The translations under genes were made by a program, and so were the position numbers. A stretch of DNA of 64,000 bases from Squalus acanthias (Eukaryota), in contig CM059447.1 of NCBI GenBank assembly GCA_030390025.1, positions 41,478,001 through 41,542,000 of the forward strand, in the 5' to 3' direction. Positions within the stretch are counted from its first letter, which is position 1. Each line of letters starts with the position of its first letter. The notes beneath the pieces were generated by a model. That model did no database searches. It saw nothing but the letters and a program-made list of their open reading frames with translations, and had not been told where the DNA came from. Positions 1 through 64,000 of the stretch are shown in pieces.

Positions 1-185
1 ATCCCTTGCCGTCGGCAGGTGAGTGCCTCATAAAAGTCGGGGTCTGATCACATCATTTGGATCCTGACATGATGTAACTCCGAACCACGTGAGCTGCGCA
101 CAGTGCCACCTGTGCTGGGGAAACCTGTCGACAATTGGACCCAGGGCCAGAAGAGAACCAGGTCGGTATTTTACAGGTTCCTCAC

Positions 186-372
186 GGATCAAGAGTATAT
201 TCAAGGCTGAGATCGATAGATTTTTGGGCGCTAAAGGGAATCAAGGGATCTGGGGATCGGGCGGGAAAGTGGAGTTGAGGTGAATGATCAGCCATGATCT
301 TATTGAATGGCGGAGCAGGCTCGAGGGGCCGTATGGCCGACTCCTGCTCCAATTTCTTATGCTCTTATGTTC
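186..372 (+). mobile_element. CR1 LINE 3' tail fragment
   Basis: Typical CR1 3' end (gatcagccatgatcttattgaatggcggagcaggctcgaggggccg...cctgctcc) ending in ttcttatg repeats. Confidence 0.85.
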
Positions 373-546
373 TCACAATATTGCTGATTGATGCAGCGCA
401 GGGAGCGCTGGCTGCACGCAGCAATCATGGAAGTGAGCACGCAGCACCAAGTTGGCACCCGAATGCATTGCAATCAACGGGCGCGGGTTAATCGCGCGGC
501 GTTGTCCCGGCGCCCGTTTTTCGGATGTTATCCAATTGAACCCCCC
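373..546. mobile_element. Probable right end of a Harbinger-type MITE
   Basis: CpG-rich segment ending aattgaacccccc followed by TTA, resembling the GGG..AATT termini of other Harbinger elements here. Left end not identified. Confidence 0.4.
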
Positions 547-1162
547 TTACAGTTTCTCCCAGCCCACACAGTCTCCAGATCGACACAACAAAACTTTGTC
601 TCCCACACTCCCGCGGAACAGGCCGTTGGCTGCTGAATGCTGAAGAATAAATGTCACTGGATGAGAGGTCAGCTGTCACAGTTCCCCTTTGTGTCTGCAC
701 AGCAGGAATCCTGATCCGCGAAGTGACCTGCTCCCACACGGATAACGGTGATTGAGCGATGCTGCCGGAGTTTAATCATACACCCGACCAGCTCATGCGA
801 ACGCCAGCGAGCCTTAACCCCCTCGCTGCGGCCAAAGGAACAGAAAGCACTTGGACTGCAGTTGTGCCTTTAAGTGCAGAGATAAACCAAACAGTAACAG
901 AGATTTCTTTCCAGCCTACACCTTCTCGTTCGTAAGTCCTTCCACTCCAACCTCTCCCAACTGAACTATTTCCTTGTCTTTTATCCTTCCAGCATGGGAG
1001 TCGATCCTGATTGACTTTAATTGCCTTTAAAGATTTCTTAAGGCTATAGCACCTTGCCTTGGTCATTCTGACATGTTGTACAATTTCTTCAATCTGTTCC
1101 CCTATCGCGGATACAGAGCTCTCAAAAGCCTTTGGCTCACATCTCGTTCCTCGCTTACTCTG

Positions 1163-1480
1163 TTACACTACTCTATCAAAACCCTTCATGATGTTGAACA
1201 CCTCTGTTAAATCCCCTCTTAACCTTCTCTGCTCTAAGGTGAACAAGCTCAGCTTCTCCAGTCTCTCCACATAACAGAATTCTTTCATCCCTGGTACCAG
1301 TCTAGTGAATCTCTTCTGCACCCTCTCCAAGGCCTTGACATCCTTCCTAAAGTGCGGTGCCCAGAATTGAACCCAATACTCCAGCTGAGAACTAACCAGT
1401 GATTTATAAAGGTTTAGCATAAAGTCTTTGTTTTTGTACTCTGTGCCTCTGTTAATAAAGCCGAGGATGCTGCATGTTTT
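1163..1480 (-). mobile_element. CR1 ORF2 C-terminal fragment
   Basis: ORF LYKSLVSSQLEYWVQFWAPHFRKDVKALERVQKRFTRL, typical of the CR1 RT C-terminus. Confidence 0.9.
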
Positions 1481-1649
1481 TTTAACTGGTGACCTTCCTG
1501 TGGCGCTATTTTGGTCAAAAGGTCAATTAGGCCACAGTGTGAATCAGGTGGAACATACTCAAACACACCCCTCCCTGTGAGAACGCCAGGTATAACACGT
1601 GTCCTATTGCACCCCACCCTCGGTATAAGGCTCTGAGGGGTCAGTTTTT

Positions 1650-2350
1650 GTTGTGGATCGCACATCAGGCGGGCAGTGGGCAGGGCAACTCTTCCACCCA
1701 TCCAATCACGTCAGCAGGAGGCCCGATCGATTTTATTGGTTGACCCTCACTTAAATAGAAGGGGCGAGCTGCCGGCGCTAATCGCACTGTTGAAAGGTGG
1801 CTCACCTTTGTGGGAGGGCAGAAAATCTGGCGGACCTGCCGCCACTTAAAGTTAGCCTGCAGCTCTTAAAGGGAAGGTGCACTTTATCAAACGTGTTCAG
1901 TGGTCAACACGTTACCGAGGCAGCAGACTGAGTGCCGTCCGACAGGGCACCCTGATTCTCAGATACGACCCTGAAGGTCCTTGAGAAGCATGCGAGGACC
2001 AAGAAGGAGCTCCTCTGTCCTGGAGATGGATGACAGGCACCCAGGGAAATTAATCAACAGGCATGGAGGGAGGTAGCTGAGCAGGTCAATGCCAGCAACA
2101 TACTTCCTAGGATCTCGTTGTAGTGCAGGAAGAAATTTTATGATCTTACCAGGACGGCCAAGGTAAGACTCCTATTCACATCTCTCTTACTCTCTACCCA
2201 GCACTGTGTCACCAGACTATAGCCCCAGCACCAGCAATGTTTCCATCCCCTGGTGCACAAGACTTTCCTCCAATCACAGTGGGATACTACACTACACCTC
2301 CTTCTACTCGCACTCACACACTCAGCACTGCTACTGCCGTCACAACTACT
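1650..2350 (+). mobile_element. Harbinger remnant with decayed Myb/SANT-like ORF exon 1 (1944-2162)
   Basis: Translates RAP*FSDTTLKVL...AWREVAEQVNA...CRKKFYDLTRTAK, then splice donor gtaag at 2163. Confidence 0.75.
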
Positions 2351-2353
2351 GAT

Positions 2354-2580
2354 GGTTATTGGACTCAGGATCAAACATTCCTGGCTCTCACGCAAAGGGT
2401 TGTGTGGTTACTGGACTCAGGATGAGACAGTTCTAGCACTCAGCAAGGGTTTTGTGGTTATTGGATTCAGGATGAAACAGTTCTAGCACTCACCAGGGGT
2501 TGTGTCATTATTGGACTCAGGATGAAACAGTTCTAGCACTCACCAGGGGTTGTGTCATTATTGGACTCAGGATGAGACAG
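2354..2580. repeat. 50-bp minisatellite, about 4.5 copies
   Basis: ttggactcaggatgaaacagttctagcactcaccaggggttgtgtcatta recurs at 2411, 2461, 2511 and 2561. Confidence 0.9.
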
Positions 2581-2959
2581 TGACAACTGCTCCCAGTATT
2601 AGCCAGACCCAGTACTCACAGCAGAAGGCTGTGCGGTTGTTGGATCTCAGCTTGCACTGAGGGTAGACGCAGCACGATTAAGCCACAGAACTAGCAGCCA
2701 CAGCTGTCTCACTTTCACTGCTGTTAATATTTAAGACAGGCGCTCATTAATCACTCGATGGAGACAATCCCGTTGAAAAACACCACAGAAAGGATGATTA
2801 GTAATTGCTGAATAAGGACTATCAGCAAAGACAGTCCCATCACTGAATCCTGACATCAGTGTATCCCCTGAATCCTTCTACATCCATAAAAAACACCAGA
2901 ACCAATGATGACATTTACCAGCTCTCTTTCTTAGGTTTCTCTATAAGCCCCATCTTGTT

Positions 2960-4150
2960 TCTATTTTGTTCATTTTGGATCTCTCAGTCTCCTATCTCTG
3001 GCATGCGTCATTACCACCTATCCTACGTGGCAAGTTTTATTAGAGCAATCCAAAGCTAATCCCATTGCCCTGCTCTCTCCTTTCTCTACGTCAAATATTT
3101 ACCCACTCTTCCCTTAACAGATGCAATGGTCTCTGCCTCAATCACTCCCTGTGGAAAAGCATTTCAATCTCCAACAACCTTCTGAATAAAGTCATTTCTT
3201 TTAACCTCTCTCCTCACTCCATTAGTGACAACTTTAAATGAATGACTCCTGATTACTGACTCCCCAATGAGAAGAAATAGTTTTCCCCTATTCACTATCA
3301 AAACCTTCATAATTTTTTTAAAAACCTCCATTACATCTCCTCTTAGCCTTCTGTACTCCAGTGGTAATAGACCCAGTATCTCAAGTCTCTCCTCGTAACT
3401 ATAGTTTCCCATCCCTGGCATCCCCCTGGTGAATCTACACTGTACGCTCTCTCTGGCTTTAACGTCCTTTCTATAATGGATCTCCAAAACTGCACACATT
3501 ACTCTTGTACTCTATGCCCCTATTTATAAAACCCTAAAAGCTATTGGCTATTTTTGACTACCTGAACTAACACTTTCAGGTAATTAGATATTTGAACCCC
3601 TGGGTCTCTCTGCTTATCCGCACCTTTCGGTGTCTTTCTATTGAGTTTATACTCACATTCTTTGTTTTTCCTCACGAAACGCATGACTTCACACTTATCT
3701 GCATTAAATTACATCTACCACTTGTCTGCGCATTCTGCTAGCCAGTCTGTGTCCAAAAGTCATTTACAGTCCTCCTCATTGTTTGCCAAAACCCTCTACG
3801 TTTGTGTCATCATAACATTTCAATATCATGCTTCTTGTGCCCAAGTACAATCATCTATATATATATTGAGGGCAAAAGTGGACCCAGCACTGACCCCTGG
3901 GTGCACCACTCCCAACCCTTCTCCTATCTGAGAAGGGCCCTTTAACCCTACCCTTTTGTCTCCTGACCCACTTTCTCTCCATGCTGCTACATTTCTGATT
4001 ATACCATATGCCTGAAATTTTGTAACAATCCTCGTGTGAGAAACCTCATCGAACACTTTCTGAAAATCCATTTGCACCACATCTACTGCATTCCCTGTAT
4101 CTATCCAATCAGTCGTTTCTTCCAAAAAGCTCTCAATGGGATTGGTCAGG
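2960..4150 (-). mobile_element. Old, degraded CR1 ORF2 (RT) and 3' end
   Basis: ORF pieces DVVQMDFQKVFDEVSH and QCRFTRGMPGMGNYSYEERLEILGL. Confidence 0.85.
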
Positions 4151-5054
4151 GTTGTCCCGGTGGTGAAGAGGCAGGTCATTGACCAGCGCTCTGTGCTGGT
4201 ACAGTTTCAGGTGGTTCCACTCCAGCAGTACCCCTGCGAACACCTGGGGGCTCCTGCGCCTTGGTTTTGACCAACCTTTGCCTCAGTTTCCTGGATTTTA
4301 GCTAAGTGGAGAGGGAGAGGCTCTGCGCTCCACGTCAGACAAATAGAAACATGCTAATGTGGGGTTCTCAGTATTTTGGTTCGGAGACTCTTGAACATCG
4401 AGCTGAGGCTTTCTGCATAAAGCAGCCAAAAAAGACGCCAGTTTAGATCTAGAGACAGGGCCCATCGCTCAGGGGGAAGAATGGCACAGCTCACTACATG
4501 TAGCAAGATCGTACATGTATTCATGATATTTCTTCCGGTCGGTATATCTAGTGAAAAGAGAGATGCGTTCAGAAAGGTTTCACCAGAAACTCAGGAGACA
4601 TACAGAGGAATTCTTCAGCAACACAAGTACACTGTTTGTCACAGATCCAGCAGCCTCAGCTGTTGAAACGACATGGGCTCATAAATCACTTAATGGAGAC
4701 TATCTCGTAGAAAATCACCACAGAAATGTAATTTGCACTTGGTTAATACCGTGTTTACTGATGAAAACACTGCTGTGGTAAAATGGCTCCCATGGCCAAT
4801 CTCTCGCACCCTTCCTACCACTGAGCCTAGACTGACACCTCGGACCAGCTCGAGCTCCCTCAATCACTGCTCAAGAATGTCCTTCATTCGATCCTCAAAA
4901 GAGCACATCGGACTACAGCGTGTCCACGTAAGTACATACAATGGAGTCTTGAGAAACACATCTAAAGCTTAAATTCCTGTCCCCACAAATTTGCAGATAG
5001 CTCAAATTGCTGACATTAACAGATTCTGATGTACTGATTTAAGATTTTGTTCTG

Positions 5055-6075
5055 AACGGGGGCGGGGGGAGATGAGAATTTTTTTATGCAGCGAGTTGTT
5101 GTGAGCTGGAATGCACTGCCTGAAAGGCTGGTGGAAGTAGATTTAATAATGGGCCAGAAATTCGGCACTTGCCGGGTGAGTACGCACTGTGTACTCACCC
5201 GTAAGGCCACCTGAAGTGCCGGTTTCCTGCATGCACTGCGCATGCGTGGGAAACCGGAACTTCCGTTCCCCTGAAGGGAGGGGTTCAGAAGTCGAACGCG
5301 TGCGCGGGAGAGGCTGCGCGCACGCAGCGAACTTCGGGTTTTTTTCAGGTTTCTCCGGGAAGGTAAGTATGGAAGAAGCTGCGCTTTTAAAAAGGAGGCG
5401 CAAGACCTGTTTTTAACAAGGTAATTACAATTTAAAAAAATTTTCAACAGGTTTATCTTTTTTAGATACTTTAAAGAAAGGTAAGTTTATTTTTAGCACT
5501 GTTAAAAAGTATTTTAATTTTTTCAAAAATTTAAATTTTTGTTTAAAGTAGTTAATTTATTTAACTTATAGTTATTTTAAAAATGTGATTTTTTTTTTAA
5601 AATTTATTTGAAGTTTAGGTGTTGTTTTGGGGCCAATTTCAATTCATAGATTTGACAGGTCTACCTGTCAAATCTATGAATGAAAGATGGTCTGCTGCCA
5701 TTGGCTCGCTATGGCCCACGTGATCCCAGGGGACGCATCGCACTAACTACGCCCCTGGGATACACAAGCACTGCGCGCCGGCAGCTGCAGGAGGCCCAGG
5801 AGCTGAAGTCCCCGTGGGCCCAGAGGTCAACGGCAGGCGCGGTAGGTAGGTGCGTGCGCGATCCTTGCACCCGCGGGAAGCCAGGGAGCCGAATTTCTGG
5901 CCCAAGAACTTGCAAAAGAGAATTGGATAAATACTTGAAAAGGAAAGATTTGATGGGCTATGGGGAAAGTGCAGGAGAGTGGGACTATTTGGATCGCTCT
6001 TTCAAAGAGCCGGCACAGGCACGATGGGCCGAATGGCCTTCTTCTATGCTGTAAAATTCTATGATTCTATGATTA
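5055..6075 (+). mobile_element. CR1 3' fragment split by a MITE
   Basis: CR1 sequence (gagaattttttt atgcagcgagttg...gattt) stops at 5150 and resumes at 5904, ending in the attctatg tail. Confidence 0.8.
5151..5903. mobile_element. Non-autonomous Harbinger-type MITE (753 bp)
   Basis: Perfect 16-bp TIR GGGCCAGAAATTCGGC / GCCGAATTTCTGGCCC. Flanks AAT/AAG are an imperfect 3-bp TSD. CpG-rich ends, AT-rich core. Confidence 0.9.
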
Positions 6076-6165
6076 ATCCAGGCTAGATTCAGATGCCAGA
6101 AATGAGACGAGAGCTTCTAACTCACTACCCCATCCCCCTTTACGAGGATTAATTTCATGACTTTA

Positions 6166-6622
6166 GTTGTCAGCTGTGGCTTGCATCTGCATCAGAAGGT
6201 TGTGGGTTCAAGTCGCACTCCGAGAGACTTGAGCACAAAAATAAAGGCCGACACTCCAGAGCAGTGCTGAGGGAGTGCTGCACTGTCAGAGGTGCCGTCT
6301 TTTGGATGGAATGTTAAACCAAGGTCCTGTCTGCTCTCTCAGGTGGATGTAAACGATCCCATGACACTATTCAAAGAAGAGCAGGGGAGTTCTCCCCGGT
6401 GTCCTGGCCGATATTAATCCCTCAATCAACATAACAAAAACAGATTATTTGGTCATTATCACATTGCTGTTTGTGTGAGCTTGCTGTGCACAAATTGGTT
6501 GCCACGTTTCCTACATTACAACAGTGACTACACTTCAAAAGTGCTTCATTGGCTGTAAAGCGCTTTGGGACATCCTGAGGTTGTGAAAGGCGCTATATAA
6601 ATGCAAGTCTTTCTTTCTTTTT
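6166..6622 (+). mobile_element. SacSINE1/Deu-type SINE
   Basis: tRNA-like head (ggttcaagtc B box), conserved body, L2-like tail aaaggcgctatataaatgcaagtctttc. Confidence 0.85.
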
Positions 6623-7127
6623 ACATGAGAGAAGTTTTATTGTGACGTGTGTGGCTGAAGTAACATCAGGAAGATGCTTTCCGCTCTCAATGAGAGGGAA
6701 GGCTGTACTCAGAGCACCCATACAAACACTGTGTTACCAGGACCGTAACCCAGCAGAGAGATTGGTTAAGGTATAAACATCTCTCCCAGCCTCAATAAAT
6801 TAAAAATAATTAAATGGCCATTTATTTTTTGTTTTTGCATTAATAATTTCCTGGAAAATGTAAAAAGTAAGTGTGGGTATAGTCGCTGGTTCAATGAATT
6901 CTTCATCCAGGCCCTTAAAATGCTGCAGACATGCTCAGTGATGTCCGTGCGGTCCCACCGCTCTCTCAGTATTTGAAACACGTTTATTGCAGCTGCCTGT
7001 TGCCATAGAAACAGCTCTGTACTGATTGGGTAAGGAGCTGCTGTGATAATGGTGAGCGATGGGCAGCTTATGAGAGAGACGACAATACCTGAGTGTCAAT
7101 CAGCATAGGGTCAGAGAGCACATAACA

Positions 7128-7168
7128 ACATACACACACACGCCCACACACACACACACACACACACA
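7128..7168. repeat. (CA)n microsatellite
   Basis: Run of ca dinucleotides. Confidence 0.9.
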
Positions 7169-7667
7169 TAAATAAGAACTAGGAGCAGGAGTAGGCCATA
7201 TGGCCCCTCGAGCCTGCTCTGCCATTCAAAGAGATCATGGCTGAACCTCTGCATCAACTCCACTTCCCCGCCCTATCCCCATATCCCTTGATTCCCTTAG
7301 TGCCCAAAAATCTATCGCTCTCAGTCTTGAATATATTATCAACTGAGCAGCCACAGCCCTCTGGGGTAGAGAATTCCAAAGATTCACACCCCTTTGAGTG
7401 AAGAAATTTCTCCTCATCTCAGTCCTATCCGGAGACTATGAACCCTAGTTCTAGACTCTCCAGCCAGGGGAAACAGCCTCTCAGCGTTTACCCATGTCAA
7501 ACCCTCTAAGAATTTAATACGTTTCAATGAGATCACCTCTCATTCTTCTAAACTACAGAGAGTACAGGCCCATTCTACTCAATCTGTCCTCATACGACAA
7601 CCCTCTCACCCCAGGAATCAATCTAGTGAACCTTCATTGCATCCCCTCTAATACAAGTATATCCTTC

Positions 7668-7997
7668 CCGTGTCTGCGTGGGTTTCCTCCGGGTGCTCCG
7701 GTTTCCTCCCACAGTCCAAAAATGTGCGGGTTAGGTTGATTTGGCTATGATAAATTGACCCTTAGTGTTAGGGGGGGATTAAATATGTGGGGTTATGGGG
7801 ATAAAATGGGATATGTTAGGGGGAATTAAATACGTGGGGTTACGGGGGTAGGGTGGGATATGTGTACTGTGGGGATTAAAGCAGGGACAGGGTACTGGAT
7901 TTGGATGATCAGCCATGATCGTATTGAATGGTGGAGCAGGCTCGATGGGCCGAATGGCCTACTCCTGCTCCTAGATTCTATGTTTCTATGTTTCTAT
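7668..7997 (+). mobile_element. 5'-truncated HE1-type V-SINE with an extended CR1 tail
   Basis: V-domain cgtgtctgcgtgggtttcctccgggtgctccggtttcctccca; tail ends in tttctatg repeats; interrupts the CR1. Confidence 0.85.
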
Positions 7998-9753
7998 GTA
8001 AGGAGACCAAAACAGTACTCCAGGTATGGTCTCACCAAAGCCCTATATAATTGCAGCAAGACTTCCTTACTCTTCTACTCCAATCCCCTTGCAATAAAGG
8101 CTAACGTACCATTTGCCTTCCTGATTGCTTGCTCTGCCTGCATGTTAATTTTCTTTAATCCGTGTACAAAGATATCCAAATCCCTCTGAGTACCAACATT
8201 TACCAATCTCTCACCTTTTAAAAAAATTCTGCTTTTCCATTCTTCCAACCAAAGTGGATTATTTCACACTTCCCCACATTACACTCCATCTGCCACCTTC
8301 ATGCCCATTCAACTGGTCTATATCCCTTTGCAGCCTCTTTTCACCCTCCTCACAGCTTACTTTCCCACCTAGCTTTATATTGTCAGCAAACTTGGATATA
8401 TTAAACTCGGTCTCCTCATCAAAGTCGTTGATATAGATTGTAAATAGCTGAGGCCCAAGCACTGATCCTTGCAACACTCCACCAGTTACACCCTGCCTTC
8501 TCAAAAATGACCTGTTTATTCCTACTCTGTTTTCTGTCTGTTAACCAATCCTCATTCCAAGCTAATATGTTACCCCAATCCCATGACCCCTAATCTTATG
8601 TAACAACCTCTTGTGTGTCACCTTATCGAATGCCTTCTGAAAATCCAAATATATTACATCTACTGGTCCCCTCTTATCTACCCTGTTAGTTACACCCTCA
8701 AAAAGCTGTAATAAATTTGTCAAACACGATTTCCCTACCGATGTCAGGCTAACTGGCCTATAGTTCCCTGTTTTCTCTCTCCTTCCTTCCTTGAACAGCG
8801 GGGTTACATTTGCTATCTTCCAATCCACAGGGACTGTTCTAGAATCTAGGGAATTCTGGAAGATCAAAACCAATGCATCCACAATCTCTGCAGCCACCTC
8901 TTTTAAAACCCTAGAATGTAGGCCATCAGGTCCAGGAGATATGTTGGCTTTTAGTCCATTAAGCTTACCAGTACTTGTTCTTTACTAATATTCATTACTT
9001 TAAGTTCCTCACTCTCATTAGAGCCTTGGTTCCCCACAATTTCCGATATGTTCTTTCTGTCTTCAACTGTGAAGACTGATACAAAATATGTATTTAATGT
9101 CTCAATCATTTCCTTATTCCCCATTATAATTTCTCCTGTCTCTGCCTCTAAGGGACCCACATTTAATTTCGCGAAATCTCTTCCTTTTTACATACATGTA
9201 AAAGCTCTTACAATCTGTTTTTATATTTCTTGCTAATGTACCCTCATATTCTATTTTTTCCCTCTTTATCTATTTCTTGGTCATCCTTTGCTGATTTTTA
9301 AAACCCTCCCAATCCTCAGGCTTACTATTCATTTTGGCAACATTGCAAGCCCTTTCTTTTAATCTAATACTATCCTTAACTTTTCTAGTTAGCCATGGTT
9401 GTACCACTTTTCCAGTGGAGTTTTTATTCCTTAAGGTAATGTATATTCATTGAGAATTATGAATTATTTCTTTAAATGATTACTGTTGCTTATCTACCAT
9501 AATATTTTTAAATCTAATTTCCCAATCTACCTCAGCCAACTCACCACTCATACCTCTGTAATTGGCTTTGTTTAAATTTAAGACCCTAGTTTTGTATTTA
9601 ACCTCATCACTCTCAAACTTAATATGAAATTCTGTCATATTATGACCACTCTTCCCCAGAGGATCCTTTACTATAAGATTACTAATTAACCCTGTCTCAC
9701 TACACAATACTAGATCTAAAATAGCCTGTTCCCTAGTTTGTTCCTTGCATATT

Positions 9754-11508
9754 GGGGGGAATTTTCTGGGGGGTCAGCGGGCGCGATTGGTAGTGGGTCG
9801 GGTGGGAAAGTGTTTTTTTTTTACAGCAGGCCAGGACCCCGCTGTCAACCTGCCCCCACACGCCTTTACCAAATGTCGGGACTGCCAGCATTCACCAGCC
9901 CTGACACGCAGCGGCGAGGGAGGCAATTAAAAACATTAGTGGCTTGTTTACAACCACTTAACAATGCTTTTTTCCCAGCTTTTTGATTTTGACAGATCGC
10001 CCACCAGTTTCCCTCTGTGCCGGGACCTCGTCAGTGAAGCTGAGATGGGAGGTCACTTGCCATTGTTTCAGCTGATGAGTTGACAGCTTCAAATTTCAAG
10101 TCAAAGCTCCCAGCTGATTCAGATGTCTTCCCTTAGCCATTAGCTTCTCTAAACTGCATTTCCACTACAGATTCAGGGTGCTGCAAGTCTTTACACAAGT
10201 CTCCATCTAGTCTGACCTCATTACCTCTCCCACCATTGACAGATCGCTTCTGTCATCTCTACTTCAGCTGCCATCTACTTCATCAGCATTGGTGTCCCTT
10301 ATACTTTCTCACCTTCGTCCTCAGAGTCCCACCACAATCAGCCCAAACACCAGCAGCACCAGGCACACCAGCAGCACCAACAACAACACCATCGTTCTCC
10401 GCAATCAACTGGTGCTGCACAAGACACAGGGCATCAGCACCCGACCACATTGCTGCCCAGGAGGCCAGGGATGGCCTCACCATGGCCAGATTTATTTCAC
10501 TTGACACTGTACACTCTGGCTGCCACATGATGCGCCAGGTTGGCACCACCCCACACCAACACCATAAAGCATCTCTACAATGCCCAAGCCATTCCTTTCA
10601 CACTCACAGCATTGCAGGGGGTACCGTTATGTCTCACCATTCACTGCAACTCACTAAGCCACTTCCAAAGGTGCACACAAATCTGTCCAAGAACGCAAAG
10701 TGTTGAAAATAAAGATTTAAATGTTTGACAGCACATTAACAGAAACTTCACATGAACATTGCATAAAACACCCAAGTACCTACCCTTGTGTGTTGTTAGT
10801 TGGTATGATTAGACTAGGATGAGGGTGAGTGTGAGGAGTGGCTATTGAAATGGGGAAGTGATAATGTAAATAGAGAGGGCTGGGTGGAGGTGCAAGGTAA
10901 GTTGGTGTGAGTAAAGTAGGGAAGGTTGAGTGATGGGGATGTGATGATTGGCACAGCAGGATGAGGTTGAGTGTGGCTTTGCAGTAACGTTTTGTGTTCT
11001 ACTCAGATCATTGAAAGGTTTGCGCCACTGCAGCCTGGTCCTCCTGACGACATCCCTGCTTGTGTCCTGTGCAATGTGCAACCAGGCTGCATTGGTCTCC
11101 TGGGGAGGTCTCTTCTGCCCATTGGAAGGGAAGAGAACCTCTCTGCGTGCTGTGACTCTGGAGGGAGTCATGGGAGAGCCTGGGTGCAGCCGTGCAGCTC
11201 TGTGCAGTGCTTGTCAGTGTTTGCAGCACCTCAATGCTGTAGAACACTGACAGCGCAACTGTCAATGTAAATTTGCGCGTGTTCCCTTCAAGTAAACCGG
11301 CTGATGACACGTCATCAAATGACGTCATTAGACCCGCTTCCTTCAATTGGACCGGAAAATGCACTGGGCGGGCTTAACAAGCCCAATCAAGGGAAAATCA
11401 TTTTGGACAGCGGGCTAGAGACAGCAGCGAGGCCGGGACCCGCCACCGATGTCACCCGCCACCGATGTCGCCCGCCACGGACCCGCCCAGGTTAGTTAAA
11501 TCCAGCCC
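9754..11508. mobile_element. Internally deleted Harbinger transposon inserted in CR1
   Basis: ATT TSD (9751-53 / 11509-11); the CR1 reads continuously across it; GGG..ATTT termini; minus-strand Myb remnant NAAWLHIAQD..RTRLQWRKPFNDLSR. Confidence 0.85.
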
Positions 11509-11752
11509 ATTGTTCTAGAAAACTGTCCCGAATGCATTCTATGAACTCATCCTCCAAGGTGCTTTTGCCAATCTGGTTTGCCCAGTCTCTATGAAGATTA
11601 AAGTCCCCCACAATTATTGCATTACCCTTGTTACATGCTCCTCTAATTTTCTGATTTATACTTTGTCCAACACTATGATTACTGTTAGGGGGCCTATAAA
11701 CTATTCCCACCAGTGTTTTCTGCCATTTGTTATTTCTTAGCTCCACCCATAC

Positions 11753-12826
11753 ATAGAATCATAGATATCATAGAAGTTAGGAGCAGGAGTAGGCCATTCG
11801 GCCCCTCTAGCCTGCTCCGCCATTCAATGCGATCATGGCTGATCATCCAAATTCAGTACCCTGTCCCTGCTTTCTCCCCATATCCCTTGATCCCTTTAGC
11901 TTTAAGAAATATATCCAACTCCTTCTTGAATCTATTTAATGAATTGGCCTCAACTGCCTTCTGTGGTAGAGAATTCCACAGGTTCACCACTCTCTGGGTG
12001 AAGAAATTCCTCCTAATTTCTGTCCTAAATGGCTTACCCCTTATCCTTAGACTGTGACCCCTGGTTCTGGACTCCCCGACCATCGGGAACATCCTTCCTG
12101 CATCTAGTTTGTCCTGTCCTGTCAGAATTTTATAAGTGTCAATGAGATCCCCTCTCATTCTTCTAAACTCCAGCGAGTATAAGCCCAATCAACCCAATCT
12201 CTCTTCATACGTCATGCCTGCCATCCCAGGTATCAGCCTTGTGAATCTTCGCTGAACTCCTTCCATGGCAAGAACATCCTTCCTCAGATAAGGCGACCAA
12301 AACAGTACTCAAGGTGTGGTCTCACCAAGGCCCTGTACAACTGCAGCAAGACATCCTTGTTCCTGTACTCAAACCCTCTCGCTATGAAGGCCAACATACC
12401 ATTTGCCTTCTTAACCGCCTGCTGCACCTGCATGCTTACCTTCAGCGACTGGTGCACAAGGACACCCAGGTCTCGTTGCACTTCCCCTTCTCCCAATCTA
12501 TTGCCATTCAGATAATAATCTGCCTTTCTGTTTTTGACACCAAAGTGGATAACCTCGCATTTATCCACGTTATATTGCATCTGCCATGCTTCTGCCCAAT
12601 CACCCAACCTGTCCAAATCATCCTGAAGTTTCTCGGCATCCTCCTCGCAGCACACACGCCCACCCAGTTTTGTGTCGTCTGCAAACTTGGAGATATTACA
12701 TCTAGTTCCCTTGTCTAGATCATTAATATATATTGTGAATAGCTGGGGTCCAAGGACCGATCCCTGCGGTACCCCACTAGTCACTGCCTGCCACTCGGAA
12801 AAAGACCCGTTTATTCCAACTCTTTG
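11753..12826 (-). mobile_element. Younger 5'-truncated CR1 nested in the older CR1
   Basis: [26 protein letters not shown]; CATAC duplicated at 11748-52 and 12827-31. Confidence 0.9.
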
Positions 12827-13278
12827 CATACTGATTCTATATCCTGATTTTGTGGGCTAAGATCCTTTCTCACTACTGCCTTTATTTCATTCTTTATTAT
12901 CAGGGCTACCCCACCTCCTTTTCCATTTTCTAAAAGTCAAGTATCCTGGAATATTTAGTTCCCAACCTTGGTCACCCTGCAACCGCGTCTCAGTAATGGC
13001 TACTAGCTCAAACCCATTTATCTCACCTTGTGCCATTAAGTCATCTATCTTGTTATGAATTCTTCGTGCATTCAGATATAGCACATTTAATTTTAACTTT
13101 TTTCTATTTTTCCCTGATGTGGCCTTAGTCACTATTGCCCTATTACCATTATTATACTCTCTGTCCCTTCCTGACACAATCTGCTTGATTTTACCCAAAT
13201 CGCTACTCTGCTCTACAGTCTTGACTTTTCTCTTTAGGCTTATAAATTTACCCTTATCTGAACATTCCCTCCCCCTTA

Positions 13279-14233
13279 TTAGTTTAAATCCCTATCCACT
13301 GCCCTAGTTATTTGATTCGCCAGGACACTGGTCCCAACTCGGTTGAAGTGGAGTCCGTCCCAACGGAACAGCTCCCTCTTTCCCCAGTACTGGTGCCAGT
13401 GCCACATGAATTGAAACCATTGCCACCCACACCACTCTTTGAGCCACGCATTTAAACTTCTAATCTGTTTCGCCCTATGCCAATTTGCATGTGGCTCAGG
13501 TAGCAATCCAATGATTATTAGCTTTGAGCTTCTGCTTTTTAATTTGTACGCTAGCTCCTCAAACGCACTCAGCAGAACCTCATTCCTAGTTCTACCTATG
13601 TCATTGGTTCCTACGTGGACCATGACAACTGGATCCTCCCCCTCCTTCTCCAAGTTCTTCTCCAGCTATGAGGAGATGTCCTTAACCCTGGCATCGGGCA
13701 GGCAACACAACCTTCGGTACTCTCAGTGGCAGCTACAGAGAACAGCATCTATCCCCCTGACTATACTATCCCCTACCACATTCCTTTTCGCTCCGCCTAA
13801 TTGAATGGCCTCCTGTACCACGGTGCTGTGGTCAATTTGCCCATCCTCCCTGCAGTCTTTGTTCTCATCCACACCGGTAGCAAATACCTCATACCTGTTG
13901 GACAAGGGCAAAGGCTGAGGTTCCTCCACTGCTGCATCTAAGGTCCCCTTACCTGCCTGACTCGCAGTCACATCCTCCTGTCCCTGACCACTAACCAAAT
14001 CTAAAACACTACCTAACCTAAGGGGTGTGACTGCCTCGTGGGTCAAAAATGTCCAGGTAACTCTCCCCCTCCCTGATGCATCGCAATGTCTGCACCTGGG
14101 ACTCCAGCTCAACAACTCTGAGCCGAGGTTCCTCGAGTTGCAGACACTTACTGCAGATGTGGTGGCCTGGGATCACACTGCTCTCCACAAACTCCCACAT
14201 GCTGCAGATGTGGCACACCGCCTGCACTGCCAT
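13279..14233 (-). pseudogene. CR1 ORF1 with Cys/His zinc-finger, leucine zipper and SGNH esterase domain (frameshifted)
   Basis: CHICSMWE..HICSKC; VVGDSIVR (block I), HVGTND (block III), WDGLH (block V). Confidence 0.88.
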
Positions 14234-14522
14234 CCCTATCTAACCTTGTTTTATGTATTCAATTCACTTGGTTTAGTTTAGTTTTTTAAAGCGAATTATT
14301 TAACTAGTTTTAATGATTAATTTAATAAAGTATTAGTGATAGGTTCCTAGTTTTAAATACTTACTGCCTCAAGTTTATGCAAACGCCTACACATTGTTAA
14401 AGGCAAAAAGCAGCAGCTCCTTCCCCCTCTGCACTGAATTCCCACTCTCACCAAATTGCCAACTTCCCACTCTGTTTACGATGCTCTTCGTTCACGTCGC
14501 GATCTATGGTTACGCTCTGCGC

Positions 14523-14647
14523 TAGGGTTTGCCAACCCTCCAGGATTCTCTTGGAGTCGCCAGGAATTTAAAAAACTTTCCGGTTGGAGGCGGGAGGCTG
14601 TGTGATGAAACTTCCAGGAATACATGCAACCAGAGTTGGTAACCCTG
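14523..14647. mobile_element. Small hAT-like MITE
   Basis: Imperfect TIR tagggtttgccaac...gttggtaaccctg; a related copy lies at 40198-40518. Confidence 0.65.
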
Positions 14648-14920
14648 GCACACACATGTGCACGCACACGCGCACGTACATGTATACAGGCACACACACA
14701 CACACACATGTACGCAAGCAAACATATCGACAGACATGCATGTAGATCCACACATGCACACAAGCATATGACCATACACACATATAAAAGCATACATGCA
14801 CATATATGCAAACATATAGACAGAGACACACATACAGACACAATTACAGACACACCCATACAAGTAGACACATACCAGTGACAAATCAGTAAATTTCTGT
14901 TTTTATATATATATATATAG
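14648..14920. repeat. Degenerate (CA/TA)n low-complexity tract
   Basis: Alternating purine-pyrimidine runs and (TA)n at 14904-14919. Confidence 0.85.
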
Positions 14921-14940
14921 CTAAAATCATAATGGGGCTG

Positions 14941-15169
14941 ACATAAGAACATAATAAGAAGTAGGAGCAGGAGTCGGCCATACGACCCCTCGGGCCTGCT
15001 CCGCCATTCAATAGGATCATTGCTGATCAGAACCTAGACTCACGTCCACTTCCCTGCCCGCTCCCCATAACCCTTAATTCCCTTATCAGCTAGGAAACTG
15101 TCTATCTCCGTTTTAAATTTATTTAATGGCGCAGCTTCCACAGCTCTCTGAGGTAGCAAATTCCATAGA
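14941..15169 (-). mobile_element. CR1 3' tail, same subfamily as 55430-55652
   Basis: Nearly identical to the 3' end of the CR1 inside the Gypsy element; flanked by gacataagaa/gacgtaagaa. Confidence 0.9.
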
Positions 15170-16049
15170 CGTAAGAAAACTACTAGGCACTTGGTCTAAG
15201 CGTTAAACAAAGCTTTAATCAACTGTTTTATAACATGGAGGTCTAGTTGTGTCCTTCACTAGTTCCGGTTAAGAATGTCCTGCGCAAGCTGGGCCCGTGC
15301 CCGAGTATTTATACTCTCCCTGGGCAGCGCCACCCGCAGGCCACTCAGTATTATTTCATAAGTCATGAATGACAGATTCATGTCAGGGGCAACTTCCTCT
15401 TCACTACGTTTCAAAATGGCGGACAGATCTGTGAACCAGGCAAGGTTGATTGATAAAGAAATTAGTTAAGATAAAAGGGGAATTGTTCTAGGCAAAGATT
15501 GAATTGCATGCCACAGACCTGAATGAGTGTCTGAGACCCAAATGACATAATTAATTGCTGATTAGCGTTCCCATGCGTTGCGCCTTTGATCATGAGTGAT
15601 GGACAGCACTACTTAAAAACCCCAAAAGTGTTTAAAAGCTCTGTGGATGAACAGGAGCCTGCGTTGTCTACGTGCAATGGCTCAACTTGAAGGTCCATGA
15701 AAGAAATCCATTCAAAGGATCTGTTGGCTGCCAATGGACTGCGAGACGTAACCTCCTGGAAAAGGGTAGATTAACCTCTTGTAAACTAATTCTAGCTCGA
15801 TTTTCTAATGTTTTTGCTGATTGATATCCCTTCAGTATATTATTTTATCTGTAAATAAGTCTGACCAAATAGTCTTAGCCTGTACATAGTGATCTAACAT
15901 ATTATTGTTTCCACCTTCGAAGGCGAGAGCAGAACGTGAATTCAAGATTAATTGTTAAGCCTGGGCACGTTAACCCATTCATAAAGATGCTGGCGTCAGT
16001 TCATTAGAGATTGGATCTGCTTATGGAATCTGCCATCTGGCCATGAACA
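15170..16049 (-). mobile_element. Possible solo LTR
   Basis: Minus-strand TATA (15306-14) followed by ATTAAA (15214-19), YY1-like aaaatggcgg at 15413, possible TGT start at 16049. No TSD found. Confidence 0.3.
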
Positions 16050-16074
16050 TAAAAAAAGGTGTTGGGGGGGAAAG

Positions 16075-16332
16075 CACCTCGTACTAGAGGTAGGTACTGC
16101 GCAGCATAAATCAGGGCCAGAGTGATCTGCTGGACTAGTTTCGATTGCCTAAGATGAATTTCCCAGACTTTTTGTTCGCAAATTGGCTGGGGTTTTTATC
16201 TGGATTTTCGCCTCTCCCGGGATATCACATGGCTTTCAGGTGGGGTAGGGAGTGTATGTATCGTGAGGCAGGCATCGTAGTTGTGTAGATGAACCAGAGG
16301 GTCTTTTCCTGTCTGTCATTGTTAGTATGTTC
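16075..16332 (+). mobile_element. 3' UTR of another CR1-like LINE family
   Basis: tgatctgctggactagtttcgattgcct...gtcttttcctgtctgtcattgttagtatgttc, recalled as a shark LINE 3' UTR. Confidence 0.5.
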
Positions 16333-16449
16333 AAAAACATCTAACTGTAATACACTCAAATACAGACCTACAGGCACAGATACACACGCAGTGCATTGTG
16401 AAAGATTATGTACATGGGATCAGCATGTTATTAACAACTGGTCTGCTGA

Positions 16450-16733
16450 AAACATACTAAATCTGGCATTCAACCTGTTCTGGCCATGCCACAGAATGCA
16501 GCGATTCACGTCCAGAACCCGAAACGGACCCCTGCCATATTTACAGGGTGTGACAAGTCAAAGTGGTTCTTTCTGAACTGGGCAGGGGATTTGGCTGCTG
16601 TTGCCCTTAACTTGCTTTGCACCTGCAACTGTAAAGAGTTATGCAGCACTGGAGAGTTCATCTCTGCAGTGGGTTTGAACCTACAATCTTCTGAACCAGG
16701 TGCCAGAGTGCCACAGCTGACACCCAATATTGA
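16450..16733 (-). mobile_element. tRNA-derived SINE-like element
   Basis: Minus-strand head gtgtcagctgtggcactc..cagaagattgtaggttcaaacccactgcag resembles the Deu-SINE heads, but the body differs. Confidence 0.5.
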
Positions 16734-16776
16734 CCTTGAAGGATATTGCAATATTTTATTTACGCGTAAACTTTTA

Positions 16777-19268
16777 GGGGGAAAAGTTCATCCCCTTAGC
16801 GCCTCCAGTTAGCGCCGGCAGATGGGGCTAATGGGCCGCTAGAGCAGTATCACCGGGGCGAGGTGAATCCAGCACCGCACGCCAAATCCTGCCCGCCCCC
16901 ACCGTAGCACCGCCGGTAAGAGGTATCACCGGGAATGTCAATGCCAGGTGGACCATGACGTCAGTGAGTGTGCAACGCTCACTGGCCGCCTGATCTGCTA
17001 AATTGATTCTCGCCACTTACCCTAGTGCCTGGAGTAAACAGCAACAGGAAGAGCTGGCGTGAAGCACCAGGAAGCCGGCTCCAGGGACATTATTTAAAGG
17101 GATCATCAGCTGTCAGGTTAGTGCAATTTCAGTGGTTTCTTGTCAGTTTCACCCACTGCAACTGTTTCATTCAGTAATTTCAAGGTTCTTTTTTATCAGG
17201 AGCCTTGTGGCAACTAAAAAGTAGTTAGATTTATTCTTCAAAGATTGGAACTGCTACACTTGGTAAAATTAATGGGGGCTGTACTGGCACCACCTCGCCC
17301 TCCAGGATCCATGGCAGAGGGAATGTAGGCAGCGAGAAAGACTGGAACATGTGGGCAGAGGGTGGAGGAGGGCTTTGCTTCACCAAGGAGGCGGTCACAG
17401 AACTCTGCCATCTCCTGCAACCAGACCTCCAGCCTCAGACCAGGGCAACCACGGCTCTCCCAGTGGCAGTCAAGGTCACTGTGCCCCTCAATTTCTTTGC
17501 CAGCAGATCCTTCAGTTGGCGACAGGAGATATAGCTAACATCTCACAGTTCACCGTTCATTGCTGCATCCGGGAGGTCACTGAGGCTCTCTACAGCAGGA
17601 GAAGGGACTACATTGGATTCCCAATCGCCAGAGAGAAGTAGGACGAGCATGCATGTGGCTTTGCCATGATAGCGGGCTTCCACATGGTGCAGAGCGCCAC
17701 TGACTGCACCCACGTGGCTTTGCGGACACTGCATAACAATCCTGAGATCTTCGCTAACCGCAAAGGCTACCACTCACTTAATGTGTAGTTGGTGTGCGAC
17801 CACAGACAGCGAATCTTTAATGTCAATGCCCGCTATCCTGGCAGACTGGTGTGCCAGCATTCTTCCAGCCACCACGTCAAGCTCGGGTGGCTGCTCGGAG
17901 ACAAGGGCTATCCACTCTCCATCTGGCTCGTGACTCCCCTCCGCAACCCCAACACACGTGCCCAGCACTCATATAATGAGAGCCATACTGCCACCAGGAA
18001 TATCGTCGAGCAAACCATCGGCTTATTGAAGCAACGGTTCCGCTGCCTTGATAGCTCGGGAGGAATCCAGTACTCGCCAGAGCGAGTGTCCCATTTCGTG
18101 ATGGTCTGATGCATGCTCCACAACATGGTCATCACGAGGGCACAGCCCTTGCCAGCAAGGATTGCGGGACCACCTCAGAGGAGGACAAGGCAGAGGAGGA
18201 TGAGGATGAGAAGGATGAGGAAGAGGAGGAACAGGAGGGAGGGAGGAGGCAGCGAGACAATCGGCCTTCTGGATAGGCTGTCCGTGACCGGCTCATCAGA
18301 CTCTCTGATTCACATGAATGAAACCCCAGATCCCCGTAGCTCACCACATCCCCATCATACAATCCCTGTCTCATGGCGTATCACAGCGTCCTCCTGGATG
18401 CAAAGGTGAAATGAGAGAGACCACAAAATATTCCAAAGACCATTAATAAATTTATCTATAAACATATCACATGAATTCTAAGAACTAATGACCCTTGTAC
18501 CTGCCATAGTTGAATAGCTGACATTGTGTGCAAGGAGTGAGATGTGGGTGTGAGTGTTGCTAGGTAGAGATTGTTGGTGGGTGAGTGCTGGGGGTGTGGT
18601 GGTTTGGTAAGTGTGTGAAGATTGTGGTACAGATGGTGGTATGTAGCATTTGTTGAAGCATTCACTCACCCTAACCACCCGAGTGAGGTCATTAAATTTC
18701 TTCCTGCACTGTGTGGGTCCTGGGGACCACAGTGCTGCCTGAGATGTGCTGTGCTACCTCCCTCCACGTGGTGTGGAAGACTTGTGGTGAGGGCCTCCTG
18801 CCAGTTGCTGAGTAGAGCACCGCCCTCCATCTCTCCACAATGAAAACCAATGCCTCCAATGCTTCAGCGGAGAATCTGCCGGCTCTCTCCCTGGGGCGTG
18901 GACCTGCCATGAGCACACCTGGTTCAGTCCTCTGGCTCCTTCTCCTTGTTCTGCTTCTGCTTGCTGAGGCAGTTGCACAGCCAGCAATGCTGAGAATGAG
19001 GTGCTGCAGCATCAATGAACCTCCCCTTTAAGTAGTGAAAAAAGCCTGTGGCAATGATGAGTTGCGATTAGACTGCACCTGATATTGGTCACATTTTAAG
19101 TGTAATGCCAATGAGCTTGAGTTTTAAGACTTGATTTAGGACTCCAATCATTTTATTGAGCAGTGAGGACGAATTTTGCGTGCAGTCTAAAGCATTAGCG
19201 CCTGGCGCTAATTCTCCAACTTTCCTACTGACACCACCCATTCCTTGGCTATAATGAATTTCTAGCCC
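16777..19268. mobile_element. Harbinger transposon with convergent transposase and Myb/SANT genes
   Basis: TTA TSD (16774-76 / 19269-71); GGG termini; Myb exon on minus strand (RFSAEALEALV..WREVA..KFNDLTRVVR|gtgagt). Confidence 0.9.
17270..18300 (+). pseudogene. HARBI1-like DDE transposase, disrupted
   Basis: ALPVAVKVTVPLNFFAS, DCTHVAL, NRKGYHSLNV, WLLGDKGYPL, YNESHTATRNIVEQTIGLLKQRFRCL; stops and frameshifts. Confidence 0.9.
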
Positions 19269-19901
19269 TTAGATCTTAATTAAGAATATTTCTGACTGCA
19301 TGTACAGGACTCACCTGGCCAGTCCGGGTGAGCAGTACAATGATGCTGACGCACAGATCAGTGATAGGCATGGTAGAATAATGACCTACAATGTACAATG
19401 TCAGGCTGTACGTAGTAAAGCATATTTTATCTTTATTCTCCTGCATGTCCCTTAATAGAGTGATTCCACAAGATATTAGGAGTGGGGGGCGGGGGGGGCG
19501 GGGGGGGCGGGGGAGGAAGGAAAAAGAAAATCGTGGTTGCTATCAATCTTTGAATTCCACCCTCCCCCATAAGAAGTTGGAAGGAGCATATTATATGCAG
19601 ACAATGAAATGAAAACAAGAGCCTCAAATTGTGTTGCGTGGGTAGCTTGTTGGCAGTGATTTCCTTTTAAATACAAGGGCAAAGGCACTGGTCTCCTGCT
19701 CCCAGTGGGTAGAAGTGCTTGAATAGTCAACTGGGCCTACACTATTGTAGCCCTATGACCAACCCTTTGAGCACAGGACCCAATGAACTTAGCCTATTAT
19801 GTGAAAGGCTCAGGAAGAGTGAAGCCAACTTGCTTAAAGTGCTGTGCACTAAGTAAACTGGTGTAACTATAAAAGAAAATAACAAGCAAAGCTGTAAAGC
19901 C

Positions 19902-20347
19902 GTATTAGTGATGGCTCAGTGGGTAGCACTCTCGTCTCTGAGTCAGAAGGTTGTGGGTTCATGGCCCACTCCAGAGGCTTAAGCACATATTCTAGGCTGA
20001 CACTGCAATGCAGTACTGAGGGAGTACTGCCACTTCGAATGTGATGTTAAACTGAAGCCCCATCTGATCTCTCAGGTGGGTGGGTGTAGAAGATCCCATG
20101 GCACTACTTTGAAGAAGAGCAGGGGAGTTCTCCTCAGAGTCCTGATCAACATTTATCCTTCAACCAACACCTAAATCTGATTATTTATCATATTGCTGTT
20201 TGTGGGAGCTTGCTGTGCGCAAATTGGCTGCTGCGTTTCCTACATTGCAGCAGCGACCACACTTCAAAAGTACTTAACTGGCTGTAAAGCGCTTTGGGAT
20301 GTCTTGAGGTTGTGAAAGGCGCTATATAAATGCCAAGTCTTTCTTTC
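19902..20347 (+). mobile_element. SacSINE1/Deu-type SINE
   Basis: A box tggctcagtggg, conserved body and L2-like tail. Confidence 0.85.
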
Positions 20348-21267
20348 TAAACATAACAGCAATGGTGAAAACAATCAATGGAATCTTGAACTCAGAATGA
20401 TCAGATTCATTGAATAGGGCATATGCCAGTTGACTTCATCAAAGCCATTGTCCACTTGTCACGGTTGACTTCTACTCGACCAGGCCAGGCCCAGGCTCAT
20501 CTGTCTCCTACAGACCGTCACCTCCTGTGCCACCCATGGCATTAGATGTGCTGTCATTCCTGAAGCCACTGTTGTCCACCCCACCCCCCCACCCCCCCAA
20601 CAACCCCCATCTTCTATCTATTTTATGGTTGTCTCCACAGTGGCAGCTGACCGATAACTGTAACACTAATGGTGTGTCCTTCCCCCACTACTCATCCAAC
20701 TGTTCCAATCGCAGGGCAGCTTTCACAGATTGATCACTGCCAGGCCCAGAGGCCGAAATGTGCATAAGTGTGTTCTTTTCTTAGAGCTCTTTCTTGAATT
20801 CATTGAATATCTGAATGAATCCAGGATGAGTAGAAAACGTTTAGTATTAAGCAGAGCACCAGGAAACAGTCTGACCCAATCCAGTACCAGCAACGAATCC
20901 ACCTCTACCTTAGAAGGCATATCACACTAGCGCCCTCGGAAATTCCAATGCAGTAAGTGTCTGCTGTTTAAGTGGTAACTCAGTTCTGTCTACGACGCAT
21001 GGACCAGCACCGTGAGTTGTAACTTTTCGTGGCCTGTAGCAGTGGTGGAGATCGATTTATGGCCTTTTGAAACAGCAATGTAGCAGTTCGACCAGAGGTG
21101 AAGTCTGCTCGGGATGTTCGATGCCGGACAATTCAAAGTGATGTGTCTGCGCTGCTTCAACATCAGGTGTTGAAATGGGGTTAAGTTTCTCTTCAAAGTC
21201 AGCAGCAGGTTTCTGTACGATGCTCAGGAGTCAACAGGTCATGCCACCAAAGGAACCTTCCTCCAGT

Positions 21268-21759
21268 TGTGTCAGCTGTGGCTCAGTGGGTAGCACACTT
21301 GCCTTCTGAGTCAGAAGGTTGTGGGTTTCAAGTCCCACTCCAGAGACTTGAGCCCATAAAATCCAGGCTGATATTCCAGTGCAGTGCTGAGGGAGCCCTG
21401 CACTGTCGGTGGTGCCGTCTTTTGGATGAGGCGTTAAACTGAGGCCCCGTCTGCCCTTCTCAGGTGGGCGTAAAAGATCCCAGGACCACTAGTTCGAAGA
21501 AGAGCTGGGTAGTTCGAAGAAGAGCTGGGGACTTCTCCTAATGGCCCAGTCAATATTGATCTCTCAAGCATCATCGCTAAAAAACATATTATCTGGTCGT
21601 CGTCACATTGCTGTTTGTGGGATCTTGCTGTGCGCAAATTGGCTGCCAGACTTTCTCACATTACAGCAGTGACTACACTTCAAAAAGTACTTCATTGGCT
21701 GTAAAGCACTTTGGGATGTCATGAAAGGCGCTATATAAATGCAAGTTCGTTCTTTCTTT
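21268..21759 (+). mobile_element. SacSINE1/Deu-type SINE with a 20-bp internal duplication
   Basis: Full head, body and tail; tagttcgaagaagagctggg occurs twice at about 21490-21529. Confidence 0.85.
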
Positions 21760-22164
21760 AATCATAATGCAGCAAAGCAGAAAGCACGTTCGCAGGTCTG
21801 AGCTGTGCTTTTGAACGGGGCAATGCGCCTTTGAGTTGCTGAAAAGCTCTCGATTAGAATTACAGCTCTCAGTGTAATCACTCCTGCACTGAACATTCCA
21901 GATATGTATCCTCTCCTTCCCTGAGTGCACTGAGCCTTGTCGGAAAAAAAAAAGAAGGAAAAAGGCACACAGATGGTAGCACAACAATAAAATGATGCTC
22001 GTAAAAATCGGGGAGGAGCACTGCAGGATAATAAAAGGAAACAAAAACTGAATATGGAAAAAAACCACACACAAAGGACCTGATTCAAAGCCGCCTGAAT
22101 ACATTAATAATTTTTAAAAGGCCTCAAGAGACAAACGGATCAAAGAAAAAGTGCACAATGGAAA

Positions 22165-22266
22165 TCGGAAATAAAAATGCTGTAAATGCAAAGCAGAACC
22201 GCTGACGTCTGTAAAGAGAGAGAGGACAGGTTAATGTGTCGGGTGGGAGACCCTCGATCAGAACTG
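22165..22266 (-). mobile_element. Degenerate copy of hammerhead-bearing Penelope-type mini-element (family A)
   Basis: Reverse complement cagttctgatcgagggtctcccacccgacacattaacctgtcctctctctctttacagacg aligns by eye with 26227 and 52404. Confidence 0.5.
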
Positions 22267-23089
22267 CTACAAGGAAGGCAAGAATGCCCCTTTATGAAAA
22301 GAGTGGAGAGATGGTACAGGGATCAGATGTAGATATCAGAGGTCATCACGCAATCTCGTGCTCCCAGCAGGGAGACCCCTGTCCCACCCTGTCCCACCAT
22401 GCCCACAACAAGGATGGCCGCTGAAAGTGGTCAGTATTTTACAATTAGACTCAGTGCCATATTTTAGAAAGTTGCTGTTGTCATTGCCGTGTGTTCATTG
22501 TAGACATGAGGTAATTCCTTGATTATGTGCCAATGTCTGGGAACCTCACCCACTGGCCGCACATATTGGAAAACCATTGGAGCACGGGCCCTGTACTGAG
22601 ATCTCCCTTCAGTCTTTCCACAGTTACTGGCTGACGTGAGCCTTGTTTACTACACAAGACACTTGCATAACTTTCAAAACTTGGCACCATATAAGAGCCG
22701 TATTCTGTGCAGAGAGGACTTGCCTTCACAGAGGCTGCTATGTGCTGGGAGATAGGACTCAGCAAAAAACAGCGTACAATAGGACTCCTCAGTGATGGTG
22801 GGCATGTGACAATCAGGAGTGCTGACATGGGCTGGCTCACACACACATTGCAAAGTGGTACAAAATAGCCATGTTTGTGGGCGGCACAAGCCAGCTCATA
22901 GAGGGCATGGAGAGCATCGCGGCATAGGGGCACCGTGTCAATGAGCACAGAGCAGCATTCTGTAAAGGCAAGGCCCACAGAATAACGTGTTGTGGTGTCC
23001 AGTTTTTTTTAATGAATACAAATTAGCATTTGGCATAAATAAGTTAGAGAATAGTGATTTACTGAATGGCTGTGTGATTTTAGTATTGG

Positions 23090-23510
23090 TGAGGTGTGTG
23101 CTGGTATCGGTTGGTGTGTGCTGGTATTGTCTGGTGTGTGTTGGTTGGTGTGTGCTGGTATCGGTTGGTGTGTGCTGGTATTGTCTGGTGTGTGTTGGTT
23201 GGTGTGTGCTGGTATCGGTTGGTGTGCGCTGGTATTGTCTGGTGTGTGTTGGTTGGTGTGTGCTGGTATCGGTTGGTGTGTGCTGGTATTGTCTGGTGTG
23301 TGTTGGTTGGTGTGTGCTGGTATCGGTTGGTGTGTGCTGGTATTGGTAGGTGTGTGCTGGTATTGTCTGATGTGTGTTGGTTGGTGTGTGCTGGTATCGG
23401 TTGGTGTGTGCTGGTATTGTCTGGTGTGTGCTGGTTGGTGTGTGCTGGTATCGGTTGGTGTGTGCTGGTATTGTCTGGTGTGTGCTGGTATTGGTAGGTG
23501 TGTGCTGGTT
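23090..23510. repeat. GT-rich minisatellite with a 54-bp higher-order unit of ~20-bp subunits
   Basis: tgtgctggtatcggttggtgtgtgctggtattgtctggtgtgtgttggttggtg repeated. Confidence 0.92.
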
Positions 23511-23640
23511 GCATTGACTGTATGTAATGGTTTGTTGGTGTCACAGTGGCATTGGTTGGTGCATCCAGCTTGCCTTTTTTGTGGTTATAGTGTGTCAGTG
23601 TGTTGGTGACTGTTGTGTTCACATATGATAATAGTGTTGA

Positions 23641-23930
23641 GTGTCAGTTTGACTCCGTTAGTAGCCTCTGAGTCAGAAGGCTGTGGCTTCAAGCCCCACT
23701 CCAGCATTTATGCATATTTTCTAGGCTGATAGCCCAGTGCATGCTGAAGGGGTGCACTGACAGTGGTCCCACCCTTCAGATGACATGTTACCTGTTCTAT
23801 TGAACATTAAAGATCACATGGGGTTATTTGAAGAAGAACAGAATTGGGAGCTCTTCAAATGTGTTCCTCAACCAACCACCACTAAAATCAAATTGACTGG
23901 CATTCATCTCTAATGCTATTTGTGGGATCT
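23641..23930 (+). mobile_element. Degenerate Deu-type SINE (5' part)
   Basis: ctgagtcagaaggctgtggcttcaagccccactccag head and decayed body. Confidence 0.65.
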
Positions 23931-24002
23931 AGGAGTACCTCAAATCCATTTACCCACCTTTGCTCCATATCCCTTGATGCCCTTGCCTAACAAAACTCTA
24001 TC

Positions 24003-25664
24003 ATACATACATAGATACATACATAGAAGATAGGAGCAGGAGTAGGCCATCCGGCCCTTCGAGCCTGCTCCGCCATTTAATGAGATCATGGCTGATCCTC
24101 CAATTCAGTATCCCGTCCCCGCCTTCTCTCCGTAACCCTTAACCCCTTTTGCCTGTAGAAATATATCTAATTCCCTCTTAAATATATTTAATGAGCTGGC
24201 ATACACTGCCCTCTGTGGCAATGAGTTCCACAGGTTCACCACCCTCTGAGTGAAGAAATTCCCCCTCATTTCTGTCTTAAATGGTTTAGCCCTTATCCTT
24301 AAATTATGTCCTCTAGTTCTGTTCTCACCCGCCAAGGGAAACATTCCTTCTGCATCTAGTCTGTCTAGACCTGTCAGAATTTTATACACTTCTATGAGGT
24401 CCCCTCTCAATCTTCTAAACTCCAGTGTGTACATCCCTAAACTACATAGTCTCTCCTCATAGGTCAATCCCGCCATTCCTGGTATCAGCCTGGTGAATCG
24501 CCGCTGCACCCCCTCCATGGCAAGAACATCTTTCCTCAGATGAGGCGACCAAAACTGTACACAGTACTCGAGGTGTGGTCTCACCAGTGCCCTGTACAGC
24601 TGCAGCAAGGTATCCCTGTTCCTGTATTCCAACCCTTTTGCTATGAAGGCCAGCATACCGTTTGCCTTCTTGACCGCCTGTTGCACCTGCATGCTCGCCT
24701 TCAGTGACTGGTGTACAAGAACACCCAGGTCTCTCTGTACTTCCCCCTCTCCCAATTTATTGCCATTTAAATAATAATTTGCCCTCCCGTTCCTGCACCC
24801 AAGGTGGATAACTTCGCACTTGTCCACATTATAGTGCATCTGCCATTTATCCGCCCAATCACCCAGTCTGTCCAAATCGCTCTGGAGCTTCCTGGTCTCC
24901 TCCTCTGAGCCCACCCCCCCTCCTAGTTTAGTGTCGTCTGCAAATTTGGAAATGCTGCATCCGACTCCCTGATCCAGGTCATTAATGTAAATTGTGAACA
25001 GCTGGGGACCCAGGACAGATCCCTGTGGTACCCCACTTGTTACTGCCTGCCATTCAGAAAATGAGCCGTTTATTCCAACTCTCTGTTTTCTATCTGACAG
25101 CCAGTTCTCTATCCACGTCAGTACTTTCCCCTTTATCCCATGAGCTTCAATTTTCCCTGCTAATCTTTTATGTGGGACCTTATCGAAGGCCTTTTGGAAG
25201 TCCAGGTACACCACATCTACTGGCTCTCCCCCATCTATTTTACCAGTTACTCCCTCAAAAAATTCCAATAGATTAGTCAAGCACGATTTACCCTTTGTAA
25301 ATCCATGTTGACTCTGTCCTATCCTGTCCCCATTTGCTAAGTGCTCCGCTATTTCATCCTTAATGATGGACTCCAGCATTTTGCCCACAACTGATGTAAG
25401 GCTTACAGGTCTGTAATTACCTGCTTTTTCCCTACCCCCCTTTTTGAATAGTGGGGTAACGTTAGCTACCCTCCAATCCATGGGCACTGTTCCCGAGTCT
25501 AATGAATTCTGAAAAATCATACTTAGTGCATCCGCTATCTCTAGGGCCACCTCCTTCAGTACCCGAGGATGCATGTTATCAGGCCCTGGGGATTTGTCCG
25601 CCTTCAATCCCTTTAGCTTCCTTAACACCATATCCTTAGAGATATTGATTTGCCTCAGTTCCTC
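24003..25664 (-). mobile_element. Young 5'-truncated CR1 inserted in an older CR1 tail (23930-24002 and 25665-25815)
   Basis: About 520 uninterrupted codons of ORF2 RT ending at the stop at 24105, with a complete 3' tail. Confidence 0.93.
24105..25664 (-). CDS. CR1 ORF2 reverse transcriptase, C-terminal part (open frame, no endonuclease or start)
   Basis: [40 protein letters not shown] and KFADDTKL motifs all in one frame. Confidence 0.85.
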   Translation of the reverse strand, partial: EELRQINISKDMVLRKLKGLKADKSPGPDNMHPRVLKEVALEIADALSMIFQNSLDSGTVPMDWRVANVTPLFKKGGREKAGNYRPVSLTSVVGKMLESIIKDEIAEHLANGDRIGQSQHGFTKGKSCLTNLLEFFEGVTGKIDGGEPVDVVYLDFQKAFDKVPHKRLAGKIEAHGIKGKVLTWIENWLSDRKQRVGINGSFSEWQAVTSGVPQGSVLGPQLFTIYINDLDQGVGCSISKFADDTKLGGGVGSEEETRKLQSDLDRLGDWADKWQMHYNVDKCEVIHLGCRNGRANYYLNGNKLGEGEVQRDLGVLVHQSLKASMQVQQAVKKANGMLAFIAKGLEYRNRDTLLQLYRALVRPHLEYCVQFWSPHLRKDVLAMEGVQRRFTRLIPGMAGLTYEERLCSLGMYTLEFRRLRGDLIEVYKILTGLDRLDAEGMFPLAGENRTRGHNLRIRAKPFKTEMRGNFFTQRVVNLWNSLPQRAVYASSLNIFKRELDIFLQAKGVKGYGEKAGTGY

Positions 25665-26226
25665 CTGAAAGTTCCAATTGACTCCCAGCATCCACAGCCT
25701 TTTTAGGAGAGAGTTCCAGATTTCTACGATCCTTTGTGTAAAAAAATGATTCCTAATTTCTCTCCTAAATAGTCTGGCTCTGATATTAAGATTACGCCCC
25801 CGTGCTCCATATCTACCCAGTAAACCACTAGTGAACAAAGAGATGGAAGTTCTCCCACTGTCCGGGCCACATCCCTTCCTCAAACAACACCACCAACAGC
25901 TGTCGATATGGGATATTGTCAAACACAAGATGGCTGCCACCTTTGTCTACATAACAACAGTCACTGCACTCCAAAGTAATTCATTGCAGCTCAAGGGCTG
26001 GAAGATGTGACAAGGTGCTATGTAAATATTAGCATATTGCTCTTTTCTTTTACGTATAGATGGTGTTAACTCCTCCACTAATATAGCAGCGGAATGAATT
26101 TTAGACAAACATGTTAAGTTATACGCTGATCTCCAATGGTATCATTTCAGCACCCAAGCTAACAGAGTTATCGAAACCAGCGAACCTCAATCGTGGCTCA
26201 GTCATCGCCCAGTTAGCCGAGAGCTA

Positions 26227-26329
26227 TTGTTCTGACAAAAGGTCAACGACCTGAAACGTTAACTCTGTTTCTCTCTCCACAGATGCTGCCTGACCTGCTG
26301 AGTGTTTCCAGCATTTTCTGTTTTTATTA
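26227..26329 (+). mobile_element. Penelope-type mini-element (family A) with a mutated hammerhead core
   Basis: gtt-CTGACAA-a-aggtc-aac-gacct-GAA-ACGT-T-aac; 13-bp TSD tagccg/aagagcta (26214-26 / 26330-42). Confidence 0.75.
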
Positions 26330-26689
26330 TAGCCAAGAGCTACGTCTGCCAACTCTTTCACTTACAGATTGCCAGCTCCCATTAACTGGGATGTCATCGA
26401 TATCACCACAATTTACGTCCACAATGAGAAATTGCACACACTACACAAGTATCAGTGTTTCAGCACAGCAAAGGTAAAGTCTGTTCCTTTCGAGCTCTGA
26501 ATCTCAGGAACACATCTCCAGGAAGCGATGACTTAGTTCATAGAATGCTGCAGCACAGAAAGAGGCCATTCGGCCCATCGTGCCTGTGCCGTGTTGAAGC
26601 AATCAAAAAGAAATACACAGATTTCTGATTCAGCAGAGAGTAAGAATGGAAGAAAAGATTACACAGGCAACTTATCACATCTCCCATCA

Positions 26690-26985
26690 TGACTATTGTT
26701 ACATAAGTAAACATGACAACCATATTTACACAGTAAGATCCCACAAAAAGCAATGAAAATGACCGACAAGTTAATCTCCTTTTGGTAACGCGCTTTGAGG
26801 AGAGAACTTCTTCCAGTAGTGCTGCTGAATCTTCAACGTCCCCTTGAACCTCTGGAATGGGCAGTTGGGGCTTCAGTTTAACGTTTTATCTGAAGGACAG
26901 CACCTGAAACAATGCTGCACCTCTTCAGTACTGCACCGAATTGTCAGCCTAGGTTATGAGCTCAGACCCCTAGAGTGGAGGATTG
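26690..26985 (-). mobile_element. Degenerate Deu-type SINE
   Basis: Reverse-complement similarity to the SINE body (agatcccacaaa, tttaacgttttatctgaaggacagcacctg). Confidence 0.65.
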
Positions 26986-27409
26986 GAAGTAGGGTCCTGG
27001 GATGTGGGACAACAGGGTGTATTGGTTCGTGATGTCCTGAGGGCGTTATAGGACACGGCATAGGTGCAAGTGTTTCTTTTCTTTTTCCATTGTGCCATCG
27101 AATGCCCACCCTGCTTCCACTCACTCCCATAACCCTATCATCTGCTGCTGCCCGCTATACCACATGGCACACACAAAATATTCCGTAATGAACTGTATTT
27201 TAAGCAACAAACATCAACTGCTACAATACCATCAAGTGCTGCAGCAGCATCACAGGGCAGTAGCGAAGTGTTTATGATACTGGACTAACAACCCGAGATT
27301 GTGAGTTCAAAATCCCACGTAGACATGTTGTGAATCTAAGTTCAATAAATCTGGCTCGTAATGGAAGTAAACAGCCATTGCCAGAAAAAACCAACTAGTT
27401 CGCCTGGGG

Positions 27410-28748
27410 TATGAATTTGGCTAACAGATAGAGTAGCGGTGGGCGGTTGTTTTTCATACTGGAGGGAAGTGTGCAGTGGTGTCCCCAGGGGTTGGTGTTG
27501 AGACCACTGCTCTTTTTGATGTATATTAATGACCTGGATTTGGATATACAGGGTCATTAATTTCGAGATTTGCAGGTGACACGAAACTCGGAAATGTAGT
27601 AAACAATGAGGATAGTAACAGACTTCAGGAGGACATAGACAGGCTGGTGAAATGGGCAGACACATGGCAGATGAAATTTAACACAGAGAAGTGTGAAGTG
27701 ATACGTTTTGGTAGGAAGAATGAGAAGAGGCAATTTTAAAGGGGATGCAGGAACATGGAGACCTAGGGGTGTAGGTACACAAATCTTTGAAGCTGGCAGT
27801 ACAAGTTGAGAGGGCAACATGGTGGCATAGTGGTTAGCACTGTTGCCTCACAGCGCCAGGGACCCGGATTCGAATCCGGCCTCGGGTGACTGTCTGTGTG
27901 GAGTTTGCACATTCTCCCCGTGTCTGCGTGGGTTTCCTCCGGGTGCTCCGGTTTCCTCCCACAGTCCAAAGATGTGCAGGTTAGGTTGATTTGGCTATGA
28001 TAAATTGACCCTTAGTGTTAGGGGGATTAAATACGCGGGGATAGGGTGGGATATGTGTCGGTGCAGGCTCAATGGGCCGAAATGGCCTCTATCTGCACTG
28101 TGGGGATTCTGTGATTCTGTGAAGGCTATTAAAAAGGCATATGGGATTCTTGGCTTTATTAATAGAGGCATAGAGTACAAAAGCAAGGAAGCTATGCTAA
28201 ACCTTTATAAAACACTGGTTAGGCCTCAGCTGGAGTATTGTCTTCAATTCTGGGCACCGCACTTTAGGAAGGATGTCAAGGCCTTAGAGAGGGTGCAGAG
28301 GAGATTTACTAGAATGGTACCAGGGATGAAAGACTTCAATTACGTGGAGAGACTGGAGAAACTGGGATTGTTCTCCTTGGAGCACAGAAGGTCAATGGGG
28401 GGATTTGACAGAGGTGTTCAAAATCATGAAGGGTTTTGATAGAGTTAATAATGGGACTATTTCCGATGGTGGGAGGGTCGGTAACCAGAGGACACAATTT
28501 TAAGGTAATTGGCAAAAGAACCAGAGGCAACATGAGGGGGAAAAAAATGATGCAACGTATTGTTATGATCTGTAATGTAAGGGTGGTGGAAGCAGATTCA
28601 ATAATAACTTTCAACAGGGGAAAATTTGCAGGGCAATGGGGGGGAAAAAGCAGGAGAGTGGGACTAATTGGATCGCTCTTTCAAAGAGCCGGTACAGGCT
28701 CGATGGGCCAAATCGCCTTCTTCTGTGCTGTATCATTCTATGATTCTG
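27410..28748 (+). mobile_element. CR1 RT and 3' fragment containing a V-SINE
   Basis: LGFINRGIEYKSKEAMLNLYKTLVRPQLEYCLQFWAPHFRKD; attctatg tail. Confidence 0.88.
27812..28121 (+). mobile_element. Full-length HE1-type V-SINE
   Basis: A box tggcatagtgg, B box gattcgaatcc, V domain, CR1-derived stem-loop tail and gattctgt repeats. Confidence 0.9.
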
Positions 28749-28759
28749 TCACTACTCTA

Positions 28760-30100
28760 ACACTGACGCATTCCATTCTTTCTTGGAGGGCAAGGTGGCA
28801 CACAATAACAGGGAGCAGGCAGCCACAGAAGGAGGGCTACACTTCATCCATGTGCTGCCCCCACTAGGAGAGCAGGTCATGGACATCATGGGCCGTGGGC
28901 GCGTCAGGAGCGTGGCGTCTGGCGAGGCTGGAGGACAAACGTTGAAGGGCTTTGAGCCATCTTCCCCTCTCACTTCAATCTCACCCTTACTCATGATACA
29001 TGACCGTTGCTTTCAGAAGCCACTCATCTGTCTCTGCTTACCCATGCCACTAAATGCTAACTCTTCCCCCTTTCTCCCACACAGCCCTCAGGAAGAGGAG
29101 GAAGAAGAAGAAGAGGGCAACACTGCAGAACACAAAGCGTCACTCAACCTTACACTTGCAAACACCAGCTCAGAGTCTGGCACTTTTTTAAAATTTGTTC
29201 ATGGGATCTGGGCGTCGCTGGCAAGGCCAGCATTTATTATCCATCCCTAGTTGCCCTTGAGAAGGTGGTGGTGCATGTAGTTCTGAGGGTAGACTAGTAG
29301 GGTCTGAACAGGGAGATTCACCCAGCATGAGTGTGCAAGGGCAAGGACAGGGAGATAGGACGGGCCAGGAAGCAGCTCACCGGAGAGCATAGGGTACAGA
29401 TGAAGACACGAGGGTCCACCATACGTAAGACTGATAGCAATCCACACGCACCTTCTAAGTGCACTGAGCTGTCTACCAGCGAGCTTTCGCACAATGTCGG
29501 CCAGCATGGAGGAGTCCACCTCCTCACGCAACGCATCGAGACCATGCAGTCAAACATGGAGCGAGTGGTCAGCTCTATGAGCACTGTAGGGGGACCCCCA
29601 TGCCCATGGAGCCTCTGGTGACAGCTTTGATGGAAGCTCAGACAGCTTTCCACTTGGCTCTGGGGTCCAGCATCTCCTCTGGCTTACAAAGCCTAGAGCA
29701 TGGGTCGGTGCTTCGAGAGCACTCCAGCAGGCCTGCACTCTGCTCTCTGGCAGAGCAGTGGAAGTGCTGAGGCCCAGCCTCCTGAGAGTGGCAGGCACTC
29801 CATGAAGGAGCTACCTGCTGTCCTCTCTCAGGATGATAGAATGTCCGTTTCCCCCACCAGCCTCTCAACCAGTGTTCTTGTTGGCGCCAGACAGCCCAGC
29901 CGGGCCAGACTGCCCCGGCCGAAGTCGAGCCCCAGCTAGTCTGCAGCTGGGTCCTCAATGGCCAGAACTGCTCGAGGTCGCCCACCATGTCCATCTCAAG
30001 TGCCCTCAGCAGGGATATTCAGCAGCCTTCCACCCCCCAAGCTGCAACCACTGGGGAACCACCTCATAGAAGCACTTGAATAGGTAACCAAGCACACAAG
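28760..30100 (+). mobile_element. Harbinger Myb/SANT gene remnant (exons 2-3)
   Basis: KVAHNNREQAATEGG..LPPLGEQVMDIMG, acidic EEEEEEE, LNLTLANTSSE; homologous to 46770-47980. Confidence 0.7.
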
Positions 30101-30247
30101 CATACACATCAGCCATGTTCCAGTTGACTGGTGGAACAGGTGCGAGGGGCTGAATGGCCGACTCCTTTCCCTATATTCCAATGTTCCTTCCTATTCCGAA
30201 GACAGGCACTAGAGCTCTGCACAAGGCTGATTTGTAGATAACTCTTG

Positions 30248-30987
30248 GGGGGAAAAATTAGGTCGCGCCCCATTTGGGGCGCAAATATCGTCTGGACGCA
30301 AATATTAGCGCCTGGCGCTAATTATCGCCACTGACTGGAAACTTCACTTTTACCGCCCCGGGAGGTGAGTGGAGCGCTAAATCAGGCGCTGCACACCTGT
30401 CTTAAGGCGCAAAGGCCGAGCAGTGAGGCGCTAACTCAGCGCGCGAGCGCAGCGCAGCTGCTGCCAGTTAGCGAGGGAACACAGACACACTGGCGCGGCC
30501 AGTTCTTAAAGCGGGGGAGGGCCAACTGTTAGGATCAGTAGGCAAAACTACCTCACAAAGCGTTGAGTCAATGCAGAAGTCTCTCTTTCTCTCTCTCCGA
30601 ATCTCTCTCTCTCTCTCAGAACGAGTGGTGCATAAATGTCAACCACAGAAAAAGACAGGAAGAGGCCCCCTTTAAATAGCGCCCCCCCCAGCCCCACAGC
30701 GATTGATAGCGTTCCAGTCTTCCGGTCGTTGGATGCGCCAGGCGGTAAGGCAGGGGGCGCCACTCAATTTCCGCTCCGGGGCGCCACAAGGGCGTTGCAC
30801 CATGGAATGACGTCACAATCTGCGCGCGCAGGTGGTCGCAGCGGTAAAGTTTAGCGCCGCCGCACAATGTCTAGTTAAGTTCCCGAGCGGCGCAAACATC
30901 GCTGCGCCCGGGCGTTAGTGGCTTTGCGCCCCATTAGCGCCCTCTTAAGGCGCTAACGGGAGGCGCAACCAACTGAATTTTTACCCC
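30248..30987. mobile_element. Harbinger-type MITE (740 bp), CpG-rich
   Basis: TIR GGGGGAAAAATTAGGT / GGGGTAAAAATTCAGT; TTG TSD (30245-47 / 30988-90). Confidence 0.85.
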
Positions 30988-31079
30988 TTGGTCTTTATAA
31001 TCTTCCTGATGTAACAGAAGCACCCATGAAGTTGTATTATTTGAGGGCAATGATATGGTGGGAGTCAGGACTGGGTCAG

Positions 31080-31500
31080 ATGGAAGGAGGGAGCGTTGGT
31101 GCTCTGGGCAGGGGGAGAGCTTGTTCAGGAGAAACTCTCCTCAATAATTTCCTGCCTCAAAGCTCTGGCAGCTCGCTGGACTAGGCTCTTCTACTGCATC
31201 GTCTGGCTTCTCATCCCCTTCTTCGCCTTGCTGCTCCACTTCTTCCTCCTGAGGGAGCTCCAAAGCAACTCCCCTTGTGGAGCACGCTGCAAATGATGAC
31301 AAATGTCGAGACTCGCTCCGGTCTGTACTGAAGGACTCCTCCCGAGAGATAGCAGAACCGTTGTTTCAGGAGACCAATGGTTTGCTGAATTAGAATCCTT
31401 GTTGCTGCAGGGCTCTCAGTATATCGGCACTCTGCGTCTATGCTCAGGTTCCTGACAGGAGTCATGAGCCAGTTGGTGAGGAGATAGCCCTTGTCCGCCT
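31080..31500 (-). pseudogene. Harbinger transposase C-terminal fragment
   Basis: ADKGYLLTNWLMTPVRN..ATRILIQQTIGLLKQRFC..VLQYRPERVS. Confidence 0.85.
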
Positions 31501-31884
31501 TGAACATGTACACTGTAAATGTACTGAAGGTGCAATATGAAGCCAGCAGGAGAGAATGTCACAGGTTAAATTATTTCTATCGGACTGCTGTAGAAAGAAT
31601 TTAATACAGTGTCCACTCTCCTTGTGTTAAGAAACACTCATATATGATTTCAGCCTTCCTTCACAGCAGTCATTGATTTCACAGCTTTATCTCTCGGACC
31701 TTATCACATTACGATCTCCTGCTGCCTCTCTTACTTAACCAAAGAACTTGATGTCTTCATGTTAGTCTCCAGCCAGGAATCCGCATCAATTCCCAATTAT
31801 GGCTTTGCTACGCTCATCATTACTGACTGCAACCCAAGTGCTTTCGGCCACCTCTCAGTCCTTTCTGCTCCGACCTCCCTCGCT

Positions 31885-32275
31885 AATGGGTTCAAGTCCC
31901 ACTCCAGAGACTTCAGCACAAAATCTAGACTGGCAATCCCAGTGCAGTGCTGAGGGAGTGCTGCCTTTCGGCCTCGCCTGCCCTCTCAGCTGGATGTAAA
32001 AGATTCCATGGCACTATTTTGAAGAAGAGCAGGAGAGTTATCCCCAGTGTCCTAACCCTAACCCTGGCTAAAATTTATCCCTCAACCAACGCCTAAAAAA
32101 AACAGATTATCCGGTCATTATCACATTGCTGTTTGTGGGAGCTTGCTGTGCGTAAATTTGCTGCTTCGTTTCCCACATTACAACAGTGGCCACGCTTCAA
32201 AAGTACTTCATTAGCTGTAAAGCGCTTTGGGACATCCTGAGGTCGTGAAAGTCATTATATAAATGCTAATTCTTT
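31885..32275 (+). mobile_element. Deu-type SINE
   Basis: B box gggttcaagtcc, body and tail. Confidence 0.85.
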
Positions 32276-33153
32276 CGATTTGAAACTTCTAGCACCTTTG
32301 CATCCCTCCCTTCACTCTAACAAACACGGCCTCCTCCTTACCCCGGTGAGCGATAAATCATTGATCGCCTGCAGTTGCCAGCCTTGTAATCCCATCCCAA
32401 CCACGCCTGACTCAAATATTTTCAGCCCACAAATTGGCCACGTGTTTTACGAGCCCAACCTCCTTGTACAGCAGCCCCACTACAGATCTGTCTCTGAACA
32501 CAACAGGGGGGGGAGTGGTTTAACTCCGAGCGGGACTCGGGCGGGCAGGGGGAGTGGCAAACGCACCTGATGTCAGCAGAGTGAGACCCGTTAACCCCGT
32601 TTGAATCCGATTGGCGGGCTTCCCACGGCCTAATTAAAGCAGGATTGCATCTCTTAAAGGGAGGTTGCATTGCCTGCCCTGAGCTTTGGTCGGAACAGTG
32701 CTGGACAGAACTCTGCTACCAGAAATGCTGCTGGGCTGCTCCCAAGTTTTCTGATGCCTCCCAGGAAGTCCTGGTGGAAGAGGTCAGGGCAAGGGTGGAA
32801 ATATTATTATTGGGACGAAGATAGCTAGGACCAATATCCAGTAGGCCTGTCGAGAGGTGACTGCCAGGGTCAGTGAAAGGCACATCACCCCCAAGGACCT
32901 GGATTCAATGTAGGAAGAGGTTCAGTGATATCACAAGAGCAGCAAGGGTGAATACAGCTCTTCATCTCTCTATCTCCCTCAATACCAGCTGGCAACAATC
33001 CGTTCACCACCATCCCCCCTCCCCAGAACTGTCATCAATACACTCCCTTCCACCACATTCTTCACCACCAATCACAAAAGCACAAGGGGCCACCTCTCAA
33101 TCCCATTCCAAACACACTCACCTCTTCCTTGTTGCCCTCACAGTAGACACGAA

Positions 33154-33340
33154 GGGGTCGAAATTTGACTCGGGCGATGGTGCAAAGAGAGCAGTATCGG
33201 GTCGGCCGGCCGTTATGCGCAGCGCCTGATATTCCATTCCATTGACTGCAGTAGAACTGAATGCCAGATGCTGCGTATAACGGGCGGCCGATCCAATACC
33301 GCCCGTCTTGTGCCACCGCCTGAGATGAATTTCTAGGCCT
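33154..33340. mobile_element. Palindromic MITE (~187 bp)
   Basis: ~75-bp imperfect inverted arms (gtatcgggtcggccggccgttatgcgcagc / gctgcgtataacgggcggccgatccaatac); AAG on both flanks. Confidence 0.8.
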
Positions 33341-33464
33341 AAGAGCGTTATCTACTCAAATGGTAGCGAGTGGAGAAAACTCTCAGGGCTCCTTCCCCCC
33401 TTCACACTTCAGCCATTTGCTTTCCATTCATCAGCTCCCCATTCTGCTTCCAACCTGCTTCTTC

Positions 33465-35948
33465 ATGGGTGATTTTAATCTCCATATTGATTGGACAAAT
33501 CAAATTGGCCATGGTAGCCTTGAGGACGAGTTCATAGAGTGCATCCGGGATGGTTTCCTGGAACAGTATGTAATAGAACCAACCAGGGAGCAGGCTATCT
33601 TGGATCTGGTACTGTGTAATGAGACAGAATTAATAAATGATCTCATAGTAAAGGATCCTCTTGGAAAGAGTGATCATAGCATGGTTGAATTTCAAATTCA
33701 GTTGGAGGGTGCGAAAGTTGCTGTGTCCTGATCTTAAACAAAGGCAATTAAAAATGGCATGAGGGCAGAACTGGCGAAAGTGGACTGGAAAAATAAATTA
33801 AAGGGTAAGACACTTGAAATGCAGTGGTGGACATTTAAGGAGATATTTCATAACTCTCAACAAAAATATATTCCAGTGAGAAAGAAAGATTTTAAGAGAA
33901 GGGGGCACCATCCGTGGCTAATTAAGGAAGTAAAGGATGGCATTAAATTGAAAACGAAGGCATACAATGTTGCCAAGATTGGTGGGAGACCAGAGGATTG
34001 GGAAATTTTTAAAAACCAGCAAAGGATGGCTAAAAAAATAATAAAGAGAGAGAAGATGAATTATGAGAGTAAACTGGCAAGAAATATTAAAACAGATAGT
34101 AAGAGCTTCTACAGGTATATAAAAAGGAAGAGAGTAGCTAAAGTAAATGTTGGTCCCTTAGAGGATGAGACTGGGGAATTAATAATGGGGAACGTGGAAA
34201 TGGCAGAGACTCTGAACAAATATTTTGTATCTGTCTTCATGGTAGAAGACACTAACAACATCCCAATAATGGATAATCAAGGGGCCAGAGGGAGGGGGGA
34301 ACTAAAGACAATCACTATCAAAAAGGAAAAAGTACTTGGTAAATTAATGGGACTAAAAGACGACAAGTGCCCTGGACCAGATGACCTGCATCCCAGTGTC
34401 TTAAAAGAAGTGGCTGCAGAGATAGTGGATGCATTGGTTGCAATATACCAAAATTCCCTGGACTCTGGAGAGGTCCCAGCGGATTGGAAAACTGCAAATG
34501 TAACATCCCTATTTAAGAAAGGAGGGAGACAGAAAGCAGGAAACTATAGACCAGTTAGCCTAACGTCTGTCGTTGGGGAAATGCTGGAGTCCTTTATTGA
34601 GGAAGCAGTAGCAGCGCATTTGGAAAATCATAATGCAGTCAAGCAGAGTCAGCATGGTTTTATGAAAGGGAAATCATGTTTAACAAATTTGCTGGAGTTC
34701 TTTGAGGATCTAACAAGCAGGGTGGACAAGGGTGAGTCAGTGGATGTGGTGTATTTGGATTTCCAGAAGGCATTCGATAAGGTGCCACATAAAAGGTTAC
34801 TGCATAAGATAAGAGCTCACGGAGTTGGGGGTAATATATTAGCATGGATAGAGAATTGGCTAACTAACAGAAAGCAGAGAGTCGGGATAAATGGGTCATT
34901 TTCCAATTGGCAAACGGTAACTAGTGGGGTGCCACAAGGATCAGTGCTGGAGCCTCAACTATCAACTATTTACAATCTACATTAATGACTTGGATGAAGG
35001 GATCGAGTGTAATGTAGCCAAGTTTGCGGATGATACAAAGATGGGTGGGAAAGCAAGTTGTGCAGAGGACTCAAAGAATCTGCAAGGGATATAGACAGGC
35101 TAAGTGAGTGGGCAAACATTTGGCAGATGGAGTATAATGTGGGAAAGTGCGAGGTTATCCACTTTGGCAGGAAAAATAAAAAAGCAAATTATTATTTAAA
35201 TGGAGAGAGATTACAAAATGCTACAGTTCAGAGGGACCTGGGGGTCCTTGTGCATGAAACACAAAAAGTTAGCATGCAGGTACAGCAAGTAATCAAAAAG
35301 GCAAATGGAATGTTGGCCTTTATTTCAAGGGGGTTGGAGTATAAAAGCAGGGAAGTCCTGCTACAACTGTACAGGGTATTGGTGAGACCACACCTTGAGT
35401 ACTGCGTACAGTTTTGGTCTCCTTGTTTAAGGAAGGATATACTTGCATTGGAGGCAGTTCAGAGATGATTCACTAGGTTAATTCCAGAGATGAGGGGGTT
35501 GACTTATAAGGAAAGGTTGAGCAGGTTGGGCCTATACTCATTGGAATTTAGAAGAATGAGAGGTGATCTTATTGAAACATATAAGATACTGAGGGGGCTC
35601 GACAAGGTAGATGCAGAGAGGATGTTTCCCCTTGTGGGGAAATCTAGAACTCGGGGGCATAGTTTCAGAATAAAGGGTCGCCCTTTTAGAACTGAGATGA
35701 GGAGGAATTTCTTCTCTCAGAGGATCGTAAGTCTGTGGAATTCTCTGCCCCAGAGAGCTGTGGAGGCTGGGTCATTAAATACATTTAAGGTGGAGATAGA
35801 TTTTTGCAAGATAAGGGAGTGAAGGGTTATGGGGAGTGGGCAGGGAAGTGGCTTTGAGCCCAAGATCAGCCATGATCTTATTGAATGGCGGAGCAGGCTC
35901 GAGGGGCCAAGTGGCCTATTCCTGCTCCTATTTCTTATGTTCTTATGT
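33465..35948 (+). mobile_element. 5'-truncated CR1 (endonuclease end, RT, 3' tail)
   Basis: MGDFN..SDH endonuclease end; 408-aa ORF with RT motifs; a few frameshifts; ttcttatg tail. Confidence 0.93.
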
Positions 35949-36357
35949 TCTCCAGCTCTCAGCAGATACACTGTATGTAAAAGCACTACCCAACTCCACT
36001 TTCCTGTTCAAAGGTCACTCACTAACTCTCGCCCTCTCTTGCTGCAGGACACAACGACACACTTCGGGAGAGGAGGAACCCTCAACAACAAAGCCCGAAC
36101 AGGAAGCCCTGGAGATTAGTGGCCCAGCAAGAGCCATGAGCCTTGGGAAAAGCGAGGCTAGCGGCTTATCTGAGCAGGGTGTCTGCCTATCACTTGTACC
36201 TTGAAGTCACTCACTTCAAGAAATGGCACATTCAACCAGCTTGGCAACTTCTATTACCTAACTCTTGATAACTCTTGCCTCTTTTCTCTTTCACTCTAGG
36301 TCCTCCTCCACAACAAGAGCCTCCTGAAGAAGACACCTTGGAGGAGAGCAATCCTCC

Positions 36358-36695
36358 TGTGTTTAAATGATAAAGGGATTTGATAGGGTAGATACAGAGA
36401 AACAATTTCTTCTGGTGGGGTAATTCACAACAAGGGGGCATCACCTTAAAATTAGAGCCAGGCCAATTTAAGAACTCAGGAAACACTTTTTCACACAAAG
36501 GGTACTGGAAATCTGGAACTCTCTCCCCCAATACACTGTTAAGGCTGGGGGTCAATTGGAGATTTTTGTTCGGTAAGGGTATCTAAGGATATGGAGCAAA
36601 GGCAGGTAAATGGAGTTGACATACAGATCAGCCGTGATCTAATTGAATGGCGGAACAGGTTTGAGGGGTTGAATGGCCTCCTCCTGTTCCTATGA
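36358..36695 (+). mobile_element. CR1 3' fragment
   Basis: ttttcacacaaagggtactggaaatctggaactctctcccc and 3' stem-loop tail. Confidence 0.8.
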
Positions 36696-37819
36696 TCCTG
36701 AGGATGCATCATCATTGCGCTTCATCCCTTCATAGCACCAGCACAGAGATTGGCCCTCTGGGAAAGTGAGAGAGTGAGTTAGAGGGGGTCTGCACTTGGT
36801 GAAGTGCCCAGCACAGGTGAGCAGGAGCAGGTAGTGGTGACAGGGACATCCCAGGAGAAGTCATCACCCAGCCGTGCTGAGGAGGACAGAGATGCGGACT
36901 TCATGGGCCCAGTCTTGAAAAGAAAGCTGCCTGCCTCGCACAAGGTATTGGAAGGCCTGCCAAGGAGTTTCAGCACCATGGTTGAAAGAATGGAGGAATC
37001 CTCTTTCACCTTGTGCATTGTCATCTTGCATGGCATCGGCACTCTGCAGTCTACCATGGAGCATGTGGCCACCTCCAGGTTGTAGCCAGTCCCTCACAAC
37101 AGGAGTCCATGTTACCAATCTTTGCAGCTTTGGTAGGAGCTCAAACGGCTGCCATCCAGACTGGGCTCCACCTTGGACAGACTGGTGGACTAAATAGATG
37201 GAGGCTTTCAAGGCATCTCTGAGCTCCTCAAATCTGCTCTCCCGCATATCAGTGGGAGGGATGAGCCCCAGACCCACAGAAGCGGCAGGTGTTGCCCTCT
37301 CTCAGGATGTCAGTGCGTCTACTCCCTCACCGCCCTCTCAACCAATACCCACCATGGTGCCAGAAAGCCAGCTGGACCAGACTGCCCGGTCTGCAGCCGG
37401 GCCCTCGCAGGCTCAATTACCCAGATGTCACTGACCACGAGTATCTCAGGGGTCCTCACATGAGGAACAGCTGCCTCCTGTTTGCTCAGGCCTCCAGGAG
37501 AACACCTCATTGGAGGAGTAGACGTAGGTAATCTTCTTTTCAGAAAGGCACCATGGATTGACACTCCGGTGAGTAATTAATTCAAGGCAATTATTGTTTA
37601 TGGAATGAAATTAATCACCTTAATCACTTTTGTCATATCTGTCTGCTGTGTGGTTTCATATCAGCTTCAGAGTTTGCATTGTCAGTATGTCATTGATGCA
37701 GAAGTTTCATCAGAATGGGTTCAACGTTCTTTAATGCAGGATTTAGGCAGAGGCGAAGGATGTTATGAGGCATATTTCTGTTGAGTGGCTTTGTGTAACT
37801 TTTCAGGGCAGGGGATGAG

Positions 37820-38894
37820 CAGGTTAGCAGAATCGCTGATTAGTAATTAACTCAAACCCTGGCATCTCTGGCTCCAAGGCATTGAGGTGGCTTTCCTTCT
37901 TCTGCTCCTTCCTCGCCTTCACCCAGGTCTTCCTCCTCCAAAGCTGTTGGTGTGTCTCCTCCAAATGCAGCCCTCTCTGGGTGGCGAGGTTGGGCAGGAT
38001 ACAGCACACCAACGTGATGTGGACTCTGTGTAGAGCACATTGTAGGGAGCTCCCAGACTTGTTGAGGCTCCTAAACCTTTGGTTGAGGAGCACTGTGGTG
38101 GGCTCAATTACGATCCTAGTGGTCCCATGGGTCTGACTATACCTGTCTTTTTCAGGCATGGTGAGGTTGCCATGTGAGTAGAGGGTTTCATTGTCCCCCA
38201 GCAGCCAGACTGTAACTTTCCTGGAAGGGCTAAATATTGGCGGGATGGTCACAGGATGAAAGCGTTGTGAGAGCTGCCTGGGAACCTATCACAAACTTGC
38301 ATTATTGGTGATTGGAGACGAGCTGGGCAGTAATTTAGTGGTAGCCCTTTCTATTTACAGATGCACAGTCTATCACGCCCTGGACACGAGGGAAGTCGGC
38401 CACTGCTGCAAATCCCCGAGCTCTCTCATGTTGACTGTTGGTGCCAATTGGGACTGTGATATATTGGTTGGCTTTGGCAAAGAGAGCATTGGTGACCTGC
38501 TTGATGCAGCGGTGCACTGCAGATTGGCAGATGCAGGAGAAGTTCCCCTGTTGCAACCTGGAAGGAGCCTGCGGCAAAGAAAGTTAAGGGTGGTGGTGGT
38601 GACTTTGACAGCCACTGACAAAGCATGGCCTCCTGGGCCAACAGGCAGCAGGCCTTGTTGCAGGAGGGTAGATAGGTCCACAAGAGGCTGTCAGGAGACC
38701 TGCAACCTCCTGATCCATTGCTCCTCAGGTCGATCCAGAGGTGCGGCTCTTGGCCTTAGACCCAGAGGGCCGGGTGTGGCCTCCAATGAGCAACGCCAAC
38801 CCAGTTGGCTTCTAAGAGGCCCTCCCGCTGGTTGCTGAGGCTGTTGCTGCTCCTCTTCCTCCACCCAAACCAAAGTGGCAATGATGGCACCCAC
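37820..38894 (-). pseudogene. HARBI1-like transposase, disrupted
   Basis: ALSVAVKVT, CQSAVHRCIKQVTNALF, FPRVQGVIDC, NRKGYH, WLLGD, TRIVIE..LLNQRFRSL. Confidence 0.85.
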
Positions 38895-39088
38895 GGTAAA
38901 CTGTGAGAGTTATTCAGGGCGAGTAAGGCAACAAATATCAGAAAGAAGCAATCTGCAAACTGAAAACACTCCTGCCAATCGAAATAGCGCAATGGCACAT
39001 AGATCCCCATCATCTGATTGCTTGCAGGTGTTTGCCCCTTTAGATAGTACTTCCAATGGCTCCCAGACACCAATCCTGCAGGATTTTC

Positions 39089-39685
39089 CTGTTCCTGTAA
39101 TCTCCCCATTCCCTGTTAGAATCTGTTCCTGTAATCTCCCCATTCCCTGTTCGTAGCTGTTCCTGTAATCTCCCCATTCCCTGTTCGTAGCTGTTCCTGT
39201 AATCTCCCCATTCCCTGTTCGTAGCTGTTCCTGTAATCTCCCCATTCCCTGTTCGTAGCTGTTCCTGTAATCTCCCCATTCCCTGTTAGAATCTGTTCCT
39301 GTAATCTCCCCATTCCCTGTTAGAATCTGTTCCTGTAATCTCCCCATTCCCTGTTAGAATCTGTTCCTGTAATCTCCCCATTCCCTGTTAGAATCTGTTT
39401 CTGTAATCTCCCCATTCCCTGTTCGTAGCTGTTCCTGTAATCTCCCCATTCCCTGTTAGAATCTGTTCCTGTAATCTCCCCATTCCCTGTTCGTAGCTGT
39501 TCCTGTAATCTCCCCATTCCCTGTTCGTAGCTGTTCCTGTAATCTCCCCATTCCCTGTTAGAATCTGTTCCTGTAATCTCCCCATTCCCTGTTAGAATCT
39601 GTTCCTGTAATCTCCCCATTCCCTGTTAGTAGCTGTTCCTGTAATCTCCCCATTCCCTGTTAGAATCTATTCCTGTAATCCCTCC
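39089..39685. repeat. 34-bp minisatellite, 17 full units plus a partial
   Basis: ctgttcctgtaatctccccattccctgtt followed by agaat or cgtag. Confidence 0.97.
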
Positions 39686-39699
39686 ACTCTGTTCTCATC

Positions 39700-39910
39700 T
39701 GTTGTCACACATGCTGTCTTCCAGCAGGGTTCACTGGAGAGCACTTGGTAACGGGAACCCTGGGCGATTCTCCCCTCCCTCGTCCAGCGACGCTGACCCC
39801 AATCGTGAGCTTGGCTGAGATCGGTTAACTGGGCACAGGGCGGGGATGGAACCTGGGACCAGTCACGACTGTGGCCCACAATGTCATGTGCATGTCCAGT
39901 GCTGAGACAG
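39700..39910 (-). mobile_element. Degenerate tRNA-derived SINE (same family as 44030 and 59234)
   Basis: Reverse complement cccaggttccatccccgccctgtgcccagttaaccgatctcagcc..gggaggggagaatcgcccagggttcc. Confidence 0.5.
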
Positions 39911-40197
39911 CGCATTGGCCTGTCTATCTAAACGATTGAAAAGGAAATATTGTGTGTATGAAAGCCGTTCCCTGCCACTGAGACTGGGGCAGGTGTTGTC
40001 GGCTGAGATTTATCGCTGCTTCTGCTGCAGTAGTTCCTTGCGGTTGACAGTAAAGTCACGATGAAGAATGTTTGCCATGGTCTGCTGCAACCGTGCTTCT
40101 TATTTTAATGTGATGACATTGATCAGAGCAAAAGCAATGACGTTGGAGCCTTCCCACAATCCAATACTCACTCAGAGCCTGGTCTATAAGGAGCACT

Positions 40198-40518
40198 TAG
40201 GGTCGCCAATCATCCAGGAGTGTCCTGGAGTCTCCAGGAATTGAAGGTTAATCTCCCAGACACTGCTGCGAGAAAACCCGGGAGAACAATCATTGGGGCT
40301 TCAAATAAAATTGGTGTTTTCTTCATTTTCTTTGAACGCTTTCATTTGTTAGTTATACAGATATCGGAAGTTTGGAAAAAAAGGCTGTTTGACTGGGCGG
40401 GGTGGTTATAGGCAGGAGGTCATGTGACATCTTACCACATTCAAGGCGCTATATAACTGCAAGTTGCCGTTGTCGAAGGGGCCTCCAGGAATATGGCCAA
40501 CCAGAGCTGGCGTCCCTC
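40198..40518. mobile_element. hAT-like MITE with a short L2 tail inserted
   Basis: tagggtcgccaa..ctggagtctccaggaatt..ccaggaata..ccaaccagagctggcgtccct, similar to 14523. Confidence 0.6.
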
Positions 40519-40682
40519 GGGCCACTGGCGGCCTCGGTGCCTAACAGAGTCCTGCTGAAGGACAACCGACCGAGGGACACGTTCTCAAAATTACAAGACA
40601 AGGCCAGTTTTTAAAAGCCGGGTTCTGCATCTCTGCTTCCCCTAAATCAAGCCAGCGGGGTTGCATTTCACAGGACGCTCCG

Positions 40683-40749
40683 ATGAAGCGCCTTGGGACG
40701 TTTTAAAAGGTTAAAGGCGCTATATAAATGTAAGTTGTTGTTGTTGTTG
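40683..40749 (+). mobile_element. L2 LINE 3' tail
   Basis: aagcgccttgggacg..aaaggcgctatataaatgtaag(ttg)n matches the end of the L2 at 43325. Confidence 0.75.
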
Positions 40750-41375
40750 TAATGGGCCTAAGCTGGGAGCCTCTCCTGGTGAGGAACTGGACCCTCTTGG
40801 TTTTGACTGATTGACCTCACCTACTGGCCAGGCTCGAAGTGCAGGTAAAGGCCTCAAATAGGATTCCATATTGAACATGAAATCACTTTCTTTATCAATC
40901 CATCGGGTCTGATTTAAATACCACAGGAAATCAATCGGTGTGAGAAAGAAAATAGTCTTTTACTCAGTGAGCTGGGGTGCAATTCATTCCCAGCTGAATA
41001 TATTTTTCAATGTTTGGCACAGTAAGGTCAGTAAGAGATTTCATGTAAAATATTGAGATTCCACTCTGCTGATGGTAAGTGTTTTATAATGGAGACAGAT
41101 CGCTTCCTTTTGACTGAAGCCTTCAGATTGTTATTTAACTACTTCACATAGCTACAAATCGCATCATTTCTTTTTGTACCCATGCCTCTGTCACCTCCTC
41201 TCGTACTCCACCCCACAGAAACGTGAACGCTTTCAAAACTGCACATGCACCCCACCCACACACCTTACACCTATCACCCCTATCATCGATGCCCTCCATT
41301 GGCTCCCCAATCCCTAAAACACTGACTTCAAAATCATTGACCTGATTTACAAATCATTTCAGGGCCTCATCGCAT

Positions 41376-41990
41376 TTAAAAAGTACTTGAATATGCACGT
41401 AAGGCTACGGACCAAGAGCTGGAAGGTGGGATTGGGCTGGGTGGCTCTTTATCGGCCGGCACAGACACGATGGGCCAAATGGGCTCCTTCTGTGCCATAA
41501 ATTGCGATGATTTTATGATTCTTCGATGATACTCTGTGTGACTTCCGCTGTTTGGATAGCCCAGTCGGCACCCTGCGCACTTCCAAATCTGTCCCACTGT
41601 GTGTCCTCGCCTCCCTTCGCCCCACCATCAGTCAGTGGGCTTTCAGCCATTGCGGTTAATATAATATGGAATTCTAGGAGCCTGCTCTGCCATTCTATCA
41701 ATTCTATCAATTCATGGCTGATCTGTACCTCAACTCCATTTAGCTGTCAATGCTAAATATCGTTTGATATCCTCACCTAACATAAATCTATCGAGTTCAA
41801 TCTTGAAAGCTCCAATTGTCCCCCAGCATCCACAGCCATTTTGAGGCAGAGAGTTCCAGATTTCCACTACCCTTGGTGTGAAAAAGTGCTTCCTGATTTC
41901 ACTCCTGAACGGCCTGGCACTAATTTTAAGATTACGCCCCCCCCCCCCTTGTTCTGGGCTCTCCCAACAAAGGATATAGTTTCTTTCTGC
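41376..41990. mobile_element. Two CR1 3' fragments (41376-41525 on +, 41665-41990 on -)
   Basis: cacgatgggccaaatgggctccttctgtgc tail; gagagttccagatttccactacccttggtgtgaaaaagtgcttcc. Confidence 0.7.
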
Positions 41991-42916
41991 CCAGACAGAG
42001 ATGAAAATGGTGTTGGGGCTGATGGCTACGATTTTTGACCCCTATTTGCATATGTGGTTCTACGAGGTCAATGGGATGCAAAATGGGACGGGGTGTTTAT
42101 CGTCCCCGTTTACGTCCCCACCTAAGCTGAACTTCACCCCCCCCCTCCCTCCCATGATGTCGGAGGATGTAACTTGTGGGCGAGGCTGGCACGAGTGAGG
42201 GCAGGTAAACAAAGGGCCGCCCTCGGGGGGGCTACCAGCCAGTGTGTGACTTGTGGTGTGCCGCAGGGTTTCATGGGTAAAACAGAATAACCAGGTTTCA
42301 GCAGCCACCCGGCCGATATTGTGTTCACGCAGGGTGTGACCACCATCTCATACTTACATCTACAGGACCGCGCAGGATTACAAAGAGCTGCCAACCTGGA
42401 CCAGAATGACTGGACTTGCATAAGGTAATGGACTGGTCCACAGGTAGAACAGTGAGAGTGGAATCAGCCATGACTTTAAACAGATTGTGCATCCACTCAT
42501 TTTAAAGCGTAATTAGCATTTTTATTGATTTCCATAGTATAATTTATGATCAGTCCATTACAACGCATTATATTAAATTCTAGATTCTATCTATTTAAGT
42601 CGTCAATCCTGCTAACTAACCCGTCCACCCTTGTACCTTTGACTGATTGAGTTACTCACTGCTGACCCTCAGCACAATGGATGAGATTTAAGGAGATTAG
42701 AGTACGGTAATGACACCAGCGAGATTATATTGGAGAGAACAACAGTTAATGGATTTGCCTTCGTGATGTTGATCAGATTAGACTGTGCGCCACATGCCAG
42801 CACAGCACAGACTGTCGAAATCACTGGCACAACGCGCCCCCGGTGGCCCAGTGAATAACTGCACCAATGGGTCCTGCAATGAAACAGGATGAGAGTTCGT
42901 CGATGTTCTTTTACCT

Positions 42917-42954
42917 TCACCTGACGAAGGAGCAGCCGCTCCGAAAGCTTGTGA
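42917..42954 (+). ncRNA. Minimal type I hammerhead ribozyme motif
   Basis: TCAC-CTGACGA-A-GGAGC-agcc-GCTCC-GAA-AGCT-T-GTGA: stem I, core, stem II and palindromic helix III. Confidence 0.8.
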
Positions 42955-43042
42955 TTTCAAATAAAGCTGTTGGACTATAACCTCGTGTTGTGAGACTTCT
43001 CACTTTTGTCCACCCCAGTCCAACACCGGCATCTCCGCATCA
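42917..43042 (+). mobile_element. Penelope-type mini-element (family B, 126 bp)
   Basis: Perfect 9-bp TSD CTTTTACCT (42908-16 / 43043-51); starts with a hammerhead motif. Confidence 0.8.
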
Positions 43043-43322
43043 CTTTTACCTATTGGCACAGGCCAATGAGTGATGAAATTCAGCAAAGTTCGATGCCACC
43101 AGGACAATTTCAAGCACCCGCTCGGAAAGATGGCACCGTTAATGAGAGGAAGTGCCCCGTCAATAAACCTTTAAATGACATGCGTTCAATTTCTGTTAAT
43201 AAACCTATTCCATGTCCACCAGTCGCTGGAGGTTACTCCAGTACCTAAGAATGTTTGTATTAGTTTTGGTATGTAATTTAGTGACACTCCCTTAACAATC
43301 AGTATCAGATGGCATCAATTAC

Positions 43323-43905
43323 ACAACAACAACTTGCATTTATATAGCGCCTTTAATGTAGTAAAACGTCCCAAGGCGCTTCACAGGAGCATAAACCAGA
43401 CAAAAGAAAAGTTGACACCGAACCTAAGATGAAGACATTAGAACAGGTGGTCAAAGAGGTAGGTTTTAAGGAGTGTCTTAAAGGAGGAGAGAGAAGTGGA
43501 GAGGCGGAGAGGTTTAGGGAGGGAATTCCAGAGCTTAGGGCCCAGGCAGCTGAAGGCACGGCCGCCCAATGGTGGAGCGAAGGAAGTGGGGGATGCACAA
43601 GAGGGCCAGAGTTGGAGGAACGCAGAGATCTCAGAGGGTTGTAAGTGCTGGAGGAGGTTACAGAGATAGGGAGGGACGAGGCCATGGAGGGATTTGAACT
43701 CGAGGATGAGAATTTTAAGTTCAAGGCATTGCTGGACCGGGAGCCAATGTAGGTCAGCGAGCACAGGGGTGATGGGCGAACGGGACTTGGTGAGAGTTAG
43801 GATACGGGCAGCAGAGTTTTGGATGAGCTCAAGTTTATGGAGGGTGGAAGATGGGAGGTCGGCCAGGAGAGCGTTGGAATAGTCGAGTCTGGAGGTAACA
43901 AAAGC
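43323..43905 (-). mobile_element. L2 LINE ORF2 C-terminus and 3' tail
   Basis: [57 protein letters not shown]; (ttg)n tail. Confidence 0.9.
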
Positions 43906-44029
43906 AATACAGACTGCTCCAGCCTGAGCACTGAAGGTGGAGCTTGTTACTGTAACCGTATTAAATTTATTCTTGGATTGTAAAGAATAATAATTTTACT
44001 CAATCTAATGTTGAACCACAACATCTAAA

Positions 44030-44326
44030 GGCCCCAGGTTCCATCCTTGGTCTATACTGAGTGAGTTGGTTTCAGCCACAGGGCAGCAGTACAATTGGCC
44101 TCAGTTCCTCCAGACCAGGAGAGGAAGGCTCAGCCCGATTGCCGTCCCATGACTCCTGGCTATCCAGATGAGGGCAGGATCAGGATGAGCGGTAACCCTC
44201 CCTCGAGTCAAATAGCCCACCAACACTCAGTCTCTGATGAGGCACTGGAGGGCTGTCAGTTTCCATGGAATGGTACCCCAGCAAGAGTCTGGGCCTTGGT
44301 GTGAGGAGGGGAGAAGTACTGAGACA
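44030..44326 (+). mobile_element. tRNA-derived SINE, second family
   Basis: cccaggttccatcc B-box-like head; ends ccatggaatggtaccccagcaagagtctgggccttggtgtgaggaggggagaa. Confidence 0.6.
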
Positions 44327-44399
44327 TCTCTCACCGTAATGTGGATCAGGCAGCAATATGCTGATGTTGGACATCATAGGAGCTTAGACTCAACTGAAA

Positions 44400-44692
44400 A
44401 AAGAGAGACTTGCATTTCTACAGCGCTCTTCACATCCTCAGGACATCCCAAAGCACTTTGCAGCCAATGAAGTACTTTTGAAGTGCAGTCACTGTTGTAA
44501 TGTAGGAAACGGGGCAGCAAATTTGCGCACAGCAAGCTCCCACAAACAGCAATGTGACAACATCCTCCAACAGTGCAGCATTCCTTCAGTACTGCACTGG
44601 GAGTCTCAGTCTAGATTTTGGAATGGGACTTGGACCCATGACCTTCTGACTCAGAGGCAAAGAGTGCTGCCCACTGAGCCCCACATCTGACA
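44400..44692 (-). mobile_element. Deu-type SINE with internal deletion
   Basis: Head and tail present, middle missing. Confidence 0.8.
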
Positions 44693-45039
44693 TCGCCATG
44701 ACATGGTTCTGAAAGGCGTCTGGACAATAAGCAGTTAGCCCCACTGTGTCCTGATTGCCCGCCTTTACTGGATTCAGACGGCAAGGTTCAGATTCAGAGC
44801 AGGCGCTGGAAGCATTGACAGGGCTTAGTGAGGCTCACACTGACGTGCACCTGCACTGTTACCCGAGGAATCCATTCTGCTCTGGTGGACTCCGCCCTTT
44901 TATAAATTTGGGCAAATTCCAGATCATTGGAACTACCTAAACCCCAATCACACTGGCACAAGCAGCAGCTGTTCTTAAATTATGGCTCATAACCGTCCAG
45001 TTACCAACAGCTGTGCACCTCTGGATTGTAGAAATCAGC

Positions 45040-45377
45040 ACTTGTCAGAGGTGCCGTCTTTTGGATGAGACGCTAAATTAAAGGCCTGTCTGCCCTCTCA
45101 GGTGGATGTAAAAGATCCCATGGCACTATTTCGAAGAAGAGCAGGGGGAGTTCTCCCCGGTGTCATGGCCAATATTTATCCATCAGCCAACATCACTAAA
45201 ACAGATTAGCTGGTCATTATCTCGTTGCTGTTTGTGGGATCTTGCTGTGCACACTTTGGCTGCCGCGTTTCCTACATTACAACAGTGGCTGCACTTCACA
45301 AGTGCTTGATTGGCTCTAAAGCGCTTTGGGACGTCCTGAGGTTGTGAAAGGCGCTATAGAAATGCAAGTTCTTTCTG
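45040..45377 (+). mobile_element. Deu-type SINE, 5'-truncated
   Basis: tgtcagaggtgccgtcttttggatgagacg...aaaggcgctatagaaatgcaag. Confidence 0.85.
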
Positions 45378-45921
45378 TTGAGTAGGCTAGACAGGCAGTA
45401 CTGTGACCTATTTCACTCTCATTGAAGAGCGGATGTACTGGACACTCAACGGGCACCGGCTAATCCTAGCGTGAAGGCCGAGCGTTACCTCAGGCCCGAG
45501 TGAATCACTCAGACAGCTCCTCGATTAATTATTGAAGCCACAAGAAAAAGCACTGGAACGTGAGAAGATCGGAGGTAAATGAATTTCATGCCTTCCTGAC
45601 GATTAACACCCCTCGGGTGAGAAATTGATAAGAGAGACTTTGAAAATGAGCCGAACAGAACAGGGAGCTGAGCGAGTCGTAACTCAGACATAAAACCAGT
45701 GCTGAAACGACGCCTGCTTCTGCGTGACAAGCAATAGAGCTGGTATTTAATTCTCAGTAATGGAGCAATAAAATCGTGTCACTGCAGGGAGCAGATCCCA
45801 GATAAATAGTTTGCTGTGTTATCAAGAAAACCGCATCTTTCAGCAGTAGCCCCGCTTCAGGCTTTTGGTCTTGCGGTGGGATGTCACAGCTCGAACTGTT
45901 CCCTTCATTAAAGAGATATTG

Positions 45922-48082
45922 CAGCCCAGAAATCGGATAACTCTCAAGCGCACGGTGGGGGTGGGCCACGCCAGTTAGTACCAATGCAGGCAGCACGCAA
46001 TAGCCGTGCTGCCTGCTGATTACAGCTATTCGTGCGTGCAGCTACCCGCGCTATTCATTGGCCGCATGCCCATTGGGAGGGCGACCGATACCGAGAGTCC
46101 AGGGCGCTACTTAAAGGCAGCCGGCACTTCTTGAAGGGGAGGTGCATTCCGGCTGCAAAGACTGTGGGACAACTTGTTTATGATACGGCTGAAGGAGGGA
46201 GAGAGCAAGCCACCAAGGTTCTCTGATGCTGCACTGGAGGCCTTGGTGCAGGCAGTGGAGAGGAGGAGGGACATCCTCTTCCTCCCCCAGGGAGCAGGAA
46301 GACCTCTAGGCATCTGCTCAGAAGGCAGTGGGAGGAGGTTGCTGAGGAAGTCAATCCCAGGAGCATTGCCCCTAGGACATGGCTGCAACGCAGGACAAAA
46401 AATCAATGATCTAACTAGAGTTATCAAGGTACGAAGACGGCGCTCATACTTTCTCGTCACAGTTGCACCACTCACAACCGCATTAATTACACGTTGACAG
46501 CACTCACAACACTCCCTTCCCCCCCCCACACCCTGCACTGTCCTGCAATCGCTGCACCACACTTCACTAAATATCCTTCTCATCGTGCTCACACGCTCAC
46601 CGCTGTTACAGCCCTCACTTACCCAAAACTCACATCTGACACATACACAAACTTTCAGCTATTCCACCATGACAGTCACAATGATGGGCCGAATGGCCTC
46701 CTTCTGTGCCGTTAAGACTCTGACATTCTCCAAACTCCTCACGAGCCTCTCACTAACACACTCTTGCAGGAGAAGGTGGCACAACACCAGGCAACAGGCT
46801 GCCACTGGAGGAGGAAGAGCACATCTGCACACCCTCTCCCTCTCCCCCCTTGAAGAGAGCATCCTGGCTATAATGGAAAGGGGCTGAGCGGAGGCCACGG
46901 CCACTGGTGACGCCGGAGGAGACGCCATGCAGGACTTCTTTGTACCTCATCCTCTTTGCCTCTTCTGACTTCTCCCTCGCCCACACGCTCTGCATGACAA
47001 GCTGCAGTGCCCGCATCTTTCTCTCTAATCTCCCGCACACCACAAGCAAACCCTTGTCCCCCTCTTTCATTTCAGCTGCTGAGGATGTCGACAGCCCTGA
47101 GCCAGTGGAGCAAGAGGAGCCCAGCCTTCCTGAAGATGCACCATCACTTGATCTGCCTCTCGCAGCCACCAGCTCAGATACTGGCACCACCCGGACTTTA
47201 GAGGTTAGGTTAGAGGAGGGATTGGCAAGCGGTGACTCACTGGGCACTAGTGTGCAAGAGCCACGGTAGGGGGATAGGACGCCGCAGATGCCAGCTCACC
47301 AGAGGGCGAGATCGCAGACTAGCTCTGCTGCAGAGGACTCAGATGCTGACTTTGAGGACCCAGGCTATCGAAGAAGGCTCATGGACATACACCGGAGTCT
47401 GCTTGGTGCACTGGGCAGCTTGCGCACGATGTCGTGGGGCATGGAGGAGTCTAGCTCCAACCGGGCGCAAGGCTTTGCACAGAGCTTGAAGACCATTCTG
47501 TCCAACATGGGCCGGGTGGTCAGCACCATCAGCACCATAGTGGAAGCTACCATGGTGAAGTGTCTCATCACAACTCTGACAGCTAACATGACAGCACAAA
47601 CTGTAATGGAAGCTCAGGCCTCTGTCACCTTGGCTTTGGGGGGGTCACTGTTGAAAGTGGCTCCCAGGGCGTCACATCACTCCTGCACTCTGTTGTCCAG
47701 CAGAACCCTAGGAACGCTGTGGTTCCACCGCAGGACAGTGGCCTTGGCTCCATGGGAGAGGCGCTTGCTGTCCTCCCTCAGGACCACAGCATGCCTGCTC
47801 CCCCCGCCAGACTCTCCGCCAGTGCCCTCGCTGCTGCCACGCAGCCAGCCGCCCCAGACTGCTGCAGCCCAGGCCGAGATGCTGCCGTCTACAGCCGGGC
47901 TGCAGCTGCTGGCTCTTGCCGGACGACGATTGCACATCGTCACCCCCTGGAACCCCAGCAAGGCTCCTATTCTTCATGTGTGAGCCTAGACACTGAATCT
48001 GTGTGGGGGGGGGAGGGGGGAGAGGGCACGGGATCCCGTCCCAATCCTGCCCTCCGCAGGCAACCACACTTGCAGAATCTAG
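45922..48082 (+). mobile_element. Harbinger derivative carrying a three-exon Myb/SANT-like gene remnant
   Basis: PRFSDAALEALVQAVERRRDILF..KINDLTRVIK|gtacg (46429); cag|EKVA (46770); cag|AEDV..SLDLPLAATSSD (47076). Confidence 0.8.
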
Positions 48083-48099
48083 CAGGAGAAAATAAAATA

Positions 48100-48545
48100 G
48101 AAAGAATTTGCATTTATATAGCGCCTTTCACAACGACCTCAGGACATCCCAAAGCGCTTGGCAGCCAATGAAGTGCTTTTGAAGTGTAGTCACTGTTGTA
48201 ATGTGGGAAACACAGCAGCCAATTTTCGCACAGCAAGCTCCCACAAACAGCAATGTGATAATGCACAGATAATCTGTTTTAGTGATGTTGGTTGAGGGAT
48301 AAATATTGGCCAGGACACCGGGGATAACTCCCCTGCTCTTCTTCAAATAATGCCATAGGATCTTTTACATCTGCCTGAGAGAGCAGACTTTGCCTCGATT
48401 TAACGTCTCCTCCAAAAGACGGACCTTTCGACAATGCAGCACTCCCTCAGCACTGCACTGGGAGTGTCAGCCTAGGTTATGGGCTCAAGTTTCCGGAGCA
48501 GGATTTAAACTCGCAACCTTCTGACTGAGAGGAGAGCGCGCTACC
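48100..48545 (-). mobile_element. Deu-type SINE
   Basis: Full reverse-complement copy. Confidence 0.85.
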
Positions 48546-48717
48546 AGCAGGAACCATCCCGAGCCCAGGCTCAGCGAGGCCAAGTACAGAGCACCAGATG
48601 GTACCCAGCCAACTCAACACTGACCAAGCATTGAACTTGCAACCTTCTAGGCTCTACGGAGCAGTATCAATCAGTTACTCACTGAAACATAGTTTGCACT
48701 TAATTTTATATATTTTT

Positions 48718-49430
48718 TTTTAATTCATTCCCGAGTTGAGGGCATCGCTGGCAAGGCCGGCATTTAATACCCATCCCTAGTTGCCCTTGAGAAGGTGGTG
48801 GTGAGCCGCCTTCTTGAACCGCTGCAGTCTGTGTGGTGAAGGTACTCCCACAGTGCTGTCAGGGAGGGAGCTCCAGGATTTTGACCCTGCGATGATGAAG
48901 GAAAGAAAAGAAAAAGAAACACTTGCATTTCTATAGCGCCTTTCATGACCACCGGATGGCTCAAAGTGCTTCACAGCCAATGAAGCACTTTCTGAAGTGT
49001 AGTCACTGTTGTAATGTGGGAAACGTGGCAGCCAAATTGCGCACAGCAAGCTCCCACAAACAGCAACGTGATCATGACCAGATAATCTGTTTTTGTTATG
49101 TTGGTTGAGGGATAAATATTGGCCCCAGGGCACCGGGGAGAAATCCCCTGCTCTTCTTCGAAATAGTGGCCCTGGGATCTTTTATGTCCACCCGAGAGGG
49201 CAGAGGGGGCCTCGGTTTAACGTCTCATCTGAAAGACGGCACCTCCGACGGTGCGGCGCTCCCTCAGCACTGCGCTGGGAGTGTCAGCCTAGCTTTATGT
49301 GCTCAAGTTCCTGGAGTGGGACTTGAACCCACAACCTTCTGATGATGTATGTCCAAGTCAGGATGGTATGTGATTTGGAGGGGAACCTGGAGGTGATGGT
49401 TTTCCCTTGCACCTGCTGCCCTTGTCCTTC
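48718..49430 (-). mobile_element. LINE 3' end (CR1/L2 group) interrupted by a SINE
   Basis: SKSWSSLPDSTVGVPSPHRLQRFKKAAHHHLLKGN*; the same tail occurs at 29190-29275. Confidence 0.7.
48901..49342 (-). mobile_element. Deu-type SINE
   Basis: Well-preserved reverse-complement copy that retains CpGs. Confidence 0.88.
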
Positions 49431-50121
49431 TGTGTATTTGGTTTATTCACTAGGATTAAGATATCAATTTGTACCCTTTGGCTGATCATGTTTCGGTTAA
49501 GGACACAGGTGGTTTGATGTATGTCGGACACTATTTTGTGCCTTTTTATGTTCCTTGCATTCGCTGCCCTCAGAAGCCTTTCTTGGACTCCCAATGCCTC
49601 TCGCTGTGCAGACTGCAGCTGACAATTCTTATGTAAACTGCTGGAACAGTCTGTTGCCGCTGAATGCGAATGACGATCGTCCCATTCTGACAAGTCCAGC
49701 TTGCTCGCTGAATGCAGCTGAATATTTCACCTGGGGACCGGTGAAAACAAATGTGAGAGGCTCGTGTCACTTGCTGGAAGCGTGGCCGGGTAAAGCATGA
49801 TGCTGATCCAGGAGATTGAGTTCAGGGAAGTGGAACCGTGTGTCAGCTGCAGTGCACGGGGATGATTGAATATGCTCTGGGGCTAATGTACCACTTTCTT
49901 ACACAGCCAGCCTTCAATCAATCAGCTAACGTTAGCTGATAGCCGTTGACTTGAACGGCAAAATATTTCATGAGGAGAATCAGAGATGGTTTCCTGTTGG
50001 TATTAACTATTATCTGAATGGGTTGGAAACCCCATGAGCCTTGCATTGGGCACTGTGACAATAGCTGAACTTTCACGCTCCATTAAATAAAGAACATTTC
50101 TGTACATTTTTTTTTTTTACA

Positions 50122-50590
50122 GCGTGAGCCATGGTTCAGTGGGTGGCACTCTTGCCTCAGAGTCAGAAGGTTGTGGGTTCAAGTCCCACTCCAGAGACTT
50201 CAGCACATAATCTAGGCTGACACTCCCAGTGCAGTGCTGAGGGAGCGCTGCAATGTCAGAGGTGCCGTCTTTCGGATGAGACGTTAAACCGAGGCCCCGT
50301 CTACTCTCTCAGGTGGACATAAAAGATCCCACAACACTATTTGATGAAGAGCAGTGGAGATCTCCCTGGTGTCCTGGGGCCAATATTTATCCCTCAACCA
50401 ACATCACTAAAAACAGATTATCCGGTCATTATCACATTGTTGTTTGTGGGAGCTTGCTGTGCGCAAATTGACTGCCGCGTTTCCTACATTACAACAGTGA
50501 CTACACTCCAAAAGTATTTCATTGGCTGTAAAGCGCTTTGGGAAGTCCTGAGGTCATGAAAGGTGTTATATAAATGTGAGTCTTTCTGTT
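50122..50590 (+). mobile_element. Deu-type SINE
   Basis: A and B boxes, body and tail. Confidence 0.88.
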
Positions 50591-50829
50591 ACTTTTTTTT
50601 GTTATTTGATCATAGATATGCAGAGTCATGTTTTTGAAATAGCATGTGTTACACAGGGAGTTGGTTTTCCTTATTAAACTGCAAGATGGAGGCCGGAACC
50701 CATTCCGGGCAAATGTTGCAGGCCTGTGAGTGGCATGGACTCTCTCCCTATATGAGTGCAAGCATTCCATGATGCTTAGAATTAGAGGTGTGTTGTCCCT
50801 TTAAATGAAGTGTCCTTGAAGATTAACAT

Positions 50830-51138
50830 CATCCTCTGTGGCCAGGCGAGAGAGGGCTAGTGAGTGTAGATGGTGGTTGAGTGTTTGGAGAGGTTGCCCT
50901 TTGCATTAGTGAGTTCCTCTGACACCCAGGTGCTGAGAGAGGTGAAGAGGTGAGTGAAAGCTCCATTAGTGGGAGAGGTGTGGATTGGCACCAGAACCTT
51001 GACTTACCTTGGCCACCCTTGTGAGGTCATTGAACCTCTTTCTGCACTGTTTGCCAGTTCTTGGGTTGGCGGAGGTTGCATTGACTTCCTCGGCCACCTC
51101 ATCCCTGGACAGCCTGTAGCACCACCTCATGGGGCTTC
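50830..51138 (-). mobile_element. Harbinger Myb/SANT exon 1, 3' half (5' half lies at 57244-57340)
   Basis: DEVAEEVNATSANPRTGKQCRKRFNDLTRVAK|gtaagt; upstream VEVLLVVIRARRDQL lies beyond the Gypsy insertion. Confidence 0.75.
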
Positions 51139-51258
51139 TGTGATATCTTGAGACACAGCATATATATACAACAGCACAACATGGCTTCCGGTAAGAACTG
51201 TACTGCATATGGCTTTATTATTATATACATTAGTAGTCCACCAGGTGGCTCTATTACA
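51139..51258 (-). repeat. 3' LTR (120 bp)
   Basis: TGTAATAG...ATATCACA on minus strand, preceded by PPT AAGGAGAGAGAAG (51259-71); 6 mismatches to the 5' LTR. Confidence 0.95.
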
Positions 51259-52403
51259 CTTCTCTCTCCTTATTGAAGAAGTTAATCATAGCAAATAATC
51301 ATTGTACATGACTTGCATGGTATACACAACTCTTGGTATTCTAGGCTGAGCCTGCAGAGAATTTTTCTCCAAGGGCTGACCTTGATCTACATTTGGACTC
51401 TTTACACTTTCAGACTGTTTGTCTGTCTGACTCGGGCTCAGACTTAAATTCTGACTTTGTCTTGGACTTGTTTCTGGTACGTCTGATTTGCTACTGGTAC
51501 TCTACTTGTAACGAGACTATCTGACTCATCAGAATAAATTGAATCATCCCAGCTTTCAACTCCTTCCACATCTGTAGGTAAGATATGATCAATGTGAACA
51601 AACCTAACCTTTCCATGATCAAACATCTTGACCAAATATGTGCGAGGGCCACATATCTTCACTACTCTTCCTGGTAACCACTTTAACCATTTATGGTGAT
51701 GGTTCTTCACTCTAACCTTCTGGTTCAACTTCACACTTCTCTCTCTAACTCTACCTTTATCATGACTCTCTTTCTGCCTTGATTGTTTCTCTTCTATGGA
51801 CTGTGCCACGTTTGGCTTTAACAACGAGAACCTGGTCCATGGCTGTTGTTTGAGAAACAACTCTGCTGGTTTTCTACCAGCAGTGGTATGAGGAGTATTC
51901 TGATAGGTAATCAGAAAATTTGCCAGTTTGTGGTCCAACGACAACTGATGTTTCTTTGGATTTGGATCCAACATTTGCTTGATGAGGGCATGTTTGACAA
52001 TTTGTACTGTGCGCTCTGCTGCACCATTTGAAGCAGGGTGGTACGGTGGAATTTGGTATGTTTCACACCGTTTCTGCTCATGAACTGTGAGAACTCTTCT
52101 GAACAAAATTGCAGCCCATTATCAGACACAATTTCTTCTGGGAGGCTGTATGAAGAAAACAATCTTCGCAAATTGTCTAGTGTTTTCCTTGTTGTTATTA
52201 TCCACATCGAAAACACCTCTACCCACTTCGAGTGACTATCACTATGAACAATTGCTGTCCTTCTAGCTCAGCAAAATCTACACGTAACCTTTGCCATACT
52301 CTGGGAGGCCATTTCCATGGCTGTAATGGTACTGATGGTGGTTTCTTGCTCACTGATTGACATGTTGTACACTGACTGACTATGTACTCTATGTACTCTA
52401 TCT

Positions 52404-52515
52404 ATGTCTCTTCCCAGTTCTGATGAAAGGTCATCGACCTGAAACGTTAACTCTCTTTCTCTCTCCACGGATGCTGCCTGGCCTGCTGAGTTTTTCCAGC
52501 GTTTTCTGTTGTTAT
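52404..52515 (+). mobile_element. Penelope-type mini-element (family A) inserted in the Gypsy integrase
   Basis: 14-bp TSD TATGTACTCTATCT (52390-403 / 52516-29). Confidence 0.8.
52416..52452 (+). ncRNA. Minimal type I hammerhead ribozyme motif
   Basis: AGTT-CTGATGA-A-AGGTC-atc-GACCT-GAA-ACGT-T-AACT. Confidence 0.78.
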
Positions 52516-55429
52516 TATGTACTCTATCTCTTTATCTAATCCTGGCCACCATAAGTAACTGCGTGCAAAACTCTTGGTCAAGCACATTCCCAGGTGCTGG
52601 TCATGAAGATCTCCTAACAATTTAGACCTGAACCTATTTGGGATATCAATCTTGCTCCCCACATGATACAATCTTTATCCACTGACAATTCATTCCTACG
52701 AACGAAGTATGGATGGATATCTTCCTCTGATACCTGGTTTGGCCATCCATTTGCTATGTAATCATACACCTTTGACATAATTGGGTCACGTTTGGTTGCC
52801 CTACCAATCTCTTCAGCTGTGACTGGCAGCTCATCAATGTATGAGAAATAGAACACTTCTTCCTTATTGGGTGTAACTTGTGATGGGGATGGCAACCTGG
52901 ACATAGCATCAGCATTACTGCGTTCAGCTGATCGTCTGTACTCAATGTCATACGTATACACTGACAAAATCAAAGGCCATCTCTGCATTCAGGCTGCAGC
53001 TAAGGTTGGAACTGGAGACTTTGGATGGAGGATTGCTGTCAGGGGCTTACAACCAAACTTCTTGACACCAAAAATCAATGACAAAGCTTCCCTTTCGATC
53101 TGCGCATAATTCCGCTCACTGGCACTGAGAGTGCATGAAGCAAAAGCAATTGGTCTCTCCTCCCCACTATCCAGTACATGAGAGATCACTGCCCCAACTC
53201 CGTACGGAGAGGCATCACATGCTAGCTTGACCTCCTTAGATACATCATAGTGAACTAACATGGTACTCGCTACTAACTGGCTTTTACACTCTTTGAATAC
53301 TGTGTCACATTTTTTTGACCACTTCCAAGGGACCTGTTTTCTCAACAGCTCGTTCAGTGGATGTAACAATGTCGCCAAGTTTGGGAGGAACTTTCCGTAA
53401 TAATTCAAAAGACCCAAGAATGATCGAAGTTCAGAGACATTCTTGGGAGTGGGTGCATTTCTCATTGCATCCAGCTTTCCCTTGGTTGGATGTAAACCAT
53501 CTTTGTCGACTCTGTGCCCGAAGTACTCCACTGAGTTTTGAAACAACTCACACTTGTGAGCTGTCACTTGTACTCCGTGCTTCTCTAGCCGTTTGAGCAC
53601 TTCATTCGACACCTCATCATGGATTTGCCTGTTTGGTGCTGAAATGAGTATGTCATCCAAATAATACACTACCCCTTCAATCCCTTACAAAATTTGGTGC
53701 ATCACCCCCTGGAATATGTTGGGGGCAGAAGAAACTTCAAATGGTAGCCTATTGAACTGATATAGCCCTCGGTGAGTATTTATAGTCAAGCATGACTTGG
53801 ACTTTTCATCTAACTCAAGTTGTGGTAGGCATTGGTTAGATCTAACTTCAAAAAGATCAGTCCACCTGTCAGCGTTGTGAACAAATCTTCCACATTTGGC
53901 AACATATTGGGTAGATTACACTCTAGAACCTGGTTTACGGTCACCTTATAATCACCACACACCCTTACCTTACCATCTGACTTAGGTACAACAACAATGG
54001 GTGTAGCCCAATTACTCAGATCTACCTTAGAGATAATGTTCTCAGTTTCTAGTCTTTTGAGTTCTTGCTCAACTTTCTCCTTGAGTGCGTATGGTACGGG
54101 ACGTGGCTTGCAGTAAACTGGTCTTGCGTCCTTCTGCACTCTGACACTCGCCTTGAAGTCTGGGATCGGACTGCCCGTTTCGCTGAACACCTTCAGATAC
54201 TGCTTGATGACATCATCTGTCGATGCAAATTTCGCTTCCACACGAAAAATCTCATTCCAATCCAGCTTCAGTGATCCCAACCAATTTCTACCTATCAAGG
54301 CAGGCTTGTTTCCTGCCACTACTATGAGAGGCAAGCTCTGACACTGATCCTTGTATTTCACTGGTATGGTGACACTTCCTACTACAGGGATTTGCTCTCC
54401 AGAGTAGCCTCGCAGCTCTACCTTCGATTTCTCTAGTCGATAATCACGCAACTTGTCGTGATATAGTGATTCTGGTACTACGCTCACGGATGCACCAGTG
54501 TCGATTTCCATGGGTATCCTGGTTCCTGCGACATCTACTTGGATGACGATACCTCGCGAATCGCTGTTAGATACCTTCGTGCGCCTGATGACGTGAAGCT
54601 CCAGAAACTCCACATCCTGTTGCTTCTCTTCAACGGTATGTAGTATCTGGCGATTTCTACTTCTAGCATTGCCAGTCGGTTTATTCTTCTGTCGGCACGC
54701 CTTCGCAAGATGCCCAGTTTTCTTGCAGTAGAAACACTCTGCCTTCACATATGGGCAGCTTTGAGCGATGTGTTGTCCCAGGCACCGATAGCACGACTTC
54801 AATGCACTGTTACCTTGGCCAGTTGCTGAGGCCTTGGGACCCAACTGCCTTTTACTTTTAGCCTGCAGCTGATTCACCTCGGTTGTCTGATGACTGGAAA
54901 TGGCGCGGAACTCTCGGGAGTATCGGTCGGCCATATCCATCGACATAGCTGTCTGACAAGCTAAGTCAAAAGTCAAGTTAGGGGTTGTCAACCATTTACT
55001 TCTGACACATTCATTTTTCAACCCACAAACAAAGTGGTCACGCAAAGCTCGGTCCTGAAAGTTCCGAAATGACAGTGAATGGATAGCTTTTTTAAAGCAA
55101 CAATGTACTCACTGGTACCCTCGTCATTTAATTGATCGCGTGTTCCAAAACGATAACTTTCAGCAATTTCCAGGGGCTCCGGACTGTAGTGCTGTTCTAA
55201 CTTGGTTAAGATCTCCTTCAGTGGTTTGTCCTTCGGCTTGGCGGGAACAAGCACATTTTTCAGGGTTTCGGACACCTCGGGGCCTGCTTCAGTCAAAAAA
55301 ATAACCCGTTTCATTTCTACAGTCTACATCATCGGGGACTTCGCCGATACTATTCGCAGTGAAAAACATTGCTAGCCGCTCCACATACGCTCCGAAAGTC
55401 TCTCCGTCACGATAGAACTCACCCAAGCA

Positions 55430-56927
55430 TAAGAACATAAGAAGTAGGAGCAGGAGTAGGCCATACGACCCCTCGGGCCTGCTCCACCATTCAATAGGAT
55501 CATGGCTGATCCGAACCTAGACTCACGTCCACTTCCCTGCCCGCTCCCCATAACCCTTAATTCCCTTATCAGCTAGGAAACTGTCTATCTCCGTTTTAAA
55601 TTTATTTAATGTCGCAGCTTCCACAGCTCTCTGAGGTAGCAAATTCCATAGATTTACTACCCTCTGAGTGAAGAAGTTTCTCCTCATCTCAGTTTTGAAA
55701 CGGCAGCCCCTTATTTTAAGATTATGCCCCCTAGTTCTAGTCTCACCCATCAGTGGAAACATCCTCCCCACCTCCACCCGATCAAGCCCCCTCACAACCT
55801 TATATGTTTCGATAAGATCGCCTCTCATTCTTCTGAATTCCAATGAGTAGAGGCCCAACCTACTCAACCTTTCCTCATAAGTCAACCCCCTCATCTCCGG
55901 AATCAACCGAGTGAACCTTCTCTGAACTGCCTCGAGAGCAAGTATATCTTTTCTTAAATATGGAAACCAAAACTGTACGCAGTATTCCAGGTGTGGCCTC
56001 ACCAGTACCTTGTATAACTGAAGCAAGACTTCCCTGCTTTTATACTCCATCCCCATTGCAATAAAAGCCAAGATTCCATTGGCCTTCCTGATCACCTGCT
56101 GTACCTGCATACTAACCTTCTGTGTTTCATGCACCAGGACCCCCAGATCCCTTTGTACTGTAGCATTTTGCAGTTTCTTTCCATTTAGATAATAACTTGC
56201 TCTTTGATTTTTTCTGCCAAAGTGCATAACCTTACACTTTCCAACATTATATTCCATCTGCCAAATTTCCGCCCACTCACTTAGCCTGTCTATGTTCTTT
56301 TGCAGGTTTTTTATGTCCTCCTCACTCACTGCTTTCCCTCCCATCTTTGTATCGTCAGCAACTTGGATACGTTGCACTTGGTCCCCTCCTCCAAATCGTT
56401 AATATAGATTGTAAAGAGTTGGGGTCCCAGCACTGACCCTTGCGGAACACCACTAGTTACTGATTGCCAACCCGAGAATGAACCATTTATCCCAACTCTC
56501 TGTTTTCTGTTAGATAGCCAATCTTCCACCCATATTACCCCCAATCCCGTGATTTTTTATCTTGTGCAATAATCTTTTGTGTGGCACCTTATCGAATGCC
56601 TTTTGGAAGTCCAAATACACCACATCCACTGGTTCCCCTTTATCCACCCTGTTTGTTACGTCCTCAAGTGAATTCGAGCAAATTTGTCAAGCATGATTTC
56701 CCCTTCATAAAACCATGCTGACTCTGTCCGATTAAGTTATGCTTATCCAAATGTCCTGTTACTGCTTCCTTAATAATGGACTCCAACATTTTACCAACCA
56801 CAGATGTTAGGCTAACTGGTCTATAGTTTCCAGCCTTTTGTCTACCTCCCTTTTTAAATAAGGGTGTTACATTAGCAGTTTTCCAATCTGCTGGGACCTT
56901 TCCCGAATCCATGGAGTTTTGGAAAAT
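55430..56927 (-). mobile_element. 5'-truncated CR1 inserted in the Gypsy gag
   Basis: RT motifs and 3' tail; AAGCA on both flanks; gag MAMPMGIIG|CLGEFYRD resumes across it. Confidence 0.92.
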
Positions 56928-57101
56928 AAGCACCCTATTATTCCCATAGGCATGGCCATCTGGACTCGACAGTTCAGCCACGTGTGCTCGAAAGTTATCT
57001 CTGATTTTTAAGTTTTTCTGCAAAGCGAAGAACCTCTAACAGTCCCTCCGTTGGTTGGCAGGATTATCCTTCAACAAAAAATTTCAGCTAGGGAATCGGC
57101 A

Positions 57102-57119
57102 ATCGCATCCTCATCGCCA
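57102..57119 (-). other. Primer-binding site, tRNA-Ser(GCT)-like
   Basis: TGGCGATGAGGATGCGAT, 16/18 complementary to the recalled vertebrate tRNA-Ser(GCT) 3' end; 4 nt after the 5' LTR. Confidence 0.75.
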
Positions 57120-57123
57120 ATTC

Positions 57124-57243
57124 TCTGATATCTTGAGACACAGCATACATATACAACAGCGCAACCTGGCTTCCGGTAAGAACTGTACTGCATATGGCTT
57201 TATTATTTTATACATCAGTAGTCCACCAGGTGGCTCTATTACA
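57124..57243 (-). repeat. 5' LTR (120 bp)
   Basis: Direct repeat of 51139-51258. Confidence 0.95.
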
Positions 57244-57639
57244 GCTTCCTGTCCCCAGTTCCCAGAGTTGGTCCCTCCTGGCTCTAATCACTACCAGCAG
57301 AACCTCCACTGATGCAAGTTAAGATGCTGGTGCCCTTGATGCTGCTGCCATGTCCGAGACTGCTGCTCCCTCAGCCACCTTACACTTTTGCATGGCTGTC
57401 AATGCAAGGCCCCACTTTAACATCGGTGCGTATTCATGATTTAGATATCCCAAAATAAAACAGAGCGCCCACAGAGTGGGCTGATCTGACGCATGGTGAA
57501 TTAATATCTCATAGAAGCTGGCATTGTCAACTCTGTGCAGCCAGAGGCAAAAATGTATGAAAGCCACCTGAGCATCTGCTCCATTGGGCCTACAGCCAGA
57601 GCTCATCAACAGCCTGAGCTAAACTAATGGGGCTGATTT

Positions 57640-57960
57640 TCTTTTCTCTTACCTCTTGTCCTCTCTGTTTCTTTCTATCTCTTTCCGCCTTTTGTCTCCA
57701 CCTTATCCATTTCTCATTTAATTTAAGTTACCTCTCCATTTCTCTTTCAATTCCCTTCTCTCTGTTTCTCTTTCTCTCTGCACTTTTCTCGCTCTTTCCA
57801 TCTTCCATTTTGCCCCTCTGTCGGGTTTTTTTTCTCTCCCTTCATCAAGTTCTTTCTCGCTTTTCCTTTCTTGCTCTGTCTCACTCTGTTCTTTTGCTCT
57901 GCCTCCCTGTCTCCCTCTCTCTTTTATCTTTCGCTATCTCTCTCTCTTTATCTCACTCTG
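57640..57960. repeat. CT-rich low-complexity tract
   Basis: Long polypyrimidine stretch. Confidence 0.75.
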
Positions 57961-58433
57961 CTTTGAACAGACTTTTTTTTATCATCCTGCCTGTAAAGGC
58001 TAAAGCCGAGGTAATAAACATGCAAATCAGGCAATGACGCAAACGGTCCCAACCGCCAAGTGTGAGTCAATTTGTTCCAATTCAGCAGCTTAATAACAAA
58101 ATCATTCTTTTAAAGGCAGATCATTTGCCTGCTGTCACTCTCACATTTCACATCCGAGGGGTCTGCGCTCACACAGAACGGGAGACAGTCCAATAAAACA
58201 ACTCAATGTGGTTGAAGGACAGGCACAGCTGTTCCACCGAGTTTAATCTTGTTCAGTAAGAATGATTTCATGGAGTGTCGGGTGCTCGATGAGTCCTCGA
58301 GCTGGGGTACTGTACCACTCACAGCACTTACAGGGATAGCCGATCCTATGCAACAATTCACGGAATATTCTGCAGTTTCCACACACCTTCCTTTGAATCT
58401 TGCACCTCCTGAATCTATTTCCAATCCACAGTT

Positions 58434-59283
58434 CCTCCTCCCCTGAAGGTTCTGACTCTCACTGGGGTACAGTTCCATGGACCCCTCCTCCCCTGAAGGT
58501 TCTGACTCTCACTGGGGTACAGTTCCATGGGCCCCTCCTCCCCTGAAGGTGCTGACTCTCACTGGGGTATAGTTCCATGGGCCCCTCCTCTCCTGAAGGT
58601 GCTGACTCTCACTGGGGTACAGTTCCATGGGTCCCTCCTCACCTGAAGGTGCTGACTCTCACTGGGGTACAGTTCCATGAGCCCCTCCTCACCTGAAGGT
58701 TCTGACTCTCACTGGGGTACAGTTCCATGAGCCCCTCCTCTCCTGAAGGTTCTGACTCTCACTGGGGTATAGTTCCATGGGCCCCTCCTCCCCTGAAGGT
58801 TCTGACTCTCACTGGGGTACAGTTCCATGAGCCCCTCCTCACCTGAAGGTTCTGACTCTCACTGGGGTACAGTTCCATGGGCCCCTCCTCACCTGAAGGT
58901 TCTGACTCGCACTGGGGTACAGTTCCATGGGCCCCTCCTCACCTGAAGGTGCTGACTCTCACTGGGGTACAGTTCCATGGGCCCCTCCTCACCTGAAGGT
59001 TCTGACTCTCACTGGGGTACAGTTCCATGGGCCCCTCCTCACCTGAAGGTTCTGACTCGCACTGGGGTACAGTTCCATGGGCCCCTCCTCACCTGAAGGT
59101 GCTGACTCTCACTGGGGTATAGTTCCATGGGCCCCTCCTCTCCTGAAGGTTCTGACTCTCACTGGGGTATAGTTCCATGGGCCCTTCCTCTTCTGAAGGT
59201 GCTGACTCTCATTGGGGTACAGTTTCATGGGCCCCTCCTCACCTGAAGGTGCCGACACTGGTTGGGGTATGGGCCCATGGACA
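58434..59283. repeat. 50-bp minisatellite, about 17 units
   Basis: cctcctc(a/c/t)cctgaaggt(t/g)ctgactctcactggggta(c/t)agttccatgggcc. Confidence 0.97.
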
Positions 59284-59555
59284 CCCCAGTCCTCAGGTAC
59301 TGTGCCGATGACTATTTTCTGTGTTAGCCTAGGCAGTGACAGTTTGCAGGCTAGTCCTCCATGGAAGGCGTCACAGTCAAGCCCATCCTGCCCTCACCTG
59401 ATGTGGATGTCTGCCTGTCACAGCGGAGTTCAAAGGATAGTCATCGGGAGCAGGAATCTTGACTGATTTTTTTCCCCCTCTCAACCCAAGGGCACCCAGG
59501 TCAAAGATAGCCACTGTCATGGCTCAGAACATGGACTCAGTACCACACTGAGCCC
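59234..59555 (-). mobile_element. tRNA-derived SINE, second family
   Basis: Reverse complement ggctcagtgtggtactgag..gggggaaaaaaatcagtcaagattcctgctcc..gtgagggcaggatgggc, similar to 44030-44326. Confidence 0.6.
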
Positions 59556-59657
59556 TGCCTGTTTTGCTCAATAGTAGTACCACACCAGGCATGCCCGGTT
59601 GGCTCAGCACCACACCCAGCGCAAGCGATGTGCCAGGTGGCCGGAAGTTACCCGGTT

Positions 59658-61315
59658 TGTAGAATTCGCAAAATTATCGCGATTTTATAAAATAAGAAGG
59701 AGACATATAGTTTCGTACAAACAGCTTTATTTCAGCAGAATGCTGTCAGGTTTTCAAAGTGGACACAAACAGCCTGTAAAATGGCCGCCACGCCTCGTGG
59801 CAGAACGTTCTAGACTTTTCAATGAGCAGACAAGATGGCGTTCCAATAAACATTTGTGCGAGATCGGACAAGACTCAGCACATTTGAGATAATTCACAAG
59901 ACATAATGGGTTTGCATTTTACACATAAATACTGGAATCGGTCTCCCAGGTGTGAATAAGGGCTATTGTACCGAGCGATCAAGAACCCATCCAAAGACAT
60001 TAATATGCAAAATCCCCATGACTCTACGATGAGAGAGCCGTTTGCGGGTAGTTACAGAAAACATTTGGAAGCCCCAAAACCCCTCCAGGGAGAATACTGA
60101 CCGGTTCCACAATGGGAGAAGTATTAACGGGTACTCAGGCAGTTACAAGTATCACCGAAACCCATTAAACGGAGATCACCCTATACAAGAAATTTGAGCG
60201 CCAAAACCCTGACAAAAGAAAGACATTAAGATTGGGCGGGAAAAGAGGAATTACAGCACTATAACTGTAAGGTACAACCATCCATCTGTCTCTTGACTCT
60301 TGGATCTTGACTCTTGCTCGTGCCTCTGCCTCTTGATGTTTGACTTGCTGGAAGACTATTGAACTTTCTGATCCACCAGGATCAACCTCGTGGCTTGCCG
60401 CGAAGATCTGTGAAGAACTGGGCTGTGAAGCCTTGAAACGGGCACACCATCCCGAGAAGTCGGTAAACGGTGTTGGAACCGAAGGCCCGAGATGAGATGA
60501 GATGAGATGAGAAGAGAAGAAGACGACAATACGCATCGCCTTGGTCAGTAAGCCCCGACCGCGCCTGTAGGTCGAATAAACACTTTCCTTGCCCAGGAAG
60601 ACCATTCTTTGAGTTTTACAAACTGGCGAGGGCACAGGAAGACCATTCTTCGAGTTTTATCGCATCGGTGTGAGGGCACAGGAAGACTATTTTTTGAGCC
60701 GTGTCGGAACTCCGAGGACAACACAGATCTTCATGACAGCAGACGGTCCAGCCTGCTAGCCGGAGCAGAAACGAGTAAACAAGTGGGGTACAGAGACCCC
60801 TGATCAACACGTGGGTGGTCAGGTGCTGCGGGAAAAACATCCGAGCAGAGTTTTGGAATTCTCCGAGTTATCACGAGTGGTGAGCATGAGTCTCGATCCT
60901 ACAAATCTAGTTTAGGACAGGTATTGATAGGGGAGGGTTTAAGTTTTAAGGATAATTGTAATGTGTGCCCCCTTTTACGATGTGTCGTGCGCTCCTCGTT
61001 TCCCTAAAATTAGTTACATAACTGCGTGTAAGATTGTACTGTCATCAATCTGTGCTTATGACATGTATTTCGTAATCTTGAATAATATGCAATAAAGATT
61101 TTCCATTTCGCACTATTCAACCGGGTCTACCTGAGTTTTCTCTGCATTATTGCTCTCGCACCTAAGTCCAGTGTCAGAACCGTAAGGGCGAGTGGGTCGA
61201 ACCACTCACAGGTGTCTAGTGCTACCAGGCTGGCTGGAGACCAGAACAGGCAACAAGGCCTAACCTCACACTAGCACCCAGGCTAAGCACAGAGCCACAG
61301 GTCTCACCCCTTACA
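59658..61315 (+). repeat. 5' LTR of a second LTR retroelement (~1.65 kb; 5' boundary uncertain)
   Basis: Ends CCCCTTACA 5 nt before a PBS; ATTGG/GGCGGGAAAA and TATA-like motif at 60231-65; AATAAA at 60575 and 61091. Confidence 0.7.
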
Positions 61316-61320
61316 GAAAA

Positions 61321-61338
61321 TGGCGACCGCGGCAGGAC
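61321..61338 (+). other. Primer-binding site, tRNA-Arg(TCG)
   Basis: TGGCGACCGCGGCAGGAC is the reverse complement of GTCCTGCCGCGGTCG+CCA, the recalled 3' end of a vertebrate tRNA-Arg(TCG). Confidence 0.85.
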
Positions 61339-61391
61339 ATTGGCAGCGAGAAAATAATGTGTTAGACCCTGGTATGAATGGGCGAAATGTC

Positions 61392-63130
61392 ATGGAAGAG
61401 AGAATAGCAGATTATGTGTTTGGAAAGGTGAATTTGACCAAGAAATGGATAAGTGACCTGCTGGTGGATAAGCGTCCACTAGAGGCAGCCGAGAGGTGGA
61501 CAGATAGTAAGGAACATAAAAAAGCAGTGGAGAAAGCGGTCTGGCTGATGTGCTATAAAAGACAAGTCCAAATTTCAGACCAGGTCATCTTAGCGCAGGC
61601 AGCTCAGATCAAGAGTTGAGAGGTGGAAATGGATGAGAAGGTCGCGGGGGGGCAGCAGCTCATAGCGACTTTAAATGCGTTTGCATCAAGAACGCCAGTT
61701 AGTCGCCAACCACCATGAGGCAAAAATAGATTACCTCGAGTGCCAGGTCACTGAGGCAAAGTTAAATGAGGGCAGATTAAAGGAACGATGTGCCCACCTA
61801 GCTGCCCAAATAAAAGTCAGGAAGAGAGCTTAACAGGGGTTAGGGCGGCATATAAGATGGCCCTCGAGGATAAATTTCAGGGGGCCGATCACAGCGTCTG
61901 CCAAAAAGAGATAGGGAACCTTAAAAAGGCCTTGAACAAAGCGCACGGCATGGTGTGCCTTATCAGCCCGTCAGCACACCAGCCGCCAGTGGATGAGGGA
62001 TTTCAGAAATCCCCACCGAACAAAGCAGAGGAGGTACTAGCCACTGTGCCCCTCCGCGCCACCCAGCTATTCGGCAACCTGGGGTGAGGGAGGAAGTGGT
62101 AGAAGTAGAGAATGAGCCCACTGAGGTAGAATTGAAGCCGGGACCGTTGTGTCCGGTCACGGGTATCAAAAGGGGCCCGACCGGAGCAGGTGGGGAAGAG
62201 GGGGATCTCCTCAACCAGCTTGTGTTGCCTCACAGCTCACACCAGCTGAGGGTTAGATCAGTCACGTACGGAAGCTGGCTGAGTCAGACGACCCTTCCGT
62301 ACATTTCAGGGAAGTAGAGCAAACCGCAGCCATTAACAGCTGCGACGATGGGGAAAAAGCAAAAATGCTGTTGTTCTCATTAGACAGCTCGATCCTTCAG
62401 TGTCTCTCAGACGAGAGCAAGAGGGGAAACTAATACCTATGGGGAGCTAAGGAGATGAGGTCCTAGAAGTGTTGGGAATGGACGATGAAGGTCCGTTCGT
62501 TAGATTGGGACAAACAGTGCAGATGGAGGGAGAACCCCCGAAGGTTTTCGCCGACAGGTGTGGCCAGTATACCAGCGTAGCTGCCCCAGTGCGCCAGAGC
62601 GCGCCTATTTAAACGTGCCAGTCTAACTCATTGGCTCAGGTGTATAGTAGCCAACAGTTTGCCAGCCGTCAGGGAGCAGGCAAAAGCGTGGTTTGATCCC
62701 ACTAACCCCGCCACTACAGAGGAGTCGGTCCTAAATCGACTCACGGTAGGGTACCATAATACCAGGAGTGTACGGGAGCACGTCCCCTTAAGGGAAAGGT
62801 GCATGAGGCGCGGCCCGCAGCCCCGGCTCAAAAGCGAGTGGCATCAGGAGGGTAACCGCGCCCCGCAGTGCCAGTAATGCTTGTTACAGGTGTGGGAAGA
62901 CAGGGCATTGGCGCAAGAACTGCAGGAACCCTTGGAAGGAGTCCAGGATAAAAATCCCGCAGTCCGAGCCCAGGCGCCTGTCTCCGATAGGGGAGCTAGT
63001 GCACTTATCCATCCCGATGCGATCGAATCAGTGTTGGGAGCCATGCGCACCCTCATGATTTCGCATGGAAGGGTGGCAGTTGCTACCGGCCCCTGCAGAT
63101 GCCACAGCCCCGTCCAATAGTACCCAATGA
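61392..63130 (+). pseudogene. Gag-like polyprotein (N-terminal coiled coil, capsid-like region, CCHC knuckle), multiple frameshifts
   Basis: gtcATGG start; EKAKMLLFSL..QMEGEPPKVFADR capsid-like segment; CYRCGKTGHWRKNC at 62882-62923; ends ..NSTQ TGA. Confidence 0.8.
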
Positions 63131-63487
63131 CTAGAGCCCACGCAGCCTGCCTACCTGTGTCTTTTAAAAGACACGCACAGGAGGGGGTCTCCTGTGAGGA
63201 GGCCAGGTTAAAGAGCAGGCCTTGCGGGAGGAGAACGCCCGCTTAATAGGGAAAATAGATGGGCTAGAAGGGCAGCTTAGAGAGCAGGCCCTGCGGAGAG
63301 AACGCACGCTTAATGGGGAAAAGTAGACGTGCTCATGCTAGAAGCACAGCTCAGAGAGATTAAGGGCAGCCCACGGGGTAGCCAGAAGCAGGGATATTAT
63401 AAAATCAGTGCAAACTGTATAAGCCGGGCGCACAAGGGCCTACCACAGGGGCCAAACCTGCGAGTGGGGACTCGCAGCCCCAGGTAG

Positions 63488-64000
63488 GGCCACAGGGCAC
63501 ACAGGCAGGCAAAGCAGCTTGCATCAGGGGAGAGGACAATCCTAGAAAAATGTGAGATATTTTATTGGGGTTGGGAGACAGATGAGGAAGAGCTCGAGGA
63601 GCTCGACGAAGATAGTGACACAAGCGAGGAGGAGCTGGAATCGGAGGACGAAAGGGTCGCCCCCGATTCAAGTATAGGGGGGACAGGGGCTGCAGATAGA
63701 GATCCACAAAGGGTGGAGGCCGAAGCTGCAGGTCCCGAACGCAGGGGGGCGGAGCTAGGGGAGGCGGAGCCAGCCGCTGTGGTTGGACCACAGGGCGTGG
63801 CAATGGAAGCCTCAGAGCCCGAGCCGCCCGCCTTGAACGTCTTGCCCTCGAGGGAGGTAGGGACTGCGAGTGAAGGGCCGCCTACTGGGCCAAGTAGGGC
63901 GGTGCCACAAGCTGCAGATCCCGAGTTCAGGGAGGCGGAGTCAGGGGAGGCGGAGCCAGCGACTGTGGTGAGACCACAGGTCGCCACGGTGGAAGTCTCG
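63488..64000 (+). CDS. Unknown acidic, Pro/Ala/Glu-rich open frame inside the LTR element, running off the window
   Basis: No stop from 63488 to the end: ..FYWGWETDEEELEELDEDSDTSEEELESEDERVAP..; in-frame internal repeat with 186-nt period. Confidence 0.45.

What the first reader, a model, noticed from the sequence alone, without database searches (positions are those of the whole stretch)
42908..43051. 126-bp insertion that begins with an intact minimal hammerhead ribozyme
Seen: a perfect 9-bp TSD encloses a non-coding insert whose first 38 nt form stem I (TCAC/GTGA), core CTGACGA, stem II (GGAGC/GCTCC), GAA, palindrome AGCT, then T. Known: Penelope-like retroelements carry minimal hammerheads whose palindromic helix III forms only in dimers. 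Inference: this is a tiny non-autonomous ribozyme-bearing retroelement (solo pseudo-LTR or retrozyme-like), with predicted cleavage after 42950 (CUU).
Basis: partly seen in the sequence, partly recalled or inferred. Interest (0 to 1): 0.7.

Follow-up and report, generated by a model that had tools for sequence, protein, structure and literature searches.

The report
Penelope retrotransposon stub with hammerhead
This 126-base insert is the non-coding front end of a very abundant jumping gene (a Penelope-like element), carrying its known tiny ribozyme motif; it is likely a dead-end stub left by that element, and where such stubs begin hints at how the element copies itself.

Summary
In detail: a 9-bp direct repeat encloses 126 bp that open with a minimal hammerhead, with compensatory stem changes among copies. 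It is not a separate retrozyme. The insert is 91-97% identical to the stretch that ends at the A of the start codon of an 892-aa RT + GIY-YIG ORF (Neptune-type Penelope-like element), which recurs after the ORF as the pLTR with its tail. Two 29-nt tail variants occur 30,891 times in this 3.7-Gb shark-like genome. Of 120 copies taken in genome order, most carry an inverted second arm and a 12-13-bp TSD; single-armed stubs like this one are a minority. 5' ends pile up at an initiator-like A 30 nt below a TATA box (41 of 120 within 16 nt; 3 in the 16 nt upstream), with a smaller peak at the predicted scissile bond. Likely mechanism: the parent RT starts internally near the AUG and runs off the RNA's 5' end. 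Cleavage and expression are untested. The kind is published, and this scan found it before in other shark genomes. Ordinary element; the junction map is a modest, testable extra.

The parts
42908..42916 (.). left target-site duplication; its last 2 nt (CT) also match the element just upstream of the insert start (microhomology)
   Evidence: family TSD statistics
42917..43042 (+). 5' leader / pLTR end of a Neptune-type Penelope-like element; last base corresponds to the A of the parent's ATG
   Evidence: 91-97% identical to the stretch ending at the first Met codon of an 892-aa ORF in 12 of 16 fetched stretches
42917..42954 (+). minimal type I hammerhead motif: stem I 4 bp, core CUGACGA, extra A, stem II 5 bp, GAA, palindrome AGCU, U17; predicted scissile bond 42950/42951
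   Evidence: Rfam no hit
42968..43025 (+). predicted hairpin (9-bp arms 42968-42976 / 43017-43025) spanning the short 3' end of the family
42999..43012 (+). zone where the short arms of the family end (element positions 83-96): inferred first RT start site
43007..43042 (+). 35-40-nt 'tail' ending at the ATG: inferred second RT start site
   Evidence: tail concept from PMC11167929, PMC8557442
43043..43051 (.). right target-site duplication

Best explanation
The insert is a copy of the non-coding leader (hammerhead motif to start codon) of an abundant Penelope-like retrotransposon whose RT + GIY-YIG ORF is intact elsewhere in this genome, likely inserted by that protein as a dead-end stub. Inferred steps: the endonuclease makes a staggered cut (9-bp TSD); RT starts inside the element RNA at the tail site next to the AUG and copies toward the 5' end; it runs off at the predicted transcription start (initiator-like A, 30 nt below a TATA box) and joins the target through a 2-nt microhomology. 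Most sister copies add a second, inverted arm started about 38 nt earlier; this one did not. The template was uncleaved, since the whole hammerhead was copied. The ribozyme is predicted to work only as a dimer or with protein help, and this single copy, lacking the TATA box, is probably inert.
For: Shown: identity to the leader of full-length elements, position 126 = A of ATG in 12 of 16 fetched stretches (11 of 15 distinct places); ORF has RVT_1 (E 1e-8), DKG motif, Cx4CxxC linker and VYLI..WYIGET..R motif; 20 of 36 homologues of the C-terminal domain hit Pfam GIY-YIG, 9 above the cut-off; tandem unit of 3138 bp plus inverted copy. Family size: 22,356 + 8,535 exact tail matches, 23,745 RT candidates. 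Two 3' end classes, 83-96 and 125-128, as in the published tail/internal-initiation model (PMC11167929). 5' ends of 120 genome-order copies: 41 at -8..+7, 11 of them exactly at the initiator-like A (-2), against 3 at -24..-9. Genome-wide junction patterns: 1212 at -2 against 22, 34, 35, 71 at four control positions. TATATAT lies 30 nt upstream of that A in all 14 reference copies printed; the same TATA + TCACT layout is published for a rotifer pLTR (PMC3846280).
Against: No RNA 5'-end data: the transcription start is predicted from sequence only. 45 of 120 copies extend upstream of -12, so ordinary 5' truncation of 3'-pLTR templates also occurs, and this copy could be one: its left TSD loosely resembles the element's upstream sequence (BLAST extends 10-11 nt into it). 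RT stalling at the hammerhead fold would also pile ends near the same place. The parent protein itself does not hit Pfam GIY-YIG and its fold search was not significant. No empty site was found.
Confidence: 0.8

Rival explanations
1. Ordinary 5'-truncated copy primed at the 3' pLTR of a full-length RNA; ends gather at the hammerhead because RT stalls on its structure or joins by microhomology, not because the RNA begins there.
For: 45 of 120 copies run upstream past -12; 5' ends are also spread inside the hammerhead (11 at +10..+14); loose similarity between left TSD and upstream element sequence; heavy 5' truncation is the published norm (PMC8557442).
Against: Stalling should stop RT at the 3' side of a stem or inside it, whereas the mode is 2 nt beyond its 5' edge, with a sharp drop upstream (41 versus 3) and a TATA box at the textbook distance.
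Confidence: 0.3
2. An independent non-autonomous element (SINE-like or retrozyme) that is transcribed and re-inserted as a 126-bp unit, possibly through circular RNA.
For: Tens of thousands of short copies with TSDs; non-LTR retrozymes derived from pLTRs are reported, including in one chondrichthyan (bioRxiv 10.64898/2026.07.22.740005).
Against: No fixed unit: 5' ends and arm junctions differ from copy to copy; no tandem copy here (1 match in the 64-kb window); circle-derived copies should be permuted around the cleavage site, and this one is not; closest relatives include full-length coding elements (96.8%); the TATA box is absent from the stub.
Confidence: 0.05
3. A solo pLTR left by recombination between the two pLTRs of a full-length insertion.
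For: Single pLTR end between intact TSDs; solo pLTRs were ascribed to recombination or deletion in a rotifer (PMC3846280), though those lacked TSDs.
Against: It needs an upstream pLTR that itself began at +1; full-length copies are about 1 in 120 of tail matches while short copies dominate and mostly have inverted arms that recombination between direct repeats would not make.
Confidence: 0.07

Closest known systems
Minimal hammerheads (min-HHR) in pLTRs of metazoan Penelope-like elements (Cervera and de la Pena 2014, PMC4209133)
   Same: [quoted passage not shown]
   Different: Helix II is 5 bp here (7-8 in Schistosoma); N17 is U in 122 of 154 matches; sharks were not named in the parts read.
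EN+ PLE insertions with inverted pLTR, tail and TSD (Arkhipova et al. 2013, PMC3846280; Craig et al. 2021, PMC8557442); Neptune/Nematis-type by the CX2-5CxxC linker
   Same: Single RT + C-terminal GIY-YIG ORF, partial tandems, inverted 5' copy, 30-40-bp tail on one end, TSD, TATA + TCACT in the pLTR.
   Different: TSD mode 12-13 bp here against 8-10 bp in the rotifer; the tail ends at the ATG rather than inside the ORF; this copy has one arm only.
Poseidon_Ac of Anolis carolinensis (Frangieh et al. 2024, PMC11167929)
   Same: Two internal RT start sites a tail-length apart; uncleaved RNA is the main template; hammerhead near the ORF start.
   Different: There the ORF starts at stem II and RT starts 111-118 nt into the ORF; here the hammerhead lies wholly in the leader. 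No RNA ends at the cleavage site were seen there; here DNA junctions show a small peak at it.
Non-LTR retrozymes (bioRxiv 10.64898/2026.07.22.740005)
   Same: Non-coding, type I hammerhead, pLTR-related.
   Different: Defined as tandem repeats with a hammerhead in consecutive units; this insert is single and its family has no fixed monomer.

Membership tests
EN+ Penelope-like element (parent) | single ORF with RT domain | tested here: met
   892 aa, RVT_1 E 1.3e-8, above cut-off
EN+ Penelope-like element (parent) | C-terminal GIY-YIG endonuclease with CCHH | tested here: met
   indirect: 20 of 36 homologues hit PF01541, 9 above cut-off; C64, C68, H104, H110 conserved in 90% or more; the query itself had no Pfam hit and a non-significant fold search
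EN+ Penelope-like element (parent) | partial-tandem pLTRs, inverted 5' copy, 30-40-bp tail, TSD | tested here: met
Neptune clade | CX2-5CxxC linker before the endonuclease (shared with Nematis) | tested here: met
   C-x4-C-x2-C read; definition from PMC8557442
Neptune clade | RT phylogeny with named reference elements | not testable with these tools
   no Repbase/Dfam references held; clade label rests on the motif
PLE minimal hammerhead | conserved core, extra nucleotide 9/10.1, G10.1-C11.1, palindromic 15.1-16.1 | tested here: met
   (extra A 154 of 154; AGCT 152 of 154; G-C 148 of 154; regex required the core)
PLE minimal hammerhead | covariation in helices I and II | tested here: met
   2 of 9 pairs change on both sides, 1 by wobble; few independent events
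PLE minimal hammerhead | self-cleavage as dimer or with protein | not testable with these tools
   double-hammerhead fold -21.7 kcal/mol against -30.7 for an alternative stem-II-swapped dimer; no activity data
non-LTR retrozyme | tandem repeats with a hammerhead in consecutive units | tested here: not met
   one match in the window; sampled copies are single or inverted pairs
non-LTR retrozyme | fixed monomer unit, circular RNA | tested here: not met
   5' ends vary from -506 or further to +92; circular RNA itself not testable

The most novel reading that the evidence does not exclude
The tens of thousands of stubs are a fossil map of the element's RNA ends in the germ line: most arms run off at a capped sense-strand start (initiator A, often with a preceding G), and a minority start exactly at the hammerhead's scissile bond (180 junctions against 34 and 71 two bases to either side and 22-35 further away). 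That would be genomic evidence that a PLE minimal hammerhead cleaves in vivo, removes the cap-bearing 36 nt of its own mRNA, and that both cut and uncut sense RNAs serve as templates, arguing against the antisense self-priming model.
Probability: 0.35. Interest if true: 0.6.

Novelty: new member of a known kind. Interest (0 to 1): 0.3.

Why it matters
As a single insert it matters little: dispersed single hammerheads from truncated Penelope-like elements are published and this genome has over 30,000 copies of the same end. The value is in the family. Whether PLE hammerheads cleave in vivo, and which strand templates the inverted arms, are open questions (PMC4209133, PMC11167929, PMC3846280). 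This young family, with many intact 892-aa ORFs and base-precise junction peaks at the predicted start site and scissile bond, gives sharp predictions that 5'-end sequencing and an in vitro assay can test.

Tried and rejected
Rfam at gathering score: 0 hits in the window; minimal PLE hammerheads escape those models. Empty-site search: the left flank occurs once more (C455) but with the insert. RNA evidence: no RNA holder listed on record; four contig sets laid on the leader showed no splice joint and cannot show starts or ends, so they are not used as evidence. Parent protein against PDB sequences, PHROGs and NCBIfam: nothing decisive (one endonuclease family at E 0.1). ESM Atlas gave no result for the C-terminal domain. 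AlphaFold models of the C-terminal domain were poor (pLDDT 33 and 47); Foldseek listed UvrC GIY-YIG domains at ranks 2-9 but with E above 1, not counted. Exact look-up of two parent proteins: not in the collection. Cap-derived G: 86 of the first 100 listed junctions at -2 have G before the A (counted by eye), but among trimers not explained by the partner arm the split is 11 G to 11 A, so it is suggestive only. Folding the insert in context gives low stem I probability (0.01-0.16). The paper on dimeric cleavage of PLE hammerheads (Lunse et al., recalled) is not held. Rejected: chance direct repeat (control 0.7%), independent retrozyme, a TSD longer than 9 bp (flanking bases mismatch).

Full report
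Observation. The window holds an exact 9-bp direct repeat at 42908-42916 and 43043-43051 around 126 bp. Rfam gave no hit at gathering score. The insert occurs once in the 64-kb window. Element positions below count the first base of the insert as +1.

What it is. A search of the own genome (3.7 Gb) scored 40 of 348 candidates, and all 40 matched at 95-100% over most of the query. Their flanks show one shared 3' end and many 5' ends; two of the 30 loci fetched join the sequence to RT and endonuclease coding DNA. A search with that RT piece found 23,745 candidates, 150 scored, many in 921-codon open frames. I fetched 16 stretches chosen for long frames. In 12 of 16 (11 of 15 distinct places) the query ends exactly at the A of the first Met codon of an 891-892-aa ORF, at 90-97% identity; the other 4 are rearranged; the same sequence recurs about 335 nt after the stop codon, ending either at 83-94 or at 121-126. 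One locus has a 3138-bp tandem plus an inverted copy. The protein has RVT_1, a DKG motif, a C-x4-C-x2-C linker and a GIY-YIG-like motif. It does not hit Pfam GIY-YIG itself, but 20 of 36 homologues of its C-terminal domain (36 chosen from the 150 listed, for short length) do, 9 above the cut-off, and the CCHH residues are conserved. Named close homologues come from sharks. By the motif definitions in PMC8557442 (passages read) this is an EN+ Penelope-like element of Neptune type; no tree was built. Two 29-nt variants of the tail occur 22,356 and 8,535 times, controls 0.

Is the hammerhead real? Among 154 motif matches in 120 loci, stem I pair 3 is C-G in 115 and T-A in 23, stem II pair 5 C-G in 141 and T-A in 11, pair 3 A-T in 119 and G-T in 34; loop II varies in length and N7 takes all four bases; the extra A is invariant; N17 is U in 122, C in 31. 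The regex demanded the core. On 52 distinct variants (window copy plus 51 of 54 listed; I dropped two rows with shifted ends and one identical to the window) 95.1% of cells pair, slid controls 17-52%, 2 of 9 pairs change on both sides. These are few events on a tree. The anatomy matches the published metazoan min-HHR (PMC4209133, parts 1-2 of 4 read), which cleaved weakly and only as dimers or trimers. A double-hammerhead fold is possible (-21.7 kcal/mol) but not the lowest-energy dimer (-30.7), and stem I is weak in context. Activity is untested.

Insertion anatomy. I took 120 tail matches in genome order on contig C1 (90 of the first 92 listed for one variant, the first 30 for the other). 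Of 114 with a defined left edge, 87 have an inverted arm, mostly ending at 83-96; 74 of 81 such two-armed copies have a TSD of 8 bp or more, mode 12, against 0.7% in mismatched flank pairs. Of 27 without an arm, 5 have a TSD of 10 bp or more; many of the rest are long copies whose edge my script did not resolve. Two (L089, L103) are single-armed, TSD-flanked and start at +1, like the window copy. One of 120 runs on into the ORF. The two 3' end classes about 38 nt apart match the tail and the two internal RT starts shown in vitro for Poseidon_Ac (PMC11167929, parts 1-2 of 4 read).

Where copies begin. 41 of 120 direct arms start at -8..+7, 11 exactly at the A at -2; only 3 start at -24..-9; 45 run upstream of -12; 4 start at +34..+36 and none at +37..+45. 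In all 14 reference copies printed, TATATAT lies 30 nt above that A, which sits in a TCACT/TTACT initiator-like context; the same layout was noted in a rotifer pLTR (PMC3846280, passages read), whereas Drosophila Penelope has a TATA-less internal promoter (PMC2377424, passages read). Genome-wide patterns of three non-element bases plus about 20 element bases count junctions: 1212 at -2, 180 at +35, the scissile bond, 71 at +37, 34 at +33 (different prefix filter), 22 at +43, 35 at about +68. I read 40 of the 180: apart from one internal duplication they are arm junctions with varied partners, and about 10 can be explained by a 4-nt microhomology with the partner arm. Caveats: patterns differ in tolerance to subfamilies, partner arms are purine-rich, duplicated contigs inflate counts. 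A G precedes the -2 A in 86 of 100 listed junctions, but only in those joined to a partner arm is it in excess, so a cap origin is suggestive only.

Mechanism. Shown: identity, parent ORF, two 3' ends, TSDs, the 5' pile-up. Inferred: the parent protein cuts, starts RT internally at the tail site by the AUG of a leader-bearing RNA, and runs off the 5' end, giving a short product analogous to strong-stop DNA; a second arm from the earlier start site is usually added on the other strand. The window copy has one arm, starts at -1..+1 through a 2-nt microhomology, and was copied from uncleaved RNA. Its left TSD loosely resembles upstream element sequence, so plain truncation of a longer template cannot be excluded for this copy. 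Lacking the TATA box and a partner hammerhead, it is probably inert.

Novelty. Dispersed single hammerheads from truncated PLEs, inverted arms, tails and TSDs are in print. Four full-text searches showed no paper reporting junction peaks at the start site or scissile bond; the library lacks most subscription journals, I read only parts of seven papers (also PMC6155905, passages; bioRxiv 10.64898/2026.07.22.740005, part 1 of 5 and passages), and I did not open supplements, of which Fig. S2 of PMC11167929 and the alignments of PMC4209133 may bear on this. The scan has noted the same kind in other shark genomes, including the pile-up at the ribozyme's front edge, and 393 notes in this genome fit the words Penelope and hammerhead. 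My start-site idea was noted before those look-ups. Verdict: new member of a known kind, interest 0.3.

Noticed in passing
L060, L068, L086, L089; L049, L050, L058; L069, L084, L027: Groups of copies with different 5' ends share the same right flank, so the family appears to insert repeatedly at the same sites of other repeats: a possible target preference.
   Followed up: no
L054, L080, L081, L089 and others: A subfamily has C at core position 4 (CCGACGA, 13 of 154 matches), often together with the C-G to T-A change in stem II.
   Followed up: no
L031/L032 (G000:C1:223.72 Mb): Three apparently identical intact 892-aa ORFs: two in a 3138-bp tandem and one inverted head-to-head; a very young, probably active element.
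   Followed up: partly
L167 (G000:C455): A 99.6% identical duplicate of the window's locus, insert included, on an unplaced contig; haplotig or recent duplication.
   Followed up: yes
window 51444-55108 (-): Fragments of an LTR retrotransposon: zinc knuckle, aspartyl protease, RT, RNase H and integrase hits in three separate frames.
   Followed up: no
window 24105-25946 (-) and 33738-34985 (+): Two RT-bearing open frames of 613 and 415 codons, probably LINE fragments.
   Followed up: no
window 44397-44560 and at least 8 other places: A ~165-bp repeat family at 83-88% identity in both orientations.
   Followed up: no
P0005, P0006, P0007, P0010, P0014: Public shark protein models (septin 5a, NOXP20-like, XRCC5, PPP1R12A-like, follistatin-related 5 isoforms) contain pieces 74-91% identical to this element's endonuclease domain: exonisation or annotation artefact.
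   Followed up: no

Follow-up and report, generated by a model that had tools for sequence, protein, structure and literature searches.

Several described retroelements resemble the locus analysed here, each in a different respect. Snakehead retrovirus (SnRV) has a coiled coil in Gag, one zinc finger and suppression of the gag stop (PMC2717909), and SnRV-like endogenous retroviruses (ERVs) are known in elephant shark (PMC4422223, PMC4977317). Mouse IAP 1delta1 is non-autonomous: it is a deletion form whose in-frame fusion frame reportedly aids retrotransposition in cis (PMC6466679). The cattle ERVK[2-1-LTR] D-type, along with recombinant KoRV-A forms and MusD derivatives, offers a precedent for a cis effect and for defective ERVs that recombine (PMC10924933). 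Lokiretroviruses were proposed as possible relatives in the initial annotation of this locus, and the available part of PMC7947760 contains no report of them from cartilaginous fishes.

The locus lies in a 64,000-nucleotide stretch of the Squalus acanthias genome (G000:C24:41478001-41542000, genome 3.7 Gb), and "the window" below means that whole stretch. The initial annotation described an LTR element running off its end and called for extending it in search of pol, env and the 3' LTR. On the extended contig, env and the 3' LTR stand directly behind the frame that follows gag, which we call X, and pol is absent. The window copy is therefore LTR-gag-X-env-LTR, 9.4 kb long, and protease, RT and the integrase core are all missing from it. 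Its features within the window are as follows.

59658..61315, plus strand: 5' LTR, 1.66 kb, TG...CA, 98.9% identical to the 3' LTR.
61320..63130, plus strand: gag, with N-terminal coiled coil, capsid region and one CCHC knuckle (~600 codons in unbroken copies).
61321..61338, plus strand: primer-binding site for tRNA-Arg(TCG), 18/18 complementary to the 3' end (+CCA) of a host tRNA-Arg(TCG) gene.
63128..63134, plus strand: gag stop in TGA-CTAG context, a predicted read-through site, the context being conserved among copies and of a type that favours read-through elsewhere.
63131..63161, plus strand: pol start, its first 32 nt (LEPxQPxYLC); pol-bearing copies remain collinear this far, to the left junction of the replacement.
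63162..63400 (ends approximate in the window copy), plus strand: 236-nt insert with a Gag-like coiled coil and a 69-nt tandem duplication, missing from pol-bearing copies and aligning to the Gag coil.
63401..64000, plus strand: integrase C-terminal tail from xNQCK onward by its match to pol tails; acidic, Pro/Ala-rich, predicted disordered.
63710..63999, plus strand: tail duplication with 186-nt spacing, inherited from the pol-bearing lineage.

The element has two LTRs, a primer-binding site and a polypurine tract. The 3' LTR lies 7.7 kb downstream of the 5' LTR, beyond the window end, and the pair is separated by 12 substitutions and 6 short indels over 1656 nt, an LTR divergence that marks a young insertion. 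An exact 4-nt target-site duplication is found in 7 of 10 copies (two of the seven are near-duplicates); it is imperfect in the window copy and one other, and one of the ten has no 5' end. The gag ATG (61320) overlaps the primer-binding site (overlap region 61320-61338), and the primer sequence thus encodes the first Gag residues. SnRV is primed by an arginine tRNA. The 3' end of tRNA-Arg(TCG) has 424 matches genome-wide, with long tandem arrays (period ~1623 nt) at ~39.0-42.2 Mb of G000:C26. The best named relative of Gag is a skate protein (57% identity), as fits a cartilaginous fish.

Inside the 5' LTR there is a 28-nt repeat in three copies (60591-60703), and immediately upstream of it a tandem array of ~17 copies of a 50-nt unit (58434-59283). 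Further upstream, on the minus strand, are a separate element with broken Gypsy-type gag-protease frames, a CCHC knuckle and a DTG motif (53810-55572), and RT-bearing LINE fragments (55523-57035), which we take to resemble CR1.

The window copy carries an unusual load of short indels, and its X is consequently split into pieces in three frames. Over 5.55 kb it differs from another copy by 31 short indels, while seven other copies have 2-9 (six copies) or 20 (one copy) at similar substitution counts. Its gag carries 15 indels. Given that excess, some of its frame breaks may be assembly errors. In other copies the three pieces of X form one frame of ~369 codons which starts straight after the gag TGA without an ATG. 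The first ten copies, all chosen for carrying X, have the same layout throughout (10/10), with gag and X in common and the pol core absent.

All that the initial annotation described in X is present. Directly after the gag TGA (63128-63130) comes LEPTQPAYLCLLKDTHRRG, which encodes the segment LEPTQPAYLC. The heptad duplication is real, with units starting at 63213 and 63282, 69 nt apart (the annotation gave 63212 and 63281). So are the acidic frame, which starts at 63488 and is still open at the window end (171 codons; 251 on the extended contig), and the repeat within it, 63710-63813 versus 63896-63999 (81/104 identical, with a 73-nt core at 63725 and 63911, 61/73). A D(T/S)G protease motif, reported as missing, is found in none of the three plus-strand frames behind the gag stop.

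Relatives in the same genome account for most of this frame. Pol-bearing elements with gag 92-96% identical to that of the X-bearing form, and with matching LTR and primer-binding site, have pol frames of up to 1437 or 1496 codons; in a copy of a related gag family, B, the pol domains are protease, RT, tether, RNase H, integrase and SH3. Against these pol-bearing elements, an X-bearing copy aligns collinearly through the LTR and gag into pol, as far as its first 32 nt (87% to the closest one), and collinearity resumes from the tail through env (93%). Between these points, 3617 nt of pol have been exchanged for 236 nt, a difference divisible by 3. When X was compared with the full library by HMMER, there were two matches, and the strong one was an integrase whose SH3/GPY end leads into a tail corresponding to X from xNQCK on. 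This integrase tail runs ~240 nt beyond the window, and that part contains the motif RRSxRxPQPRKxW. The 186-nt-spaced duplication is present as both units in the 1496-aa pol tail and as one unit in the 1437-aa pol tail. By alignment among copies, then, the tail of X is derived from integrase and the junctions are placed.

The insert resembles the N-terminal coil of Gag. Its best match is the Gag coil of another related family, C, with protein scores of 64 and 71, above all 200 shuffles, and a DNA score of 47 against a shuffle maximum of 34. Matches to its own family's Gag are weaker, with 3-4 of 200 shuffles scoring as high for two targets. A pattern search for the exact Gag donor gave 0 matches, which puts the donor no more precisely than near family C. 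AlphaFold predicts one confident helix in X, at residues 22-81, and disorder in the remainder. As a source for X, the lokiretrovirus 'smc' gene was tried and rejected: in the PMC7947760 supplement, smc is the N-terminal coil of Gag. X thus consists of a pol start, a coil that is likely Gag-derived and an integrase tail.

The initial annotation had offered two other readings, an undescribed lineage, perhaps loki-like, whose gag and pol are separated by an accessory domain, or a non-autonomous element with pol replaced by cargo. Pfam returned no family above cut-off for X (a coil match fell below threshold), and a word-indexed search with residues 1-150 found no match among proteins of similar length, which is what an accessory domain or foreign cargo would give. 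Against this, X is directly followed by env and the 3' LTR, it maps onto the relatives' own pol and gag, and those relatives have protease directly behind the same stop. The insert occurs together with integrase in 0 of 30 loci of a divergent sublineage and in 1 of 20 ten-kb loci picked by gag, and RT groups with a viral record, L166, described below. For the window copy the accessory-domain or cargo reading is already refuted, and for the family we regard it as scarcely credible. What survives of the annotation's second reading is that the element is non-autonomous with pol replaced; the cargo part falls, with three-quarters of X being integrase tail and the rest pol start and Gag-like coil. 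The annotation also raised the prospect that other copies have a normal protease here and that the segment is a secondary insertion. A normal protease is indeed found in about half of gag-picked copies (11/20 hold pol), but the insert is a family-wide allele and not a one-off secondary insertion.

By RT, the pol-bearing parent groups with SnRV. The only viral-contig match for its RT is L166 (44% identical), and the RT of L166 in turn matches the SnRV RT printed in the PMC7947760 supplement. Across pol, alignment to L166 is at 33% along 786 residues (E 4e-110). A 28-row RT tree groups our family, L166 and frog and coelacanth proteins at 100/100, apart from 18 Gypsy-like rows; the rows include no labelled Loki, foamy or ERV-L sequence. 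Gag gave no significant match to L166 in pairwise comparison, and Env gave a long collinear alignment at 20% identity that is not significant (E 1.3). Like SnRV (PMC2717909), the parent has a Gag coiled coil, a single CCHC and pol in frame behind a suppressible gag stop. Unlike in L166, where the stop is TAG, the gag stop here is TGA, and the integrase tail is ~280 residues long as opposed to ~70 in L166/SnRV.

The suggested lokiretrovirus link is unsupported, as RT matches the SnRV group in a tree without labelled lokiretroviruses. There are shared traits: an N-terminal coiled coil in Gag, dual RNase H (tether plus RNase H) in the pol-bearing relative, and an Env basic cleavage site with a hydrophobic peptide (PMC7947760, available part). 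Dual RNase H is not diagnostic, because it is common to all retroviruses. The RT motifs, compared by eye, differ from those of the Loki RTs printed in PMC7947760 and are nearer SnRV. The one Loki Pol compared, Loki-Oja, also differs from ours, being fused to Gag without a stop and lacking a long tail (PMC7947760). Non-autonomous forms exist among lokiretroviruses and BHIKHARI elements too (PMC7947760; bioRxiv 2024.03.25.586437), but BHIKHARI, as described in the available part of the latter source, retain gag only.

The env gene (L013:5389-7920) lies just beyond the window. Env has no match to PF00523 (Mononegavirales F) in Pfam and none in a PDB sequence search, and its single-sequence structure model (pLDDT 33.6) is too low in confidence to use. 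There is a weak Ig-domain match near the N-terminus (E 0.16), and segments similar by eye to this Ig-like part occur in L166 Env and at the end of a frog protein, P0013.

X and pol occupy the same slot in a mixed population. Among 20 gag-picked copies, which came from the low-ranked end of the 150 gag matches listed, 10 had pol only (one of them partial), 9 the insert only and 1 both. The last (L117, G000:C3806:191479-201478) has a pol core and an insert within 10 kb, probably as two neighbouring elements, and was left out of selection counts. A divergent sublineage holds both forms, with 18 pol and 12 insert among its 30 loci. In trees of gag, tail and env, copies with X and copies with pol are interspersed, clustering no more than shuffled labels do. 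Because the two kinds of copy share gag, tail and env and intermix in this way, X behaves, in these trees, like one allele of the pol slot, transferred by recombination. Consistent with such movement, insert dS is 0.04-0.06 in two pairs comparing the divergent with the main sublineage where gag dS is 0.24-0.27; in the three other pairs of the five it is 0.08-0.22, nearer the flanks. Run contigs from four organisms cover the insert region, and in two of these (X5 and X10) there are contigs that span the junction of gag and insert; the cassette thus probably occurs beyond the Squalus acanthias assembly. That these contigs are RNA is a guess, and they are uninformative on expression.

The X frame is kept open in most copies. 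A first look gave 1463 insert candidates (not a copy count), and 59 of the 70 copies examined yielded an insert segment. Frame is kept across the insert in 57 of the 59, in seven in-frame length classes, with an in-frame stop in 2 of those 57; 50 of the 59 were chosen by likeness to X, which biases the set towards unbroken copies. The number of coil units varies from 1 to 3 among copies. In a working set of 57 (the 59 minus one near-duplicate and L117), X is open for at least 330 codons in 37.

Families B and C carry a different pol relic, again as one frame but without the coil. It comprises pol residues ~1-90 with a 6-residue gap, 779-856 and 1136-1170, plus the tail, so that four pol pieces and a 6-codon deletion are joined in one open frame ending in the tail. 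Among gag-picked copies it occurs in 6/10 of B and 9/10 of C; of these 20, 3 held pol and 2 neither. Many copies have private breaks, and 4 of 14 scored are open for at least 360 codons. The first 515 nt of the relic are 92% identical between B and C, compared with 68% for their gag genes, and the relic tail of family B is 96% identical to B's own pol tail. Sequence comparison thus makes the B/C cassette a second pol replacement, independent of X.

The strongest evidence for selection is the junctions, all of which are in frame in both cassettes. Beyond homologous crossover, we count ~6 junction or length events, all in frame, with a chance of ~1 in 700. This bears on the simplest alternative, namely that X is a neutral scar: one replacement fell in frame by luck, the shorter RNA had a copying advantage, and recombination with pol-bearing copies cleans the flanks. 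Such a history would fit the fully intermixed trees and a tail omega near 1, and changes in unit number and crossovers at homologous flanks do keep the frame automatically. However, nothing predisposes a junction between unrelated sequences to be in frame, and in two independent cassettes all of them are; we consider the neutral account quite improbable.

Substitution patterns are less clear. X-bearing copies exchange their flanks with pol-bearing ones by recombination, so purging in gag, tail and env is not attributable solely to the X-bearing form; for X itself, the test lies in the insert and the junctions only. Omega from shared changes is 0.39-0.48 in gag and 0.10-0.15 in env, no other part of the element being under such strong purifying selection in this family. 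It is about 0.54-0.77 in the insert (p 0.05-0.34) and 0.80-0.94 in the tail (p 0.09-0.43); the private-change control is uneven, at 0.64 to 2.3. The first 40 codons of the tail have an omega of 0.22 (p 0.013; one of seven windows, uncorrected). Shared changes in the insert number 15 synonymous and 21 non-synonymous versus 6 and 36 for private changes (Fisher p 0.01), and the same test on the tail gives p 0.39. Shared stops in the insert are zero, which is not significant (~1.5 expected), and an alternative-frame control (7 and 3 stop-touching changes versus 0) was discarded as those frames already contain stops. Shared tail indels are in frame in 5 of 6 cases and private ones in 9 of 18; shared frameshifts also occur in gag (1/2) and env (5/5), mostly as two-copy events, which makes such events noisy. 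Overall, the X frame is kept open, with weak amino-acid constraint except at one basic motif. One other reason for keeping the tail, an env splice acceptor, is disfavoured: the candidate acceptor is predicted ~280 nt past the X stop.

That motif, RRSxRxPQPRKxW, has a near-invariant core (its R, S, Q, P, R and W are the same in 53-54 of 54 copies, whereas adjacent positions vary), is common to all 7 aligned tails, and has a counterpart in L166, whose pol also ends in RRSPR. It is central to a further possibility, that Gag-X is a working protein: the second of its coils would assemble together with the N-terminal one of Gag, the basic motif would be a nuclear or chromatin tether (a role we assume from its resemblance to such motifs), and X-type copies could thus compete for capsids, or for helper enzymes. 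In favour of this, the insert was taken up in the reading frame used by Gag and was duplicated in frame, 1-3 units persist, and both the Fisher result for the insert and the motif speak for a function. On the other hand, the B/C cassette lacks the coil, which is therefore not needed for success; the insert signal is marginal against the mutation-spectrum expectation, the Fisher result leaning on an unusually high private ratio; and conservation of the motif may stem from pol-bearing copies via recombination. We think a working Gag-X protein rather unlikely, if the best of the alternatives.

How X could be translated is suggested by the gag stop. TGA is retained in all 57 X-bearing copies, as TGACTAG in 51 and TGACTGG in 4, and in pol-bearing relatives TGA-CTA/CTG precedes pol. 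A UGA-CUAG context favours stop read-through (bioRxiv 2021.04.18.440353), and read-through can protect an MLV-type reporter or retroviral RNA from decay (PMC4917968). Folding gave no stable RNA structure 3' of the gag stop (z from -1.1 to +1.7). One family C copy (L043, G000:C6:87447910-87457909, minus strand) has no gag stop and forms a single 1004-codon Gag-relic frame.

We therefore favour, with moderate confidence, the view that this is a pol-less SnRV-like ERV in which an in-frame chimera fills the pol slot, is likely translated by read-through, since the frame is open in most copies examined, and by being translated likely aids copying by borrowed helper enzymes. A template switch during reverse transcription would have put part of a related family's Gag coil in the place of 3.6 kb of pol. 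Co-packaging of X-type and pol-type RNAs could then carry the cassette into new sublineages at the homologous flanks. Read-through at TGA-CTAG would yield a minor Gag-X product where helpers make Gag-Pol instead, and selection would act mainly for a frame translatable to the old pol stop and weakly for its sequence. The benefit in cis might be stability or preferential packaging of the element's own RNA, as with IAP 1delta1. Any shielding from decay would presumably be partial, with ~4 kb of RNA still following the X stop. Helpers would supply enzymes to X-type copies and recombine with them, as cattle D-type ERVs do with competent copies; the many dispersed copies and their recombination point to such helper-dependent mobilisation in trans.

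Both precedents match this picture in part. Like IAP 1delta1 (PMC6466679), the X element appears to be an amplified, helper-dependent deletion lineage that keeps an in-frame fusion frame, and a cis effect here would be by analogy. IAP 1delta1 lacks env and has deletions in both gag and pol; the X element has complete gag and env genes that are under purifying selection, retains the gag stop and carries an inserted Gag-like coil in its frame. Like the cattle D-type (PMC10924933), the X element has had its centre replaced by a piece of another retroelement with the flanks kept, and frequent recombination with competent copies would give similar parasite-of-parasite dynamics. Unlike in the D-type, which has no intact genes, the frame stays open across the replacement here, and the cassette passes between sublineages. 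A literature search, with subscription journals mostly outside its coverage, found no description of a pol-less X-type form of SnRV-like ERVs.

A broader proposal, which we consider unlikely, is that the pol slot of SnRV-like retroviruses hosts mobile satellite cassettes of at least two origins. These would hop between sublineages by recombination and use the host-type UGA-CUAG read-through to make a Gag-decoy (an extra Gag coil plus a chromatin-type basic motif), with which enzyme-less genomes out-compete their helpers. What the copies described here add for SnRV-like viruses is a gag-pol boundary of the UGA-CUAG type and, in the integrase tail, a basic motif that is conserved. Defective ERVs able to out-replicate their helpers are thought to influence what becomes of whole ERV families, and the present case bears on why certain deletion forms prevail. 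Both of the independent pol replacements leave the frame intact between the gag stop and the former stop of pol. As these families have hundreds of comparable copies, population counts alone would suffice to test whether translation in cis selects for defective genomes.
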